The position numbers were made by a program, and so were the translations under genes. The notes under the pieces were generated by a model. The model did no database searches, had not been told where the DNA came from, and worked only from the letters and a program-made list of their open reading frames with translations. DNA of 63,187 nucleotides, the filler included, from Nitrospinae bacterium RIFCSPLOWO2_12_FULL_45_22 (GTDB lineage: Bacteria; 2-12-FULL-45-22): the NCBI GenBank assembly GCA_001803565.1. It is 9 parts of 9 records of this genome, joined end to end, with 100 filler letters (N's around TTAATTAATTAA, not from the genome) between each part and the next. Parts side by side here need not be neighbours in the genome. Positions count along the whole stretch, not along the records: positions 57,421 to 63,187 come from MHDQ01000240.1; 8 more parts are not named here. The stretch is one strand, 5' to 3'. Within the stretch, counting starts at the first letter, position 1, and each line of letters opens with the position of its first letter. This document shows positions 1 through 63,187 of the stretch, in pieces.

Positions 1-1
1 C

Positions 2-349
2 GCGGCCGCAAAGGAGTACCAGACCGCGGTGACCCGTGACCCGAAAGACTTTGCCGCTCAGCTTAACCTGGCCTGGAGTTATTATCAGCAGGGGCAATAT
101 CATCAGAGTGTCTCCTGGAACCAAAAGGCTATGACTATCCAGCCCGGTCATCCGGCTCCCCGGTACAATATGGCCCTGACTTATCTGCACAAAGGGGATT
201 ATGAAAAGGCCCTGGAAGAATACAAAAAAGCCTTGCAAACAGATAAGAATCTGGAGATAATAGAATATGCTATTGCCGCTTTAGGGAGCGAATTGAGTAA
301 GGAGCCGACGCTCAGGGGTGGTCATTTTGTCCTGGGTATCCTATTATGA
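2..349 (+). CDS. TPR-repeat protein, 5' partial; apparent frameshift near 344, natural C-terminus probably ends at 467
   Basis: Frame open from the window edge. TPR consensus (AQLNLAWSYYQQGQY, RYNMALTYLHKGDYEKALEEYKKAL). Shifted frame continues YEGKGKKEEARQQFEMHVQKNPDG...LTKK to TGA at 465-467. Confidence 0.75.
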   Translation, partial: AAAKEYQTAVTRDPKDFAAQLNLAWSYYQQGQYHQSVSWNQKAMTIQPGHPAPRYNMALTYLHKGDYEKALEEYKKALQTDKNLEIIEYAIAALGSELSKEPTLRGGHFVLGILL

Positions 350-484
350 GGGTAAAGGCAAAAAAGAAGAGGCCAGACAACAATTTGAAATGCATGTCCA
401 GAAAAACCCTGACGGGATATGGGAAAAAGAGGCCAGGGAACACCTTGCTGAATTGACCAAAAAATGATAAAAAGGAGGGGGTAG

Positions 485-1561
485 ATGGCCGAGATAGATG
501 CCTTTTTCAAGCTGATGCAGGATCAGGGTGCATCAGACTTGCACCTGATAGCGGGTTCGCAGCCGATATTACGAATCCGGGGTGATATGGAGCGGGTCAA
601 GTATAAAGAAATGGATAATGATGAGCTGAAGGCCATGCTCTATGAGATTACCCCACCTCATAAGGTCAAGCTCTTTGAAGAGACCGGGGATATAGATTTT
701 GCTTATGAGATACCAGGCTTGAGCCGCTACCGGGCTAATTTCTTTAACCAGAAAAATGGCATTGGGGCAGTATTTCGCTCGATACCCAGCGAGATCATGA
801 CGGCTGAGCAGTTGGGCTTACCCGCGGTGGTAAAGAGGTTTGCCATGTTAGAACGGGGTCTGATACTGGTTACCGGTCCGACTGGGAGCGGTAAGTCTAC
901 TACCCTGGCTGCTATGGTAGATCATGCCAACCGCAACCGGAAGCACCATATCCTGACCGTTGAAGACCCTATTGAATTCGTGCATAAGAGCATAGGTTGT
1001 ATCGTTAACCACCGCGAAGTCGGTACCCATACTAAATCCTTTGCCGCGGCATTACGGGGCGCTTTACGGGAAGACCCGGATATCATCCTGGTGGGTGAGA
1101 TGCGGGACCTGGAGACTATTGCCCTGGCCATAGAAGCAGCCACAACGGGACATCTGGTCTTTGGCACGTTGCATACCGCCAGTGCAGCCAAGACCGTTGA
1201 CCGGATCATAGATATTTTTCCGGCTGATCAGCAGGCCCAGATCCGTGCTACCTTAGCTGATGCCCTAAAAGCCGTAGTAGCACAGAATCTCTTTAAACGG
1301 ATAGATGTTAAGGGACGATGTGCAGCCCTGGAGGTTTTGGTAGGTACCCCGGCCGTGGCCAACCTTATCCGGGAAGGGAAGGCCTTCCAGATACCTTCTG
1401 CTATCCAGACCGGCGCTAAATTCGGTATGCAATCCCTGGATATAGCCATTATGAACCTCTTAGAGAAAAAATGGATCAGTCCTGAGGAGGCTTATGATAA
1501 GGCTATTGATAAGGCCAAATTCGTCTCCTTTCTGAAAAAGCCGCCAGATGATTTTGCCTAG
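485..1561 (+). CDS. pilT: Type IV pilus retraction ATPase PilT
   Basis: ASDLHL, Walker A GPTGSGKST, EDPIE Asp box, LREDPD/GEMRD, GHLVFGTLHT His box, AIRNLIRE-like AVANLIRE; RBS AGGAGG upstream. Confidence 0.93.
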   Translation: MAEIDAFFKLMQDQGASDLHLIAGSQPILRIRGDMERVKYKEMDNDELKAMLYEITPPHKVKLFEETGDIDFAYEIPGLSRYRANFFNQKNGIGAVFRSIPSEIMTAEQLGLPAVVKRFAMLERGLILVTGPTGSGKSTTLAAMVDHANRNRKHHILTVEDPIEFVHKSIGCIVNHREVGTHTKSFAAALRGALREDPDIILVGEMRDLETIALAIEAATTGHLVFGTLHTASAAKTVDRIIDIFPADQQAQIRATLADALKAVVAQNLFKRIDVKGRCAALEVLVGTPAVANLIREGKAFQIPSAIQTGAKFGMQSLDIAIMNLLEKKWISPEEAYDKAIDKAKFVSFLKKPPDDFA

Positions 1562-1575
1562 AAGGGGATGTTATT

Positions 1576-2757
1576 ATGAGGAAGACAGAGATAGATAATA
1601 TCCTGAGTACTATGCTGGAGACCCACGGTGGTGTTTCTGACCTCAACTTAACTGTGGGTAAGCCTTTACAAGTAGAGGCCTTTGGTCAGCTCACGCCGGT
1701 TCCGACCAATCCGCCGATAGAACAGCTCACCCCGTTCCAGACCGAGATATTTTCCCTTAACTTGATCGGCTCTGACCGAAGGAACACACAAAACCTTATC
1801 AATCAAGGCTCTTGCGACCTATCTTATTTCCTGCCGGATAAGGCCCGGTTCCGGGTAAATATCTTCTCCCAGCGCGGTTCTTATTCTATCGTATTAAGAA
1901 AGCTAGAGACCCGTATACCAACGCTAGAAGACCTTTTGTTACCCGAGGTACTGGCTAAGCTAGCAGAGGAAAAGAATGGCCTGATCCTGGTAACCGGCGC
2001 TACCGGGAGTGGAAAGTCCTCTACCCTGGCAGCCGTCCTCAACCTTATCAATGAGGCTAAAGCCGCCCATGTGGTAACCTTAGAAGACCCGGTAGAGTTT
2101 GTCCATTCCCATAAAAAGGCCACTTTTAATCAACGAGAGCTGGGGGGCGACTTTGATACCTTTGCTAATGGCTTACGGGCGGCCTTACGCCAGGCCCCTA
2201 AAGTCATCCTGGTGGGTGAGATACGGGATCGTGAGACAGTAGAGATCGGTATGAGCGCCGCAGAAACCGGCCACTTAGTCCTTAGCACCCTCCATACCGT
2301 AGATGCCGGTCAGAGTATAAATAGGTTGGTAGGTATGTTTGATTTAGAAGAAGAGAGATTAGCTCGCTCCCGCCTGGCCGATACTATCCGCTGGATCGTC
2401 TGCCAACGGCTATTACCTAAAGCGGGTGGTGGCCGGATAGCGGTCTTAGAGATAATGGGTACTAATCTGCGGGTGAAGGATTCTATTGTCCATGGCGAGT
2501 CAGAAGGGAAGACCTTCTATGAGATTATTGAGGCCAGTGTCCCTTATGGCTGGCGTACTTTTGACCAGTCTATTATTGAGCGCTACGAGGCAGGTCTGAT
2601 AACCGAAGAGACAGCCCTGGCCTATGCCTCCCGCAAGGATATCGTCGGTCGTGGAATTGACCGGCTCAAGGCCTCTAGAGGGGAAAAGACTACTACTATC
2701 GAGGGACTCGGTATGGATGCAGAGTATGGTAAAGAAGAAACCAGGAGAAAGAGATAA
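1576..2757 (+). CDS. PilT/PilU-family type IV pilus ATPase (second paralog)
   Basis: GATGSGKSS, EDPVE, LRQAP/GEIRD, GHLVLSTLHT; lacks the AIRNLIRE motif; directly follows pilT. Confidence 0.9.
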   Translation: MRKTEIDNILSTMLETHGGVSDLNLTVGKPLQVEAFGQLTPVPTNPPIEQLTPFQTEIFSLNLIGSDRRNTQNLINQGSCDLSYFLPDKARFRVNIFSQRGSYSIVLRKLETRIPTLEDLLLPEVLAKLAEEKNGLILVTGATGSGKSSTLAAVLNLINEAKAAHVVTLEDPVEFVHSHKKATFNQRELGGDFDTFANGLRAALRQAPKVILVGEIRDRETVEIGMSAAETGHLVLSTLHTVDAGQSINRLVGMFDLEEERLARSRLADTIRWIVCQRLLPKAGGGRIAVLEIMGTNLRVKDSIVHGESEGKTFYEIIEASVPYGWRTFDQSIIERYEAGLITEETALAYASRKDIVGRGIDRLKASRGEKTTTIEGLGMDAEYGKEETRRKR

Positions 2758-2762
2758 AGACT

Positions 2763-3404
2763 ATGGAGATTCAATGCACAGGTTGTAATAAACGGTTTAT
2801 TATCCCGGAAGAAAAAATCCCACAGAAAGATACCTTTCAGATACTCTGCCCCCAATGCCACAACCGTATCACGCTATCCCTCAAAGAAAGGGCAGCAGAG
2901 AGGGGCGAAGAAACCAAAGAGCAACCCCAGGAATTACCCATAGCGGCTGCATCAGCCGAGGAGATATATAGCGATGTGCCACTGGCTCTGGTCGGTGAAG
3001 ATAACCCCTCTCACCAGGCTATCATAAAAGAGGCTTTAGAATCTCTCGGCTATAAGGCTGTGCTGGTAAAAAACCCAGAAGAGGCCCTGGAGAGGATGAA
3101 ATTTGTCCAGTGTGAAGTAGTAGTCCTGAACGAGGAGCTTGGGGGAAGCTCTCCGTCTAACAATGCCTTCTTGACCCATCTGCAACATATGCCTATATCC
3201 AGCCGGAGAAACATATTCCTTACTTTGTGCGGTAAGAACTTTAAGACTATGGATAATTTCATGGCATTTGTGAATAGTGCAAACCTGGTGATAAATATAA
3301 ATGACCTGACGAGCCTAAAGAATATCCTGAAGAGGGCCATTGATGATGATAAGCAGTTCTACCGGGTCTTTAAAGATTGCCTGCGGGAGCTAGGCAAGCT
3401 ATAA
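2763..3404 (+). CDS. Zinc-ribbon (MJ0042-like) protein with degenerate receiver-like domain
   Basis: N-terminal CTGC...CPQC; C-terminal receiver-like pattern (LVGEDN, EEALERMK, VVVLNE) without the canonical phospho-Asp. Confidence 0.75.
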   Translation: MEIQCTGCNKRFIIPEEKIPQKDTFQILCPQCHNRITLSLKERAAERGEETKEQPQELPIAAASAEEIYSDVPLALVGEDNPSHQAIIKEALESLGYKAVLVKNPEEALERMKFVQCEVVVLNEELGGSSPSNNAFLTHLQHMPISSRRNIFLTLCGKNFKTMDNFMAFVNSANLVININDLTSLKNILKRAIDDDKQFYRVFKDCLRELGKL

Positions 3405-3445
3405 CCGTAAGGAGTGAGCAGTAAGCAGTAAAGAGTGAGCAATGA

Positions 3446-3538
3446 GGCATCCTTCATTTTGCCCAAAAAGTAGTTAACACTTTTAGTCATAAAATTATTT
3501 TTCTTTTGTCAAATTGTTAACTACTTTTGAAGGATGCC
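3446..3538. mobile_element. 93-bp MITE-like element with GGC-terminal inverted repeats and a near-perfect 8-bp target duplication
   Basis: Right end TGTTAACTACTTTTGAAGGATGCC is complementary to GGCATCCTTCA...AAAAGTAGTTAACA on the left; flanks AGCAATGA and AGCAAGGA match at 7/8. Confidence 0.55.
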
Positions 3539-3599
3539 AGCAAGGAAGAGTTTTTTTATCTGCTTGCTGCTCACTCCTCACTAATAAGGGGAAAAGGGG

Positions 3600-4805
3600 A
3601 TGCCGGCTTTTGTCTGGACGGGACGTCGTGGCACAACCGCAATGAATGGTGAGATAGAGGCCGTTAGCCTTGAGGCAGCCCGGGCCCGGTTACGTAGCCA
3701 ACGGGTCATTATCACTTCGCTCAAAAAAAAGCCCAAGCCGATCCAGATCAAGATACCGGGCATGGGTGGTAAGGTAGATCAGAAGGATGTAATAATCTTT
3801 ACCCGCCAATTCTCTACCATGATTGATGCTGGCTTGCCACTGGTGCAATGCCTGGATATCCTGGCTAAACAGGCTCAGAATAAGGTTTTTGCCGATGTGA
3901 TCTTTAAGGTAAAGACCGATGTTGAAGGTGGAGAAACCTTTGCCGATGCCTTACGCAAGCACCCAAAGATATTTGATCAGCTCTATGCCAATATGGTAGA
4001 GGCAGGGGAGGCCGGTGGTGTGCTGGACACTATCTTGCAGAGATTAGCGGCCTATATGGAAAAAGCTGCGGCTTTAAAAAAGCAGGTCAAGTCCGCTATG
4101 GTATATCCGGCATCTATCATGGGGGTAGCGATCTTGGTGGTAATATTTCTATTGATCTGGGTAATTCCCACTTTCGGGGGTATGTTTGCCGAATTTGGTG
4201 CTACCTTGCCTGCCCCTACCCGAATAGTGATGGCAGCCAGTGATTATGCCAAGGCCTATCTCTTATATGTAATAGTGGGTGTGGTTTTGATTGTTGTTGC
4301 ATTTAAGCGCTATTATGCTACCGGCAGGGGCCGCCGAAACGTAGATGCCTTCATGTTAAGAGCGCCAATCTTTGGCCCCTTGATCCAGAAGATAGCAGTA
4401 GCAAGATTCACCCGTACCTTAGGTACCCTGCTGAGTAGCGGTGTCTCGATTATCGATTCTCTGGGGATAACGTCCCGGGTGGCTGGGAACAAGATAGTAG
4501 AGCTGGCAGTACTGGCTATTATTAGCGCCGTAAAAGAAGGGAAGACTATTGCCGGCACCTTGACCAGGGAGAAGGTATTTCCCCCTATGGTAGTGCAGAT
4601 GATTGATGTAGGTGAGACCAGTGGTGCGCTGGACAAGATGCTGAATAAGATAGCAGATTTTTATGATGAAGAAGTAGATGCGGCAGTATCTGCCTTGACC
4701 TCCCTGCTGGAGCCTATGCTCATGGTCTTTTTAGGGGTGACCTTAGGTTTTGTAATAATAGCCATGTATATGCCGATCTTCACGTTAGCCGGAAGCATAG
4801 GCTAG
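3600..4805 (+). CDS. pilC: Type IV pilus platform protein PilC (GspF family)
   Basis: FTRQFSTMIDAGLPL, AGEAGGVLD, AMVYP, GETSGALD, EPMLM, AMYMPIF. Confidence 0.95.
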   Translation: MPAFVWTGRRGTTAMNGEIEAVSLEAARARLRSQRVIITSLKKKPKPIQIKIPGMGGKVDQKDVIIFTRQFSTMIDAGLPLVQCLDILAKQAQNKVFADVIFKVKTDVEGGETFADALRKHPKIFDQLYANMVEAGEAGGVLDTILQRLAAYMEKAAALKKQVKSAMVYPASIMGVAILVVIFLLIWVIPTFGGMFAEFGATLPAPTRIVMAASDYAKAYLLYVIVGVVLIVVAFKRYYATGRGRRNVDAFMLRAPIFGPLIQKIAVARFTRTLGTLLSSGVSIIDSLGITSRVAGNKIVELAVLAIISAVKEGKTIAGTLTREKVFPPMVVQMIDVGETSGALDKMLNKIADFYDEEVDAAVSALTSLLEPMLMVFLGVTLGFVIIAMYMPIFTLAGSIG

Positions 4806-4809
4806 AAAA

Positions 4810-6174
4810 ATGGCCCAGACTATCTACCATCAGGACAAAGACCTCCTATTCAAGATCAAGGTACTGCTTGCCTTCCGCGTGATCATTATTACTGTCTTTA
4901 TGGGGGGGGCATTCCTTGCCTCGCCGCGTATAGAGTTACACAACCCATCATTCCAGGGTATCATATCCCTCATTATCCTGACCTACCTCAGCACTATTGC
5001 CTATTCCCTGGCCTTAAAAAAGATCAGGAATCTTTACCTTTTTTCCTATCTGCAGATCCTGGGCGATTTATTGATCGAGACGGGTATAATATATTTTACT
5101 GGTGGTATTGAGAGTCCTTTTTCCTTTCTTTATACCCTTTCTATCATTGCAGCCAGCATAATAATCTATCGGCCAGGGGGGTATTTTATTGCCTCTATGG
5201 CGACTATACTTTATGGTCTCATAGCTAATCTCGAATTTTACCAGATTATTACGCCACTAGCCATCTCGCAGAGGGTAACAGGGATAATTTCGGCCGAGTA
5301 TTTCCTCTTCAAGATATTTTTAAATATCTCTGCCTTCTTCCTGATCGCCTTTCTGAGCGGGTATCTAGCACAAAGCCTTAAGCGGACCGGGCGGGAGCTG
5401 GTAGAGAAGAAAATTGATCTGATAGAGATGGAAGAGCAGGTCAGGCGTGCCGATAGATTGGCTGCTATAGGTAGGATTGCTGCCGGGATGGCGCATGAGA
5501 TCAGGAATCCCCTGGCCTCTATTAGCGGTTCTATCCAATTGCTAAAAGAAGAGATGTCCCCGGATGGCCCTTACCAGAAATTGATGGATATTGTCCTGAC
5601 CGAGACAGACCGCTTAGACCGGATAATAACAGATTTCCTTACCTATGCCCGGCCCGCACCCCCCCATCTCCAGCCCTGCAACATCAATAACCTCCTTAAA
5701 GAGACCATTGCCTTGATAATGAATAGCCCATACTATTTACCCCAGATAGCTATAGAACTATCTCTGGATAAAAAAGAGACTGAAATATTGATAGACCCTA
5801 ACCAGATAAGACAGGTCTTCTGGAACCTCTCTATTAATGCCTTACAGGCCATGCCGTCCGGGGGCAGTTTGAGGCTATCTACCAGGTGGCTAGAAAAACC
5901 CTGGAAAGATACTGATAAAAAATGGCACAAAAACCTTAATCTTCCCCTGGCCGAGATTATCATTGCTGACACTGGCATAGGCATCCCTAGCCAGGATAAG
6001 CCCCGGATATTTGAGCCATTTTTTACTACCAAAGATAATGGCAGTGGCTTAGGGCTGGCTATTGTCTATCGTATAATAGAGGAACATAGGGGTTATATAG
6101 AGGTGGATAGTAAAGAAGGGGAAGGGACCAGTTTCCATATATGGCTCCCCACCTATCCAGATAATAGTAAATAA
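4810..6174 (+). CDS. pilS: PilS-like membrane sensor histidine kinase
   Basis: Multi-TM N-terminus with FTGGIESPFSFLY; H box AHEIRNPL; N box QVFWNLSINA; DTGIG; FEPFFTTK; GSGLGL; lies between pilC and pilR. Confidence 0.85.
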   Translation: MAQTIYHQDKDLLFKIKVLLAFRVIIITVFMGGAFLASPRIELHNPSFQGIISLIILTYLSTIAYSLALKKIRNLYLFSYLQILGDLLIETGIIYFTGGIESPFSFLYTLSIIAASIIIYRPGGYFIASMATILYGLIANLEFYQIITPLAISQRVTGIISAEYFLFKIFLNISAFFLIAFLSGYLAQSLKRTGRELVEKKIDLIEMEEQVRRADRLAAIGRIAAGMAHEIRNPLASISGSIQLLKEEMSPDGPYQKLMDIVLTETDRLDRIITDFLTYARPAPPHLQPCNINNLLKETIALIMNSPYYLPQIAIELSLDKKETEILIDPNQIRQVFWNLSINALQAMPSGGSLRLSTRWLEKPWKDTDKKWHKNLNLPLAEIIIADTGIGIPSQDKPRIFEPFFTTKDNGSGLGLAIVYRIIEEHRGYIEVDSKEGEGTSFHIWLPTYPDNSK

Positions 6175-6187
6175 GCGGAGAGTAATA

Positions 6188-6604
6188 ATGCAAATTAAAC
6201 CACAGAGGCACGGAGACACAGAGAAACCAATTTATTATGATGAAGGATTGACTAGCAAAATTATAGCATGTGCGATAGAGGTTCATAGACATCTCGGGCC
6301 AGGATTGTTAGAGTCTACTTATGAAGAGTGTTTCTGTCATGAACTCAATATAAATGGAATATCTTTTGAAAGACAAAAGCCTTTGCCATTAGAGTATAAA
6401 GGGATAAAACTGGACTGTGGATATCGGATGGACATGGTGGTGGATAATAAAGTCGTCATAGAGCTTAAATGCGTTGATAAAATTACATCTGTGCATGAGG
6501 CTCAACTGTTAACTTATTTAAAGCTATCGAATATTAGAGTTGGTCTAATTATCAATTTTTACACGAGTGTATTGAAGGATGGGATTAGGAGACTCGTATT
6601 ATAA
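6188..6604 (+). CDS. GxxExxY protein (PD-(D/E)XK nuclease-like family)
   Basis: LGPGLLESTYEEC motif, YRMDMVV...IELK, HEAQLLTYLK, GLIINF. Confidence 0.93.
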   Translation: MQIKPQRHGDTEKPIYYDEGLTSKIIACAIEVHRHLGPGLLESTYEECFCHELNINGISFERQKPLPLEYKGIKLDCGYRMDMVVDNKVVIELKCVDKITSVHEAQLLTYLKLSNIRVGLIINFYTSVLKDGIRRLVL

Positions 6605-6631
6605 ACTCAGTGTCTCAGTGTCTCTGTGGTT
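6198..6631. repeat. 26-bp inverted repeats with 9-nt periodicity enclosing the GxxExxY gene
   Basis: 6198-6223 AACCACAGAGGCACGGAGACACAGAG matches the reverse complement of 6606-6631 at 23/26. Confidence 0.85.
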
Positions 6632-6701
6632 ATATTAGTCATAAATATGTCGGAAGAACTATTCTTTATGTCAGGTTATTTATTTCTTTTACTATAATCA
6701 T

Positions 6702-7809
6702 ATGGGTACGAGCTCAGCAAAGATATTGGTAATAGATGATGAGCGGAGTATGAGGAAGTTCCTGTCCATTCTCTTAACCAGGGAAGGGTATTTAGTGCGG
6801 GTAGCTGAGGGCGGCGAAAAGGCCCTGACTCTGTTAAGAAAAGAGAATTTTGACCTGGCTATTACCGATATAATTATGCCCGGGCTGGATGGACTTCAAC
6901 TCTTGAAAGAAATGACACAGCTAGACCCATCCCTCCCGGTAATCATGATTACTGCCTATGCTACTACCACCACGGCCTTAGAGGCCATGAAAATCGGGGC
7001 GTCAGATTATGTTACTAAACCCTTCAAGATAGAAGAAATCAAGGCTATTATAGCCCGGGCATTGGAGAAGAAAACCCTGGTAGAAGCCCCCTCTTCATTC
7101 GAGGCCACTTATCCTGCTTCTTCCTTCCCGGACTTTGAGATAGTGGGCCGCAGTGAGAATATATTAGAAGTATGCAAGCTTCTGGGTAAGGTAGCAGAGA
7201 AAGACGTCTCGGTATTGATAAGGGGAGAGAGTGGGACGGGGAAAGAGCTCATTGCCCGCCAGCTCCACTACAATTCCCTCCGGCGAAAGAACCCTTTTGT
7301 CCCGGTCAATTGTGCCGCCATTCCCAGGGAGCTATTAGAGAGCGAATTATTCGGCCATGAAAAAGGGGCCTTTACCGGGGCCCTAACTACTAAGATAGGT
7401 AAGTTTCAACTGGCCCATGGTGGGACTATATTTTTGGATGAGATAGGAGACCTAGACCTAACCCTCCAGGGAAAAATCCTGAGGGTGTTGCAGGAGAAGG
7501 AGATCGAGAGGGTTGGCGGCAACCAGACCATAAAAGTGGATGTCCGGGTTATTGCTGCTACAAATCAAGACCTGGAACAGGGTATCAAAGAAAAAAGGTT
7601 TCGCGAAGACCTCTTTTATCGGCTCAACGTGGTGCCTATATTTTTGCCACCCTTGCGGGAGAGGAAAGAAGACATACCCCTGCTGGTACAACACTTCTTA
7701 AAAAAATACCACGATAGCGCCAGAAAGGTTATTGGCATATCACCCGCAGCCCTCCAACTCTTGCAAGATTACAACTGGCCGGGTAATATCAGGGAATTAG
7801 AAAATGTCT
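6702..7809 (+). CDS. pilR: Sigma54-dependent response regulator (PilR/NtrC family), 3' truncated by gap
   Basis: Receiver domain (VIDDE, TDIIMP, KPF), [37 protein letters not shown]. Confidence 0.8.
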
Positions 7810-7909
7810 NNNNNNNNNNNNNNNNNNNNNNNNNNNNNNNNNNNNNNNNNNNNTTAATTAATTAANNNNNNNNNNNNNNNNNNNNNNNNNNNNNNNNNNN
7901 NNNNNNNNN
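7810..7909. other. Artificial contig linker (N run with TTAATTAATTAA); identical linkers at 15144-15243, 22282-22381, 29391-29490, 36968-37067, 42820-42919, 49586-49685, 57321-57420
   Basis: Identical 100-nt N spacer with a six-frame stop core, repeated eight times. Confidence 0.98.
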
Positions 7910-9151
7910 TTCCGCTAATTTCCTTACCTCATCCGCTACTACCGCAAAACCCCTCCCCTGTTCTCCCGCACGGGCCGCTTCAATAGCGGCATTCAAAGCC
8001 AACAGGTTAGTCTGGTCTGCTATATCATCAATCACGGCAATAATCTCACCGATCTGGTTGGAATTTGCCCCCAGGGTCTGGATAGTATAGCTGGATTTCT
8101 GTACTGCCTCAGCTATACGGTTCATACCATCAATAGTCAGGGTTACGATCTCTCCTCCTTTAGCTGCGGTCTCGGAGGTCTTTTTAGCCGATTCAGCGGC
8201 CTGGTTAGAGTTTTTTGCTACCTCCATTACCGTAGCGCTCATCTGCTCAACCGCAGTAGCTACCTGACTGGTCTGAGAAGAACTTTCTTGCGACCCATGT
8301 GCCATCTGTTCTGCCGACGCAGAGAGTTCTTCGGTAGCAGAAGCCAGCAGGTCGGCCGTCTGGGCAATCTTACCGATCATATCCCGTAGATTATTATTCA
8401 TGGTATTGAGCGAGGTACTGAGCTCGCCGGCCTCATCCTCAGAGTAGACCTCTAACCCTTCCTTAGTCAGGTCGCCACTGGCTACGGCCCTTGCCAGAGA
8501 GACATTTTTCTTTAACGGCTTAATTATTATAAGGCGTACTAATAGATGAATGATCCCACCGATTAGCAGAATTATCCCTACCGCTACCCCTATTAGTACT
8601 AGCGAATTAGATTTTACGGCCTTTTCTACCTCTACCATAGGGAGCGTTATACTGGTTGCCCCCAGGACATCCCCTAACTTTTTGCCGGGATGGCAATGGA
8701 GACAATCTTCCGTGGTAGCGCTATCTGGGGCCATCCAGCGGAATACCTTTCCTACGCCATTGCCCTCCACCCTAAAATACTCTGTTTTACCGCTTTCCAG
8801 GGCCTGAAGCCCCACCCCCTCAAAGTCATCCCTGGGAGCATTTTCTGGATTCAGGGGATCAGAGCTGGGCAGCCTTACACTATATATTCCTGATCTATTG
8901 GCTAACTTAGCCGTCTCGATAGTCATAATAGATGGTTCTATATCCAGATTCTTTTCTACGACGGCATTAGCCGCCCATTCCCGATCTACATGCAGTTGGG
9001 TGACAATTAATTTTGCCTTACTCTTTACCTGCTCCAGGATCTGGGCCTTTTGCATCTTGATAGAAAAGAACAAGATTACTCCCATAGAAATTAATAATAT
9101 TACTCCTACTACCAACATGAATTTCAGCTCTAACTTTAGCCTCTTCCACAT
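7910..9151 (-). CDS. Methyl-accepting chemotaxis protein with heme-c (DUF3365/Tll0287-like) sensor, 3' truncated by gap
   Basis: Two TM helices, periplasmic CLHCH and [12 protein letters not shown], signalling motif [38 protein letters not shown]. Confidence 0.9.
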
Positions 9152-9380
9152 AACACTAGCACCTCCCAGTATTCAGCTTAAGTTCCAATTAAGTTCCAAT
9201 GGGCAATATCTGGGTGAAATTACTGATGGCGGATAGGGCTTAAAGCCACAAAGAACAAGGAAATGAAAAAAGGCAATGACGCAATCAGGTTATTTATCAT
9301 TAACATGGTCTGGTTGGCTGGAAAGCTATACATGTTTCCCATTTTTTTCTCCTTCCTTCCCCAGCTTTACTTTTTCGAGG

Positions 9381-10970
9381 TTAATTTAACTTGCTCCTAC
9401 CATTTAATCTAAACTGCCCTACCATTTCTTTAAGTTCCAGGGCCAGATTACTCAAATCTTTACAAGACGTCCAGGACTGCTGAGAAGCAGTAGCAGTCTG
9501 CCTGGATATAGTAGCTACAGAAACCACATTAGAGGATATCTCATCCGCCGCGGCCGACTGCTGGTCAGCGGCAGTAGCAATCTGGTTGATCATGTCAGTA
9601 ACCCGGTTAACGGCATCTATGATCTCATGCAAGGCACCTCCTGCTTTGAGGGCCAGTTGTACTCCAGACTCCACCTCTTTAGTCCCAGCATCCATAGAGG
9701 ATACTGCCCCGGATATTCCTTTCTGGATAGACTTAATCATCTCAGCTATCTCTTTAGTAGCTTTAGTAGTTCGTTCCGCAAGTTTTCTGACTTCATCGGC
9801 AACTACGGCAAAACCCCGGCCCTGTTCCCCGGCCCGGGCCGCTTCAATAGCAGCATTAAGGGCCAATAGATTGGTCTGATCAGCAATGTCATCAATGACG
9901 GCTACGATTTCTCCGATCTGCTGGGAGGATTTACCTAGCTCCTCGACAGTCTTAGCGGAGTCTTTTACCGATTTAGCAATACTATTCATCCCTTCAACGG
10001 TTTTAGAAACTACATCACCCCCCTGGGTGGCAGTATGGACTGCTGTTTTAGCCGATTCAGCCGCCTGGGCAGAGCTTTTTGCCACCTGGATAACGGTAGC
10101 AGACATCTCCTCAATGGCAGTGCTTACCTGCTCAGCCTGTGAGGTTTGTTGATCTGCCCCTTCGGCTATTTGTTTGGTCGTGGCTGCCAGCCCCTCCACT
10201 GAGGTAGATACCAGACTAGAACTAGAGACAACTTTATGGATCATCTCCTCGAGTGAGAGGCACATATTATTAAAAGTACTCCCCAACTGACCGATCTCGT
10301 CCCTGGCTTTTATATCAACTCTCTGCCTCAAATCACCATTGGCCATCTCTTTAAATGACGCTAGCAAGGAATTAACTGGGTGACTGATCCCTTTAGATAG
10401 GAAATACCCCCCGATAATTGAGCCAGCAAAACATATTAGCAAGACGAAAAGCATCCTGGACCTCATTTTATAAGTACTTTCCAGGGCTTCATCTTTAAAG
10501 GCATTTATTACTAATACCCAGCCGGTTTGCTTATAGGGCTTAAAGGCCCCGATATAATCTTTCCTATCCCAGTTATACTCAATTACCCCGCTCCCTCGAG
10601 CCAGGATTGCTTTAACAAAATTCTGTTCTTTTAACTCTGGAGTTTTTAATCTACCGTTACCGTTGACCAGGACTTTACCTTCTCTATTTAATAGATAGGC
10701 AAATCCCTCCTGACCTACCTTTACCTCCTGTATCTTATCGGCAATCATCTTTGCCCGGCTGGCTTCATCTAAGTTGCTGCCCTGGATTACAGAAAGGATG
10801 CCTTCGGTCTCCATTAACTTTAAGTCTGCCAGACTGGTCAATTTCTCTTCCACGGACTCTAATAGTCCCTTCCTTGCCCCTGAATAGGCTAAAAACCCTA
10901 CCAGGGTCGAAGGTACAATCACCAATAAAGAGAAAATGGTCATCAATTTTTTTCCTATAGTCCAACTCAT
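9381..10970 (-). CDS. Methyl-accepting chemotaxis protein (Cache-type sensor, HAMP, MCP signal domain)
   Basis: TM-Cache ([17 protein letters not shown]...GWVLV)-TM-HAMP ([14 protein letters not shown]) plus MCP signature. Confidence 0.93.
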
Positions 10971-11227
10971 GGTTGTTCCTCCAGAGCTATGTACTGACCT
11001 GGATTGGGGAGGTAGACAATCCCCCTCTCCCCAAACAAATTCTTGAAATTAGCAGTTAACCTGCATTATGCCTGCCTAATTTTTCCAGCGTTATTCACCA
11101 TTCATCACCGCAAAGATGGGTATATTGTAAGGAGTGAGGAGTTAGCAGTATGCAGTTAACTGCTCACCCCTTACTGAACTTTGCGCTTTGCGGGGCATAA
11201 TTGCAGGATATGTGCCCCGTGATGGTT

Positions 11228-11581
11228 CTACAGTTTATCCTGAAATTCTCTAGATATGCCCTCTAGTACCTGGAGATAATTCATTGCTCCACCTATATCA
11301 CGGGTGCTGATACTCTCTTCTAATTTATCCACAAACATACCGAAGGTAGCTACTTTCTGAGAATCTACTACCTTGACTAAAGTTGGTACGAGATCTCCAT
11401 AGCTAGTCTTTAGTCGCTTAAGGCTATCCAGGGCAGCCCGGGCATTGGTTCGATAGTTCTGCTGACAGTTAGTCAGCTCGGCGGTTATTGTATCCAGGCC
11501 GGCCTCACTCCAGGTGGGTACCGCTGCTAAAAATAAAATCCCTAATACCGACAGAGATATTACCTTAATCATTTTCTGCAT
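11228..11581 (-). CDS. Hypothetical secreted helical protein
   Basis: RBS GAGGGGGTG before MQKMIK; signal-peptide-like VISLSVLGILFLAAVPTWSEA. Confidence 0.6.
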   Translation of the reverse strand: MQKMIKVISLSVLGILFLAAVPTWSEAGLDTITAELTNCQQNYRTNARAALDSLKRLKTSYGDLVPTLVKVVDSQKVATFGMFVDKLEESISTRDIGGAMNYLQVLEGISREFQDKL

Positions 11582-11778
11582 AGTTTCACCCCCTCTCTTT
11601 CTCTTATTCATTCTCTCCCTTTCACCCTCTTACTTTTCGGCAGAAATCAATTTTTTATTAGAAAAATTTTTTGTAACTCAGTCTGTAGAGGTATTATTAC
11701 CTGACGGGCAATAATGAAAGGGTTAAATGTGTGGGCTGTTTCCCGGGCAGAACCCCGCGTTTAACCCTGCACGTTTAA

Positions 11779-11807
11779 TTGACAAGGGGGGATTTTTGGA
11801 TGATAAT
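11779..11807 (+). promoter_or_regulatory. Sigma70-type promoter upstream of ribF
   Basis: TTGACA-17 nt-GATAAT. Confidence 0.6.
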
Positions 11808-11890
11808 AAAAGTCTTTGTACTCGGCAAAATTATTACATTATTCACTCCAAAGAGCCGTAGGGTAAGGTGACTAGATAAAGGGAAATGCC

Positions 11891-12814
11891 ATGAGAATCA
11901 TCCGTGATTTGTCAACTGACAAAAAAGATTTATCAAATCTGGTACTGACTATTGGTAACTTTGATGGGGTACACCTGGGCCACCAGGCCATCTTTAAAAA
12001 GCTGACCCAGCGGGCGGCCGAGTTAGAAGGTGTAAGCGCGGTCTTGACTTTTGATCCCCATCCCTCAAAAATCCTGCGCTCTACGGCATCTATACCCCTC
12101 TTGACCCCCTTTGAAGAAAAGATGAGATTATTAGAGGATCTAGGTATCCAGTCGGTTATTTGTATCGCTTTCACGGCTGACTTTGCCCGGTTGACCAAGG
12201 AAGAGTTTGTAGAAAAGGTTTTGAGCCAATCTTTGGCGGTAAAAGAATTGTTTGTAGGCCACGATTTCGCCTTTGGCTTTCGACGAGAAGGAAGCCTGAA
12301 ATTCCTCCAGGAGATGGGAAAGGATCGGGGCTTTAAAGTTAATGTAGTTGATCCCGTAGAAATAAATGGCACTATAGTAAGCAGCTCTTTGATCAGGCGG
12401 TTGGTTCAGGAGGGGGTAGTGTCTCAAGCCTCTACTATGCTTGGAAGGAATTATGTGATTACAGGCCGGGTAGTTCAGGGGTATAGGGTAGGTAAGAAGC
12501 TGGGATTCCCTACCGCTAATCTTCTCTGTGCTAACAAGTTAATACCGGCTCCGGGTATCTATGCCGTAAAGACCGTATTTAAGGGAAATGAATTCGTAGG
12601 GGTTGTCAATATTGGGACTTGCCCTACTTTTGACCGGGAAGGGCTCAGTGTAGAGGTTCATATCCTGAGCTTCCATCAGGATATCTATGATGAGATGCTA
12701 AAGGTGGAGTTCTATGAGCGGTTACGGGAAGAGAGGCGGTTCGAGTCTCCTGAGGCCCTGGCAGAACAAATCAAAAAAGATATCGAACAGACCGAAAAGA
12801 TAGTCCAGATATGA
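11891..12814 (+). CDS. ribF: Bifunctional riboflavin kinase / FAD synthetase
   Basis: IGNFDGVHLGHQ, TFDPHP, VGHDFAFG, VSSSLIR, LGFPTAN, NIGTCPTF, VEVHI. Confidence 0.95.
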   Translation: MRIIRDLSTDKKDLSNLVLTIGNFDGVHLGHQAIFKKLTQRAAELEGVSAVLTFDPHPSKILRSTASIPLLTPFEEKMRLLEDLGIQSVICIAFTADFARLTKEEFVEKVLSQSLAVKELFVGHDFAFGFRREGSLKFLQEMGKDRGFKVNVVDPVEINGTIVSSSLIRRLVQEGVVSQASTMLGRNYVITGRVVQGYRVGKKLGFPTANLLCANKLIPAPGIYAVKTVFKGNEFVGVVNIGTCPTFDREGLSVEVHILSFHQDIYDEMLKVEFYERLREERRFESPEALAEQIKKDIEQTEKIVQI

Positions 12815-13806
12815 ACCTGAAGTTTTGGCTCGGGATAATTATCAGCCTGGTTTTAATGGTTATTATATTTTACCAGGTTGATTTCACAGAAGTGGTTACT
12901 GCCCTAAAATCCGTTAACTATCTTTTATTAATCCCGGCAGCAATGATATTGATCCTTACTATATTAATCAGGGCTTTCCGCTGGAAATATCTACTAAAAC
13001 CAGTAAAGACCGTCCGGCTATATAATCTATTCTCTGCTACTTCTATAGGCTTTATGGCCAATATGATCCTCCCAGCCCGTTTAGGAGAGTTTATCCGGGC
13101 ATATCTTATTGGCCAGAGAGAAGATATTAGTAAGAGCGCTTCGCTGGCTACAATAGTAGTAGAGAGATTATGGGATATCCTTATATTGCTCCTCTTCCTG
13201 GGCCTGATCCTTCTGGTGACTCCTTTAGCCAGGGGAGACTCATCGCTAGAAGAAGGGTTGAAGTGGGGCGGGGGTATTTCTCTTACTATTTTATTTGCCA
13301 TGCTGCTATCTCTAGTATTACTGAAAGAAAAGACCACAGCTTCATTGAGCATAGTGCAGACAATAATGAATCCCTTGTCTGCTACCTTATCCTTGAAGGT
13401 AGAGAATTTTATCTCCTCTTTTGCGGCTGGCCTGGGTACTATTAAGGGTAATAAAGACCTGATCTATATAGCCCTATGGTCTTTTATCTTATGGGTGGTA
13501 TCAGCCCTTTCTATGCACATCATATTCTTTGCCTTCCACATTTATCTACCTTTCTATGCCCCTTTTTTCCTTATTGTGCTCCAGGCTTTTGGAGTAGCCC
13601 TACCCTCATCACCCGGCTTCATAGGTACCTATCATGTTGCTACTATTGCTGGCCTAACCCTCCTGGGTATCCCGAAAGAACAAGCCCTGAGTATCGCTAT
13701 TGTTATGCATGCCTCTTTTTTTGTCCCTATGATCGTCCTGGGTATATCCCTTTTGTGGCTGGAGGGTCTTTCATTAGCCCAAATCCGAAATATCTCTAAA
13801 CCCTAA
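12811..13806 (+). CDS. Lysylphosphatidylglycerol synthase TM-domain / flippase-like membrane protein (UPF0104)
   Basis: RAFRWKYLL, GFMANMILPARLGEFIR, VVERLWD, PSSPGFIGTYH; polytopic membrane protein. Confidence 0.88.
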   Translation: MNLKFWLGIIISLVLMVIIFYQVDFTEVVTALKSVNYLLLIPAAMILILTILIRAFRWKYLLKPVKTVRLYNLFSATSIGFMANMILPARLGEFIRAYLIGQREDISKSASLATIVVERLWDILILLLFLGLILLVTPLARGDSSLEEGLKWGGGISLTILFAMLLSLVLLKEKTTASLSIVQTIMNPLSATLSLKVENFISSFAAGLGTIKGNKDLIYIALWSFILWVVSALSMHIIFFAFHIYLPFYAPFFLIVLQAFGVALPSSPGFIGTYHVATIAGLTLLGIPKEQALSIAIVMHASFFVPMIVLGISLLWLEGLSLAQIRNISKP

Positions 13807-13863
13807 CTGGGTTAAGTTGAACCACAAAAGCACAAAGAGCATGGGTAGAGGAGTAAAAGGTAA

Positions 13864-13991
13864 TTAGGTCATTGGGTCACTAGGTCATTAGGATTCAAGG
13901 GGTGGAGGATTCATGTTTCTCCACTTGAATCCTTAAATCCTCGAATCCTTTGAACCCAATAACCCAATAACCCAATAACCTAATAACCTAA
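13864..13991. repeat. Nested inverted arrays of 8-mer repeats (long intergenic hairpin)
   Basis: TTAGGTCA/TTGGGTCA units pair with (CCCAATAA)3 CCTAATAA; inner GGATTCAAGG...GGATTCA pairs with TGAATCC...GAATCC. Confidence 0.75.
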
Positions 13992-13995
13992 AGTT

Positions 13996-15143
13996 ATGGA
14001 GCAGATGGGAATATATTTTGACCATGCAGCTACTTCCTTCCCTAAGCCAGAATCGGTCTATCAAGCAATAGAGCATACTCTGCGCCATGTAGGGGGGAAT
14101 CCGGGCAGGGGTAGTCATAAGAGGGCACTGAATGCCAGTCGCCTGGTATTTAATGCCCGGGAGAAGCTGGCCCAGATCCTAAATATCCCGGACTCAAGCC
14201 ATATTATCTTTACCCTTAATGCCACTGAGGCCCTTAATCTTGCCCTGAAGGGGTTGCTAAAGGATGGAGACCATGTCATTACTTCTAGCCTGGAGCATAA
14301 CTCTGTCCTGAGGCCGCTCAGGGCATTAGAGCAAAAAAGAGGTGTCTCAAAAACTATTATCCCCTGCACACCCGAGGGCTTCATTGATATGGAAGTCCTG
14401 GGAAAATCCCTACAGCGCAATACCCGCTTAATGGTCCTTACCCATGCCTCCAATGTTATTGGTACTATTATGCCGGTAGAGGAAATAAGCCATCTGGTGC
14501 ACAAAAGAGGAGTACTTTTAGTTCTAGATGCTGCCCAAACTGTCGGTACCATGCCTATTGATGTAGGCGAGCTAGGGGTAGACCTTTTAGCTGCCTCAGG
14601 CCATAAAGGACTATTGGGACCCCAGGGGACGGGATTCCTATATATTAAGGAAGGGTTAACATTAGAGCCTTTATTTGAAGGAGGTACCGGGAGCTATTCT
14701 GACTATGAAGAACAACCACCAGAGTTGCCGGATCGGTTTGAGAGTGGCACCCATAATACCCCCGGCATAGCCGGCTTAGGGGCCGGCGTAGAATATCTTC
14801 TTAAAGAAGGATTGGGTAAGGTCTGGCAACATAAAAAGATGCTAACAGCCCTGGCCCTGGAGGCATTAAAAGAAGTCCCTGGTATCCAACTTTATGGGCC
14901 GAAAGAACCAGAGCAGCAAATATCTGTTATATCCTTCAACCTGGCGGGCCATGACCCAACTAGCATAGGGAGGAGCCTGGATGAAGAATTTGATATCCAA
15001 ACCCGTCCCGGCCTCCACTGTGCCCCATTAGCCCACAGAGCGATAGGGAGTTTTCCCCTGGGTACTGTGAGGATCAGTTTTGGCTATTTTAATACCCCAG
15101 CCGAGATTGAATATTTTATTAGTGCCCTAATAAAAATAGGATG
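13996..15143 (+). CDS. Cysteine desulfurase-family class V PLP aminotransferase; last codons lost in gap
   Basis: YFDHAATS, NATEALN, EHNSV, DAAQ, SGHKGLLGPQG (PLP Lys), RPGLHCAP (catalytic Cys), RISFGYFN. Confidence 0.9.
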
Positions 15144-15302
15144 NNNNNNNNNNNNNNNNNNNNNNNNNNNNNNNNNNNNNNNNNNNNTTAATTAATTAAN
15201 NNNNNNNNNNNNNNNNNNNNNNNNNNNNNNNNNNNNNNNNNNNTTATCAAGGGTTTGAGAAGAAATTAATTTTTCCTCTATGATAGGGGTGCGGAATGTG
15301 GG

Positions 15303-17678
15303 TTATATTGTTCCTTCTTCCTTAAGCCGAACCATTTCTTTTTCCGTTAGGCCCAGCATCCCTTGATATATCTCCTGGTTGTGTTGGGCAAAGGTTGGCC
15401 CGGCCCATCTTATCTGACCGGGGGTAAGGGAAAGCTTAGGTATTACGCCAACGGTCTTAAGTCTCCTTGCCCCTGGGACTTCCATCTGTACCAGGTTATT
15501 TCTCGCTGCTATATGGGGGTCAGAAATTATATCTACAGCCGTGTATAATAAGCAGGCAGGCACTTTTGCTTTATTCATGATACGCACCACTTCATCACTC
15601 GCTTTTCCGGCTACCCAGTGTCGTACCATACCTTCCAGCTCTTCCTGATTCTCCCGCCGTCCTTTTGCGTCCTGGAAGCGCTGGTCTATCAGGAGGCCTT
15701 CCCGGCCTATGGCCTTAGCTAAGCCGGCAAAGGCGTTATCATTTGGGACAACGATAGTTACCCAGCGGCCATCTTTAGTCTGATAGTTATCCCCGGGTAC
15801 GCAACCGGGATGGCGGTTTCCTTGCCGCCCGCGTACTATACCGAGCTTATCATATTGAGGAATGGTGGATTCCTGGATCCTTAGGACCGATTCATATAAG
15901 GGAGCATCTACTACCTGTCCCTGGTTACCACCTTGAGCATCGCGCCAGTACAAGGCCAGCATGGTACCAAAGGCATTAAAGACACCGGTCAGCCAATCAC
16001 AAGCCGCCAACCCTACCCGCAACGGTGGTCCTTCCGGGTAACCGGTGAGATGCATCAGTCCACTAAAGGCCAGGCCAATGCGGTCAAAGCCCGGCTGCGA
16101 GCTATAAGGGCCATCCTGACCATAGCCAGAAACCCTGACCATGACTATCCCCGGGTTGATCTGCCTCAGGGTTTCAAAGCCCAAACCCCATTTCTCAAAG
16201 GTACCGGGACGGAAATTCTCTGTCACCACCTCTGCTTGGCGGGTAAGTTCCTTGAAGAGCCTTTGCCCCTCGGGCTTGCGCAGGTCTAACGAGATAGCCC
16301 TTTTATTCCGGTGCAAATCAGCCCAGAATAAAGATTGGTCGTTCACCAGGGGTGGGATGCGACGCACGGACTCACCCTGGCCCGGTATTTCTATCTTGAT
16401 AACTTCTGCGCCAAACTCGGATAGTAAGGTAGGACCGAAGGGGCCGGCACCCATTGTGGCCGGTTCCAAAATGCGGATTCCTGCCAGAGCATTTGCCGGG
16501 ATAGGGCTCATAGTTTTTGGAGGCGTTCTAAGTTCGCGGAGTTTTGTCGAGAGTATTTCAGGGTTATGGTGCCCCAAGGGTGGCCCTGCCCAGTCTACCT
16601 TTCCAGCAGTATGACTGAGCCGTGGCACTACATTCACCATCTTAACCTGATCACCAGTCAGATCCCTTGCCTCAATAATATTCTCTCTGGCTTGGACATG
16701 TTGGTCTTTAAAGACCATCGCCACATCATATACCGCATTAACCGGGACCTGGGCCTGGTTCAACATAGTTATTACTTGTTTTTGGGTTAAACCTCTGACC
16801 CACTCCCTTACCATAGCCTCTATTACTAGACCATTCTCTACCCGCTTGGGCCCAGTGGTAAACCTGGGGTCATGCGCTAGCTCTTCTCGCCCCATCGCCT
16901 TAGCCAACCGGGCAAATATAACATCTGAGACCGTGGTTAAGACTACCCACCGGTCATCCCTGGTGAGATAACAATCTCCCGGGGCCACCGACTGGGGTAA
17001 GGTATTACCGGTTCGCTCACGGATTATCCCCAGCGTATCATAGGCAGAAACAGTATATTCCGATATGCGCAAGATAGCTTCATACAAGGCCAGATCAATC
17101 CACTGCCCCCTACCTCCCCGGGTATCCCGCCAGAAAAGGGCTATAAGAGATGCCAGGGAACCTAAGGCCCCGGTTAAATAATGGGCATATGCTACACCGC
17201 AGCTTACGGGTGGTAAATCTGGTGTACCGGTGACGTAAGTCAAGCCACCCATGGCCTGGGCGATCCGGTCTTCCCCTGCCAGGTCTTTATAGGGACCGGA
17301 TTGACCAAAGGGTGAGACCCGTAGCAAGACCAGGCCAGGATTTTCCGCCTCAAGACCCTCATAGGACATGCCTAGCGCTTCCAATCCGCCCGGTCCTAAA
17401 TCCTCTATCAGCAGGTCGGTCCCTCGGATCAGGTCTACCACGACTTTTCGCTCTTGTTGCTTTTGCAGGTCAATAGCCAGGGATTTTTTATTCCTGGCCT
17501 CTACTGCCCATAGCAGAGAGGAGTGATTATAAAAAGGTGGAACCTGCCGTAAGGGATGGCCATTTGGCTCCTCTACCAGGATTACCTCTGCGCCAAAATC
17601 TGCTAACAAAACCCCAGCGAAAGAACCTGCCAAAGTACGGCTCAATTCTATAACTCTTAATCCTTCCAGTGGTCTCAT
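15303..17678 (-). CDS. Family III (CaiB/BaiF) CoA-transferase with two tandem domains in one chain
   Basis: PLEGLRVIEL...LADFGAEVI...RNKKS is repeated as ALAGIRILE...LSEFGAEVIKIE...RNKRA; ENFRPG. Confidence 0.92.
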   Translation of the reverse strand: MRPLEGLRVIELSRTLAGSFAGVLLADFGAEVILVEEPNGHPLRQVPPFYNHSSLLWAVEARNKKSLAIDLQKQQERKVVVDLIRGTDLLIEDLGPGGLEALGMSYEGLEAENPGLVLLRVSPFGQSGPYKDLAGEDRIAQAMGGLTYVTGTPDLPPVSCGVAYAHYLTGALGSLASLIALFWRDTRGGRGQWIDLALYEAILRISEYTVSAYDTLGIIRERTGNTLPQSVAPGDCYLTRDDRWVVLTTVSDVIFARLAKAMGREELAHDPRFTTGPKRVENGLVIEAMVREWVRGLTQKQVITMLNQAQVPVNAVYDVAMVFKDQHVQARENIIEARDLTGDQVKMVNVVPRLSHTAGKVDWAGPPLGHHNPEILSTKLRELRTPPKTMSPIPANALAGIRILEPATMGAGPFGPTLLSEFGAEVIKIEIPGQGESVRRIPPLVNDQSLFWADLHRNKRAISLDLRKPEGQRLFKELTRQAEVVTENFRPGTFEKWGLGFETLRQINPGIVMVRVSGYGQDGPYSSQPGFDRIGLAFSGLMHLTGYPEGPPLRVGLAACDWLTGVFNAFGTMLALYWRDAQGGNQGQVVDAPLYESVLRIQESTIPQYDKLGIVRGRQGNRHPGCVPGDNYQTKDGRWVTIVVPNDNAFAGLAKAIGREGLLIDQRFQDAKGRRENQEELEGMVRHWVAGKASDEVVRIMNKAKVPACLLYTAVDIISDPHIAARNNLVQMEVPGARRLKTVGVIPKLSLTPGQIRWAGPTFAQHNQEIYQGMLGLTEKEMVRLKEEGTI

Positions 17679-17702
17679 GGCTTTTTACCTCCCTTTCACG
17701 GG

Positions 17703-18202
17703 CTATCTACCTCGGAATACCGGCTTTCGTTTCTCCAGAAAGGCACTTACCCCTTCTTTCTGGTCTTCGGTAGCCATAAGGTAGAGCATAACGTCCAGGG
17801 AATGTTTATACTCCTCACCACCCAAAAAGCGATTTACTGAGGCCTTGTAGACCCGCAGGGCAAGGGGGGCAACGCTCATCAACTTTCCGGCCAATTCCAT
17901 ACAGTTGTCCATCAGTTGTTCATGAGGCACAACTTTATTAATCAGTCCAATCCGTAAAGCCTCCTGGGCAGAGATAGGGTCACCGGTCATGATCATCTCT
18001 TTGGCCCTGGCCATACCTACTACTTGATGGAGACGAATAATAAGGAAGCCGGGTAATAGACCCACTTTGATCTCTGGCCCGCCAAAGGTAGCCCTATCTG
18101 AGGCAATGATCATATCACAGGCCAGGGCCAGCTCACAACCCCCGCCGAATGCCAAACCGTTTCATCTTCTCCCTTCGCCTCCTTCTTTGTAGTTATTGTC
18201 AT
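17703..18202 (-). pseudogene. Enoyl-CoA hydratase/isomerase with out-of-frame internal deletion
   Basis: RBS AGGAGG and ATG at 18202 give MTITTKKEAKGEDET, then the sequence jumps out of frame to NGLAFGGGCELALACD...PEIKVG...AFLEKRKPVF; about 100 codons are missing. Confidence 0.8.
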
Positions 18203-18296
18203 TTTGTTCCTCCTTGCAATAGTGCACGTCCTAAAAAAGTTAATATCTGATGGGCTGTAATTGCTTTTATCGTTCACTAAATAGCCTTAGACATAG

Positions 18297-20267
18297 CTAG
18301 CCAGGAAGAGATGCGCGAGAGATGATCTCATCATAGCGCTGATCTATCTCAGCCTGGATCAGGGTGACCTGATCTGGACTGAGGTGAGAGAAGCGGCCTT
18401 GCTCGGAGAGATACTCTTCCACCGGTTTTCTTTCTTTAACCAACTTGGTTATCCTCCGTTGGCCATTTTCATATTCATATAGGACGGTGAACCCGGTCTC
18501 TACCGCCAGCCGGGCTAGCTCGACGGTCAGATGAGTATCATACTCCCAACCCGTGGGGCAGGGGGCCAAAACATGGATAAAGGCAGGCTTGCCTGATTCT
18601 CTGGCCCTTCGGGCCTTTCTGATCAAGTCGTGGGGATAGGCAATAGAGCCGGTAGCGGCGTACACGTCTCCATGGGCCTCTATTATCTTCATGATGTCCT
18701 TCTTACGCTCCTGTTTACCACCCGGGGTAGTCTTGGTCTTGCTAAATAGGGGGGTAGCTCCGCTTCGCTGCACCCCAGTATTCATATAAGCTTCATTATC
18801 ATAGCACATATATACTACCTGGTGTCCTCTCTCTAATGCCGCTGATAGGGTCTGTAACCCAATATCAAAGATCCCTCCATCTCCGCCATAGAGAAAGATA
18901 TCCATCTCCTTGTTCTTCTTTCTAAGACCCACCTCCACACCGCTTATCGCCCCACCGGCATGGCTGAAGGTAAACATCGTATAGGGGACCTTCCAGGCCG
19001 TGAGGGGGAATATAGCCATGGCCCCCAGGCAGCCGGCATTCATAGATACGACAGTATCCTTACCAAAGACGCTGGAAACGACACGAACCGCAATCAAACC
19101 ACCGCAGCCAGGACAAAAGGGATTACCCCGGCACAGGAGGGGTTCACCTTCTTTGACCAGTTCTCTAGCAACTTGTTCCCCTTCAGTTAATTTCTTGAAA
19201 TTATGATAGCCACTTATTTTCTGGTTAGTCTCTCTGAAATTCAGGTTATACCAGCGGGGAAATTCCTCTTCTTCTTCCCAGGCCACATCCACCAGTTTTT
19301 CTATATCGGTCTGGAAGATATCCCTACTCCCTATGATAAAATTAGAGACCAGTGCCCCGGTCCGGCGCAAAGCGAAACCTACCTCAATATACAATATCCC
19401 CTCGCTACCGGGAGAACAGGCCCGGTCTAAAACCAATACCTTTTTGGTATGGGACAAGGCCTGCTTGATATCTTCTTCCGGGAAGGGTCGGAAACACCTT
19501 ATCTTCAATAAACCGATCTTCACCCCTCTTTTCCGGTAGGCATCAACCGCCTCTCTACAGATCCCTACCACCGCCCCCATGGCTACTAATACTAATTCAG
19601 CGTCATCGACCCTATATGACTCGATAAGTCCATTGCCATAAGACCGGCCAAACATCTGACTATATTCATCATGGGCTTCTCTTATCACCCCCCTGGCATT
19701 TTGCATGGCTATATATTGCTGATACTTGGCCTCGGGATAATCAGAAAAGGTGCCACAGCCCTGAGATATGGGATACCCTGGATCGATAAAACCATGTTTT
19801 GGTTGGTATGCGGGGAGGAAAAGGTCTACCTTTTCTGCCGGTGGTACATCAACCAATTCATAGGTATGGGAGATCCTGAACCCCTCCAGTACTACAAAGG
19901 CCGGCAGCAGGACTTTTTCATTCTCACAGATCTTGTAAGCCATGATAATAGAATCCAGGGCCTCTTGAGAGTCTTCGCAATAGAATTGGAGAAAGCTGGC
20001 ATCCCTCTCTGAAAGACTATCGGAGAAGTCGGCATCGAAAGTCTGAGGCGAGCCGATCGCCCGGCTGGTATCCGCTACTACCATAGGTAAGGCCATGCCG
20101 GAGGCCATCCATAGGACCTCCTTGGCCAGGGCTATACCCTGGGCACAGGTACAGGTGAAGGTCCGGCAACCCGCGGCGGCGGCCCCGGCACAGATATTAA
20201 CAGCTCCCAGCTCCGACTCGGCATTGACCGATTCAGCATCGAGCTCCCCCCGTTCAATAAGTTTCAT
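18297..20267 (-). CDS. 2-oxoacid (pyruvate-type):ferredoxin oxidoreductase alpha-beta fusion, N-terminus missing
   Basis: Alpha motifs ESELGA, TCTCAQG, LKIRCFRPFP, VLDR; beta motifs CPGCG, AGC, GGDGG...YDNEAYMNTG, PCPTGW; the YPITP motif is absent. Confidence 0.85.
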   Translation of the reverse strand: MKLIERGELDAESVNAESELGAVNICAGAAAAGCRTFTCTCAQGIALAKEVLWMASGMALPMVVADTSRAIGSPQTFDADFSDSLSERDASFLQFYCEDSQEALDSIIMAYKICENEKVLLPAFVVLEGFRISHTYELVDVPPAEKVDLFLPAYQPKHGFIDPGYPISQGCGTFSDYPEAKYQQYIAMQNARGVIREAHDEYSQMFGRSYGNGLIESYRVDDAELVLVAMGAVVGICREAVDAYRKRGVKIGLLKIRCFRPFPEEDIKQALSHTKKVLVLDRACSPGSEGILYIEVGFALRRTGALVSNFIIGSRDIFQTDIEKLVDVAWEEEEEFPRWYNLNFRETNQKISGYHNFKKLTEGEQVARELVKEGEPLLCRGNPFCPGCGGLIAVRVVSSVFGKDTVVSMNAGCLGAMAIFPLTAWKVPYTMFTFSHAGGAISGVEVGLRKKNKEMDIFLYGGDGGIFDIGLQTLSAALERGHQVVYMCYDNEAYMNTGVQRSGATPLFSKTKTTPGGKQERKKDIMKIIEAHGDVYAATGSIAYPHDLIRKARRARESGKPAFIHVLAPCPTGWEYDTHLTVELARLAVETGFTVLYEYENGQRRITKLVKERKPVEEYLSEQGRFSHLSPDQVTLIQAEIDQRYDEIISRASLPG

Positions 20268-20275
20268 AAGCGCTT

Positions 20276-20746
20276 CTAATACCAGTACATATTCCTTACC
20301 CCTTTTTCGATCGACTCCAGACTGACCAGTCCGGTGACGGCTGCAAAGGCCCCGAGCATTACGGTATTAGTTATTGGTGTACCCAACTTTTCTAGGGCGA
20401 TGGTCGTCGCATCTACATAACTGGCCTGGTGCTCGAAATTCAGAGATTTATCAGAATTGGCGATAATTACCCCGTGCTTCCCTAATCCAGCCTCCAGATC
20501 CACGCCCCCAACCAGGGTTGGATCTAACAGGACCACATAATCAGGGTCCATAATAAATCCCCGCTCTCTTATAGGCTTATCACCTATCCGGGCATATCCT
20601 TCAATGGGTGTCCCGCGCCGGTCCCAGGTTTGCGCTTGAGAGGACTGGCCATACTTTTTATCGTATGTGGCAGCCATGGCAATCATATGGGCAAAAGTGA
20701 CCGCTCCCTGCCCACCCCGGCCATGAATCCTTATCTTGGTTATCAT
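20276..20746 (-). CDS. porC: 2-oxoacid:ferredoxin oxidoreductase gamma subunit, C-terminally truncated
   Basis: IRIHGRGGQGAVT, RRGTPI, PDYVVLLDP, VDATTIA, NTVMLGA. Confidence 0.8.
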   Translation of the reverse strand: MITKIRIHGRGGQGAVTFAHMIAMAATYDKKYGQSSQAQTWDRRGTPIEGYARIGDKPIRERGFIMDPDYVVLLDPTLVGGVDLEAGLGKHGVIIANSDKSLNFEHQASYVDATTIALEKLGTPITNTVMLGAFAAVTGLVSLESIEKGVRNMYWY

Positions 20747-20981
20747 CCCTTTTCTCCTTGAAATAAGTAATGACTTTTTAGTTGCAGTGATAAAAAATTA
20801 CCTATCTAAACGGATTAATATTCTACCTTCCGTTAGACATTTTTACAATGAGGTATTTTGCGGCAACCGCCCCTTGATTTTGAATCTTCCAATAGGTAGA
20901 ATAGAAAAGGTATCTGGGTCAAAAACTCTCACATTCTGAAATAGGCCCCCGTATATCGTAATTTTTAGCGAGGAGGTTTTT

Positions 20982-22064
20982 ATGGCGGAAATGAAGACTT
21001 TTTCTCAGGATCTAAGGACACCGAAAGAAGCCGATGACCTATTCTTTACCTATTGTTCTGCCACCAGGCGGAAGGCAGCCGAGGAGTGTGTCCCTTATCA
21101 TATGGATATCGAGATTAATAACCGTTGCACGGGTGGATGCCGCTTTTGTTTTAACAGCTCCAATCCCCAAGGTGATATGTATATCCCCAAGGAAAAGATC
21201 TTCCAGTTGATAGATGAGGGGTATCAGTTGGGGGCCAGGCAGATCCTCTGGAACGGCGGAGAACCTCTGTTCCATCCCGATTTTTTCGAGATTACCGAAT
21301 ATGCTGGTGAGAAGGGGATGAAGTGTGCCTTCTTTACCAGTGGTATCCCGGTGACTAAGAAGATCGCCCGGAGGTTAGTGGGTACCCCTAATCTCCAGGC
21401 CATGGCTATAAATATTGATGCCTTTGACCAGGCTATCTTCAACCAGCTCCATACTAAACCCGGTGCCTTGAAGCGGAAAATAGAGGCTATCCATAACATG
21501 CTGGATGCGGGCATGCCCCCCAGCCGCCTCCTCCCCTCCATCTGCCTCACCAAGCCCTCTTGTGAGACCATTGAGGAGACTGTGGACCGTTATGTAGATG
21601 AATTTGGGGCCAGGATGGTCTATTATTTTACCTTTATTCCATCCGGTTACGGGATGGACAATAAGCCATGGGAACCATCCCTATCCCAGATAAAGAAGGC
21701 TTGCGAGTACCGGGCGCAGCGTACCAGTCCCCACTGGCTACGGATCGGTCCCCTGGATTGCAATGTGACCCATTGCCGGATAAAGATATATATTACCTAT
21801 TGGGGAGATGTGTTGCCTTGCAATTTCCTGACCCATCTCTCAGCCGGTAGTATCTACGAAAAGAGCCTGATAGATATCCACGAGTCTAACCGTGAATGGC
21901 TCCATTTCAAGAATTTTGAGATCAAGGGTAAGTGTGGGCAGTGTGAGAATAATGATGTCTGCTTCGGCTGCCGGGGAAAGGCCTACTGGTATCTGGGAGA
22001 CGAGCACCTCTCTGACCCGAAGTGCTGGATGAACCCGGAGGCCAAAGAATACTATTGCCAATAA
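20982..22064 (+). CDS. Radical SAM enzyme with SPASM domain
   Basis: CTGGCRFC (CxxxCxxC), GGEPL, GDVLPC, CGQC...CFGCR...DPKC. Confidence 0.92.
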   Translation: MAEMKTFSQDLRTPKEADDLFFTYCSATRRKAAEECVPYHMDIEINNRCTGGCRFCFNSSNPQGDMYIPKEKIFQLIDEGYQLGARQILWNGGEPLFHPDFFEITEYAGEKGMKCAFFTSGIPVTKKIARRLVGTPNLQAMAINIDAFDQAIFNQLHTKPGALKRKIEAIHNMLDAGMPPSRLLPSICLTKPSCETIEETVDRYVDEFGARMVYYFTFIPSGYGMDNKPWEPSLSQIKKACEYRAQRTSPHWLRIGPLDCNVTHCRIKIYITYWGDVLPCNFLTHLSAGSIYEKSLIDIHESNREWLHFKNFEIKGKCGQCENNDVCFGCRGKAYWYLGDEHLSDPKCWMNPEAKEYYCQ

Positions 22065-22212
22065 GTAAGCGTTCAGGTATCAGCAGTCACTTTTCAGTTA
22101 AAACTAGCACTCAGGGATCGAGAAGCAGAATATGGAGATCAACAAGCCGACCCCTATCCCTGATCCCTGAGTGTGACGGCTGAATGCCTGCAATATGTCG
22201 GGAGGGTTAATT

Positions 22213-22281
22213 ATGTCAAAGGAAAGGGAGACAAGGCCGGTTGAGGATATCTTCGATAAATATATTAGCCCGGCGAAGATG
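22213..22281 (+). CDS. N-terminal fragment of an unknown protein, cut by gap
   Basis: RBS GGAGG then ATG; MSKERETRPVEDIFDKYISPAKM runs open into the linker. Confidence 0.45.
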
Positions 22282-22381
22282 NNNNNNNNNNNNNNNNNNN
22301 NNNNNNNNNNNNNNNNNNNNNNNNNTTAATTAATTAANNNNNNNNNNNNNNNNNNNNNNNNNNNNNNNNNNNNNNNNNNNN

Positions 22382-22547
22382 ATAGGTGCAGCTCAGGCCC
22401 ATCGGGTATGAGGCCCAGGAAAGAGCCACCCAGCAATACACCTGCCAATATCTCACCTATTACCGGACTAGCCCGCAACCTCTGGAAGCCCTCTCCAGCA
22501 ATCCGGGCTGCTAGTAATATAATTGCCAGTTGATATATCCAGTGCAT
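22382..22547 (-). CDS. Cation/H+ antiporter (CPA2/Kef-type), N-terminal fragment
   Basis: LAIILLAARIAGE...PVIGEILAGVLLGGSFLG. Confidence 0.75.
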
Positions 22548-22584
22548 ATCTTAATATCTTAATATCTTAATGTAGTGATTTTTG

Positions 22585-24816
22585 CTAATATTCAATACGG
22601 ATTTTGGTGAGTTCTTCAATGAGGTTTGCTGCCCACCGATAGATATTATTACTCCTGAGGCTCTCACGCATCTTCTGCATACGAGCCCTTTGTTCCTCTT
22701 CATCCATTTCTAAGGCGGTGCGAAGGGCATCAGCCATCTGTTCAATATTGTATGGGTTGACGATAAGGGCATCTCTTAATTCTCTAGAAGCCCCGGTAAA
22801 CCGGCTAAGGATAAGGACCCCTTGCTCATCTTCCCGGGCAGCTACATATTCCTTGGCTACCAGATTCATCCCATCATGGAGGGAGGTTACCAGGCAAACA
22901 TCGGCAGATTCATAGAAGGGCTTGATCTCTTTATGGCTGTGGTGTCTCTTTAAAAGAATAATGGGTTTCCAATCCCCGGTTTGAAAACGTGCGTTGATTC
23001 TTTCTACCTCGGCCTCAATCTCTTTAACCAGTTCTTGGTACCGCTTGATAAGGGTTCGACTCGGTGCACCTAATTCAACAAAGGTAAATTTACCTTTGTA
23101 ATCAGGATACTTATCTAGAAAGCGCTCAATGGCCCTGAGCCGCTCTAATATCCCTTTGGTATAATCCAGCCTATCCACGCCAACACCTAACAATCTTGAT
23201 TTAATCCCAAGTTGTTTAAAGATATCGCCCTTCTTTATCCTGGTTAAATTTAAATTATTGGAATCACCCGGATAGGCGATGCTAATAGGAAATGGCTTCA
23301 CGTATGTTGTATGATCCTTTCGTTTGACAGCAAAGTGTTCCCAATCGATACGGGATTCCAATGCTTTGTCAACCGTATCCAGGAAGTTATTGCAGTGGAG
23401 CTGTATATGGAAACCAATGAGGTCTGCCCCCAGCATCCCATCGAGGATTTCTCTCTGCCAGGGGCAGATACCGAATGATTCAGGATTAGGCCATGGGATA
23501 TGCCAGAAGAGGGCGATACGAGCATCCGGGCGCTCTTCTTTTATCAATCGGGGGAGCAGGGCAAAGTGATAGTCCTGAACCAGGACCAATGGTTCATCGG
23601 TGGCATAAATCTCTTCTAAAACAGCCCGGGCAAATTTTTCATTCACTGTTTGGTAATGGTTCCAATCAACCCTTCGAAAGATGGGGCGGGTATGGGCAAT
23701 ATGACACAATGGCCAAAGACCCTCATTGGAAAATCCGAAATAATATCCTTCTTCTTCCTCTGTAGTAAGCCAGACCCTTTTAAGGGTGTAAAGAGGCTCT
23801 TCAGGTGGAACTCTAATCTTGTCTTGTTGATCCACGACTTCTTTGTCTGCCTCTCCACTACCATGAGCAATCCAGAGGCCACCACATGCCTCAAGAACCG
23901 GCTCTACCGCAGTAACTAAACCGCTTGCCGGAATAATGCACTCCATCTGATCTCCACTCCTGACATGCATGTAAGGTTCGCGGTTAGAGACAACGAAAAG
24001 GTTTTTATCCTTAAGTAGAGAACGTATATGTTCCGTAAGCCGCTTTGCGGTCCAGAGCGAATCAGCCGTGTGTCTGAGCCTGGCCTCTTCTTCCGCGGCA
24101 GATCTAGCCACCATTATACTTCTAACCATGTGAGTAATCTCTTTGGTCAATGGTTCAAAGATGTTTCCTTTAGGTAAGTGAAATGGTTCTATTGCCTTGT
24201 CTTCCCGGAATCCTTTCATCCATTCTACTAGTCTGGCGATAGGGCCGGAAATACTCCACCGTATTACCAGCATAGTGATGAGGGATATAAAAAAGGCCTG
24301 AACCAGAAGCCTTACAAAATTATTTTTCCATATTTGAAATAGGCGCTCCTGGATATAGGTAGCATCATTAAAGATCACCAGGGCACCAGCAACGTTACCG
24401 TCACGATTAATGGGGAGTACATAGAGATATCTCCTCTTATCTTTAATGGTTATAAACACCCCTTCAGCTTGATTAGCATTCATAGCATCGGTAACAATTG
24501 TAGGTATGGTTGGGGGCATAGGGGCCAGGTCTGGGGTAGCAGCGATAAGATTATCTTTAGTATCATATATAGCCACTCCTTCAAGCCTTTGCCTATTACT
24601 AAATTTTCCTACGATGCTCTTGAGGCGATCAAGGTTGCCTTGCCCTACCAGAGGGGCAACAGATTCTTCAAGACTTTCTGCTAAAAGAGATACGCGATGC
24701 TCAAGCTCCGCCTTTAACCTGGCCTTTTCCTGTTGCACCTGAAATAGAGTGAAAAGTAAAACGATAAGGCTTATGGCGATAAAAATCGATAGGACAATAC
24801 GCAAAGTGACTTTCAT
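22585..24816 (-). CDS. otsA: Trehalose-6-phosphate synthase (GT20) fused to an N-terminal TM-periplasmic-TM-HAMP-like region
   Basis: VVSNREP, SGLVTA, LWPLCH, VQDYH, FWHIPWP, GVDRLDYTKG, DGMNLVAKEY, ILSRFTGAS; about 270-aa N-terminal sensor-like extension. Confidence 0.85.
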   Translation of the reverse strand: MKVTLRIVLSIFIAISLIVLLFTLFQVQQEKARLKAELEHRVSLLAESLEESVAPLVGQGNLDRLKSIVGKFSNRQRLEGVAIYDTKDNLIAATPDLAPMPPTIPTIVTDAMNANQAEGVFITIKDKRRYLYVLPINRDGNVAGALVIFNDATYIQERLFQIWKNNFVRLLVQAFFISLITMLVIRWSISGPIARLVEWMKGFREDKAIEPFHLPKGNIFEPLTKEITHMVRSIMVARSAAEEEARLRHTADSLWTAKRLTEHIRSLLKDKNLFVVSNREPYMHVRSGDQMECIIPASGLVTAVEPVLEACGGLWIAHGSGEADKEVVDQQDKIRVPPEEPLYTLKRVWLTTEEEEGYYFGFSNEGLWPLCHIAHTRPIFRRVDWNHYQTVNEKFARAVLEEIYATDEPLVLVQDYHFALLPRLIKEERPDARIALFWHIPWPNPESFGICPWQREILDGMLGADLIGFHIQLHCNNFLDTVDKALESRIDWEHFAVKRKDHTTYVKPFPISIAYPGDSNNLNLTRIKKGDIFKQLGIKSRLLGVGVDRLDYTKGILERLRAIERFLDKYPDYKGKFTFVELGAPSRTLIKRYQELVKEIEAEVERINARFQTGDWKPIILLKRHHSHKEIKPFYESADVCLVTSLHDGMNLVAKEYVAAREDEQGVLILSRFTGASRELRDALIVNPYNIEQMADALRTALEMDEEEQRARMQKMRESLRSNNIYRWAANLIEELTKIRIEY

Positions 24817-24877
24817 CTATCCTGATGACCCTCCTTTGCCTTTTAAGGTAATTAAGATATCACTTCCCTACAATAAG

Positions 24878-26104
24878 TTAGAGGTATACTATTCCATCGG
24901 TACCACGGTCAATGGCCAGAAATAATAATAGGTAATCCTTCAGGTGGCGGGTGAGCAAATAATGCTGCCGTACATGTTCCCGGCCATTCTCTCCCAGCTT
25001 TCGGGCATATTCCGGATTAGTAAGGAGATTTTTGATGGCATAGGCCGTACCTTCTATGGAATGGACCAGGATTCCGGTAAGGTTATGTTTTATCTGCAGG
25101 GTTATACCACCTACGGCACTGGCTATTACTGGTTTCCCTTTCCATAAGGCCTCGGTTACTGTAAGGCCGAATCCTTCGCGCAGTGATTTCTGAATAATAA
25201 TGGTAGAGCCCCGCTGCAGGGCATTTATCTCTAAATCGGCCGTGGGCGGTAGCAGGAGGAGATGTATATCCTTATCTTTTCCCGCCTCCGCCTGAACCTC
25301 TTGTAAGACCTGGGCCCCTTCTGGGTCATCGGTAGCTTCGCCCCCGGCCAAAACCAGTTGACAATCAAAATTAGGCCTCACCTGCCTGAATGCCTTTATA
25401 ACGCCTATAGGGTCTTTGAAATGGTCGAAGCGAGAAATCTGGGTAATAATGGGCCGTTTAGGGTCTATCTGATACTTCTCCAGGAAATCTCTGATGAATT
25501 CCTGAGTAAGTTCTTTATTCTTATCGCTTAATGGGTCTATAGAAGGGGCAATAAGGTACTGCTTCACCTTGAGGGGTTGGGCAAAATTGGCCGATGAGAA
25601 TACCGCCGCATCATACTGCTCTACAAAGGGCCTCAAGAAATCCCATACCTGTGCCTGGGGGTTAGAGAGGTCAATATGGCAGCGCCATACCCAATGGGCA
25701 TGCCCCTTGTACCTCTCTTTCACTAAGGCAATGGGCTGCGGGTCATGTACAAAAATAATATCACCATAAAACTCTATCAAGCGGAGGTTCTGCTCGGTAG
25801 TTTCCAGGAAGACTTTGAATATATCCTCGGACAATTGGCCAGCCTCACCCTGGAGGGAATTATGAAAGGACTTAGTAGCCTCAAAAAAGGCTGTACCACC
25901 CCGGATTACATCCCACCTTATCTGAACCCCTAATTCACTTAATAAAGGCACCAGGCGATGAAGGATCTCTGCTACGCCACCTCCTACCGCAGTAGAGTTG
26001 ATGGTCTGTATAGTCTTACCCGCCAGCTTCTCTGCTAAAAGGCGCAATTCTTCTATCACATAGGTACCTACTATTGAGGTATAATCTTCTAATCGGATTG
26101 GCAT
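24878..26104 (-). CDS. treT: Trehalose synthase TreT-like GT4 glycosyltransferase
   Basis: INSTAVGGGVAEIL, TKSFHNSLQG, VHDPQP, WRCHID, SRFDHFKDP, EGFGLTVTEALWKG. Confidence 0.85.
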   Translation of the reverse strand: MPIRLEDYTSIVGTYVIEELRLLAEKLAGKTIQTINSTAVGGGVAEILHRLVPLLSELGVQIRWDVIRGGTAFFEATKSFHNSLQGEAGQLSEDIFKVFLETTEQNLRLIEFYGDIIFVHDPQPIALVKERYKGHAHWVWRCHIDLSNPQAQVWDFLRPFVEQYDAAVFSSANFAQPLKVKQYLIAPSIDPLSDKNKELTQEFIRDFLEKYQIDPKRPIITQISRFDHFKDPIGVIKAFRQVRPNFDCQLVLAGGEATDDPEGAQVLQEVQAEAGKDKDIHLLLLPPTADLEINALQRGSTIIIQKSLREGFGLTVTEALWKGKPVIASAVGGITLQIKHNLTGILVHSIEGTAYAIKNLLTNPEYARKLGENGREHVRQHYLLTRHLKDYLLLFLAIDRGTDGIVYL

Positions 26105-26114
26105 AAGACTGCCC

Positions 26115-26798
26115 TCATCTTTTCCTTCTTAATACCCGATCTATCTCTGCTTCCAGCATAGCGATCAGGACTTCCCTCAATTCTTCTAAGGTATACATAT
26201 AGGGGTCTAGCTGGGCGATTCTATCGGCTAATTCTTTTTCGCCCAAGCTGGTTTCGATCCAATGGCTGAAATCATTTGTCCCCCGGCCGAGCCGGAGCCT
26301 GGCGGTAAAGAAATGAAAATACAAAGAGTTGGGGCTAATTACCCTGAGGGCCTCTACAAATTCATAGATATTAGTAGCCAGATAGGGAGTAGGAAAGACA
26401 AATTCTAGGGAGCGGAGAAAAAAGAATTCCTCACCTTCAGGGGCGATACGATACCTTCTATTTTTTTTAATATAAGATTCTATGGTGCTGAGGGTCTTTT
26501 CTCGCAAGTCTTTTAAACTGGTAAACTCTATGGTATTTATCCCCTCTAACTGTTCCCCTAACCACTCCTCTTTGAGGGACTCTTTTACCCAATGGGTAAA
26601 GGCAGAAGGGGGCTGGGGAGTAAGATAGTGGTGCCGTATCAGGAAGTTATGGGTATGGTTAAAAATAACCGAATCGTCCACCTCACGGAGGTGCTTCACC
26701 AGTTCTTTAAGGTTGCGGGCCTTCCGGCCGGTCAGTTCAAATAGATGCAAACAGGAATAAAACCTGAACCCTTCCTTGGCATGCCATTTAGGCTGCAT
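26115..26798 (-). CDS. DUF5752-like protein (treT-associated)
   Basis: Duplicated module (IFNHTH...FTHWV; LYFHFF...NDFSHWI); typical treT neighbour. Confidence 0.75.
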   Translation of the reverse strand: MQPKWHAKEGFRFYSCLHLFELTGRKARNLKELVKHLREVDDSVIFNHTHNFLIRHHYLTPQPPSAFTHWVKESLKEEWLGEQLEGINTIEFTSLKDLREKTLSTIESYIKKNRRYRIAPEGEEFFFLRSLEFVFPTPYLATNIYEFVEALRVISPNSLYFHFFTARLRLGRGTNDFSHWIETSLGEKELADRIAQLDPYMYTLEELREVLIAMLEAEIDRVLRRKR

Positions 26799-26820
26799 AA
26801 CTCTTTTTTTATATAGTTGG

Positions 26821-26872
26821 CGTAGCTCAGGGCTTTAGCCCTGATTGGTCAACCCTGAAGGGTTGATTTACG
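26821..26872. repeat. REP-like doublet (GTAG-type)
   Basis: GTAGCTCAGGGCTTTAGCCCTGA followed by TCAACCCTGAAGGGTTGATTTAC, two short hairpins. Confidence 0.6.
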
Positions 26873-26903
26873 GGTTACACTGACAGAAAATAGCCACACA
26901 CAA

Positions 26904-27308
26904 TTATAAAGAGATATAGGGGCAGGCAGGGGCAGCTTCTTCACCTTCAGCAGGGGCAGCAGCCTTAGTAAGGGATTGAACGGTAGTACCCTCTACCGTA
27001 GCCTCCACCTCATCACCTTCTGCTACTTCAGCCGCAGCCGCCTCATCACTCAGGTCATACTCGGTCCCGGCAATCGTAATCTTCTTGCCTTCCTTATCCA
27101 GCTTCTCCATAACACCTAAACCATCCTCTCCTGGACCTAGTTTGAGATCCATAATGGCCAGGTCTAAGACCACGTCTCGTGCATGGGCCAAGGCCTCCTC
27201 TCCTGCACTGGCAGGGATTACCTCATATTCCTGGGATTCCAGCCGGATCTTTATCAGATCGAGGACATGAGGCTCATCATCTACAACCAGGATCTTCTCT
27301 TTTGTCAT
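26904..27308 (-). pseudogene. Chimeric ORF: half receiver domain joined to an unrelated acidic OB-fold-like segment
   Basis: ILVVDDE...IMDLKL...DGLGVMEKL then abruptly DKEGKKITIAGTEY...VEATVEG; the second half of the receiver fold is absent. Confidence 0.65.
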
Positions 27309-27366
27309 GCCCTGCGTTTACCTGTTTTCTTAAGTTCTTTTTTCTTTCTGGGACATCCGATAAAAG

Positions 27367-28005
27367 CTAGGAAACTACTCGACGGGAGCGATGAATACCG
27401 TCGGAGCGGCCAGGAGGGAATGGGTGGATCCTAACCTCCCTACCGCTCCCGCTAACGCACGGCACAGTGCCATCAGATAAGCGGGAACCCGCACATACAG
27501 TAACACTTCTAATGTCTAAATGTTTCCTGCTTTCTCTAAAATATCTTAATCCATGTATGAAATACTCTTCTAAAGTCTCAGTGTTTATGTTTTTTGCTTT
27601 TATTTTGTCTGCCGAGAGCTTTTTAAATTCTTCGTCTGCCTCCACGCAGTCACGAACCCAAACAGCATAAGCACTATTTTTGCTGGTTCTCTCTGAATAA
27701 GTGACAACATTGTCGAGGGAATCACCAGTCCATTTCCAGCAAGGAAAGAATTCTCCACATTTATCATAAAGCCGCTGAGGTGTCATTCCTCCGGCCATAA
27801 TGATAAGCCGGTTAAAACCAGACTCTTTTTCCGGAATTTGCAGATTTGAAAAATCTGTTTTAATCCCGAAAGTATCCTGGTAAAAACCTTCCCATTCAGC
27901 AATCAATTCCTCGATGCTTCTTTCCTCTAAAGGGATTCTGGTATCCAAAGAAGCTTTTGCATTCCGACGGAACAAATCTTTAATCTGGTGGAACAAATTA
28001 CTCAT
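27367..28005 (-). CDS. Hypothetical protein resembling CPR-type CLec-fold DGR target proteins
   Basis: RBS GGAGGA; WEGFY...IPE...GFNRLII, YAVWVRD.VEAD, HLD...TVCAGSR.SDG.VP...RSRRVVS; resemblance recalled, not searched. Confidence 0.6.
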   Translation of the reverse strand: MSNLFHQIKDLFRRNAKASLDTRIPLEERSIEELIAEWEGFYQDTFGIKTDFSNLQIPEKESGFNRLIIMAGGMTPQRLYDKCGEFFPCWKWTGDSLDNVVTYSERTSKNSAYAVWVRDCVEADEEFKKLSADKIKAKNINTETLEEYFIHGLRYFRESRKHLDIRSVTVCAGSRLSDGTVPCVSGSGREVRIHPFPPGRSDGIHRSRRVVS

Positions 28006-28111
28006 AGCCAATCCTCCCTACCTGCTAAGGGTTCGGTATCTCCCGCTATCTCTGGCAAAAACCCAAGGATGGTTGATAAATGTAAGGTGCAGCAGTTTAG
28101 TTTTTTACAAG

Positions 28112-28654
28112 TTATAGGCTTACTTTCGGATTTGTCGTCATCCAATTCTTTAATGTATCTGCTGCATTTTGCGCTGTTGTCGCACGATCAAAGCCTGTAG
28201 GTTCAAAAAGAGTATTATGCCGTTCTCCGCTCATGCTACACCAGTCAATGAGAAGACAATAGCTTTCCTTTTTTGGGGATGAGTCAATAGCACGTTTATC
28301 AAACGCTCCTACTGAAGTTAATTTTTGCGTGATTTGTGATTTATGATCAGCCACTACTTGCTTAATTGAATCTCTGGGTATTCGCCCGATCTCCTCTCCC
28401 TGTGTGCCCCGGGTAAAGACAAAGAATTTTTCTGTTACAGCACAGTGCACAAAAGGAAGCGATGATCTGTATCCCGGAAACCCTCCAAGATATCTGCCCA
28501 CGAGAAACCTTTCTGTTAATATTGGTTCTATTGGCTCGCCCTCTTTTTTTACATCGGTGTGTCCTTTTTTACCGAATATAGCTGTGAGCAAAAAGATGAG
28601 CCCACCAACTGCTACAATTATAATGAGAGGTAAAAAGCGTAAATAATCTTCCAT
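28112..28654 (-). CDS. Hypothetical membrane-anchored protein
   Basis: RBS GAGGAGG; N-terminal TM helix; YLGGFP motif. Confidence 0.7.
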   Translation of the reverse strand: MEDYLRFLPLIIIVAVGGLIFLLTAIFGKKGHTDVKKEGEPIEPILTERFLVGRYLGGFPGYRSSLPFVHCAVTEKFFVFTRGTQGEEIGRIPRDSIKQVVADHKSQITQKLTSVGAFDKRAIDSSPKKESYCLLIDWCSMSGERHNTLFEPTGFDRATTAQNAADTLKNWMTTNPKVSL

Positions 28655-28872
28655 TTGTTTTTCCTCCTCGGCTTAAAATGCAATAAATATGATTTAATTA
28701 ACCAGAAAATCTTCAACCTATATTTCCGTTTTAATTCATAATTAATCACCCCCCTTCATACATATTAGAAATTTATGCCAGTTATTGATATACTGAATTG
28801 TCCATAGGGAGATAATTTTCCCTGGAGAGAGCCTGTGCTATCAAATCTTGAGGAAACATTTCTCGCAAACCA

Positions 28873-29166
28873 TAAAAAAAGGCCGCTATCTAAACCTATA
28901 TCGCTTAGATAGCGGCCCGACTACCAGTTATTATTTAACCTCCAGAAATATAAGCTATTTCTGGACCCGGAAAATTCGTAAATAAGATCTTTCAAAATCT
29001 GCTAAAAAATTACTCATAATAATTGACCTCTACATAAGTAATTGACCTCCACACAATTATTTGAAGCAAATAAAAAAGGCCGCTATCTAAACCTATATCG
29101 CTTAGATAGCGGCCCGACTATCAGTTATTATTTAACCTCCAGAAATATAAACCATTTCTGGACCCG
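28873..29166 (-). repeat. Two ~95-bp direct repeats, each a structured RNA-like module ending in an intrinsic terminator
   Basis: 28873-28968 and 29071-29166 are nearly identical; minus strand reads CGGGTC...GATAGTCGGGCCGCTATCTAAGCGATATAGGTTTAGATAGCGGCC-T6/7. Confidence 0.9.
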
Positions 29167-29197
29167 AATACCAATATAACTATTACTTTGTAGTGTG

Positions 29198-29226
29198 ATT
29201 TTATCAACCCTTTTTCTCTATGTCAA
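29198..29226 (-). promoter_or_regulatory. Sigma70 promoter with extended -10 reading into the tandem repeats
   Basis: TTGACA-17 nt-TAAAAT with upstream TG on the minus strand. Confidence 0.7.
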
Positions 29227-29490
29227 GATACCTGAAGTTGTTAGTTTCCTCAAAATTACTAAACTAAGCCTCTCTTATACAAGAGGAACCTTCGTTTCCA
29301 CTTCTTTATTTCTCAAAAACCTCTCTGAACCTACAATTATCTAAAGTAAGGATAAAATTTTGGGGAAACTCCAGTAATATTTGATATTGANNNNNNNNNN
29401 NNNNNNNNNNNNNNNNNNNNNNNNNNNNNNNNNNTTAATTAATTAANNNNNNNNNNNNNNNNNNNNNNNNNNNNNNNNNNNNNNNNNNNN

Positions 29491-32287
29491 CATCTGTACC
29501 TTCAATAGTAATTGTCCTTGAAATAGGATTTGTGCCACCTTCTATTGCAGAGAGGGATATCCTATTATCCATATAATCTTGAGTTTGATCATCAACCTTT
29601 ATGTTTAGAGGAGGATCAATTACTAAGTTTGCAGGTGTTATTTGGTGAGATATATTTGGATCATCCGAAGATATCGTTATTTCTCCTTGATACCAGTCGG
29701 ATTGCATTCCAGTTATATCAACTGTAATTGTTACTATTGAAGGGGTAGTACCTGAAGTTGGGGACAGGGTTAACCATGGCACATTACTGAACGCTATCCA
29801 GTTACCGGTTCCGCCATTATTCTGAATCGAAATTGTTTGATCTGATGGATTTGTTAAGCCTTCCACACCTCTAAAATTTAGTGTGTGCGGGTATACGATT
29901 AAAGGCTTATGATGATGAAAGATAGCACCATTGATTCCTACAGCAAAGATATCACCACTACTGGGCCCCCAGATTGCATTTAACCATTCTGCCGCCCCAC
30001 TATTCACTGGTGACCAAACCTTTCCATCATAATGTCCGATTGCGTCATACCCAGGGAAGTTGATTGGATAGCCAACGACATAAATATCATCTTTGTCTGT
30101 TCCCCAAATATCACCCCCATACTGTACGGGGAGTCCGCCATCATAATCCCACGAAACTCCATCATAATGGTAAAGACCGTTGTTATAATCTACCGCATAG
30201 ACATTACTATTCGAGGAGCCCCAGATAGAATTAATCGAATACGAATTTGTGTTCGCGGAGAACGGCATCTCACTCCAAACAGCTCCATCGTAGTGAAGCA
30301 TTTTGCCTCTATATCCAGAAACAAAAACATCCGTACTCGAACTTCCCCACACACACCTCCAATAATCTAAACCTATCTCTGGAGTAGCCATCTGTGACCA
30401 CGTATTCCCATTATAATGTAGAATAACATTCTCTTCTCCAACCACGAAAATATCGTTATTCCCACTACCCCATATTTTATTTAGGGTTGATGACATACCG
30501 CTATTCATAAAACTCCAAGAAGTTCCATCATAATGCAGTATTGTCCCCCCCCCTCCGACAACATATATATTATTGTCAGCATTGCCCCAGATACCATTCA
30601 AACTTTCTGCAGTACCGGAATTTACTATACTCCATGAACTTCCATCAAAATGAATAATAGTTCCATTATTCCCTACTGCATACATGTTATTTGAACTTGT
30701 ACCCCAGATATCACTTAAATTACCGGTTGTAGGACTTGCCATTTGCTCCCATGGAATACCAAAACTCCTCGGATCAAGCGGATTACTCCCATGTCGATAT
30801 TCCTGGAGATTGGTATATGCATCGCCATCCGAATCAGTATTAGCGTCACTTGAACTCAATGGATTGAGACCGTACTTAACTTCCCAGCCATCCGGCATTC
30901 CATCCCCGTCGGTATCGGGTTTATTTGGATCTGTGCCGTAAAGATTGTTCTCGTCAATGTCCGTTAGTTCATCGCCGTCTGTATCGAGAATGACTGGTCC
31001 AGTAAAAAATCGAATTACACCGCTACCTCCATTATTTAATGGTGCTGAAACCGCTAAATCTAAAAATCCATCCCCACTCGCATCCGAAAGCCCCACAACT
31101 CTCAATCCAAATTCTTCTCCACTAGAAAAACCGGTAGGTTGAGGATCTCCTTGGAGTACAGCCACGATCATGCCGTCTTTAGAACTGACAATGTAAACAG
31201 AACCTACATACCCTAATCCATCTATTGAAGTCCCAAATGCACCAATTGCAAGGTCACCATAACCATCTTCACTAATATCTCCAATGTTAACGGCACTAAC
31301 ACCTAACTGCTGTCCCTGTTGTTGTCCATCAATTTTCCAAAGCATAATCCCATCAGCACCTGAATAAGCAATGGCTGTCCCTGTTCCATACGGATTTGTA
31401 ATTAAGATATCTCCCACGCCATCTCCATTGATGTCATTCATTTCTAATATGATCCATCCGAAACCCTCTACCGCTAAGTTATCACTAATCTCATAAAGGA
31501 GTGCCCCTGTTCTACCTGAATAAACTTTAACTTTCCCCATGAAAGAAAGAGTTCCATCTGGATTCTCGCCTCCGCTATTCCTAATCCTGATTGCTATATC
31601 AGGGATTTGATCCCCGTCAATATCCGAAAGTCCTGCGACATTTGTACCAACTTGTTCTTGGACTAAACTTCCATCGAATCGTCTAATAAGAGAGAAATCA
31701 CTACCGGAATACACAAATACGCTCCCAGCATTTAACACCCCGCCAGGATCCGCTGCCAGAGCCCCCACAATTATTTCTCCGATGCCATCTCCGGTAATAT
31801 CCCCTATTCCAGAAACAGCCTGCCCAAAAGCATCTCCCCAAATTGTCGAATCTAAATTGCTGAGTGTTTGAATTACTGCCCCAGTCATACCACTATGTAC
31901 TGTAGCTATTCCATAAGTTTGAACTGAACCAATGATGTAATCTCCAACGCCATCTCGATCTATATCATCCAGTTTAGAAATCGTAGATTGGTAGTTATTT
32001 GTTGCAATAGGATCCTGACGAGTAACTTGAAATTCATAAATAATAGATCGTGTTAACCCTGATATGACCTTAAGATCTTCTCCTCCATTAGTAAAAATAT
32101 GCCCTCCCACCAAAAGATCTTGAAATCCATCCTGATTCATATCTCCAATATTTGCTGACAGTGATCCAAATCTGCTTCCTTCATCTCCTGCTAAAGTAGC
32201 GTATTGGTATAATGTGCTGGCGAAACCCGGGGTTGCAGATAATGTCAAAATTGAAAGTATAGTGGACAATACTGTTAAAAGAATCAT
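29491..32287 (-). CDS. Large secreted protein: FG-GAP/integrin-alpha propeller, Ca-binding DxDGD repeats, second beta-propeller, BACON/Ig-like domains; 3' truncated by gap
   Basis: RBS GGAGGA before MILLTV signal peptide; GDxxxDGxxD and FG...GA repeats; DTDGDGMPDGWE; IWG.S...Y.VG...ILHYDG..W repeats; PWLTLSPTSGTTP. Confidence 0.85.
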
Positions 32288-32362
32288 TGGGAAATCCTCC
32301 GCATATAACTCAAAAAAGTCTAAAATTGCATTTTTGCATTGTTTAATCAAAAATAAGCCAGG

Positions 32363-32539
32363 CTATAGACGTACCAATAATCCATACGGCTGTTGCGATT
32401 GCTGGGCTTGATCCACGCCCATCCCTTTGGTAATGCTGCTCAGGGCCATATTCCCAGGCATTGCCGTCCCGAATAGAACATAGACCAATATCATTAGCCA
32501 CGGGGTCATTTCCTTCCACCTTGGTTTTCTACACCTCAT
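32363..32539 (-). CDS. 58-aa ORF with signal-peptide-like core
   Basis: RBS AGGAGG; MRCRKPRWKEMTPWLMILVYVLFGTAM...; in frame with the downstream large ORF, separated by TAG. Confidence 0.4.
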   Translation of the reverse strand: MRCRKPRWKEMTPWLMILVYVLFGTAMPGNMALSSITKGMGVDQAQQSQQPYGLLVRL

Positions 32540-32691
32540 GATCGCCTCCTCTTTGATTTCTCCATAATGTAAAAACTCATATTATGTCCTCTTATCTCTT
32601 GACTCTATCTGTATATTCAGTTATCTTTTACCTACATCTACCTACATCGTGCTAACAGCATGGACATCCATCCTTTATAGAGGTGATCAAG

Positions 32692-32955
32692 ATGCCCAGG
32701 ACTATTGAAGCCATTTATGAAGACGGGGTCTTTAAACCCCTTACAAAACCACGCCTTAAGGAGCATGAAAAGGTAGAATTGACTATTGCTACCAAATCTG
32801 AAACTGACGAGGCTGTTAAAAATGCCCTCAGCATTATTGGTGTAGGTGAAAGACCTTTTAAAGATAGCTCTGTAAAATATGACAATTACCTCTACGGCAA
32901 GAAACGTTTTTTGCAATCTCCTTACATCCAATCTGATTCTTGTAGAAACCTTTAA
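32692..32955 (+). CDS. DUF104/AF2212-like antitoxin (C-terminus possibly extended by the adjacent deletion)
   Basis: MPRTIEAIYEDGVFKPL...LKEHEKVELTI...YDNYLYG. Confidence 0.8.
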   Translation: MPRTIEAIYEDGVFKPLTKPRLKEHEKVELTIATKSETDEAVKNALSIIGVGERPFKDSSVKYDNYLYGKKRFLQSPYIQSDSCRNL

Positions 32956-33099
32956 TCTCCTCTCCAGGACTATAGGCAGTAAGGCCACCGTCAAATTCGG
33001 TGATGCGCTTAAAACCACTGTCTTCCTTACAATAGAACCCGTCACTTCTGTTGACTGGGAGAGAGGCTGGGGCAATACGGGTTTAATGCTTTCCCATAG
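32893..33099 (+). pseudogene. PIN/VapC toxin remnant with two internal deletions
   Basis: Middle TSNLILVETFNLL...DWERGW retained; N-terminal DT motif and the S..D...FD segment missing; C-terminal QYGFNAFP* is in another frame. Confidence 0.65.
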
Positions 33100-33184
33100 T
33101 CTTTTTGATCTGAAAGATTCTAATTTTGTAGTTGGCCTTATTAAAGGAAAGAGGAGATTATTGGTTATTGGGTAAGAGGAGATT

Positions 33185-33227
33185 GTGAGTGAGTGAGTGA
33201 GTGAGTGAGTGAGTGAGTGAGTGAGTG
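33185..33227. repeat. Tetranucleotide simple sequence repeat (GTGA)10
   Basis: Ten perfect GTGA units plus GTG. Confidence 0.97.
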
Positions 33228-33357
33228 CAATTTGGGGGCCATGCTGGAGTACGATGCTGTGATTGAGCGGCAATGACTGGAAATGACTGGAGTCGTCGCA
33301 CTCCGGAGATCACGATAAATAGAATTAGTGCTGGTCATGATAAAGCCCCTCATAAAT

Positions 33358-33418
33358 AAAAAAACCGGACTGCTGAAATAACAATAATACATAAATTATT
33401 GTCACCTCGGCAGCCCGG
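33358..33418 (-). terminator. Intrinsic terminator overlapping the riboswitch 3' end (expression platform)
   Basis: CCGGGCTGCCGAGGTGACAATAAT...ATTATTGTTATTTCAGCAGTCCGG followed by a T run. Confidence 0.75.
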
Positions 33419-33530
33419 CTGGCTTGAACGTCACCCCCACCCTGACCCTCCCCCATCGAGGGGGAGGGAAAAGATGGAAAGCCCCGTAGCTTTGCGCCCT
33501 GTCCTCACGGACAGTTTGCCCTGATAGAAG
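33405..33530 (-). ncRNA. c-di-GMP-I (GEMM-I) riboswitch with an insertion in the P3 loop
   Basis: CAGGGCAAAC-TGTCC-GTGA-GGACAG-GGCGCAAAGCTACGGGG...GCCAGCCGGGCTGCCGAG; GNRA-capped P2; G at the Vc2 G20-equivalent position. Confidence 0.88.
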
Positions 33531-33782
33531 GTGTTATATTGTAACCATTTGATTTTTAAGCACTGCTCAGATGCAAAGACAAATGGTGATAGCAGTTTAC
33601 CACTACCTGCAGGGTCTGTATATCACCCATATGGGTGATGTCTTAAATATTTTTTTACCTGGAGAGGATCCCCTTGGCCCTCACAAGATATCGGGGACTG
33701 AACACAGAATTACTTACAGGCGCGAGGGCGACACGAGTGTAGTCGATAATTTCGTGGCCATCTCTGTTTTCAGGTAATCATC

Positions 33783-33811
33783 TTGCTTTTTACGTTGCAC
33801 CCGGATAGAAT
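33783..33811 (+). promoter_or_regulatory. Sigma70 promoter of the MNT-HEPN pair (likely leaderless transcript)
   Basis: TTGCTT-17 nt-TAGAAT; ATG at 33818 follows 6 nt later with no RBS. Confidence 0.5.
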
Positions 33812-33817
33812 CTTGTT

Positions 33818-34189
33818 ATGTTAGGACCAATAACAAAGTCTGTAACTTTACCGCCTGTTAGGTGGCTTAGCCCGGTTGAATGGTCAGCATTGGAGAAGTA
33901 TTGCGAAAGTGCCCGCTCCCTTTACGGGGATCGTATACACGAGATGATCCTTTTTGGTTCCAGGGTACGGGGTGAGGGATACGAGGAGTCTGATCTGGAT
34001 GTCGCGATGATCATAACTACAGAAGATTCAAATCTAAGTCGTGAATTATACGACATGGCAACAGAGTTATGGCTGGAGACGGAAATAAAGATCTCCCCGC
34101 TGGTGTTTTCGATAAAAGAATACGAACTGCTCTTACAGATGAAAAAGGGGATTGCTGTGGCTATCCATAACGAGGGTGTGGCGTTATGA
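33818..34189 (+). CDS. Minimal nucleotidyltransferase (MNT) antitoxin
   Basis: LFGSRVRG...ESDLDV (GSx10DxD). Confidence 0.88.
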   Translation: MLGPITKSVTLPPVRWLSPVEWSALEKYCESARSLYGDRIHEMILFGSRVRGEGYEESDLDVAMIITTEDSNLSRELYDMATELWLETEIKISPLVFSIKEYELLLQMKKGIAVAIHNEGVAL

Positions 34190-34578
34190 CACCGGAAGAG
34201 ATAAGAGAGAATATTCGGTTGGAAATGGATGCCGGCAATGAGGCCCTGGAGGCTGCAAGGAGCCTTGTGAAGCAGGCACTCTACCGGAGCGCCATGTCCC
34301 GGGCTTACTATGGGTTATTTCATTATATCAAGGCACTCCTCTACACCCGTGGACTTGAGCCAAAGAGTCATGAAGGATTGGAACACCTGTTCGGACTCCA
34401 TTTTGTAAAGGCCGGGAAGGTGGATGTGAAGAGTGCAAAACTGCTCGCACGTCTGCAAAAATATCGTGAGCGGTCTGACTATGGACTGGTTACCTTTTTT
34501 ACGAAAGAGGATGTTGAGCAAGAGCTGGCAGAGGTTGATAGCTTCCTGCAATGTATACAGGACTACTTGAAAATTTAG
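34186..34578 (+). CDS. HEPN domain protein, partner of the MNT
   Basis: AMSRAYY, KSHEG, RERSDY; overlaps the MNT stop (ATGA). Confidence 0.88.
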   Translation: MTPEEIRENIRLEMDAGNEALEAARSLVKQALYRSAMSRAYYGLFHYIKALLYTRGLEPKSHEGLEHLFGLHFVKAGKVDVKSAKLLARLQKYRERSDYGLVTFFTKEDVEQELAEVDSFLQCIQDYLKI

Positions 34579-34602
34579 ACAAACAGACTATATGGTGAAA
34601 AT

Positions 34603-34866
34603 TTACTTCACCTCAGACAGTTCAACTTTTACATCATAACCGAGCTTCTGAAGATAATCATAACAATCATCCCATGTAAGGCCAAATTCGCGGACATCTG
34701 CAAGACCAATTCTGGCAAGAATATCCTTTATGGTTTCATAGCCATTATCTTCAATTTCGGCATCCCTGATCATGTCCTCAGCCCAATCAATCAGATTCGG
34801 CAAGTCAATTTTTCTATTTATATATTTAAGAAGCATGTCAACAAGCAGTTTTTTTGTTACAACCAT
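34603..34866 (-). CDS. Small hypothetical protein
   Basis: RBS AGGAGG; compact 87-aa ORF (IDWAE...LADVREFGLTWDDC). Confidence 0.7.
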   Translation of the reverse strand: MVVTKKLLVDMLLKYINRKIDLPNLIDWAEDMIRDAEIEDNGYETIKDILARIGLADVREFGLTWDDCYDYLQKLGYDVKVELSEVK

Positions 34867-34929
34867 TCTTATTCCTCCTATATTTTCCTGTGACCTTTAT
34901 CCACTTTCTGTCCCCTTTTTTCGAGGGCC

Positions 34930-35409
34930 TTATGACACCTTCATCAAGGTGTCACAGAACTTAATTAGCTCACTTGAAAAATTCCTGACCGTATCTTCAA
35001 ATGAAGAAACAAGCTCTTCCAGCTTAGATTCGTCCAGTTGGAAGCCGTAAGCCTGTCTAACCACATGCCTAAAACCAAGAAATAGTCTTAGGCTGTTGTA
35101 AAGACCAGGGGAAATCACAGGCGGCCTAACCCCTGCAATCTCTATCGTCATGTTTATCAATAGCCTCTTGTGCCATTCCTCTCCCTGTGGAATACCACCA
35201 TCAATCTCGGTTGCTATTATCTGAAAAACTCTTTCAATACCCATATAAAAATCTGCTAAATAGGATGCCTTTACTCGCAACAGATACTTGTCTACGGTCT
35301 TATATTTATTAATGAACTCGTTGTATTCATCGCGTAATCTATGGATGTTGGATAGTTCTGCATTTATCTCAGAAACGATACGCCTGACTAATATTTCATT
35401 GCCGTTCAT
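34930..35409 (-). CDS. HepT-like HEPN ribonuclease toxin
   Basis: DFYMGIERVF, WHKRLL..M, RPPVIS, FRHVVRQAY. Confidence 0.82.
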   Translation of the reverse strand: MNGNEILVRRIVSEINAELSNIHRLRDEYNEFINKYKTVDKYLLRVKASYLADFYMGIERVFQIIATEIDGGIPQGEEWHKRLLINMTIEIAGVRPPVISPGLYNSLRLFLGFRHVVRQAYGFQLDESKLEELVSSFEDTVRNFSSELIKFCDTLMKVS

Positions 35410-35749
35410 AAATGATCTTTCCTTTCTCGTAATAGTTTTGCATCCTTTCTGTAGCGCCTTCCATTGGTATCAAATCCACACCAAATTCATCTGACTCTGC
35501 AATCAGATCTCCGAGGGCACGAAAATAGTCTGAATCAGCGAGACCTTCTACACACAGGTCTATGTCTGAATGAGAATGAAAATGCTTCTCGTCAAGGCAC
35601 GACCCTATAAGGACAATCTTCTTCACTCTATATTCCCCAGCAAGGATACTGGCAAGTTTATCTATGACAATCCGCGCCTTCTGAAACCTGTCTTTTTTTT
35701 GTCTCTCCCGAAGGATGATGAAGTTATATTGTGGCATAAGTTTGCTCAA
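35396..35749 (-). CDS. MNT antitoxin
   Basis: VLIGS...HSDIDLCVEG, VDLIPME; overlaps the toxin start. Confidence 0.82.
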   Translation of the reverse strand: MSKLMPQYNFIILRERQKKDRFQKARIVIDKLASILAGEYRVKKIVLIGSCLDEKHFHSHSDIDLCVEGLADSDYFRALGDLIAESDEFGVDLIPMEGATERMQNYYEKGKIIYERQ

Positions 35750-35829
35750 TATCCACCACTATAATTGAGGTATATTGTAGAGTCAAGGACAAGAAAAGAA
35801 CATTGTAGTTAACAGGTGGCGCCTTAATT

Positions 35830-36486
35830 TTAATTCTTTTTCGCAGGAATAATACCCTTCTCCATTGCCTTGACTGCAGCCTGGGTACGGTTTTTGACCT
35901 GGAGTTTCTCAAAGATATGTTTAAGGTGGGTCTTAAGGGTATCACGGCTCATGGCGAGGGCCTCTGCTATGGCATCATTCTCATGACCCCCCATGATCAG
36001 GTGGAGGACCTCTTTTTCCCGGCTGGTCAGGTGGATTTCCGGATGGGAGGAAGGGGCTTCCAGATTCTTAATGGTCAGGCGGGCCAGATACGGGGAAATC
36101 AGGATCTCCCCATTATGGGCAGAGCGGATGACATTCAGAAGACCGGCCTGATTGGTGCTCTTGATGACATATCCCACAGCGCCTGCCTGCATGGCGGTGT
36201 AGACATGCTGGTTATCCTCATACGCTGAAAGCACCAGGATCTTCAAACCCGGAAATCTCTCTGTAAGGACACGAATTGCGGTTGCACCATCCATCGTTGG
36301 CATATCTAAGTCCATAAGCACCACATCCGGACGCAGGTCGGTCACCAGCATGACCGCCTCCTCACCATTCCGGGCCTCACCCACCACCTTGATATCCTCG
36401 GCCCTGCCCAATGACGCAATGATCCCTTCCCGGATGAGGGGATGATCATCTGCGACAAGGATACTTATCGGAGTTCTACGGAGCAT
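35830..36486 (-). CDS. NarL/LuxR-family response regulator
   Basis: VADDHPLIREG, LMDLDMP, YVIK, LTSREKEVL...LKTHLKHIFEKL...RTQA. Confidence 0.92.
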   Translation of the reverse strand: MLRRTPISILVADDHPLIREGIIASLGRAEDIKVVGEARNGEEAVMLVTDLRPDVVLMDLDMPTMDGATAIRVLTERFPGLKILVLSAYEDNQHVYTAMQAGAVGYVIKSTNQAGLLNVIRSAHNGEILISPYLARLTIKNLEAPSSHPEIHLTSREKEVLHLIMGGHENDAIAEALAMSRDTLKTHLKHIFEKLQVKNRTQAAVKAMEKGIIPAKKN

Positions 36487-36493
36487 ATGCGCC

Positions 36494-36967
36494 TCACTGT
36501 GTACCGGCAATAGGTAGGGTAAACAGAAACCTGCTCCCGTGGTTCAGTCCCTCCAATGGGGACTCTGCCCAGATCCTTCCCCCATGGGCCTCTATAGTTT
36601 GGCGGCAGAAGGGGAGGCCAAGACCCATCCCCATCTTTCCACCAAAACTGGTAGACTCCGCCTTAAAATACTTCTCGAAGAAGATCCTCTCAATATCTTT
36701 TAGGGCAATGGCCTTCCCCTGGTTTGTGACACTTACCTGAACCTGATTACCCAGTCTCCTGACGGCAATCTCTACACATCATCTATCATGGCCAGGAGAA
36801 GTTCACAGGTATCCCGTGTGGCGGTCATGATGGGGGATTTTTTCTCATCCAGCTCGCCATAGTACCCCTGAATCAGATTATCGAGCGATTGGGCCGTTGC
36901 CAATATGGGATTGCGGATGTCATGGGCCAGCATATTCATCGTCTCCTCTTTGTGTCTTTCCAGATAG
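36494..36967 (-). pseudogene. Sensor histidine kinase 3' part with internal deletion and frameshift
   Basis: LAHDIRNP H box, then a jump near 36778 to VEIAV...VTNQG...GLGLPFC...AHG / RIWAES...FTLP in other frames; N box missing. Confidence 0.75.
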
Positions 36968-37067
36968 NNNNNNNNNNNNNNNNNNNNNNNNNNNNNNNNN
37001 NNNNNNNNNNNTTAATTAATTAANNNNNNNNNNNNNNNNNNNNNNNNNNNNNNNNNNNNNNNNNNNN

Positions 37068-37327
37068 ACTCCTCTCCCTTTCAAAGAAATCTGATATTAG
37101 CCAATGCTAATGACCCAAGAACCTTTACCCCAGCTACTACCTCCCTGGAACTCAGTCCAGGATACGATTTCCCCTTGACCCCATTCTTTTCTGTAACCTT
37201 ACCTACAGGCTTAGCTGAGGGTGCTTATCAGGCCTTTGCGGCCTTAGCCGAACCTGGCTCTGCCAAGGCTGGCTCTCTGCAGCTCCTCAGCCCCATCAGT
37301 CTGGCCCCGTTCACATTTATTCCTTGA
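37068..37327 (+). CDS. C-terminal fragment of a protein sharing its last domain with 37935-41393
   Basis: Translates ...DPRTFTP...FFSVTLPTGLAEGAYQAFAALAEPGSAKAGSLQLLSPISLAPFTFIP*. Confidence 0.8.
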
Positions 37328-37447
37328 GGAGAACATTACATAAAGAATTACTTGTAAAATTTGCTATAATATTTTACCACAATAAAGATGAATCAAGCCT
37401 GAGGTATTAGAACCATTACCAAGTTTTAGCCTTTGAAGGCAAAGGAT

Positions 37448-37720
37448 ATGGGAACTGCAAGCTATAACAAGAAGACTACCTTTGTTCTAGATGCTCTCTT
37501 ATTGGAACAAGCCAAAGAGGCAGTAAAGGAAGGAGGCTATAAATCCCTTAATGTCTTTGTTCAAGATGCCATCTATCAGTGGGTAAAGATTCTTCAGAGG
37601 GAGAAGATAAAGAAAGAATTCCTAGAGGCAAGTAAAGACCCCCTCTTTTTAGTTGATATAGAGGAAATTAATAGAGATTTTGAGTTTACTGACCAGGAAA
37701 TCTTAGCGGATGGAGGATGA
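37448..37720 (+). CDS. Putative ribbon-helix-helix antitoxin
   Basis: KKTTFVLD...SLNVFVQDAI...ASKDPLF..DI; overlaps the start of a PemK-like gene. Confidence 0.65.
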   Translation: MGTASYNKKTTFVLDALLLEQAKEAVKEGGYKSLNVFVQDAIYQWVKILQREKIKKEFLEASKDPLFLVDIEEINRDFEFTDQEILADGG

Positions 37721-37820
37721 AGATAGAGAGATATCAATGGGGTATTTTAAAGCGAGCCTAGATCCGGTAAAGGGCTCGGAACAACGGGGTACCAGGCCAG
37801 TTCTGGTAGTGAGTAATGTC
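37717..37820 (+). pseudogene. PemK/MazF toxin N-terminal remnant
   Basis: MKIERYQWGI, frameshift, then ASLDPVKGSEQRGTRPVLVVSN, then truncated. Confidence 0.75.
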
Positions 37821-37934
37821 AAAATCACTCAGTAAACGAGCCAAAATGTTATCCTCCTAAAAAATTATTGAAATAGTGCTAAAATATGAAAGTAAATCGG
37901 CATAGATAAGATCTCACTGAGGGGGTGGGTATGG

Positions 37935-40900
37935 ATGAGGGGAAGAAGTCAGAGATCTATCCTCATGTCTTTTATAGTAGTCATCTCTATCTTATCAATG
38001 GCTTTGGATTGCTTAGCCGCCAATCCTTTTCGGCTGAAAGCCCTTACCCAGGGCTACCCTACGGAATTGGAATATTCTTCTCTCACCTACTACTATTCTT
38101 ATCCCCCTTCACCTAGTCCTATCTCCTTCAATGACCTTGATCAGGTAGCTTTTGTCGCCAAGACCGTAAACCCAAAAGGGATTTTCCTTTATGATGGAAC
38201 GTCCGCTCAAGAGGTCTTTCTAGAAAAGGGCCTTACGGCCGATGCCGCCCAGATGAATACCCAGGGTCATATGGCCTTTCGGGTATATGACAAATCCACC
38301 CAGAAATATGCCCTTTATTTGTTTACGGGAGAAAGTTCACAGAAAATTTATGATGATGTGCAAGACTTTAGTTTAAATAACCAGGATCAGATAGTCTTCT
38401 CTTCCTCCCGCAAGCTATTTTTTTATGATGGTACCCAGATAACCAATATCTCTTCCCTGGGCGAGTTTTTAGAACTTTACTCCTTCAGCCTGAATAACCA
38501 GGGCCAGGTAGCTTTTCTAGCCTATAACGCTACCTCCTTACAGAACGACCTCATGATCTTTGCGGCAGGTCAAATGACCAATGTTACCGCGGGGAAAGGC
38601 GTTACCTTAAGCAAAACTTCTACTTTTTTTATTAATGATCAAGGCCAATTAGCCTTTATTGCCAGTGATAGCTCAAACAAATATTACCTATTTTTTTACG
38701 ATGGCCGCCGCCTCTCTAACCTGACTCTTAATGCTGGCATAACCCTTTCTTCATCTTCCTCCTTTCGGCTTAATAATAAAGGACAGATAGCTTTCTTAGG
38801 GACTCAAGCCTTTTTCTTCTATGATGGGGCAAATATTATCAATATTACCCAACAGACCGGGATTAGCCCTTATGCGTCCAACCCTTTGTTTATCTTAAAT
38901 GATCAGAGCCAAGTAGCCTTTTTTGGCTATGACAATACCACCAAGCGAAACGGCCTCTTCCTTTTCGCTAACCAGGCTGTTAATAATATTACCGCGGGTA
39001 TTAAAGACATAAGTGGTCTGCATTCTTTCTTCTTGAATAATAAAGGCCAGTTAGCCTTTCAGATCGGCGAAAAACGTGATGCTACTTATTCATCCAATAT
39101 CTATTTTTTTAATGGGACCCATGTTTTAACTGTCAGTACCAGCCCACCACGGGATTATACTTATCCCTATTTTATTCTCAAAGGTCTCAATGAAATGGGT
39201 CAGATCCTATTTTCGGATTCAGCTTCCCTATACCTCTATGATGGTGTTAGTACCAAGAATCTTGCCACCATCCTGGCTACCCATGAAATCCAGGTAAATA
39301 TTATTGATAAAGCATCTCTGAATGAGAAAGGTCAGGTGGCCTTCTCGGGCTCTAAGGTCTATTCTTATAACTCGGCTGATATCTTCCTTTATCAGGACGA
39401 TAAATTGATTAATCTTACAGCTAGAAAAGAGCTGGTTCAGGATAGCGCCCCTTATTCCTATTCTCTACCCCGGCTAAACAACCTCGGTCATATGGTATGT
39501 TGGGGGAGCAAGTCGGCCTATAGTCAAGAAGGGAGTATCTATCTTTATGATGGTAGCTCCCTGAAAGAGATTATCAAGAATCCACCGTTTGCCGTAAAAG
39601 ACCTGAGGCTCAATGACCAGGACCATATAGTAATCCGGGCACCCAATGATATCTATCTTTTTGACGGAACCAGGCTCCGCCATATCACTGCCAATAACGA
39701 GCTGAAATTACCCAGTAGCTCTTATTCTGATCCTATCTTTTTCACCTTCAATAACCAGGATCATATAGCCATCCGCTATAATTATTACTATTCCTATGAT
39801 AAGCAAGGCAATATCCTTTACTTCTTTGACGGCAATACCTTAAAAGAAATATATCGTAACACCTCTCCAGTCTCCCTTATGCTCGATATGAACAATAAGG
39901 GCCACCTGACTTTTTCGAGTGCGCCCGAAGGGTATATAACCGACCTCTATCTCTATGATGGCTCTACCATTACCAATCTAACCAATACGGCAGAGCTAAG
40001 TGAATCGTATCCGGCTATAAACGATAAGGATGTGATAGCCTTCCAAAGCTATACTCTCTATTCTGGGGCCGACACTCAATTATCATTATATGCTGATAAT
40101 CGTATTAGCGAGTTATTTAAGACAAAGAAGGACTTGGAGGGCATTCGGGACAATATTCAGCTCAAAGATAACTACCTGGCCTTTGAGGGTACTTCTCTTT
40201 CGAGTAACGATTGGAATCTCTATCTCTATGATGGTAAGAAGCTACATATAGTAGCCAAATTAGGCTATGGGAACTATCTCCTCAATGGCCGGGCCCGGGC
40301 AATATTATACACCACCTCAGCCAAGGAATATGGGGGCCTGACACCCTGGGAGATATATATGGCCGTGCCACTGCCCCTGGCTGATGCCGGGCCTGACCAA
40401 ATGGTTACTGTGGGCTCCAAAGTCATATTGGATGGCTCAAGTAGTTATGATATCGATGGCGATCAGATCAATTATCACTGGGTAATGCTCTCCAGGCCCG
40501 TGGGCAGTAATGCGACCCTCTCCGATCCTACTGCTTCCAATCCTAACTTCATAGCGGATACTCCGGGAATATACGAGCTGCAATTAATGGTAGATGATGG
40601 TAAAGAGAGGAGCGAGGCCAATAGTGTGCTTATCACCGTAGTGGATGCCGGAGAGCAAAAACCAATAGCTTACGCCGGCCCAGACCGGGTGGTGACTACC
40701 GGAACAACCATAACTCTGGATAGCTCAGCCAGCTACAATCCTTCAGGAGATGACTTGAGTTATAGCTGGTCTTTGCTGAGAAAGCCTTCTGATAGTCAGG
40801 CTACCTTATCTGATTCTGCTAGCAAGAATCCGTCTTTACCAATTGATAAGGATGGACTATATGAGATTGATCTGGTGGTAAAAAATAGCCAGGGCCAGAA

Positions 40901-41393
40901 TGTGTCTGATACTATCAATATCTTTGCTCTAGGCAAAGATACCAAGGTTATGGTAAAGGCCAACAAATCTGAGTATCGGGCAGGAGATACCTTAGAACTG
41001 TTTCTCTGGAAGGGTAATAGCAAATCAGGAAAGCCCGTTACTGCCGATATTTTTATCGGATTTGGCCTGCCTGATGGAAGTCTCTATTTCTTCGATCCTG
41101 CCTTGATCTTGAAGCCATCCAATTCCACTAATCCCCGAAGTTTTACCCCATTTGCCGAGGCCGCTAGCCTGATTCCTGACTTCGTATTTCCCGACTCTGT
41201 CCAGATGAATGCTGATAGCGATGCCAATGGCAAGCTGGATACCTTTCAGTTCTTCTCGGTAACCTTGCCTCCGACCTTACCCGCAGGGGAATATTTTGCC
41301 TTTGCTGCCCTGGCTGAACCCGGCTCTGTCCAGGCCGGCTCTCCTAGAATAGTAGGGGATATCAGCCTTGCTTCCTTTAGCTTCACCCGATAA
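37935..41393 (+). CDS. Large secreted beta-repeat protein with two PKD-like domains and a shared C-terminal domain
   Basis: Signal peptide; many LN..GQ.AF...FFYDG repeats; two A.AGPD..V..G....LD.S.SY modules. Confidence 0.85.
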   Translation: MRGRSQRSILMSFIVVISILSMALDCLAANPFRLKALTQGYPTELEYSSLTYYYSYPPSPSPISFNDLDQVAFVAKTVNPKGIFLYDGTSAQEVFLEKGLTADAAQMNTQGHMAFRVYDKSTQKYALYLFTGESSQKIYDDVQDFSLNNQDQIVFSSSRKLFFYDGTQITNISSLGEFLELYSFSLNNQGQVAFLAYNATSLQNDLMIFAAGQMTNVTAGKGVTLSKTSTFFINDQGQLAFIASDSSNKYYLFFYDGRRLSNLTLNAGITLSSSSSFRLNNKGQIAFLGTQAFFFYDGANIINITQQTGISPYASNPLFILNDQSQVAFFGYDNTTKRNGLFLFANQAVNNITAGIKDISGLHSFFLNNKGQLAFQIGEKRDATYSSNIYFFNGTHVLTVSTSPPRDYTYPYFILKGLNEMGQILFSDSASLYLYDGVSTKNLATILATHEIQVNIIDKASLNEKGQVAFSGSKVYSYNSADIFLYQDDKLINLTARKELVQDSAPYSYSLPRLNNLGHMVCWGSKSAYSQEGSIYLYDGSSLKEIIKNPPFAVKDLRLNDQDHIVIRAPNDIYLFDGTRLRHITANNELKLPSSSYSDPIFFTFNNQDHIAIRYNYYYSYDKQGNILYFFDGNTLKEIYRNTSPVSLMLDMNNKGHLTFSSAPEGYITDLYLYDGSTITNLTNTAELSESYPAINDKDVIAFQSYTLYSGADTQLSLYADNRISELFKTKKDLEGIRDNIQLKDNYLAFEGTSLSSNDWNLYLYDGKKLHIVAKLGYGNYLLNGRARAILYTTSAKEYGGLTPWEIYMAVPLPLADAGPDQMVTVGSKVILDGSSSYDIDGDQINYHWVMLSRPVGSNATLSDPTASNPNFIADTPGIYELQLMVDDGKERSEANSVLITVVDAGEQKPIAYAGPDRVVTTGTTITLDSSASYNPSGDDLSYSWSLLRKPSDSQATLSDSASKNPSLPIDKDGLYEIDLVVKNSQGQNVSDTINIFALGKDTKVMVKANKSEYRAGDTLELFLWKGNSKSGKPVTADIFIGFGLPDGSLYFFDPALILKPSNSTNPRSFTPFAEAASLIPDFVFPDSVQMNADSDANGKLDTFQFFSVTLPPTLPAGEYFAFAALAEPGSVQAGSPRIVGDISLASFSFTR

Positions 41394-41736
41394 ACTATAA
41401 ATAAAAGGGTTAAAATGGGGCTTATGGGTTTAAGGAATACCCGCTAAGGATAGCGATTTGGACATGCTGGGGGTTATGCCTTCATTTCTTACCCGATTTA
41501 AACGTTCTGTCCCCATCTATCTATAAGGCTCTTACCGGAATTATTATAGCCAAGGATCTGCTGTTTCATATCTCTGAGGAGATAGGGGAGTAGAAAGATA
41601 ACCCCTGAGGTACTCATTGCTGCTATAATAAAAAAGTGCATTATAATGGTTGGGAGGATTATTACGCGCCCGAAGGAAAGGCTTGAAAAGAAATATCGCA
41701 GGGGCTGACCCTTACTGTTATCGGCGGTTAATATGG

Positions 41737-42819
41737 ATGAAGCAAATGGTCAGATTTCAAGATTTAATAAAATTTAATGTCTCCAAGGCCATTATTGGGG
41801 CATTGATATTAGTACCTTTACTTTATTCAGCAGCCCAGGCTGGCTGGAGTCAACAAACAATAGAAATGGACAGGCGTGTAGAAGCTGTCTCGACAGATAA
41901 GGCTTTGGCTGTCGATTCCAGCGGAAAGCCACATCTAATCTATAAAGCTTCTGATGAAGACTCATATCTATATTATGCATATTACAATGGGTCTACCTGG
42001 CAAAGGGAAAGAGTAGCATCCATAGCTGTCTATAATGGTAGCTTGGTGTTGGATAGTAAGGATAGACCCCATATCATCTATTTTTATTATGAATCGAATA
42101 AACAAGCTTTCTACTATGCCTATTTTGATGGTAACTCCTGGCAGACAAAGACTCTGGTAAGCTTGGAGAAATGGGGTATCGTGCAGGGCTCACTCGCTCT
42201 TGATCCAGATGATCATCCTCATATTAGCTATTCTTCCTATTATCATGGGATTAATGATTATAATAACTGGGAGCTCAAGTATGCCTATTTTGATGGTAAC
42301 TCCTGGCAGGTTACTACTGTGGATCAGCAAATGGTACGTACCAATATCAGTTATGGAGTTAATTATGCTAATTCTTTGGCTTTGGATAGTAATAATAGAC
42401 CACATATCAGCTATGTATACACAAAGATAGAAACGGGTCTTGAATCAGTCAACTATGCCTATTTTGATGGTAACTCCTGGCAGGTGGAGACTTTATCAAG
42501 CGGTAAATTTGGTCAGTACCATGGTAGTTCCCTTGCCTTAGATAGCAATGGCCGCCCCCAGATCAGCTATTATGATTATTATGCCCAGGAGCTCAAATAT
42601 ATCTATTTTGATGGTAACGCCTGGCAAACCACCACCGTGGATCAGGGTAATAGGGTTATAAATTTTTCCCTGGCATTGGACCACCTTGACAGACCCCATA
42701 TTGGCTATTTGGTCGAGCATCCTCTTGAAAATGTATTTTATACCGAGGTAAGGTATGCATATTTTGATGGCGCCTCCTGGCAAGTGACAACTCTGGACAG
42801 TAAAGGTGGTTTTTATATT
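41737..42819 (+). CDS. Secreted BNR-like beta-propeller repeat protein, 3' truncated by gap
   Basis: Signal-like ALILVPLLYSAAQA; repeats SLALD...PHISY...YAYFDGNSWQ; start codon uncertain. Confidence 0.8.
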
Positions 42820-43060
42820 NNNNNNNNNNNNNNNNNNNNNNNNNNNNNNNNNNNNNNNNNNNNTTAATTAATTAANNNNNNNNNNNNNNNNNNNNNNNNN
42901 NNNNNNNNNNNNNNNNNNNCTTCTCTTGAAGGGTGGTTCAGTCATTTTTCAATAAAATATCTCTAAAAATTATTGATATCAGGCTTATTCCAATATATAC
43001 TCCAGCTAAAAATAGAATAAGTTTAAAAGTAAATGTTAGAGGTTACGAAAGGAGCATATT

Positions 43061-43375
43061 TTGCGCGCAGTAGAAAATTGCAATTCCATTGAGGAAGTCC
43101 GTTTCAACATTGATCGGATTGACCGTCAAATTGTCGCCCTTCTGGCTGAGCGGGGTGGCTACGTGAAGCAAGCAGCTCGGTTCAAGAAGACCACCGATGA
43201 CGTGAAAGCCCCCCAACGTGTCGAGCAAGTCATTTCCAAGGTAACGGCTCTATCTCAAGAGTTGGGCGCAAATCCATCTGTCACGGAGCAGGTCTACCGG
43301 GCAATGATTTCCGGTTTTATTAACGCTGAGTTGGCTGAACATGCTTCGCTTAAGGGCAATGCAACCAACCCCTAA
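43061..43375 (+). CDS. Chorismate mutase type II / PchB-like protein
   Basis: SIEEVRFNIDRIDRQIVALLAER..YV..AARFK...APQRVEQVI. Confidence 0.88.
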   Translation: MRAVENCNSIEEVRFNIDRIDRQIVALLAERGGYVKQAARFKKTTDDVKAPQRVEQVISKVTALSQELGANPSVTEQVYRAMISGFINAELAEHASLKGNATNP

Positions 43376-43424
43376 CATTGCGGTCGAGAGGGACGCTCCG
43401 CGCGGCTCACCGCGGGCGTTAGCC
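43370..43424 (+). mobile_element. Integron attC site (55 bp)
   Basis: CCCTAAC overlapping the stop codon; GCGGTCGAG pairs with CTCACCGC with one extrahelical base; ends in GTTAGCC. Confidence 0.8.
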
Positions 43425-43441
43425 GGAAAAGGAAGATACCG

Positions 43442-44737
43442 TTGCTGAAACAACTAACGCTATTCGACAACCCTGTAGAGGGATCGCCAGACTTGAAGTT
43501 ATCACGTTCTGGCACCTTTGTTGACAACATGTCTTTACCTATCCATCGGTGGTTCCGCTATTCAGCAGGGTTTGCCGCGTCGTGGGTTGAGGAAGTTCTG
43601 TTAGAGTGGCGTATCCAGCCAGGGCAATTCGTTCTTGATCCCTTTGCTGGTTCCGGTACTGTACCGGTCGTTTGCGATAGCATCGGCATCAACAGCATCG
43701 GAGTTGAAGCTCATCCGCTGGTCGCTCGAATCTGCAAGGCGAAACTATTGTGGGAATGCGATCCCATCCAGGTCAGATCTTTTGCAGCCGAAGTGCTGAA
43801 GTACGCACAAGACCAAAAGCCAAATGTTTCGTCATACCCTCAGTTGATCCAGCGAAGCTTCGACACAGAAGCGCTCGCAACCCTCGATAGTCTGAAGTCA
43901 GCATGGTCATCGCTACAAGATTCATCACCAGAATCAGAACTTGTCTGGCTCGCCTTGACTTCAATCCTTCGCCCGACGTCAAGAGCGGGGACTGCTCAAT
44001 GGCAATACATTCTACCCAACAGGACAAAGAAGAATGTGATCCATCCGCTACTGGCCTTTCAGCAGCAAGTAGAGACTATCAAGTCAGATATTCGATGCAT
44101 GCAGGCAAGGGCCAAGCGTTCACGCGCCGAGATTATCGCGGGGGATGCTCGCGCCTTTGCGAGTTCCATGCCACAAAAGGTTGACGCGGTAATCACGTCT
44201 CCTCCCTATGCTAATAATTACGACTATGCAGACGCCCTACGGTTCGAAATGACCTTCTGGGGCGACGTTACTGGCTGGGGAGACATCCATGAGACTGTAA
44301 GGAAATACTTAATCGTATCCTCATCTCAACATTCGTCACGGGAGAGACTCAAAGCAAGCGATCTGCTTGGATCGGACGCAGTAGAACCTATTCGGAATGA
44401 ACTCGCTGTCGTTATGGACCAGCTCGCTAAGGTGCGCGAAGCTCACGGCGGAAAGAAGCCTTACCACACCATGATTGGCGCCTATTGCCGAGACATCAGC
44501 CTAGTACTTCGACAACTGAGGATTGCCTGCAAGCCCGAATCTCGAATGTGCTGGGTCATTGGTGACTCAGCTCCATACGGGGTTTATTGTCCCATCGAAA
44601 AGTGGATCGGAGAACTCGCAATGGCGGCAGGTTTCAAACAATATCACTTCGACAAACTGAGAGATCGCAACATCAAGTGGAAGAATCGCAAACATAGAGT
44701 CCCGTTGAAAGAGGGGCTTCTCTGGATCGAGGGCTGA
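43442..44737 (+). CDS. Amino (N4-C/N6-A) DNA methyltransferase
   Basis: HRWFRYSAGF, motif I LDPFAGSGT, motif IV ITSPPY, VIGDS. Confidence 0.9.
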   Translation: MLKQLTLFDNPVEGSPDLKLSRSGTFVDNMSLPIHRWFRYSAGFAASWVEEVLLEWRIQPGQFVLDPFAGSGTVPVVCDSIGINSIGVEAHPLVARICKAKLLWECDPIQVRSFAAEVLKYAQDQKPNVSSYPQLIQRSFDTEALATLDSLKSAWSSLQDSSPESELVWLALTSILRPTSRAGTAQWQYILPNRTKKNVIHPLLAFQQQVETIKSDIRCMQARAKRSRAEIIAGDARAFASSMPQKVDAVITSPPYANNYDYADALRFEMTFWGDVTGWGDIHETVRKYLIVSSSQHSSRERLKASDLLGSDAVEPIRNELAVVMDQLAKVREAHGGKKPYHTMIGAYCRDISLVLRQLRIACKPESRMCWVIGDSAPYGVYCPIEKWIGELAMAAGFKQYHFDKLRDRNIKWKNRKHRVPLKEGLLWIEG

Positions 44738-44739
44738 AT

Positions 44740-45264
44740 ATGGCAGAATCTCCGGCGCATAGATTTGGACAGTTAATCGGCGAATTGCTTGAATCGGTTG
44801 TGCGTCCTCAGCTCGAGGACTTCTGTCAGGATCAAGGACTTTACCTTGACCACCAGAAAAGAGAACGACCGGCACGATCAGGCAGGAAGGTTTCATGGAC
44901 AGATCAGTACGGAAATGCGCATGATCTTGACTTCGTGATCGAGCGAGAAGGCACAGATCATCAGATTGGCAGGCCAGTTGCTTTTATCGAGAGCGCATGG
45001 CGAAGATACACAAAACACTCTCGAAATAAGGCTCAGGAGATCCAAGGGGCGATTTTGCCTCTTGCCGAGAAATACCGATGGAACAATCCGTTTCTTGGAA
45101 CGGTACTCGCAGGTGTTTTTACCGAAGGGTCGCTGGATCAGCTACGTTCACTTGGATTCCAAGTCCTATATTTCCCATACGAGTCACTTGTTGCGGCGTT
45201 TCAATCAGAAGGAATCGACATCGCATTTGACGACCCTCTGTGCCCTCTGCGTGCTCTGCGGTGA
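44740..45264 (+). pseudogene. Putative type II restriction endonuclease, truncated near 45234
   Basis: Coupled to the MTase; PD-(D/E)XK-like HDLDFVIE...FIESAWR; last codons (PLCPLRALR) are encoded by a repeat arm. Confidence 0.65.
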
Positions 45265-45316
45265 AAGATTACGAATTTTTTTATGTCAAAAAAATTCCGG
45301 TTTCTGTATAATGGAA

Positions 45317-47026
45317 TTAACTGGTTACCTTGAGGGAGCGCATACGGTTTATGGCCCCGGCTAGCTCATAGATACGGGGTAAGACAAGATTGCCGGCTTT
45401 ATAGGGCAAGATAATATCGAGGGTCTCCCTTTCTATTTGCGCAAACATCTTTTTTAAGCCAGTATAAAGGTCAGGGGTCGAATCCAAGAAGTTTTGGCTA
45501 TAGTAATAGATCATCTCACCGATAGCCCGCGTCTGGCTGGTATCAACTAACTGTTCCAGGCAGCTCAGGTCCAGGCTCTGTTGGCCAAATAGGATGGTCA
45601 GCAGCCCTTTGGTATATATCTTTACTTCCCTCTTACCCCGGCTGGCAACAAAGCTGCTGGGCAAGGGTTTCCGGGGCCTGATCGTACCAAAGCTCGCACT
45701 ACCTTCTCTTGCACGACTAGCGGGGTATTCGTTCAGGAGTGCCTTTACCTGGCTAGTAACGTCTCGGGGAAGAAATTGCTCCATCATAATAACCCTGCTG
45801 GCTACCTCGAAATAGTCACCAGAACCGCCCATGACCAGGATAGTAGAAACACCTGATTCTTTATAGAGCTGCTCTACCTTATCCAGGAAGGGCGTGATAG
45901 GTTCTTTGTCTTTACTCACTATGCGCTGCATCCGGACATCGCGGATCATGAAGTTGGTAGCCGAAGTATCTTCGTCAATCAGCAGGAGCCGGCAACCTAC
46001 TTCTAGGGCCTCCATAATATTAGCCGCTTGCGAGGTGCTACCACTGGCATTCTCAGTGGAAAACCTGACAGTATCCTTACCTAGAGGCAGGTTATTGATG
46101 AAGGGGCTAATATCTACTTTTTCGACGTAGCGGCCATCTTCTGCCCTGATCTTTACCGCATCAGCCCTAGTAGTTACATACTCCCGGCCATCACCCGGTA
46201 TATGGTTGTATACACTACGCTCCAGGGCGGTAAGGAGGGTAGATTTACCATGAAACCCACCGCCTATAATCAGGGTTATCCCTTCCGGCAGCCCCATACC
46301 CCGGATAGTCCCTCTATTCGGGGCTACCAGCCCTATCTCTAGCTCAGGTGGTGATTGAAATTCTATAACCCCCTTATCTAAGGGGCGATCATCTACCCCG
46401 CTCCTGCGGGGCAGTATAGAACCGTTAGCGATAAATGCTACCAGGTGACTCTCTTTTAGCTGCTGCCTAAGACTCCCTTGATCCTCTACTACCTGGATAT
46501 GCCTATGGAGCTGCTCACTGTCGAGGTTTTTATAGATTAATGCCCGGCGGATAATGGCCGGTAATTCCTGGAAAAATATTTCAGCGGCCTCTTTAGCCAG
46601 GACGGTTCTGCCAGCCGCAGGGAGCCCTACGACAAAGCGAGCTTCCACACCCTGGCTATTGACGAGCATGGAGGTACGGGGCAGGACCTCCTGGCCCGGG
46701 GTATCAATACTTATGAGACCGCTAGTACCCATGCCGCGGTGACCTTTAGCTATTTCTTTGATAGCCAATGCAAAGCTACGGGTCAGAAAATCTTCTAAGG
46801 CTATCTTCCGGGCCCGGTTTTGATATAACTCTTCAGGTAAGGCTGCCACTGATTGCGGTACCCATATACGAAGGCGGGATGGAGGGGCAAAGGGATCGCC
46901 CTGGACATGATCTATGAAGACCTGGTAGCTGCTAAAATCGTAGCGACCTTCCAGGTCTTTATATGCCTTATATCCACGGCCATCAATCCTTTGCAAGATG
47001 AAGCGCAACTGGTCATGACTCAGCAT
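45317..47026 (-). CDS. ABC-class ATPase domain-containing protein (P-loop)
   Basis: DHVQGDPFAPPSR, LPRRSG, GGGFHGKSTLL, RAEDGR, ASGSTSQA, LIDEDTSATNFMIRD. Confidence 0.88.
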   Translation of the reverse strand: MLSHDQLRFILQRIDGRGYKAYKDLEGRYDFSSYQVFIDHVQGDPFAPPSRLRIWVPQSVAALPEELYQNRARKIALEDFLTRSFALAIKEIAKGHRGMGTSGLISIDTPGQEVLPRTSMLVNSQGVEARFVVGLPAAGRTVLAKEAAEIFFQELPAIIRRALIYKNLDSEQLHRHIQVVEDQGSLRQQLKESHLVAFIANGSILPRRSGVDDRPLDKGVIEFQSPPELEIGLVAPNRGTIRGMGLPEGITLIIGGGFHGKSTLLTALERSVYNHIPGDGREYVTTRADAVKIRAEDGRYVEKVDISPFINNLPLGKDTVRFSTENASGSTSQAANIMEALEVGCRLLLIDEDTSATNFMIRDVRMQRIVSKDKEPITPFLDKVEQLYKESGVSTILVMGGSGDYFEVASRVIMMEQFLPRDVTSQVKALLNEYPASRAREGSASFGTIRPRKPLPSSFVASRGKREVKIYTKGLLTILFGQQSLDLSCLEQLVDTSQTRAIGEMIYYYSQNFLDSTPDLYTGLKKMFAQIERETLDIILPYKAGNLVLPRIYELAGAINRMRSLKVTS

Positions 47027-47107
47027 GGTCTATTCTTTGATCCGCTTCCCATGTTCTTCGATAAGCAAGACCCAGCTCCCCCATGTTTGTTCCCACTCTT
47101 TGATTCC

Positions 47108-48025
47108 CTAATTGCCATTGGTACTGACCACCGCCTTTTTTCGCCTTATTATAGCCGTTAAGACCTTTTCCAGGTCTTTTGCGGAGAAGGTATACACCTT
47201 GCTGCAAAAATTACAACTTATGGGCGTTTTCAATCGCTTTTCCACCATTTCCCTAATCTCTTCTTCACCCAGGGCATACAATGTGCCCTCTACCTTTTTC
47301 CGGGAACAGCGGCAGCGGAAGCGGACCTCCTTTTTTGTCATAAAAGTAATACCGTATTCCCCTACTGCCAGGTCCAATAACCTTTCCGGGCCATAACCTT
47401 CCATGATTAATTGGCTGCAATATGGGAGTTCCAGGAGCCTATTTTCGATATGAGCAAGGGCTTCTTCTTTCGCACCTGGTAGGGCCTGGATAAAGATACC
47501 ACCAGAGGCCTTTACCGAGTTATCACTCTCTACATATATCCCCAGGGCCATCGCCGAAGGTATCTGTTCCGAGACCGTCAGGTAATAGGCTAAGTCTTTT
47601 CCTAACTCACCACTTATTAAAGGTACCGCACCACAATACGGCTCTTTCAGACCCAAATCTTTATAAACATAGAGAAAGCCCTTTTGACCAACGGCCAGGC
47701 CAACGTCTAATTTGCCATCTTTGCTAGGCAGGTGGATACGGGGCCGTTGGACGTAACCCCGAACATTTCCCTGGGCATCGGCCTCTACTACGACCTCTTT
47801 TAAGGGACCATCACCCATAATTTGTAGAGTTACCCTTTGCTGGCTGTTATATTTAAGGAGGCTACTTAGCAGTATGGCCCCACTCAGGGCTTTCCCTAAA
47901 GCTGCGGTAGCTACGGGATAAGTCTGGTGCCGGGTGCGGGCCTCTTCTACCAGCCCGGTATCTACCACGGCAACACAGCGGATACTAGCCTCTTTGATAA
48001 TGCCAGAAACCAGGTAATCGGACAT
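47108..48025 (-). CDS. hslO: Hsp33 redox-regulated chaperone
   Basis: GDGPL, YLTVSEQIPS, GGIFIQALPG, C-terminal CRCSR...CNFC zinc site. Confidence 0.93.
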   Translation of the reverse strand: MSDYLVSGIIKEASIRCVAVVDTGLVEEARTRHQTYPVATAALGKALSGAILLSSLLKYNSQQRVTLQIMGDGPLKEVVVEADAQGNVRGYVQRPRIHLPSKDGKLDVGLAVGQKGFLYVYKDLGLKEPYCGAVPLISGELGKDLAYYLTVSEQIPSAMALGIYVESDNSVKASGGIFIQALPGAKEEALAHIENRLLELPYCSQLIMEGYGPERLLDLAVGEYGITFMTKKEVRFRCRCSRKKVEGTLYALGEEEIREMVEKRLKTPISCNFCSKVYTFSAKDLEKVLTAIIRRKKAVVSTNGN

Positions 48026-49515
48026 CAGGCAATTTCCCTGGAGCGTCTTCCTCGACCAGTGATTTCCAGGACTTTCCGCATAAAAGAAAAAACGCCCGTC
48101 CCTTTACCGTACATGTATAATTCTTTCACCGGCTCATCTATTAACCTGGGGATAGAAGAAGGGACAAGGTCTTGATAGTTTCCGCTTCTCACCTTTGCCC
48201 GAATCCGGGCCTGGTAATATGCCGGTCGCATCAGTAGTTTCATTAATTTTTGACTATCCTGCTCCGAGACCCGCACTTTTAAGCCATAACAGTCTTCTCC
48301 TATGAGGAATATCTTATCATAGACCTCTTTTTCTTCTAGTGGGCGCTGGATATTATTATACTCAGAGATCTCTTTTAGGTAGCGCTCTACGGCCTCTTGC
48401 CAGCTTATGGATTCTTGCCAATTTATGGATTCTTGCCAGAGCTTTTCGCGAAACGGTGTAGCGAAGGCACTGGCTGCCAGGCTACCCACTGCCCCACAAT
48501 CCCTAATCGCGATAATAATATCCTGGACCGTTTCTACACCTGCCCCGCAGTATACTGGTAGCGCAGGATTAATCCTTTTAACTGCAGCTCCGGTTTGTTT
48601 AATTATTTCAGGCTTTTGCTGTACGATAGAAATTCCCTTGCCAATAAACTCATCCCACTCTACGGCAATAGCTATAGTCTTATAAACATGGTTTATTACG
48701 ACATGGTAAAAGTGTTCCTTTAACTTATCCCCTAGAATGTTGGAGATAGATTCTTTTAGCAGGGTCTGATACTTGGTGAAAGGAACCTTAAATTGTTCAT
48801 AGGCCATCCGGCAATCTTCCTTTTCCAGCAGTCCAAAAAAGATCTCCTTAAAATCACCCTGCTTAAAAGACCCCTTGGACAATCCTTCTGGGAATCTACC
48901 AAAGAGTCTTTCCAATTCTATATAGGATTTAACAGTCAATTTATCCAGGAGCTTCTGCCCAAAATCTTTATATACCTGATCCCTAAATTCCTGGCTGGTG
49001 AGCATTTTGGCTATTTCTGAGGCCGTTTCTGGGCCATCGGCACATATGACCAGATTAAGCCCAGCATCTAAGCCGGCCAGGATCGCGTCCCTTAAGAAGC
49101 GAAAGTCTTCTGGCTTATTATTGACTTCCCCGGTCTCCTTTTGCCGTTTTCCCGGATTATGCCCATATATCCGGTCTTCGTAGTGATTTATCAAAGTACC
49201 GTGGGCACCCAGATTAGCTAATGCCCGGGGGGTAGTAGAACCGGTCCAGCTCGCCCCTGGGGCTACCGGGTCTATGGATTGGCCAAAGACGTGGAAATAA
49301 TCAAAAAGCGCGGGGTCCTTACGTGCCAGACTATCTACTGCCTCGTGGATCTCTGCGTTATTTACGCAAACAATAAGGGGATGGCGGTAGACCTTAGCTA
49401 GTTCTGCCGCCGTGACTACATACTTACCGATCCTTTCACCGGTAACGATCTGTTTCAAGTTTATTATTAATTCTGGCCAATGTTGGTATGGCATCTTAGC
49501 TCCCCCCTTTTTCAT
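48025..49515 (-). CDS. Archaeal-type triosephosphate isomerase-like protein with large insertions
   Basis: IINLK, FGQSIDP, TG, GTLINHYE, AVEWDEFIGKG, YCGAG, GSLAAS follow the archaeal TIM motif order; 496 aa long. Confidence 0.7.
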   Translation of the reverse strand: MKKGGAKMPYQHWPELIINLKQIVTGERIGKYVVTAAELAKVYRHPLIVCVNNAEIHEAVDSLARKDPALFDYFHVFGQSIDPVAPGASWTGSTTPRALANLGAHGTLINHYEDRIYGHNPGKRQKETGEVNNKPEDFRFLRDAILAGLDAGLNLVICADGPETASEIAKMLTSQEFRDQVYKDFGQKLLDKLTVKSYIELERLFGRFPEGLSKGSFKQGDFKEIFFGLLEKEDCRMAYEQFKVPFTKYQTLLKESISNILGDKLKEHFYHVVINHVYKTIAIAVEWDEFIGKGISIVQQKPEIIKQTGAAVKRINPALPVYCGAGVETVQDIIIAIRDCGAVGSLAASAFATPFREKLWQESINWQESISWQEAVERYLKEISEYNNIQRPLEEKEVYDKIFLIGEDCYGLKVRVSEQDSQKLMKLLMRPAYYQARIRAKVRSGNYQDLVPSSIPRLIDEPVKELYMYGKGTGVFSFMRKVLEITGRGRRSREIA

Positions 49516-49693
49516 TGCTAGGAAAGGATTGACTTTTTAACTTATTTTGCTTTATTTTCTATTCTATCCTTTTAAAACAAAAGGANNNNNNNNNNNNNNN
49601 NNNNNNNNNNNNNNNNNNNNNNNNNNNNNTTAATTAATTAANNNNNNNNNNNNNNNNNNNNNNNNNNNNNNNNNNNNNNNNNNNNGCCTATTT

Positions 49694-49777
49694 TTAACCT
49701 CTCCTGTATTCCTGGTTTCCTTATCATAAGCACTTTCTCTCAAATACGTCACCGTAATTATGGATTAGAGCACTTAG
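49694..49777. repeat. 84-bp exact copy of 55472-55555 (right part of a MITE-like element)
   Basis: TTAACCTCTCC...GATTAGAGCACTTAG identical at both loci. Confidence 0.9.
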
Positions 49778-49887
49778 CTTACATTTTGCGCTTTGAACCT
49801 TTAGCTTTTCTTAAGTTGACTAGTCAGCCAAATATAGCAACAAAAATATACCTTGTCAACCTCGACTTTACCTCTTGTTACTACGGT

Positions 49888-50406
49888 TTAACCCCCATCG
49901 AGTAAGCCGCGCTCTTCCCATAGGAACCAGTTTCCAGTATCACTCAAATAGGTATAGGTATTTTGTAATAACTGAAAGTGCTGCTTTTCCTCACCAACCA
50001 GGAACTCAAAAAATACCTTCTCTTCAGAGGTAGTTGCTTGTTGGGCTAGTTGCTGGTAGAGTTGATAGCCTTCTTTCTCCGTATCCATGGCAATCCTTAA
50101 TGCCTCTAGCTCATCAGGATTGGCTTCGATTCTCCCTGCTACAGCATCTTTAACCGCTTCAAACAATCCCTTAACCCGCTCCCGGGGGCTTTTCTTCTGC
50201 TTCAGCCGGTCAATATCAATGCTTAGCGGTCCAGCCCCCTTCTTGAGCGATTGGAGGAGTTCCAGGTGTTCTTTTTCGTCTTGCATGAAGGCTTCGAACA
50301 TCATCTTACCAATGGGGTGTTTGGTCTTATCCTTGGCCTTACGATAAAACTCTATCCCATCCGCCTCATTCTTTATAGCCAGTTCTATTCCAGATAAAAT
50401 ATCCAT
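49888..50406 (-). CDS. Ferritin-like / rubrerythrin-family protein
   Basis: Two E...FY/LY...ExxH di-iron repeats (DEKEH, EEKQH). Confidence 0.88.
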   Translation of the reverse strand: MDILSGIELAIKNEADGIEFYRKAKDKTKHPIGKMMFEAFMQDEKEHLELLQSLKKGAGPLSIDIDRLKQKKSPRERVKGLFEAVKDAVAGRIEANPDELEALRIAMDTEKEGYQLYQQLAQQATTSEEKVFFEFLVGEEKQHFQLLQNTYTYLSDTGNWFLWEERGLLDGG

Positions 50407-50563
50407 TACTCCATTCTCCTTAAACTAATCATAAGCGTTCGGCCGTCAGTTGTCAGCAAGACTCGACTTACGCCTCACGATACCTGCTACTGACTTACAC
50501 TTTTTTAAATGCTATCTAGTATAACGTTTCATTAAAATGTTTCCAATGCGTAACCAAGTCTTT

Positions 50564-50648
50564 GCCACGAAGTCACAAAGACACAAAATTTCTAATTCAT
50601 TGTTTTTAAAGAAAAAAATAACTCTTTGTGCCTTAGTGCCTTTGTGGC
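50564..50648. repeat. Empty 9-mer-periodic inverted repeat pair of the GxxExxY-flank type
   Basis: GCCACGAAGTCACAAAGACACAAA matches the reverse complement of 50625-50648 at 20/24. Confidence 0.75.
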
Positions 50649-50689
50649 TAATACAAGTTTTTATTGTATACTTTTTTATGAAATGCTAT

Positions 50690-51928
50690 CTAGATGGCAC
50701 GCCGTTCTTTGAGTGAGGATATCATTTCCTGATCATAACCCAGCCAATTAGTAAGAATTTCAGTTGTATGCTGCCCCAGGGTAGGGGCTGGGGTCCGCAC
50801 CTTACCTGGGGTAAGGGAGTGTTTCCAGGGTATTCCCTGGAGCTTTACCCGTCCAGCCGCTGGATGATCTACCTCAGCTACCATCCCTCTTTCCTGGACA
50901 TGTTCATTGGTCAAGATATCCTTATGGCTCCAGATAGGTGCAGCCGGGATCTCGTTCTCTAAGAATATATTCATGATTTCCTCAACGGTCTTTCCCTTTG
51001 CCCATTGGGCAGTGAGTTGGTCAATCATCTCAGCATTAGCCCCCCGGTCTCGGACGGTCTTGCATCGAGGGTCAGCTATCAGGTCTTCCCGGCCCATAAT
51101 GCGACAGAACTTAGCCCAGTGGCTATCAGGCCCTATAATAATGAATATATACCCATCTTTGGTTTGGTAAGTATTGAAGGGGGAGACCGAAGGATGTCGG
51201 TTACCATTCCTTACCCAGTGATAATTAGTATGGGCCGCGGCCATCAGGCCAAAATCGCTCATATATACGGTATTGTCCAGCAGGCTTATGTCTACATGCT
51301 GTCCTTTGCCGGTCTCTTTGCGGTAAAGGAGGGCAGAGAGGGCACCTATAGCGGCCATCCAACCAGTACTATTATCCACAATGGCATTACCGGTCCTGAG
51401 GGGCATCTCCCCCGGCATGCCGGTCACATACATGATACCGCCCATAGCCTGGGCCAGAGGATCAAAGCCTGGTCTCTTATGATACGGCCCGTATTGACCA
51501 AACATAGATATAGAGATATAAACAATTTTAGGATTCAATCTCTTTATATCATCATACCCAACACGCCACCTGGCCATAGTGCCGGGTTTAAAGTTCTGGA
51601 TCAGCACATCTACCTTAGCAGCTAGGTCACGAAATATCTCCTGCCCTTCCGGATGGCGCATGTTTATGGTAATCCCTTTCTTGTTTCGATTGATGCTTAA
51701 GAAGTAGGTGCTGGTTTCCTGCGGTGGTTTCCCTTCTAAGAAAGGGCCTGCATACCTTACCAACTCTCCCTCAGGCTGTTCCACTTTAATGATTTCAGCC
51801 CCTAAATCAGCCAGCACCATGCCACACATCGGCGCCGTATGCATCCCGCCAATCTCCAATACCTTTATCCCCTCCAAAGGCCCTTTGGAATTATTAATTA
51901 CCTCTTTGAAAAATTCTTCCTTCTTCAT
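50690..51928 (-). CDS. Family III (CaiB/BaiF) CoA-transferase
   Basis: PLEGIKVLE, LADLGAEIIKVE, NRNKK, QNFKPG, catalytic Asp in GNAIVDNSTG. Confidence 0.92.
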   Translation of the reverse strand: MKKEEFFKEVINNSKGPLEGIKVLEIGGMHTAPMCGMVLADLGAEIIKVEQPEGELVRYAGPFLEGKPPQETSTYFLSINRNKKGITINMRHPEGQEIFRDLAAKVDVLIQNFKPGTMARWRVGYDDIKRLNPKIVYISISMFGQYGPYHKRPGFDPLAQAMGGIMYVTGMPGEMPLRTGNAIVDNSTGWMAAIGALSALLYRKETGKGQHVDISLLDNTVYMSDFGLMAAAHTNYHWVRNGNRHPSVSPFNTYQTKDGYIFIIIGPDSHWAKFCRIMGREDLIADPRCKTVRDRGANAEMIDQLTAQWAKGKTVEEIMNIFLENEIPAAPIWSHKDILTNEHVQERGMVAEVDHPAAGRVKLQGIPWKHSLTPGKVRTPAPTLGQHTTEILTNWLGYDQEMISSLKERRAI

Positions 51929-51931
51929 CTC

Positions 51932-52867
51932 CTACCCCCTTTCTTCTGCCTCCAAGAGGCGTTCGACTTCTATAGCGGCCCTACAGCCCGATCCTGCGGC
52001 TGTTACTGCCTGGCGATAGATATGGTCGTGGACATCGCCTGCCGCAAATACCCCGGGTATATTGGTTCTTGTACCATCCTTTAAAATGATGTAACCCATA
52101 TGGTCAAGTTCTATTTGGCCCCTAAAAATCTCGGTATTAGGGACATGGCCAATAGCCAGAAAGACACCCTCACAGCCTTTTTGGCTTAACTGATTAGTTT
52201 TTACATCTCTTAACTTTATAGCGGTTACTTTGCCTAGACCTGGGTCCAAAATATCCTCCACTACTGTGTCCCATATAAAACTAATCTTGGGGTTCTTAAA
52301 GGCCCGCTCCTGCATGATCTTAGAGGCCCGCAACTTATCCCGGCGGTGGATTACCCATACCTGTCGGGCAAATTTAGTCAGGAATAAGGACTCTTCCATG
52401 GCTGAATCACCACCCCCTACTACCACCACCACCTGATCCTTAAAAAAGAAACCATCACAAGTTGCGCAGGTAGATACCCCATGACCTAGCAGCTTCTTCT
52501 CAGATTCAAGCCCTAGCATTCGGGTTGACGCCCCGGTAGCGATGATAAGGGTTTTGCACCAGAAGGTTTCTTCGACCGCTTCAATGCGAAAAGGACGGCT
52601 TTTTAAATCAACCCTGGTAGCAGCCATAGGCCGTAATTGTGCCCCGAAATGCTGTGCCTGCTGTCGCATATTCTCCATCAACTCGGGACCCATTATTCCC
52701 TGAGGAAAGCCAGGATAGTTCTCTACTAAAGTAGTCAAACTCAACTGACCTCCTACCTCTACCCCTTCCATTATCAAGGTTTTGAGATTGGCCCGGGCGG
52801 TATAAATAGCTGCGGTCAGACCGGCTGCACCAGACCCCAAGATAATTACTTCCCATATTTCCCGCAT
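51932..52867 (-). CDS. trxB: Thioredoxin-disulfide reductase
   Basis: GSGAAG, GGQL, VENYPG, CATCDG, GGGDSAMEE, HRRD, FAAGDV...RQAVTAAG. Confidence 0.95.
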   Translation of the reverse strand: MREIWEVIILGSGAAGLTAAIYTARANLKTLIMEGVEVGGQLSLTTLVENYPGFPQGIMGPELMENMRQQAQHFGAQLRPMAATRVDLKSRPFRIEAVEETFWCKTLIIATGASTRMLGLESEKKLLGHGVSTCATCDGFFFKDQVVVVVGGGDSAMEESLFLTKFARQVWVIHRRDKLRASKIMQERAFKNPKISFIWDTVVEDILDPGLGKVTAIKLRDVKTNQLSQKGCEGVFLAIGHVPNTEIFRGQIELDHMGYIILKDGTRTNIPGVFAAGDVHDHIYRQAVTAAGSGCRAAIEVERLLEAEERG

Positions 52868-53095
52868 ATCTCTAACCCTCTAGAACTTGCTCTTTGACTA
52901 AACAAAGGCTATAATTTCTAGTGCGATTTTGCACAGAAAGGCCGGGATGGATCGGGTCTAATTCTATCATCAAAAGGGGGGATAAACAATCTAAGATTCT
53001 TCTCTAGCAGCTTAGATTACGGGTAAAAGTTTAGCCAATTAAAGGCTTCGCTCCATATTTGGGACACTTTATTTGGCTAAACAGTTACGATTACG

Positions 53096-53111
53096 TGGCA
53101 TGTTTATTGCA
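53096..53111 (+). promoter_or_regulatory. Sigma54 (-24/-12) promoter
   Basis: TGGCATG-TTTA-TTGCA with exact spacing; upstream palindrome TTTAGCCAA...TTGGCTAAA; a sigma54 activator gene lies downstream. Confidence 0.75.
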
Positions 53112-53281
53112 TTAGTCAATGATGTTAGTATAACAGTTTACCGCGTACACAGCAGATAATGCTGAGTAGTGGTGTCATCCATAACACATTTTAGTTGCAT
53201 AAATGCAACTGCTGCAACTTTCTCTGCGGGCTCGGCGGCGAACGGCCCCACTTATATAGAAAGAGAGGAGGCACAGAATAG

Positions 53282-53899
53282 ATGATAGACCGGGATATAG
53301 AAAACCTTACGCGCACTACTGCCTTAGAGAGATTTGCTATCTCTCGCTATGACGAACAGATACAGAAGATACCGATACCAAAGTTAAAGATGTTATTGCC
53401 TGGTATCAGGACTAATGAGGAAGGGCATGAAGCCCAGGTATTAAAGCTGGCACGGGCCCGCGACCAGGCTACCCAGATGGAGGATATTCCCCTCTTTACC
53501 CTAGATAAACCGCTGGAAGAAATCCTGGCTGGGGAGGGCTACAAGAGTAAGCCTGGCTTCAAAACTATATTGCAGGCCTTTTATCTGGACCTCTATTTTG
53601 AGAAGAATGCAGTAAAGCTCTACCAAAAATTTGCTGAAGACTCTGAAGACGAAGAGATCAGAAAGTTCTTTTTGGACACAACCCGCTCAGAACAGGGTCA
53701 TGTGAGGATCTTTAAGGAAGTTATTGATCAAATACACCGAAATCAGCTTGATATAGAGTTTTACTGCCCAGTATGTGGCTGGATAGAATCCTTTGGCCGG
53801 GAGCCTAACGTAGGCAATGTGGTCAATTGTCGCAAGTGCGGTATAAAGATCATACTTAAAGAGAGGGATGGAGATTTTTACGTAGAAAGAATGGAGTGA
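53282..53899 (+). CDS. Rubrerythrin-like di-iron protein with C-terminal zinc ribbon
   Basis: E...Y...NEEGH and E...LY...SEQGH; CPVC...CRKC. Confidence 0.8.
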   Translation: MIDRDIENLTRTTALERFAISRYDEQIQKIPIPKLKMLLPGIRTNEEGHEAQVLKLARARDQATQMEDIPLFTLDKPLEEILAGEGYKSKPGFKTILQAFYLDLYFEKNAVKLYQKFAEDSEDEEIRKFFLDTTRSEQGHVRIFKEVIDQIHRNQLDIEFYCPVCGWIESFGREPNVGNVVNCRKCGIKIILKERDGDFYVERME

Positions 53900-55311
53900 T
53901 CTTTATGGCATATAGCATCCTGGCTGTGGACGACGAGGAGACTATTCTACGGTCTATTTCTCGTAAACTTGATAAGGAGGGCTATCAGGTGGAATTGGCC
54001 CTCTCTGGTCAGGAAGCCCTAAGAAAATTACGGATTAGCATCCCTGATCTGGTCTTACTCGACTTAAAGATGCCTGGTCTGGACGGATTGGAGACCCTTA
54101 AGGAGATCAAAAAGATCGCCCCGGAGACTATTGTTATCATGATGACCTCTTACGGGACGATTGAGAGTGCTGTAGAAGCCATGAAACAAGGGGCTTATGA
54201 CTTTATCACCAAGTCCGTTACCCTGGATGATCTAAAGATTGTAGTACGCCGGGCCTTAGAAGTCTCTGAGCTGCGCGACCGAATAGATATCTTTCAGAGG
54301 CAGGAAGAGAAGAGATATTGCCTGGACAATCTTATTCGAGAAAGCCCGGCCGTAAAGGAAATTTATAGCACCTTACAGACTATCATATTAAATGATAAAG
54401 CTACGGTGCTGATTCAGGGAGAGACCGGTACCGGGAAAGAACATATTGCCAAGATCATTCATTATAATAGCAGCCGGGCTACCAGGCCCTTTGTAGAAGT
54501 TAATTGCTCGGCTATTCCCCAGGAGCTTTTTGAGAGCGAGCTTTTTGGCTATGAGAAAGGGGCTTTTACTGGTGCGGATCGGCTCAAAAAAGGGCAGTTT
54601 GAGCTAGCTAATGGTGGTACCCTGTTTCTGGATGAGATAGGGGATCTGGACAATCGGATGCAGATAAAGCTTTTGCGGGCATTGCAAGAGAAGCGTTTCA
54701 AGCGGGTAGGTGGTACCAGGGACATTCAGATTGATGTCCGGATCATAGCCGCTACTAACCGGGACTTGAAGAAGGCTATCCAGGAAGGCACTTTCCGTGA
54801 AGATCTCTATTTTCGATTAAAGGTGATACCGATAGAATTGGTTCCTTTAAGAAAGAGCCGGGAAGATATTATCCCCTTAGCGGAAAATTTTATTGTTGAG
54901 TTTAATAGAGAGTTCAAGAAGAATATCCGAAGTATGGACCAGGAGGTAAAAGAGGTCTTAATGAACTATCCCTTTCCCGGGAATATCAGGGAATTAGAAA
55001 ACATTATTGAACGGGCCATGATCTTTTGTTTTAAGGATAAGATTACTACTGAACACCTACCTAAAGATCTCCTCGAAGGCAGAGAAACGAGCTGGCCCAT
55101 AACCCCGGAGTCGGATGGAGGCAAGGCTATAAATTTACGGATAGAGTTTGGTCAGGAGACTTTGGGCCAGATCGAAAAATCCACTATTCATAAGGCATTA
55201 GAGAAGGCCAGAGGCAATAAGACTCTAGCAGCAAAATACCTGGGTATTACTCGGTTCGCCCTCAATCGGCGCCTCCAGAAATATCACCTAACCGCTCCTT
55301 TTTCCCTATAA
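53896..55311 (+). CDS. Sigma54-dependent response regulator (NtrC/AtoC family)
   Basis: VDDE, LDLKMP, GETGTGKE, GAFTGA, FLDEIG, FPGNIREL, Fis-type HTH. Confidence 0.93.
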   Translation: MIFMAYSILAVDDEETILRSISRKLDKEGYQVELALSGQEALRKLRISIPDLVLLDLKMPGLDGLETLKEIKKIAPETIVIMMTSYGTIESAVEAMKQGAYDFITKSVTLDDLKIVVRRALEVSELRDRIDIFQRQEEKRYCLDNLIRESPAVKEIYSTLQTIILNDKATVLIQGETGTGKEHIAKIIHYNSSRATRPFVEVNCSAIPQELFESELFGYEKGAFTGADRLKKGQFELANGGTLFLDEIGDLDNRMQIKLLRALQEKRFKRVGGTRDIQIDVRIIAATNRDLKKAIQEGTFREDLYFRLKVIPIELVPLRKSREDIIPLAENFIVEFNREFKKNIRSMDQEVKEVLMNYPFPGNIRELENIIERAMIFCFKDKITTEHLPKDLLEGRETSWPITPESDGGKAINLRIEFGQETLGQIEKSTIHKALEKARGNKTLAAKYLGITRFALNRRLQKYHLTAPFSL

Positions 55312-55314
55312 ACT

Positions 55315-55626
55315 TTCACCACAGAGTACGCAGAGGCCGCAGAGAAAAAATAACAAAGAATAGCCCCACCCAAATTATTTTTGAAGCTTAGTGCTTCATT
55401 TCATAAATACAGTTACGTATTATGCCTATTTTTTGCCTTCTTTTTTATTAGGAAACCAAGAGGCCAGGAAATTAACCTCTCCTGTATTCCTGGTTTCCTT
55501 ATCATAAGCACTTTCTCTCAAATACGTCACCGTAATTATGGATTAGAGCACTTAGGCGCTATTTATGAAGATTCGAAACCTATTGCCACTAATCATCTCA
55601 GCGTGCTCTGCGCCCTCGGCGGTAAA
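55315..55626. repeat. Three nested inverted-repeat elements
   Basis: Outer arms 55315-55344 / 55597-55626 (22/30); middle arms about 55388-55421 / 55521-55554; inner AGGAAACCAAGA...TCCTGGTTTCCT. Confidence 0.8.
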
Positions 55627-55629
55627 CAG

Positions 55630-56481
55630 TTAGATTTTCCTTATTCTCCTTATGCTGGCGAAACCAAAGGCTAGAGGGAGGAGGATAGTTATCGCCCCAA
55701 GCCAGAGTAAGTTCTTTTTTATAAACCCCGGTTCTTGCTTTAGTCTCTTTAATGGCCTTCCAGAGACCATTTCTAAGGCCTGCTGCGGACACCCCTCGGC
55801 ACACAATCCACAGCCAATACAAGCAGCTTGATCCAGTTGCCAATCCCCATCACTGCCGCTAATCGCCCGGCCTGGGCAGATACCAGCACAGCTCTGGCAG
55901 CTTATGCAGGCCACATCTTTTCTTATAGGGTAAAAAGGGCCGGCTTGCAAGGCCGCTTCAATACCATACTCGAAGCGCAATTTACGGGGCAGGCAGCAGC
56001 AAGAGCAGCAGCTACAAATGGCATAGCTATAGGGTGGTAAGCACCATTCAAAGGCCAGGAGCATGCCCCTCTTTACACTTTCGGTAACAATCTCTTTGGC
56101 CTTATCCTTATCAATCCTCTGCTTAGGTAAGATACCCTTATCTAGATAGACCTGCCCGCCGGTATTGATATATAAGCAAGTCATTAAGGGCCGGCTGCAT
56201 CTCGGATATAGCGTCCGGCAGGCACAATGGGAGACGGTAATATAGTTAGCCTGCTCCAATAATTCCAAGATTTCGCTCAGGGGTAAAGCCATACCAGTAT
56301 GATAATTGAAGCCATAAAAATTGATGATACCCTTCAAGAAGACTGACCCAAGGATAGGGATGCGGGTGAGGCGGGAGAGAAAATAATAAAATTCCAACAG
56401 GTCCAGGATATTAGAAAAATAGAGCCTCAGAAGGGATTTACGTTGGACTGAGGCATCATCCAATAAAGTCAGGTGTGCCAT
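55630..56481 (-). CDS. 4Fe-4S dicluster-domain protein with C-terminal membrane anchor
   Basis: CACR, ICSCCSCCC, CISCQSCAGICP, CIGCGLCAEGCP; hydrophobic C-terminus. Confidence 0.85.
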   Translation of the reverse strand: MAHLTLLDDASVQRKSLLRLYFSNILDLLEFYYFLSRLTRIPILGSVFLKGIINFYGFNYHTGMALPLSEILELLEQANYITVSHCACRTLYPRCSRPLMTCLYINTGGQVYLDKGILPKQRIDKDKAKEIVTESVKRGMLLAFEWCLPPYSYAICSCCSCCCLPRKLRFEYGIEAALQAGPFYPIRKDVACISCQSCAGICPGRAISGSDGDWQLDQAACIGCGLCAEGCPQQALEMVSGRPLKRLKQEPGFIKKNLLWLGAITILLPLAFGFASIRRIRKI

Positions 56482-56562
56482 TGAGTCAGTTCCTTCGCTT
56501 TGTTCAGGACGGTATTAGCAAAATCTGGCTAAAAATTGTTTGACTTCAGGGGTGCATTACAA

Positions 56563-56934
56563 CTAAGGGTTCTCATTTTTGTCTATCCTTCTGAGTCTTC
56601 CAAAATCTTCCAAAATTTTATTGATCAATGGTTTAATTCGTGGAATGACAGTTGTGATGGCATTCCACACAAGGTCATACTTTACGCCAAAATAGAAATG
56701 AATGAGCCTATCTCTCATGCCTGCCATATCTTTCCATGGAACCTGGTGATACTTCTGTTTAATGTCTTCGGGAATATTTTTGGTTGCCTCTCCAATAATT
56801 TCAAATTTCCTTATCACTGCGCTTGATCTCATATCGTCCTTTTTAAAAGTTTCCAAATCCACTCCTCTCACAAATTTTTCAATTGCTTCCATAGCCTCTA
56901 ATATGTCTTTCAAGTATAGTGTAGGATTTCTCAC
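56563..56934 (-). CDS. DUF86/HepT ribonuclease toxin
   Basis: YLKDILE, EIIGEA, VPW...MRDRLIHFY (Rx4HxY). Confidence 0.9.
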   Translation of the reverse strand: MRNPTLYLKDILEAMEAIEKFVRGVDLETFKKDDMRSSAVIRKFEIIGEATKNIPEDIKQKYHQVPWKDMAGMRDRLIHFYFGVKYDLVWNAITTVIPRIKPLINKILEDFGRLRRIDKNENP

Positions 56935-57233
56935 AGGTAAATCGCCTCCTTCAGGACATTTTCCCTGATCTCTTCCCTAATAGTATCAATAGGAACTATA
57001 TCCACCTTCAAATCGAGTTTCTCTTCAAGGAAGTTTGCAAGACCAACAAAGTCAAACAATGATGCCCCTTCAAGAAATCTCACGAGAATATCCATATCGC
57101 TACCCTCTTTTTGTTCTTCACGGGCATAAGAACCGAACACCCCGATAATATCAGCTTTATACTCTTTTCTTATCGGGCCCTCAAAATCTTTGAGGACTTT
57201 TCTGAGTCTTTCGAGCTCTTTATCTGGTTTCAT
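56931..57233 (-). CDS. MntA-type nucleotidyltransferase antitoxin
   Basis: GVFGSYAREEQKEGSDMDILV, KVDIV. Confidence 0.9.
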   Translation of the reverse strand: MKPDKELERLRKVLKDFEGPIRKEYKADIIGVFGSYAREEQKEGSDMDILVRFLEGASLFDFVGLANFLEEKLDLKVDIVPIDTIREEIRENVLKEAIYL

Positions 57234-57420
57234 CCTTTCTTCTCTTTTTTATGTGCTATCCGTTGTTTAGGGACTTACTATATTTCAATTACCCCAAATA
57301 TTAATATTGGGAAAGTTCATNNNNNNNNNNNNNNNNNNNNNNNNNNNNNNNNNNNNNNNNNNNNTTAATTAATTAANNNNNNNNNNNNNNNNNNNNNNNN
57401 NNNNNNNNNNNNNNNNNNNN

Positions 57421-58455
57421 ACTATTGGTGGTCCCCTCAAGTTACGTCAGATGCCCATCACCCGGATAGAGAATGCCTGTGCTACGGGTATGGATGCCTT
57501 GAGGAATGCCTCTTTTTCCGTAGCCTGCGGCTTATACGATATAGTCCTGATAGTAGGGGTAGAGAAGCTGAAGGATACGGGATTTGGTGGCTTGCCAGAA
57601 TTCTTCTCCCACCCAGTATATGGCCAGGGCTTTACTGCACCGGGCCGGTGGGCATTAGGTGCTACCAGGTACTTCCAGGCCCATGGCATAAAGCCAGAAG
57701 ACGGTAAGACGGCCCTGGCCAAGATTGCTGTAAAGAATCATCGTAATGGTAGCCTATCGCCTAAAGCCCATTTTCAGCGAGAGATAACGCTAGAGCAGGC
57801 ATTGAAGGCACCTATCATCGCCTGGCCTTTAGGGCTGTTCGATTGCTGCCCCACGACTGATGGGGCGGCTGCGGCCATAATATGCCGGGCGGATATGGCC
57901 CGCTCTTTTAAGGACGATTATATATTGGTGAAGGGCTTTGGGCTGGCTATGGGGCCGGGCTTAGGGAAAGAAGATATTGACTATCGGTACGACTGCTTAC
58001 CGGAGACGATAGCGGCTGGTAAGCAGGCCTATGATGCAGTAGGGATAAAGAACCCGCGTAAGGAGATCAGCTTAGCCCAACTCCATGATTGTTTTACTAT
58101 AGCAGAGCTATTGGAATATGAGGCCCTGGGGTTTTGTGGGCCGGGCAAGGCATTATTAGAGGAAGTTGATGCTGGCACCTTTACCCTGGAGGGAGAACTA
58201 CCGGTCAATACCGATGGTGGTTTAAAGGCCTTTGGTCACCCTATAGGGGCTACTGGACTCCGTATGTGCTATGAATTATACAACCAATTGCTGGGCAAGG
58301 CCGGTCCCAGGCAGATAAAGAATCCCCAATTAGGATTAGCCATGGCCCAGGGCGGCCACCCCGGTAACCTCATGCCCATCGTTACTATCCTCGGCCGCAA
58401 AGATTNNNNNNNNNNNNTCATGCCCATCGTTACTATCCTCGGCCGCAAAGATTAA
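57421..58455 (+). CDS. SCP2-type thiolase (acetyl-CoA acyltransferase), 5' partial; 3' end duplicated across a small gap
   Basis: ENACATG, VKNH, DCCPTTDGAAA, HDCF, NTDGGL...GHPIGATG. Confidence 0.9.
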   Translation, partial: TIGGPLKLRQMPITRIENACATGMDALRNASFSVACGLYDIVLIVGVEKLKDTGFGGLPEFFSHPVYGQGFTAPGRWALGATRYFQAHGIKPEDGKTALAKIAVKNHRNGSLSPKAHFQREITLEQALKAPIIAWPLGLFDCCPTTDGAAAAIICRADMARSFKDDYILVKGFGLAMGPGLGKEDIDYRYDCLPETIAAGKQAYDAVGIKNPRKEISLAQLHDCFTIAELLEYEALGFCGPGKALLEEVDAGTFTLEGELPVNTDGGLKAFGHPIGATGLRMCYELYNQLLGKAGPRQIKNPQLGLAMAQGGHPGNLMPIVTILGRKDXXXXXMPIVTILGRKD

Positions 58456-59380
58456 GCAAGGAGAGTATTCAAAGATTCACGTTCTATCCGGGTTCATCCG
58501 TGGTAGAATCCTTGTTGTTAATAACGGAGCCACCAAGGCTCACTAAGTAGCTGCAGGGCCTTGCCCTGACCGCTCTGATCACAAAAAATCCAAATTTCTT
58601 CCTTCGGGTGATATGACAGGCAAGGGCTCAGGCGAAATGGCCGGTAGCCGTATTGCCTTACGCTGCCGCCTCTTCGACATACCGGCAAGAATTTTTGCGG
58701 CTTCCTGGAGGCATCGGTTACTAAAATATTAATTCTAGAAGCTCTCATTTCTTATTTAGGAACATGACCTTTCATATTCAGCCTTATGCCTTTCCCTCGG
58801 TTCCAATATTTTCCTTGACCCAGTTGCTACAACCTGATATAAAGATGCTCAGCTATTGTATTCTTAGGGAAATCCCTGCCTGAAAGTCAATAAAGTCATC
58901 TTTCCATGATGGATTTGGGGCTAGGAAAATGGTTAAGTTCCTATACCTGTTTTGATTTCTTGTTATCCCTGAGTTACTAAACCACAGATAAAAACTATAT
59001 CTCAAATATTTGACAGAAAAGGCTATGTTTGTATGTGAAGTCTTGACCCGGGACAAACATAATAATGGGCAAGATTTGGGATTGAAATATACACCTTGGG
59101 CTTAAAAAGCATGAGAGACTTCCTAAATAGTAAAGGTTAAAGGCAGGAAATATTGACAGCAACAGGTGTAAGTGCTAAAAATTAAGGTTGGATTAAAAAA
59201 ACCACCGGAAAGTCTGAAGAAGGAAGGGGGGTGAGAAAAACAAAAACTAGAGACTGGAACTTTAGTGAAAGATATCCCTAAAACAGCGGATAACATGACA
59301 ATTTTAGGGATAAGCGTAATATTGCGGTTATTAACCATTTAAGCCAAAATTCCGTCTCGAGGTTAAATAAGGAGATAGTA

Positions 59381-59788
59381 ATGGACCCAACATCCTTGGC
59401 TACTATCGCTACAAGTGCAGTTGCCTTGCTCTCCCCATATCTGGAGAAGGCGGGCGAGGAATTTGCCAAGTCTGCTGGAAGCGCAGCTTGGAACAAGGCA
59501 GAGAAGTTGTATCAAGCCATCAAGGCTAAATTTGCTGTTAAGTTTGCTGCAAGGGAGGCTCTTGATAATCTTGCAAAAATACCCGAAGACCCTGACACTC
59601 AAGCTGCAGTGTGCGCCGAACTCAAGAAAGTGATGGCGGTTGATGAAAAGTTTGCTAAACAGCTCGCTGGCATCCTCAAAGAAGCCGCTGAAGCCGGTGT
59701 AGACAGAGTTTTCAACACCACAATCTATGGGGATGTTGCGAAACTCATCCAAATAGGTGATGTCTATGGTGACGTCACGATTTCTTAA
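59381..59788 (+). CDS. Bell/HeLo-like helical effector with C-terminal RHIM-like amyloid motif
   Basis: RBS AAGGAG; hydrophobic N-helix MDP...ATSAVALLSPYL, A..AG..AW...LY..IK.KF, P.D.D; tail FNTTIYGDVAKLIQIGDVYGDVTIS. Confidence 0.78.
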   Translation: MDPTSLATIATSAVALLSPYLEKAGEEFAKSAGSAAWNKAEKLYQAIKAKFAVKFAAREALDNLAKIPEDPDTQAAVCAELKKVMAVDEKFAKQLAGILKEAAEAGVDRVFNTTIYGDVAKLIQIGDVYGDVTIS

Positions 59789-59836
59789 AGTTGCGGATTA
59801 GGTTAATCAGCCCTCAACCCACGGGAGAAGACAGAT

Positions 59837-60505
59837 ATGACTGATAATTCAAGGCGCGATACCTATATACACGGTAATTTGGACAAACTGACCACGATTG
59901 GAACAGTACAGGGCAACGTCTTGATCGTGAATGAAAAGGCTATTAAGGATAATTTAGGGAGGATACAAGGTGCCCTATCATCTCGACATCTATATCCCGT
60001 AGAGAATGTGAGCGACTACATCAAGGTCATCATCAAATCAAACCGCTTCGGTCGAAAAATCCAGCTTCAGGTGCCACAAGGCATGACCATAAAGGCACTT
60101 ATTGACTTTGAGGTTGACTTGCTTGGGCTTCCTTGGCGGAAATCTCTTGACGAGTTGATGATTTCCTTTAACTTCCGGTATTATGTTGTTTACCAAGGTA
60201 AGAAAGTGCCCCTCAATAAGACTCTGCGTGATGCAAACATCCATGATGGTGCTGAACTTGAGCTTTCAATCGTAGCGATTTGGACCGATGAAGTCGAGGA
60301 AGTTGAGGGCGTGGAAGCCAAAAATGGACTGGCAGTGATGTATGAAATAGGTGGCAGAATGCAACAACTGGCCACGCGTGAGGCTGCGCGCAAAGCTAGA
60401 GGAGTGATAACAACAAGCAAGATAAAATCTTGGGCGAATAGCTTCTTTACGTTCGTTGACGAGTTGGGGGAGCTGACAAAAGGTAACGAGGCGAATTCAC
60501 ATTGA
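59837..60505 (+). CDS. Protein with N-terminal matching amyloid motif and ubiquitin-like (YukD/EsaB-like) domain
   Basis: N-terminal TYIHGNLDKLTTIGTVQGNVLI; beta-grasp pattern IKVII...LQVPQGMTIKALI...YQGKKVPLNKTLRDANIHDGAELEL. Confidence 0.72.
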   Translation: MTDNSRRDTYIHGNLDKLTTIGTVQGNVLIVNEKAIKDNLGRIQGALSSRHLYPVENVSDYIKVIIKSNRFGRKIQLQVPQGMTIKALIDFEVDLLGLPWRKSLDELMISFNFRYYVVYQGKKVPLNKTLRDANIHDGAELELSIVAIWTDEVEEVEGVEAKNGLAVMYEIGGRMQQLATREAARKARGVITTSKIKSWANSFFTFVDELGELTKGNEANSH

Positions 60506-60511
60506 AACCTC

Positions 60512-60591
60512 GGCTAATACGGCGTTGACTGCTTCGCTACGATCTGCTCAAATGGCCTTCGGCCACTGCGCCAACACCAGAAATGTTAAAT
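60512..60591 (+). mobile_element. Degenerate attC-like site
   Basis: GGCTAAT...GGCGTTGACTG pairs imperfectly with CGCCAACACC; internal TGGCCTTCGGCCA hairpin; terminal GTTAAAT fits GTTRRRY. Confidence 0.55.
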
Positions 60592-60669
60592 GAGATATCA
60601 GCCTAATTTGTTCTTCTAAGGATATAAAGCATTTAAAATTTAAACCTGGGTTCTCTGGGGAGTGTAATT

Positions 60670-62274
60670 ATGTTTAAGTCCTTTGAACAAGATATACTTA
60701 GAGCTGTTTCAGGTAAATTTAACCTTCTTCAAGGTATTACCTTGTCAACAGCCATACTATTTGAAGGGCATGATTGGCAAGCTACAGAATATCACGAATG
60801 TATACATATGGAATTAACTGATAATAGCATCTTCGGATATTTCCAAAGGCTTCTACTTTCTCTAATATTCTCCCCGAATGTCCCTCAAGAACATAAAAAA
60901 ATTTACAGAACTGCTTTTGAGGAAACAATGAAAAATAGTTTTATGGTGCATGAAGGATTAGCTACCTACAGAGCATTAGCCTGGTACAATGCTTATTCTG
61001 ACAAAGCAGAAGTTTACCGCCAAACGCTCCGGGAAGATTATAAGAAAGCATTAGAATATGTTTTGCAACTACTACCCGATTATATCCTTATTACTACACC
61101 CGAATTGCAAGCAGGAGTTCACGCCCTTTGCGTTTTGCTAGGTTGCTATTTGCTAAATGCTCCTATTCCAGTCTATTATGAAAATTGGAATTTGTTACGA
61201 AGTTCGACGCTGAAGTATATCAATATAGATAGCCCAGATGATAGACTTAAGAATTTAATCGAATATAAGGATAAGAAAAATGTTTTGCTATTATTATTGC
61301 AGGAAGTTCAAATTATTCATGAAGACCTTTTTAAATTTGAAGGCCATTTGGACAATTTTGGGGGCCATCTCGATAATACTATTTCATCATTAAAGACGAT
61401 ATTTCCCCAAATTCCTGTTTGTGGTTTTTTTGAAAGAGGCGAATTATTTTTAAAAATGCTTAAAAATTGGCGAAAACAACTCGAAAGTAAATATAGATAT
61501 GGTCAATATCTATTTAACGATGAGATAAAATCTCGGTTGTCTAAAAAACCAAGAGAGGTCGGTATAGAAAAAGTAATTTATGAAGTCATCTTTGCTAATC
61601 TTAATGCGGGGATGAAATTAAATGGTTATAAAGAAATAAATCTTCCAGATATTAGTACATATCTTAAGAGGGTTAGCGAGATAATTGAAACCGGGGATAT
61701 CCCCTTTATTGTAATTGTAGCAAATCCAACCAAGGAAGATATTCAAATAACCAAGGACTATAAATTAGCCTCAAATACAATTATTGGTTCAATATTTAAT
61801 ATAAAAATAGATGAATTAAATAATTTTAGCATTGAAATCAAAAATCGGACGATTTACAACTTTATAAGCTCATTGACAGAATTATTTGAGTCAGCTAAAA
61901 AGCTTCCCAAGAATAGTGTAATTCATTATCTGAATAGTTACTATCAGAATTTATTATTACAATATCAGTACAAATTTAATCATTTTTATATAATTAGAAT
62001 AATCAATTATGAGGATTTTCGAAAATCTTTTCATATAGATAACATTAGGTGCTTTTTTTATTACAATAACAGAAAAACCGCATTTTGCTACTATAATGAG
62101 AATGAGCATTCTTTTTATTTTTATATAATAAATTTAATGCAGAAGGAAAATATCAAGCGTATGCTGGCAAATAAATTTCTTATTGACCCTAAAGAGTATT
62201 TTTGTCAGATTGGCAATAATGAAATTTCGATGCAACAGCTTGCCTTATTAGCATTTTGGGGATTAAGTTTATAA
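60670..62274 (+). CDS. AT-rich hypothetical protein with N-terminal gluzincin-like metallopeptidase motifs
   Basis: HECIH (HExxH) followed about 50 aa later by HEGLATY (EGxA third ligand). Confidence 0.65.
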   Translation: MFKSFEQDILRAVSGKFNLLQGITLSTAILFEGHDWQATEYHECIHMELTDNSIFGYFQRLLLSLIFSPNVPQEHKKIYRTAFEETMKNSFMVHEGLATYRALAWYNAYSDKAEVYRQTLREDYKKALEYVLQLLPDYILITTPELQAGVHALCVLLGCYLLNAPIPVYYENWNLLRSSTLKYINIDSPDDRLKNLIEYKDKKNVLLLLLQEVQIIHEDLFKFEGHLDNFGGHLDNTISSLKTIFPQIPVCGFFERGELFLKMLKNWRKQLESKYRYGQYLFNDEIKSRLSKKPREVGIEKVIYEVIFANLNAGMKLNGYKEINLPDISTYLKRVSEIIETGDIPFIVIVANPTKEDIQITKDYKLASNTIIGSIFNIKIDELNNFSIEIKNRTIYNFISSLTELFESAKKLPKNSVIHYLNSYYQNLLLQYQYKFNHFYIIRIINYEDFRKSFHIDNIRCFFYYNNRKTAFCYYNENEHSFYFYIINLMQKENIKRMLANKFLIDPKEYFCQIGNNEISMQQLALLAFWGLSL

Positions 62275-62432
62275 TGCCATTAGACAAATGCAAATTTTAT
62301 TATTTTTTGCAGTTTTTGCAACCATAATGTTATTATCAAAATAGACTGGATACTTTATCTAACACAGGCTTTGTATTTTGCAGACCCTGAAAAGTACTTT
62401 AAGGACGAAGTGGAAATACTTCTTGATACATA

Positions 62433-62524
62433 AGATAACAAAGCCTATCGTGGTTCCGTGCCTTTGGCAATTCACCCAAATCTAGCCTGACGGCTGGACT
62501 TCAGATACGCTGGTAACATTATGC
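62433..62524 (+). mobile_element. Degenerate attC-like site
   Basis: AGATAAC...AGCCTATCGTG pairs with CAGATACGCT; internal hairpins; ends ATTATGC (GTTATGC with one change). Confidence 0.55.
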
Positions 62525-63100
62525 AAAATTCTATAAAAAATCAGTAGGGAGAATGTTTCCGGTTGTAACCTACACATTTGAAAGCTCTTCGTAAAGTAAA
62601 GATTACTACGAGAAAGCGATACTCTATATATGGGGGGTAATAGCGGAAGGGGTTTCTATATGATTATGGACCCTTTCAAACCCTGCAGCCAATCCTTCGC
62701 TCCCCCTGTCTGCCAACAGGCAGGTTGGGCTTCATAACTTTTAATAGCTGCTATAATTTTTGTTGATGCAGGCGACAGAAATCAGCAGATTTGCGGTCGG
62801 TATCAATGGTTATGACCCGCAAGCAATTTCCTGCTCCCGAGGGTTTTGTTTTGCCTTTCTCCTTCTTTTATAAATCTATGCCCGGCTAAAGCCTCTCCTT
62901 TTAATGGGGGATACAGGCCGTTATACAGGGCCGGGACCACCTTCTGTGGAGGAGTGATAACATCCGCCCCGTTGAAGTAATAAGTTCCGTACTTTACCTC
63001 ACTATATGTGAGATTTAGTGTGAGGTAGTTCACCACCCTTAATTCTTGATACCCTGGCAAATCTGAGGGACAGGTAATATAGAAACTGCCCGCATTTTTC

Positions 63101-63187
63101 TCAATACGCACTTCCTCGTGGAAGGATGGCGTAAACATGAATAAGCTTTTTATTTTTGTCTGGTGTAAAGAGGATTCTCCAGTTCCC
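63101..63187 (-). CDS. RelE/ParE-family toxin, C-terminal fragment cut by the window edge
   Basis: Translates GNWRILFTPDKNKKLIHVYAILPRGSAY*. Confidence 0.7.
   Translation of the reverse strand, partial: GNWRILFTPDKNKKLIHVYAILPRGSAY

Follow-up and report, generated by a model that had tools for sequence, protein, structure and literature searches.

A conserved gene pair of a Nitrospinae bacterium joins a Bell-like protein to a ubiquitin-like partner through a shared, putatively amyloid-type motif

The gene pair described here raises the question of how so small a protein could sense a trigger and nucleate an amyloid: the receptor position is taken by a ubiquitin-like (Ubl) module of about 160 residues without a nucleotide-binding domain. 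Fungi and animals are known to signal from receptors to pore-forming effectors by way of amyloids. In bacteria, it has been described since 2024 for one defence system of E. coli (bioRxiv 10.1101/2024.11.07.622273). The pair lies within the window, that is, the whole stretch of DNA analysed (63,187 nucleotides from Nitrospinae bacterium RIFCSPLOWO2_12_FULL_45_22), and comprises the following features.

59381..59788, plus strand: gene 1, ORF for a putative Bell-like effector (135 aa, stop codon counted in the coordinates)
59381..59704, plus strand: helical domain of gene 1 (residues 1-108, by DSSP on the AF2 model)
59717..59782, plus strand: C-terminal motif of gene 1, effector side, amyloid-signalling-like (residues 113-134; gapless match to the gene 2 head)
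59837..60505, plus strand: gene 2, ORF for a protein with motif, ubiquitin-like domain and helical tail (222 aa, stop codon counted)
59861..59926, plus strand: N-terminal motif of gene 2, partner side (residues 9-30)
60011..60289, plus strand: predicted ubiquitin-like beta-grasp of gene 2 (residues ~59-151; AF2 blocks with pLDDT 87-94)
60290..60493, plus strand: acidic/helical C-terminal region of gene 2 (residues 152-219; conserved end F-x-F-[IV]-D-E-[IL]-G)

Both ORFs were found as initially annotated, and the architectural claims of that annotation that could be tested in silico all held. The genes are separated by 48 nt and each is preceded by a purine-rich stretch resembling a ribosome-binding site; a promoter and terminator scan returned counts at the level of shuffled sequence. 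Prediction of a complex between the full-length products of gene 2 and gene 1, using their own alignments, gave a score of 0.04, which counts neither for nor against it.

The match between the tail of gene 1 and the head of gene 2 is far above chance. The two segments align without gaps and are identical at 11 of 22 positions, as had been claimed. Under BLOSUM62, the last 35 residues of gene 1 and the first 40 of gene 2 reached 49 in their best ungapped alignment; 5000 shuffles of this comparison gave a mean of 18.8 (sd 3.8, maximum 43), and none (0/5000) reached the real score or identity. Scores did not exceed 23 when the gene 1 tail was compared with the N-termini of the 53 other window ORFs of at least 100 residues, nor 29 when the gene 2 head was compared with the C-termini of the same ORFs. 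Each protein carries the two (I/V)xG(D/N)(V/L) units previously pointed out (IYGDV and VYGDV; IHGNL and VQGNV). The motif is kept in all 12 gene 2 homologues and in the 8 closest of 14 aligned gene 1 homologues, with tail and head copies both present in all nine distinct separate pairs. Although overall identity among 24 aligned family members is just 27-61%, no fewer than 90% of them keep G13, K17, L18 and G26 of gene 2, and the full two-part motif occurs in 18 of the 70 representatives recovered by an exhaustive profile search with gene 2. When the family consensus lines are read by eye, tail and head show the same residue at 15 of 22 positions.

We liken the motif to the BASS class by its described features and regard its amyloid-type nature as putative: with 22 residues, rich in G, V, I, N, D and Q, free of proline and built of two units, it has the length and two-unit layout with which BASS motifs are described (Dyrka et al., bioRxiv 10.1101/2020.01.06.895854). 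Its proposed kinship with RHIM stood only in part. The IQIG sequence is indeed present in gene 1, but the full signature is not: the site reads L-I-Q-I-G, with L as the first residue where the central signature of RHIM and BASS3 is given as G-phi-Q-phi-G (Dyrka et al., bioRxiv 10.1101/2020.01.06.895854), and Pfam RHIM matched neither protein at E up to 10. The corresponding site of gene 2 reads L-T-T-I-G, with a family consensus of L-T-Q-I-G. A phi-Q-phi-G core occurs in the gene 1 motif as well as in the majority of gene 2 homologues. The arrangement is like that of fungal HET-S/NWD2 and of the RHIM-type systems (RIPK1/RIPK3, PP, BASS3), in which an N-terminal receptor motif templates a C-terminal effector motif near a membrane-targeting helical domain; unlike HET-S, gene 1 has no HeLo homology by Pfam or fold search.

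The suggestion that gene 1 encodes a Bell-like effector was corroborated by several features. Its AF2 model is all helical (pLDDT 85), with helices at residues 3-26 (hydrophobic helix 1), 35-51, 55-66, 71-87 and 89-104 by DSSP, together forming a domain of ~105 aa. The N-terminus (MDPTS...; MDPTSLATIATSAVALL...) places Asp2 ahead of hydrophobic helix 1; among 14 homologues, M1 is present in 13 and D2 in all 14. Bell proteins are described as carrying a negative charge on the second or third residue, together with an N-terminal hydrophobic helix (Dyrka et al., bioRxiv 10.1101/2020.01.06.895854), a signature likewise described for HeLo and MLKL. Gene 1 also shows the Bell size and fold, an all-alpha domain of ~100 aa in a protein of ~120-140 aa, and with Asp2, hydrophobic helix 1 and four further main helices it resembles both Bell and Babybell as described. 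A gene 1 profile (A2) matched paralogues in two genomes (L020, E 1e-15; L021, E 4e-15), proteins of ~140-146 aa whose C-terminal motif recurs at the N-terminus of the next gene's product, an NB-ARC (51 bits) or an nSTAND1 (E 1e-102) protein; a further paralogue (L022) has a TPR protein as partner. Because the profile finds paralogues adjoining NB-ARC/nSTAND1 NTPases with matched motifs, gene 1 probably belongs to the Bell/BASS effector family, an assignment drawn from paralogue layout and published descriptions. In the Bell/BASS/NLR pairs, as far as the preprint describes them (Dyrka et al., bioRxiv 10.1101/2020.01.06.895854), a helical protein of ~120-140 aa, acidic at position 2 and hydrophobic in its first helix, likewise ends in a motif of ~22 residues that recurs, across a short intergenic gap, at the N-terminus of the collinear next gene. 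The two paralogues with NB-ARC/nSTAND1 partners have exactly that layout. The difference lies in gene 2, whose product of 222 aa is ubiquitin-like and has neither NB-ARC/NACHT nor TPR or WD repeats.

Fold searches with gene 1 returned generic helical bundles only, and no match to Bab, HeLo or MLKL stood out. Foldseek against pdb gave nothing at E <= 0.001 (MLKL 6zvo ranked 50th, E 3.9), VIA-align in its wide setting gave generic bundles at a best Z of 5.9 (ZAR1 chain 6j5t_G, Z 4.7), and the best E of the gene 1 profile against PDB sequences was 0.19. The folds are stated to vary widely (Ibarlosa et al., bioRxiv 10.1101/2024.11.07.622273). No Pfam model matched gene 1 itself, nor did any NCBIfam or PADLOC family pass its cut-off; SesA reached E 0.015 in one family member, and DUF6342 gave weak matches on the tail in 4 of 14 members (best E 0.071). 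The nearest ESM Atlas clusters are cyanobacterial, of 131-145 aa, one with HetE-N on 14% of its members. The only longer form of gene 1 that was found, P0095, carries an FGE-sulfatase domain; the fact that no NLR fusions were found among longer forms is weak evidence by this search.

The central domain of gene 2 is ubiquitin-like in its predicted structure, where the beta-grasp spans residues 61-151, in agreement with the beta-grasp pattern noted at the outset. The top Foldseek matches of the model were ubiquitin (E 1.3e-6; TM by target 0.8-0.88, ~23% identity), and all 50 VIA-align matches shown were Ubl domains (Z 7.6-9.0), with an rmsd of 1.6-3.3 in the top 20 and of 4.6 in one lower match. 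The modelled domain superposes on the beta-beta-alpha-beta-beta-(loop)-beta topology of ubiquitin. Its S68, F71 and G72, which lie in a KSNRFGRK loop, are invariant, as are Y115 and D151. At the level of sequence, Pfam Ubl families remained below their cut-offs (TUG-UBL1, E 0.0033). The region described as a charged C-terminal helix is acidic and helical in the AF2 model (helices 152-162, 173-188, 193-202, 205-208 and 212-219); R188, F204 and D208 are invariant in 12 gene 2 homologues, and no VIA-align structural match covers this tail. In a more distant gene 2 subfamily, the C-terminus reads ...EPWFAHL.

Gene 2 has no NTPase, as had been stated: neither NTPase nor repeat families matched it in Pfam, NCBIfam or PADLOC at E up to 10, and no P-loop protein was found among the 19 scanned of the 70 representatives. 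The possibility that it is a fragment of a longer NLR was ruled out by the length of its homologues (202-225 aa, n=12), their conserved C-terminal end, and the exhaustive profile search, in which the longest protein bearing the module has 367 aa. The sole longer match, P0089 (512 aa), looks like polyubiquitin.

The same search showed the Ubl module behind other domains. A gene 1-like domain precedes it in a single chain in 5 of the 70 representatives (P0034, P0035, P0036, P0047 and P0076); the motifs of these five are degenerate, as would follow if only separate proteins required them. In 12 of the 70, the preceding domain is a TIR (Pfam TIR_2 was confirmed in 5 of 19 scanned, and the remaining assignments come from an HMM trained on these five). 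P0038 and P0064 are examples of such TIR-Ubl relatives. Elsewhere the module follows an Mrr-like nuclease domain, which in other proteins precedes nSTAND3 or SAVED, or EAD7 (P0090, E 8e-18), and in some members, judged by eye, a single N-terminal hydrophobic helix, presumably a membrane helix. PADLOC matched the TIR part alone of the fused relatives. Given this range of fusion partners (Bell-like, TIR, Mrr-like nuclease, EAD7), the module occupies the position of a sensor or regulator.

The initial annotation had presented the partner as replacing the usual NLR. Gene 2 is indeed no NLR, but a non-NLR partner is not new in itself. In Bab/Agp of E. coli ECOR25, a Bell-type protein and a TPR-GreA/B-C-PIN partner share a motif of ~20 residues and bring about abortive infection by amyloid signalling, according to the preprint (Ibarlosa et al., bioRxiv 10.1101/2024.11.07.622273). 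Common to the two systems are a Bell-type effector beside a non-NLR partner, a motif that is C-terminal in the former and N-terminal in the latter, and a helical bundle around an N-terminal hydrophobic helix. They differ in the helical domain, which has ~80 aa in Bab and ~105 in gene 1, and in the motif, which is BASS11 there and carries no BASS number in gene 1 and gene 2. Full-text searches of the literature, a scope outside which the supplementary partner tables of the BASS papers fall, returned no paper on a ubiquitin-like partner for a Bell/BASS effector; an NTPase-free partner of this kind is most likely new.

We consider it fairly probable that the pair is a self-contained, two-gene death cassette of the abortive-infection type, belonging to the Bell/BASS kind of amyloid signalling and having an NTPase-free module in the place of the STAND/NLR receptor. 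Gene 1 would be the executioner, a Bell-like bundle sheathing the hydrophobic N-terminal helix and followed by the 22-residue motif of beta-arch type. Gene 2 would be the receptor or switch, in which a flexible linker separates the N-terminal motif from the beta-grasp and its conserved helical tail. A trigger, probably a phage product or a change induced by infection, would cause the ubiquitin-like/helical module to self-associate, whereupon adjacent N-terminal motifs would fold cooperatively into a cross-beta nucleus. This nucleus would template the matching tail of gene 1, and conversion of the tail would free helix 1 of the Bell-like domain for membrane attack and cell death. What the analysis shows are the genes, their matched and conserved motifs, the predicted folds, the kept adjacency, the natural fusions and the Ubl module behind other effector domains; from these we infer that the module clusters when triggered, that the motifs template amyloid, and that the pair is toxic, attacks the membrane and acts in phage defence.

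The single-chain fusions also bear on another reading, which we think unlikely: that the motif is a stable, non-amyloid beta-strand docking tag by which gene 2 holds the Bell-like toxin inactive, in the manner of an antitoxin or chaperone, with killing once infection leads to the degradation, modification or titration of the Ubl protein. These fusions show that lasting attachment of the Ubl module to an effector is tolerated, from which it follows that the module can silence an effector in cis. In the AF2 models, the gene 1 motif forms a helix at residues 115-128 (10-residue blocks over the motif average pLDDT 85, 63 and 38), and that of gene 2 a helix plus hairpin, both of which weigh against amyloid; that part of the gene 2 motif lies in the hairpin, at pLDDT ~83 rather than disordered, also agrees with docking. 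Co-variation of the two motifs, suggested as a check in the initial annotation, was not seen, cognate copies sharing 11.7 and non-cognate copies 11.9 identities of 22 over nine distinct pairs, in a test of little power because eight of the nine come from one closely related lineage. Against a docking tag speak the layout of the motif, which is that described for BASS motifs, and the gene 1 paralogues, which are paired with STAND proteins through other motifs of this type, in the arrangement published for amyloid signalling. The place of the module behind TIR, nuclease and EAD7 domains is, moreover, that of an activating receptor.

The conservation of the cassette was examined at 16 loci (L001-L016) where a metagenome scan with a gene 2 alignment (A1) had located a gene 2 relative; L003 is the window's own contig, and the more distant subfamily ending in ...EPWFAHL is not among the loci. 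The two genes are kept as neighbours, as the initial annotation would have it, a gene 1 relative lying upstream on the same strand at a distance of 29-48 nt in 14 of the 16. In L014 the relatives of both genes form one ORF of 322 aa, and in L002 the gene 2 relative stands without gene 1, the pair having decayed. When collapsed to distinct sequences (n=11), the loci comprise nine separate pairs, one fusion and one orphan. No third conserved gene was found across the 16 loci. Gene 3 (60670-62274) was rejected as a possible third member: none of the 15 other loci has it, it has no family in Pfam, NCBIfam or PADLOC, and its G+C content is far lower (24-35% vs 44-48%). The family is rare: of 401 genomes sampled from cyanobacteria and 401 from Chloroflexota, one in each set gave a strong match, and both times this was the genome on which the search was centred. 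No relative of the cassette was found in viral contigs. Rarity and the negative result in viral contigs weigh against the death-cassette reading, as do the incomplete RHIM signature and the want of a specific fold match for gene 1.

This genomic setting gives some footing to the view that the cassette serves cell death or self/non-self recognition in multicellular life (development, kin discrimination or stress) instead of phage defence, by the same or a similar mechanism. The neighbours in the other loci are unrelated housekeeping genes, the flanks of the cassette contain no recognisable defence islands, and genes 1-3 match no PADLOC model (PADLOC-DB 2.0) at E up to 10. The relatives come from an Anaerolineae MAG and an Allocoleopsis MAG, and Bell/BASS pairs are reported mainly from filamentous or aggregate-forming prokaryotes (Dyrka et al., bioRxiv 10.1101/2020.01.06.895854). 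We nonetheless judge this role improbable: the sole Bell-type pair tested to date, by the account of the preprint, acts in phage defence (bioRxiv 10.1101/2024.11.07.622273), typical antiphage effectors, namely TIR and Mrr-like nuclease domains, are among the fusion partners of the Ubl module, and contig depth hints, weakly, that the cassette lies on a strain-variable branch.

Very improbable, finally, is a modifier role, in which the Ubl domain would be released and conjugated to a target, its N-terminal motif then recruiting the Bell-like effector in parallel with the EAD1-Ubl proteins of FtsH-ternary systems: Ubls fused to effector-recruiting adaptor domains have been described (Kaur et al. 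2020, PMC7159879) and the gene 2 profile reaches true polyubiquitin-like repeats (P0088 and P0089, E ~1e-5), but the beta-grasp of gene 2 lacks a C-terminal Gly-Gly and runs on into the conserved helical tail, none of 10 neighbour ORFs scanned (L016, L008 and L002) matched ThiF/E1, E2 or JAB, and the cassette consists of just two genes in all loci. The known Ubl proteins are of interest as precedents. Those of bacterial E1/E2/DUB operons, some of which are described as forming filaments (Gong et al., PMC11601603), offer one for Ubl self-assembly, and the EAD1-Ubl proteins (Kaur et al. 2020, PMC7159879) one for Ubl-linked effector recruitment. As these sources describe them, both resemble gene 2 in having a beta-grasp after an N-terminal adaptor element and in their conflict-system context. 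Gene 2 differs by the lack of nearby conjugation enzymes and of a Gly-Gly end, and by combining a single beta-grasp and a conserved helical tail with a short adaptor motif of putative amyloid type.

Returning to the death-cassette reading, a broader proposal can be put forward tentatively, as a possibility short of probable: the Ubl domain and helical tail, ~160 residues in all, may constitute a previously undescribed NTPase-free immune receptor or switch, able to replace STAND/NLR or SAVED modules. Such a switch would drive TIR, Mrr-like nuclease, EAD7-recruited and Bell-type effectors, either within one chain or, by means of an amyloid-type tag, across two proteins. It may fire by Ubl-driven self-assembly, or may instead be a decoy whose likeness to ubiquitin draws the attack of phage enzymes that target Ubl-based defences of the host.

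With 357 residues between its two proteins, the pair would be among the smallest complete receptor-effector death switches, and its small size makes it attractive for structural and reconstitution work. As the Ubl module stands elsewhere behind TIR, nuclease and adaptor domains, understanding it could delineate a new family of prokaryotic immune sensors, and its study could also link ubiquitin-like folds to regulated cell death in a new way.

The two genes lie on the same strand, 48 nt apart, and a purine-rich stretch resembling a ribosome-binding site precedes each of them. The relevant features of the window are the following:

59381..59788, + strand: gene 1, ORF of 135 aa
59717-59782, + strand: gene 1 tail motif (residues 113-134), ungapped match to the gene 2 head
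59837..60505, + strand: gene 2, ORF of 222 aa
59861-59926, + strand: gene 2 head motif (residues 9-30), ungapped match to the gene 1 tail
60670-62274, + strand: gene 3, ORF of 534 aa without a Pfam, NCBIfam or PADLOC family

The C-terminal motif of gene 1 (tail) and the N-terminal motif of gene 2 (head) align without gaps and are identical at 11 of 22 positions, and each contains two (I/V)xG(D/N)(V/L) units. None of 5000 shufflings of both segments matched the observed BLOSUM62 score of 49 (shuffled pairs, 18.8 +/- 3.8; maximum 43) or the observed identity, confirming that the match recognized in the initial annotation is not a product of chance; the two ORFs are likewise as annotated there. 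Among the 53 other window ORFs of at least 100 aa, the best N-terminus scored 23 against the tail and the best C-terminus 29 against the head. The RHIM core attributed to gene 1 is present as IQIG; however, the full signature, given as G-phi-Q-phi-G in the text of the Dyrka preprint (bioRxiv 10.1101/2020.01.06.895854), reads L-I-Q-I-G here and no Pfam RHIM match was obtained.

Scanning genomes and metagenome contigs identified 16 loci that encode a relative of gene 2 (L001-L016), including the window's own 4770-nt contig (L003, window 58418-63187). In 14 of the 16, a gene 1 relative with a matched motif precedes it by 29-48 nt in the same orientation, as the initial annotation had anticipated. 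Many of the loci are identical copies, which collapse to nine distinct separate pairs, one fusion and one orphan. Since eight of the nine pairs come from a single lineage close to an Anaerolineae MAG, independent support for adjacency amounts to two lineages plus the fusions. Elsewhere the pair is flanked by unrelated genes (B12-radical SAM, amylase, aldehyde dehydrogenase, ACT and Rce1-like proteins), with no NLR among its neighbours. By these sequence comparisons, the pair is a conserved, autonomous cassette. The family is rare: among 401 cyanobacterial and 401 Chloroflexota genomes sampled, one of each group gave a strong match, both times the genome on which that search was centred, and no relative was found in the viral contigs searched.

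In the fusion (L014, 151-1119), relatives of both genes are joined in a single ORF of 322 aa. Its one motif is a hybrid in which the end of the tail motif passes straight into the second half of the head motif, as though the stretch between the two motif-coding regions had been deleted; this case rests on one contig and may be an assembly error. The orphan (L002, an Allocoleopsis MAG) has no gene 1, and its gene 2 relative retains only the second motif half. No in-frame ATG, GTG or TTG lies upstream of the half motif, and the listed ORF begins at a GTG after it. The locus looks like a decayed pair. There (L002 2739-3904), the gene 2 relative is preceded not by a Bell-like gene but by one for a 172-aa coiled-coil-like protein without a Pfam family, and it is followed downstream by what by eye resembles a ParD/RelE pair. 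In the Anaerolineae lineage, a 455-aa ORF absent from the window directly follows the pair (L016 5735-7102, equivalent to L001 2264-3631). It has no Pfam match at E <= 0.001; its C-terminus recalls DisA_N/DAC-type domains by eye.

The window is a chain of contigs, in which positions 58406-58417 are 12 N between two copies of the same 36 nt (region 58370-58454). In four public DNA runs, contigs connect 58369 straight to 58418; the gap therefore arises from an overlap, as an artefact, and the thiolase-like gene (57451-58455) truly adjoins the cassette contig. In two of these runs (X1 and X2), the contig carrying the cassette and gene 3 (59024-62635) has a depth of ~7 versus ~19-22 for the left flank, about a third. 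A loose end forks off at 59053, and a stretch of 253 nt (58542 to 58796) is skipped by some contigs. The cassette may thus lie on a strain-variable branch or insertion, contig depth being a weak basis for this. Gene 3, with a G+C content of 24-35% versus 44-48% for the pair, accompanies the pair at no other locus among L001-L016 and is probably a separate, recently acquired gene. The stretch is present in groundwater, soil and sediment metagenomes. Elsewhere in the window, an ORF (43442-44737) that matches only the C-terminal part of a DNA methylase family (N6_N4_Mtase, profile positions 174-217) and, upstream of it, a 1152-aa PKD-repeat protein (37935-41393) show no link to the cassette.

In the 12 close homologues of gene 2 (202-225 aa), the N-terminal motif is shared, a KS-x-RFGRK loop is invariant and the C-terminal end is conserved. 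The AlphaFold2 model (pLDDT 76.8, pTM 0.71) has four parts:

residues 15-31: motif region, moderate confidence
residues 44-58: disordered linker
residues 61-151: beta-grasp, confident (pLDDT 87-94)
residues 152-219: helices

The predicted structure bore out the ubiquitin-like (Ubl) fold proposed initially. In the PDB, Foldseek matched it to ubiquitin and related proteins (E 1.3e-6, TM by target 0.8-0.88, ~23% identity), and all 50 matches listed by VIA-align against 48,161 representative chains were Ubl domains (Z 7.6-9.0). Pfam Ubl families (TUG-UBL1, Rad60-SLD, YukD, ubiquitin) scored under their cut-offs; the family profile also picked up the polyubiquitin-like proteins P0088 and P0089 at E ~1e-5. 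Gene 2 has no NTPase domain and its helical tail found no match in searches. An exhaustive profile search of 1.84 billion representatives yielded 70 proteins. The longest carrier of the ubiquitin-like module among them has only 367 aa, which rules out that gene 2 is a piece of a longer NLR.

Gene 1 gave nothing significant in Pfam, NCBIfam or PADLOC. Its 14 homologues (130-156 aa) have an invariant Asp2, Pro68 and Asp88, Met1 in 13 of 14, and a hydrophobic N-terminal segment (...ATIATSAVALLSPYL...). The AlphaFold2 model, built with the homologue alignment as input, is all-helical (pLDDT 85, pTM 0.80), with a helix at 3-26 followed by four more main helices; the N-terminus reads MDPTS. Bell domains are described as helical, of ~100 aa, with a hydrophobic N-terminal helix and an acidic residue at position 2 or 3 (Dyrka preprint), and Bell/Babybell domains as "four helices cupping helix 1" with a "MEPIS"-type N-terminal motif, folds said there to vary greatly (Bab/Agp preprint, bioRxiv 10.1101/2024.11.07.622273). 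The alignment and the predicted model fit both descriptions. For the Bell/HeLo/MLKL-like fold expected initially, fold searches returned only generic helical bundles (best VIA Z 5.9; ZAR1 chain, Z 4.7), and Foldseek gave no match at E <= 0.001.

The most telling test was a genomic one: searching the two genomes that contain relatives of the pair with the gene 1 profile revealed further paralogues (E ~1e-15). The C-terminal motif of one is repeated N-terminally in the NB-ARC protein that the next gene encodes (L020, Pfam 51 bits); an nSTAND1 NTPase (L021, E 1e-102) carries that of another (...NAKQIGQIGQA...) at its own N-terminus. Because these paralogues adjoin motif-matched STAND partners, gene 1 appears to share its domain family with the classical Bell-motif/NLR pairs. 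A third paralogue, in the Anaerolineae MAG (L022 1501-3029), is paired with a protein whose N-terminal motif is related and which also has TPR repeats and a hydrophobic segment; no NTPase match occurs in the 344 aa read, and this may be another non-NLR partner. Among more distant homologues, P0021-P0024 end in other motifs and P0095 is a fusion with an FGE-sulfatase domain.

In 18 of the 70 representatives, the complete two-part motif precedes the Ubl domain; among these are a second subfamily, whose C-terminal end differs, and forms with a hydrophobic, presumably membrane, N-terminal helix ahead of the motif. Five combine the module in one chain with a helical domain like that of gene 1 (E 1e-31 to 9e-18), and their motifs are degenerate. 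In 12 (9 full length, 3 N-terminally cut fragments) a TIR domain precedes the module without a motif, a count obtained with an HMM built on five Pfam-confirmed cases (TIR_2 in 5 of 19 representatives scanned, E 3.8e-30 to 3.9e-13). EAD7 precedes the module in P0090 (E 7.6e-18), and an Mrr-like restriction-endonuclease domain, which elsewhere precedes nSTAND3 NTPases or SAVED, does so in P0087 (ESM Atlas structure rows, TM 0.64-0.71); the N-termini of P0083, P0092 and P0094 resemble the latter by eye only. Two short database proteins, P0056 and P0057, the latter joining a gene 1 tail straight to a gene 2 head, end in near-identical odd tails (...ASP.CARLACG-like) and look more like artefacts of assembly or adapters than genuine fusions. 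Conservation of the motif is good when effector and module are encoded separately, whereas in fused forms it is degenerate or missing, as would suit a motif that connects the two.

Amyloid signalling is established for HET-S/NWD2. In bacteria, the scheme is reported as established for Bab/Agp. The cassette, whose anatomy and comparative evidence are shown above, would work like Bab/Agp and like a Bell/BASS/NLR pair, differing from the latter in lacking an NLR partner and from the former in lacking a TPR-GreA/B-C-PIN partner. The best-supported reading is that it probably follows the amyloid-signalling scheme. We infer that a trigger would cause the gene 2 receptor to self-associate, that the receptor's N-terminal motifs would nucleate a cross-beta fold templating the effector's C-terminal motif, and that the Bell-like domain would then free its hydrophobic helix 1 to damage the membrane, possibly in defence. 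AlphaFold2 draws the motifs as helix or hairpin, which counts against an amyloid, as does the incomplete RHIM signature; the suggested motif co-variation was not seen either, cognate tail/head combinations sharing 11.7 identities of 22 versus 11.9 for non-cognate ones in a low-powered test. The motifs could instead be a stable non-amyloid docking tag and the Ubl protein an inhibitor, which we consider unlikely. The flanks of the pair contain no recognisable defence island, which counts against a defence role; that the same machinery, instead of defending against phages, serves cell death in development or kin recognition seems quite improbable. Finally, a conjugated or processed Ubl recruiting the effector is scarcely credible: gene 2 has no Gly-Gly end, and the pair's scanned neighbours include no E1, E2 or JAB gene.

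A non-NLR partner is not in itself new, since the Bab/Agp partner is already TPR-GreA/B-C-PIN. No Ubl partner of this kind was found in full-text searches of the literature; supplementary tables of the BASS papers might list some. As far as those searches show, a partner made solely of a ubiquitin-like domain and a helical tail is new, as is the module's position behind Bell, TIR, EAD7 and nuclease domains. Of these, EAD7 is an adaptor that recruits effectors (Kaur et al. 2020, PMC7159879), and the Bell, TIR and Mrr-like nuclease domains are effectors; therefore the module occupies the usual place of STAND, SAVED or other receptor modules. Tentatively, it might represent an immune receptor of a new type without an NTPase, or else a ubiquitin-like decoy.
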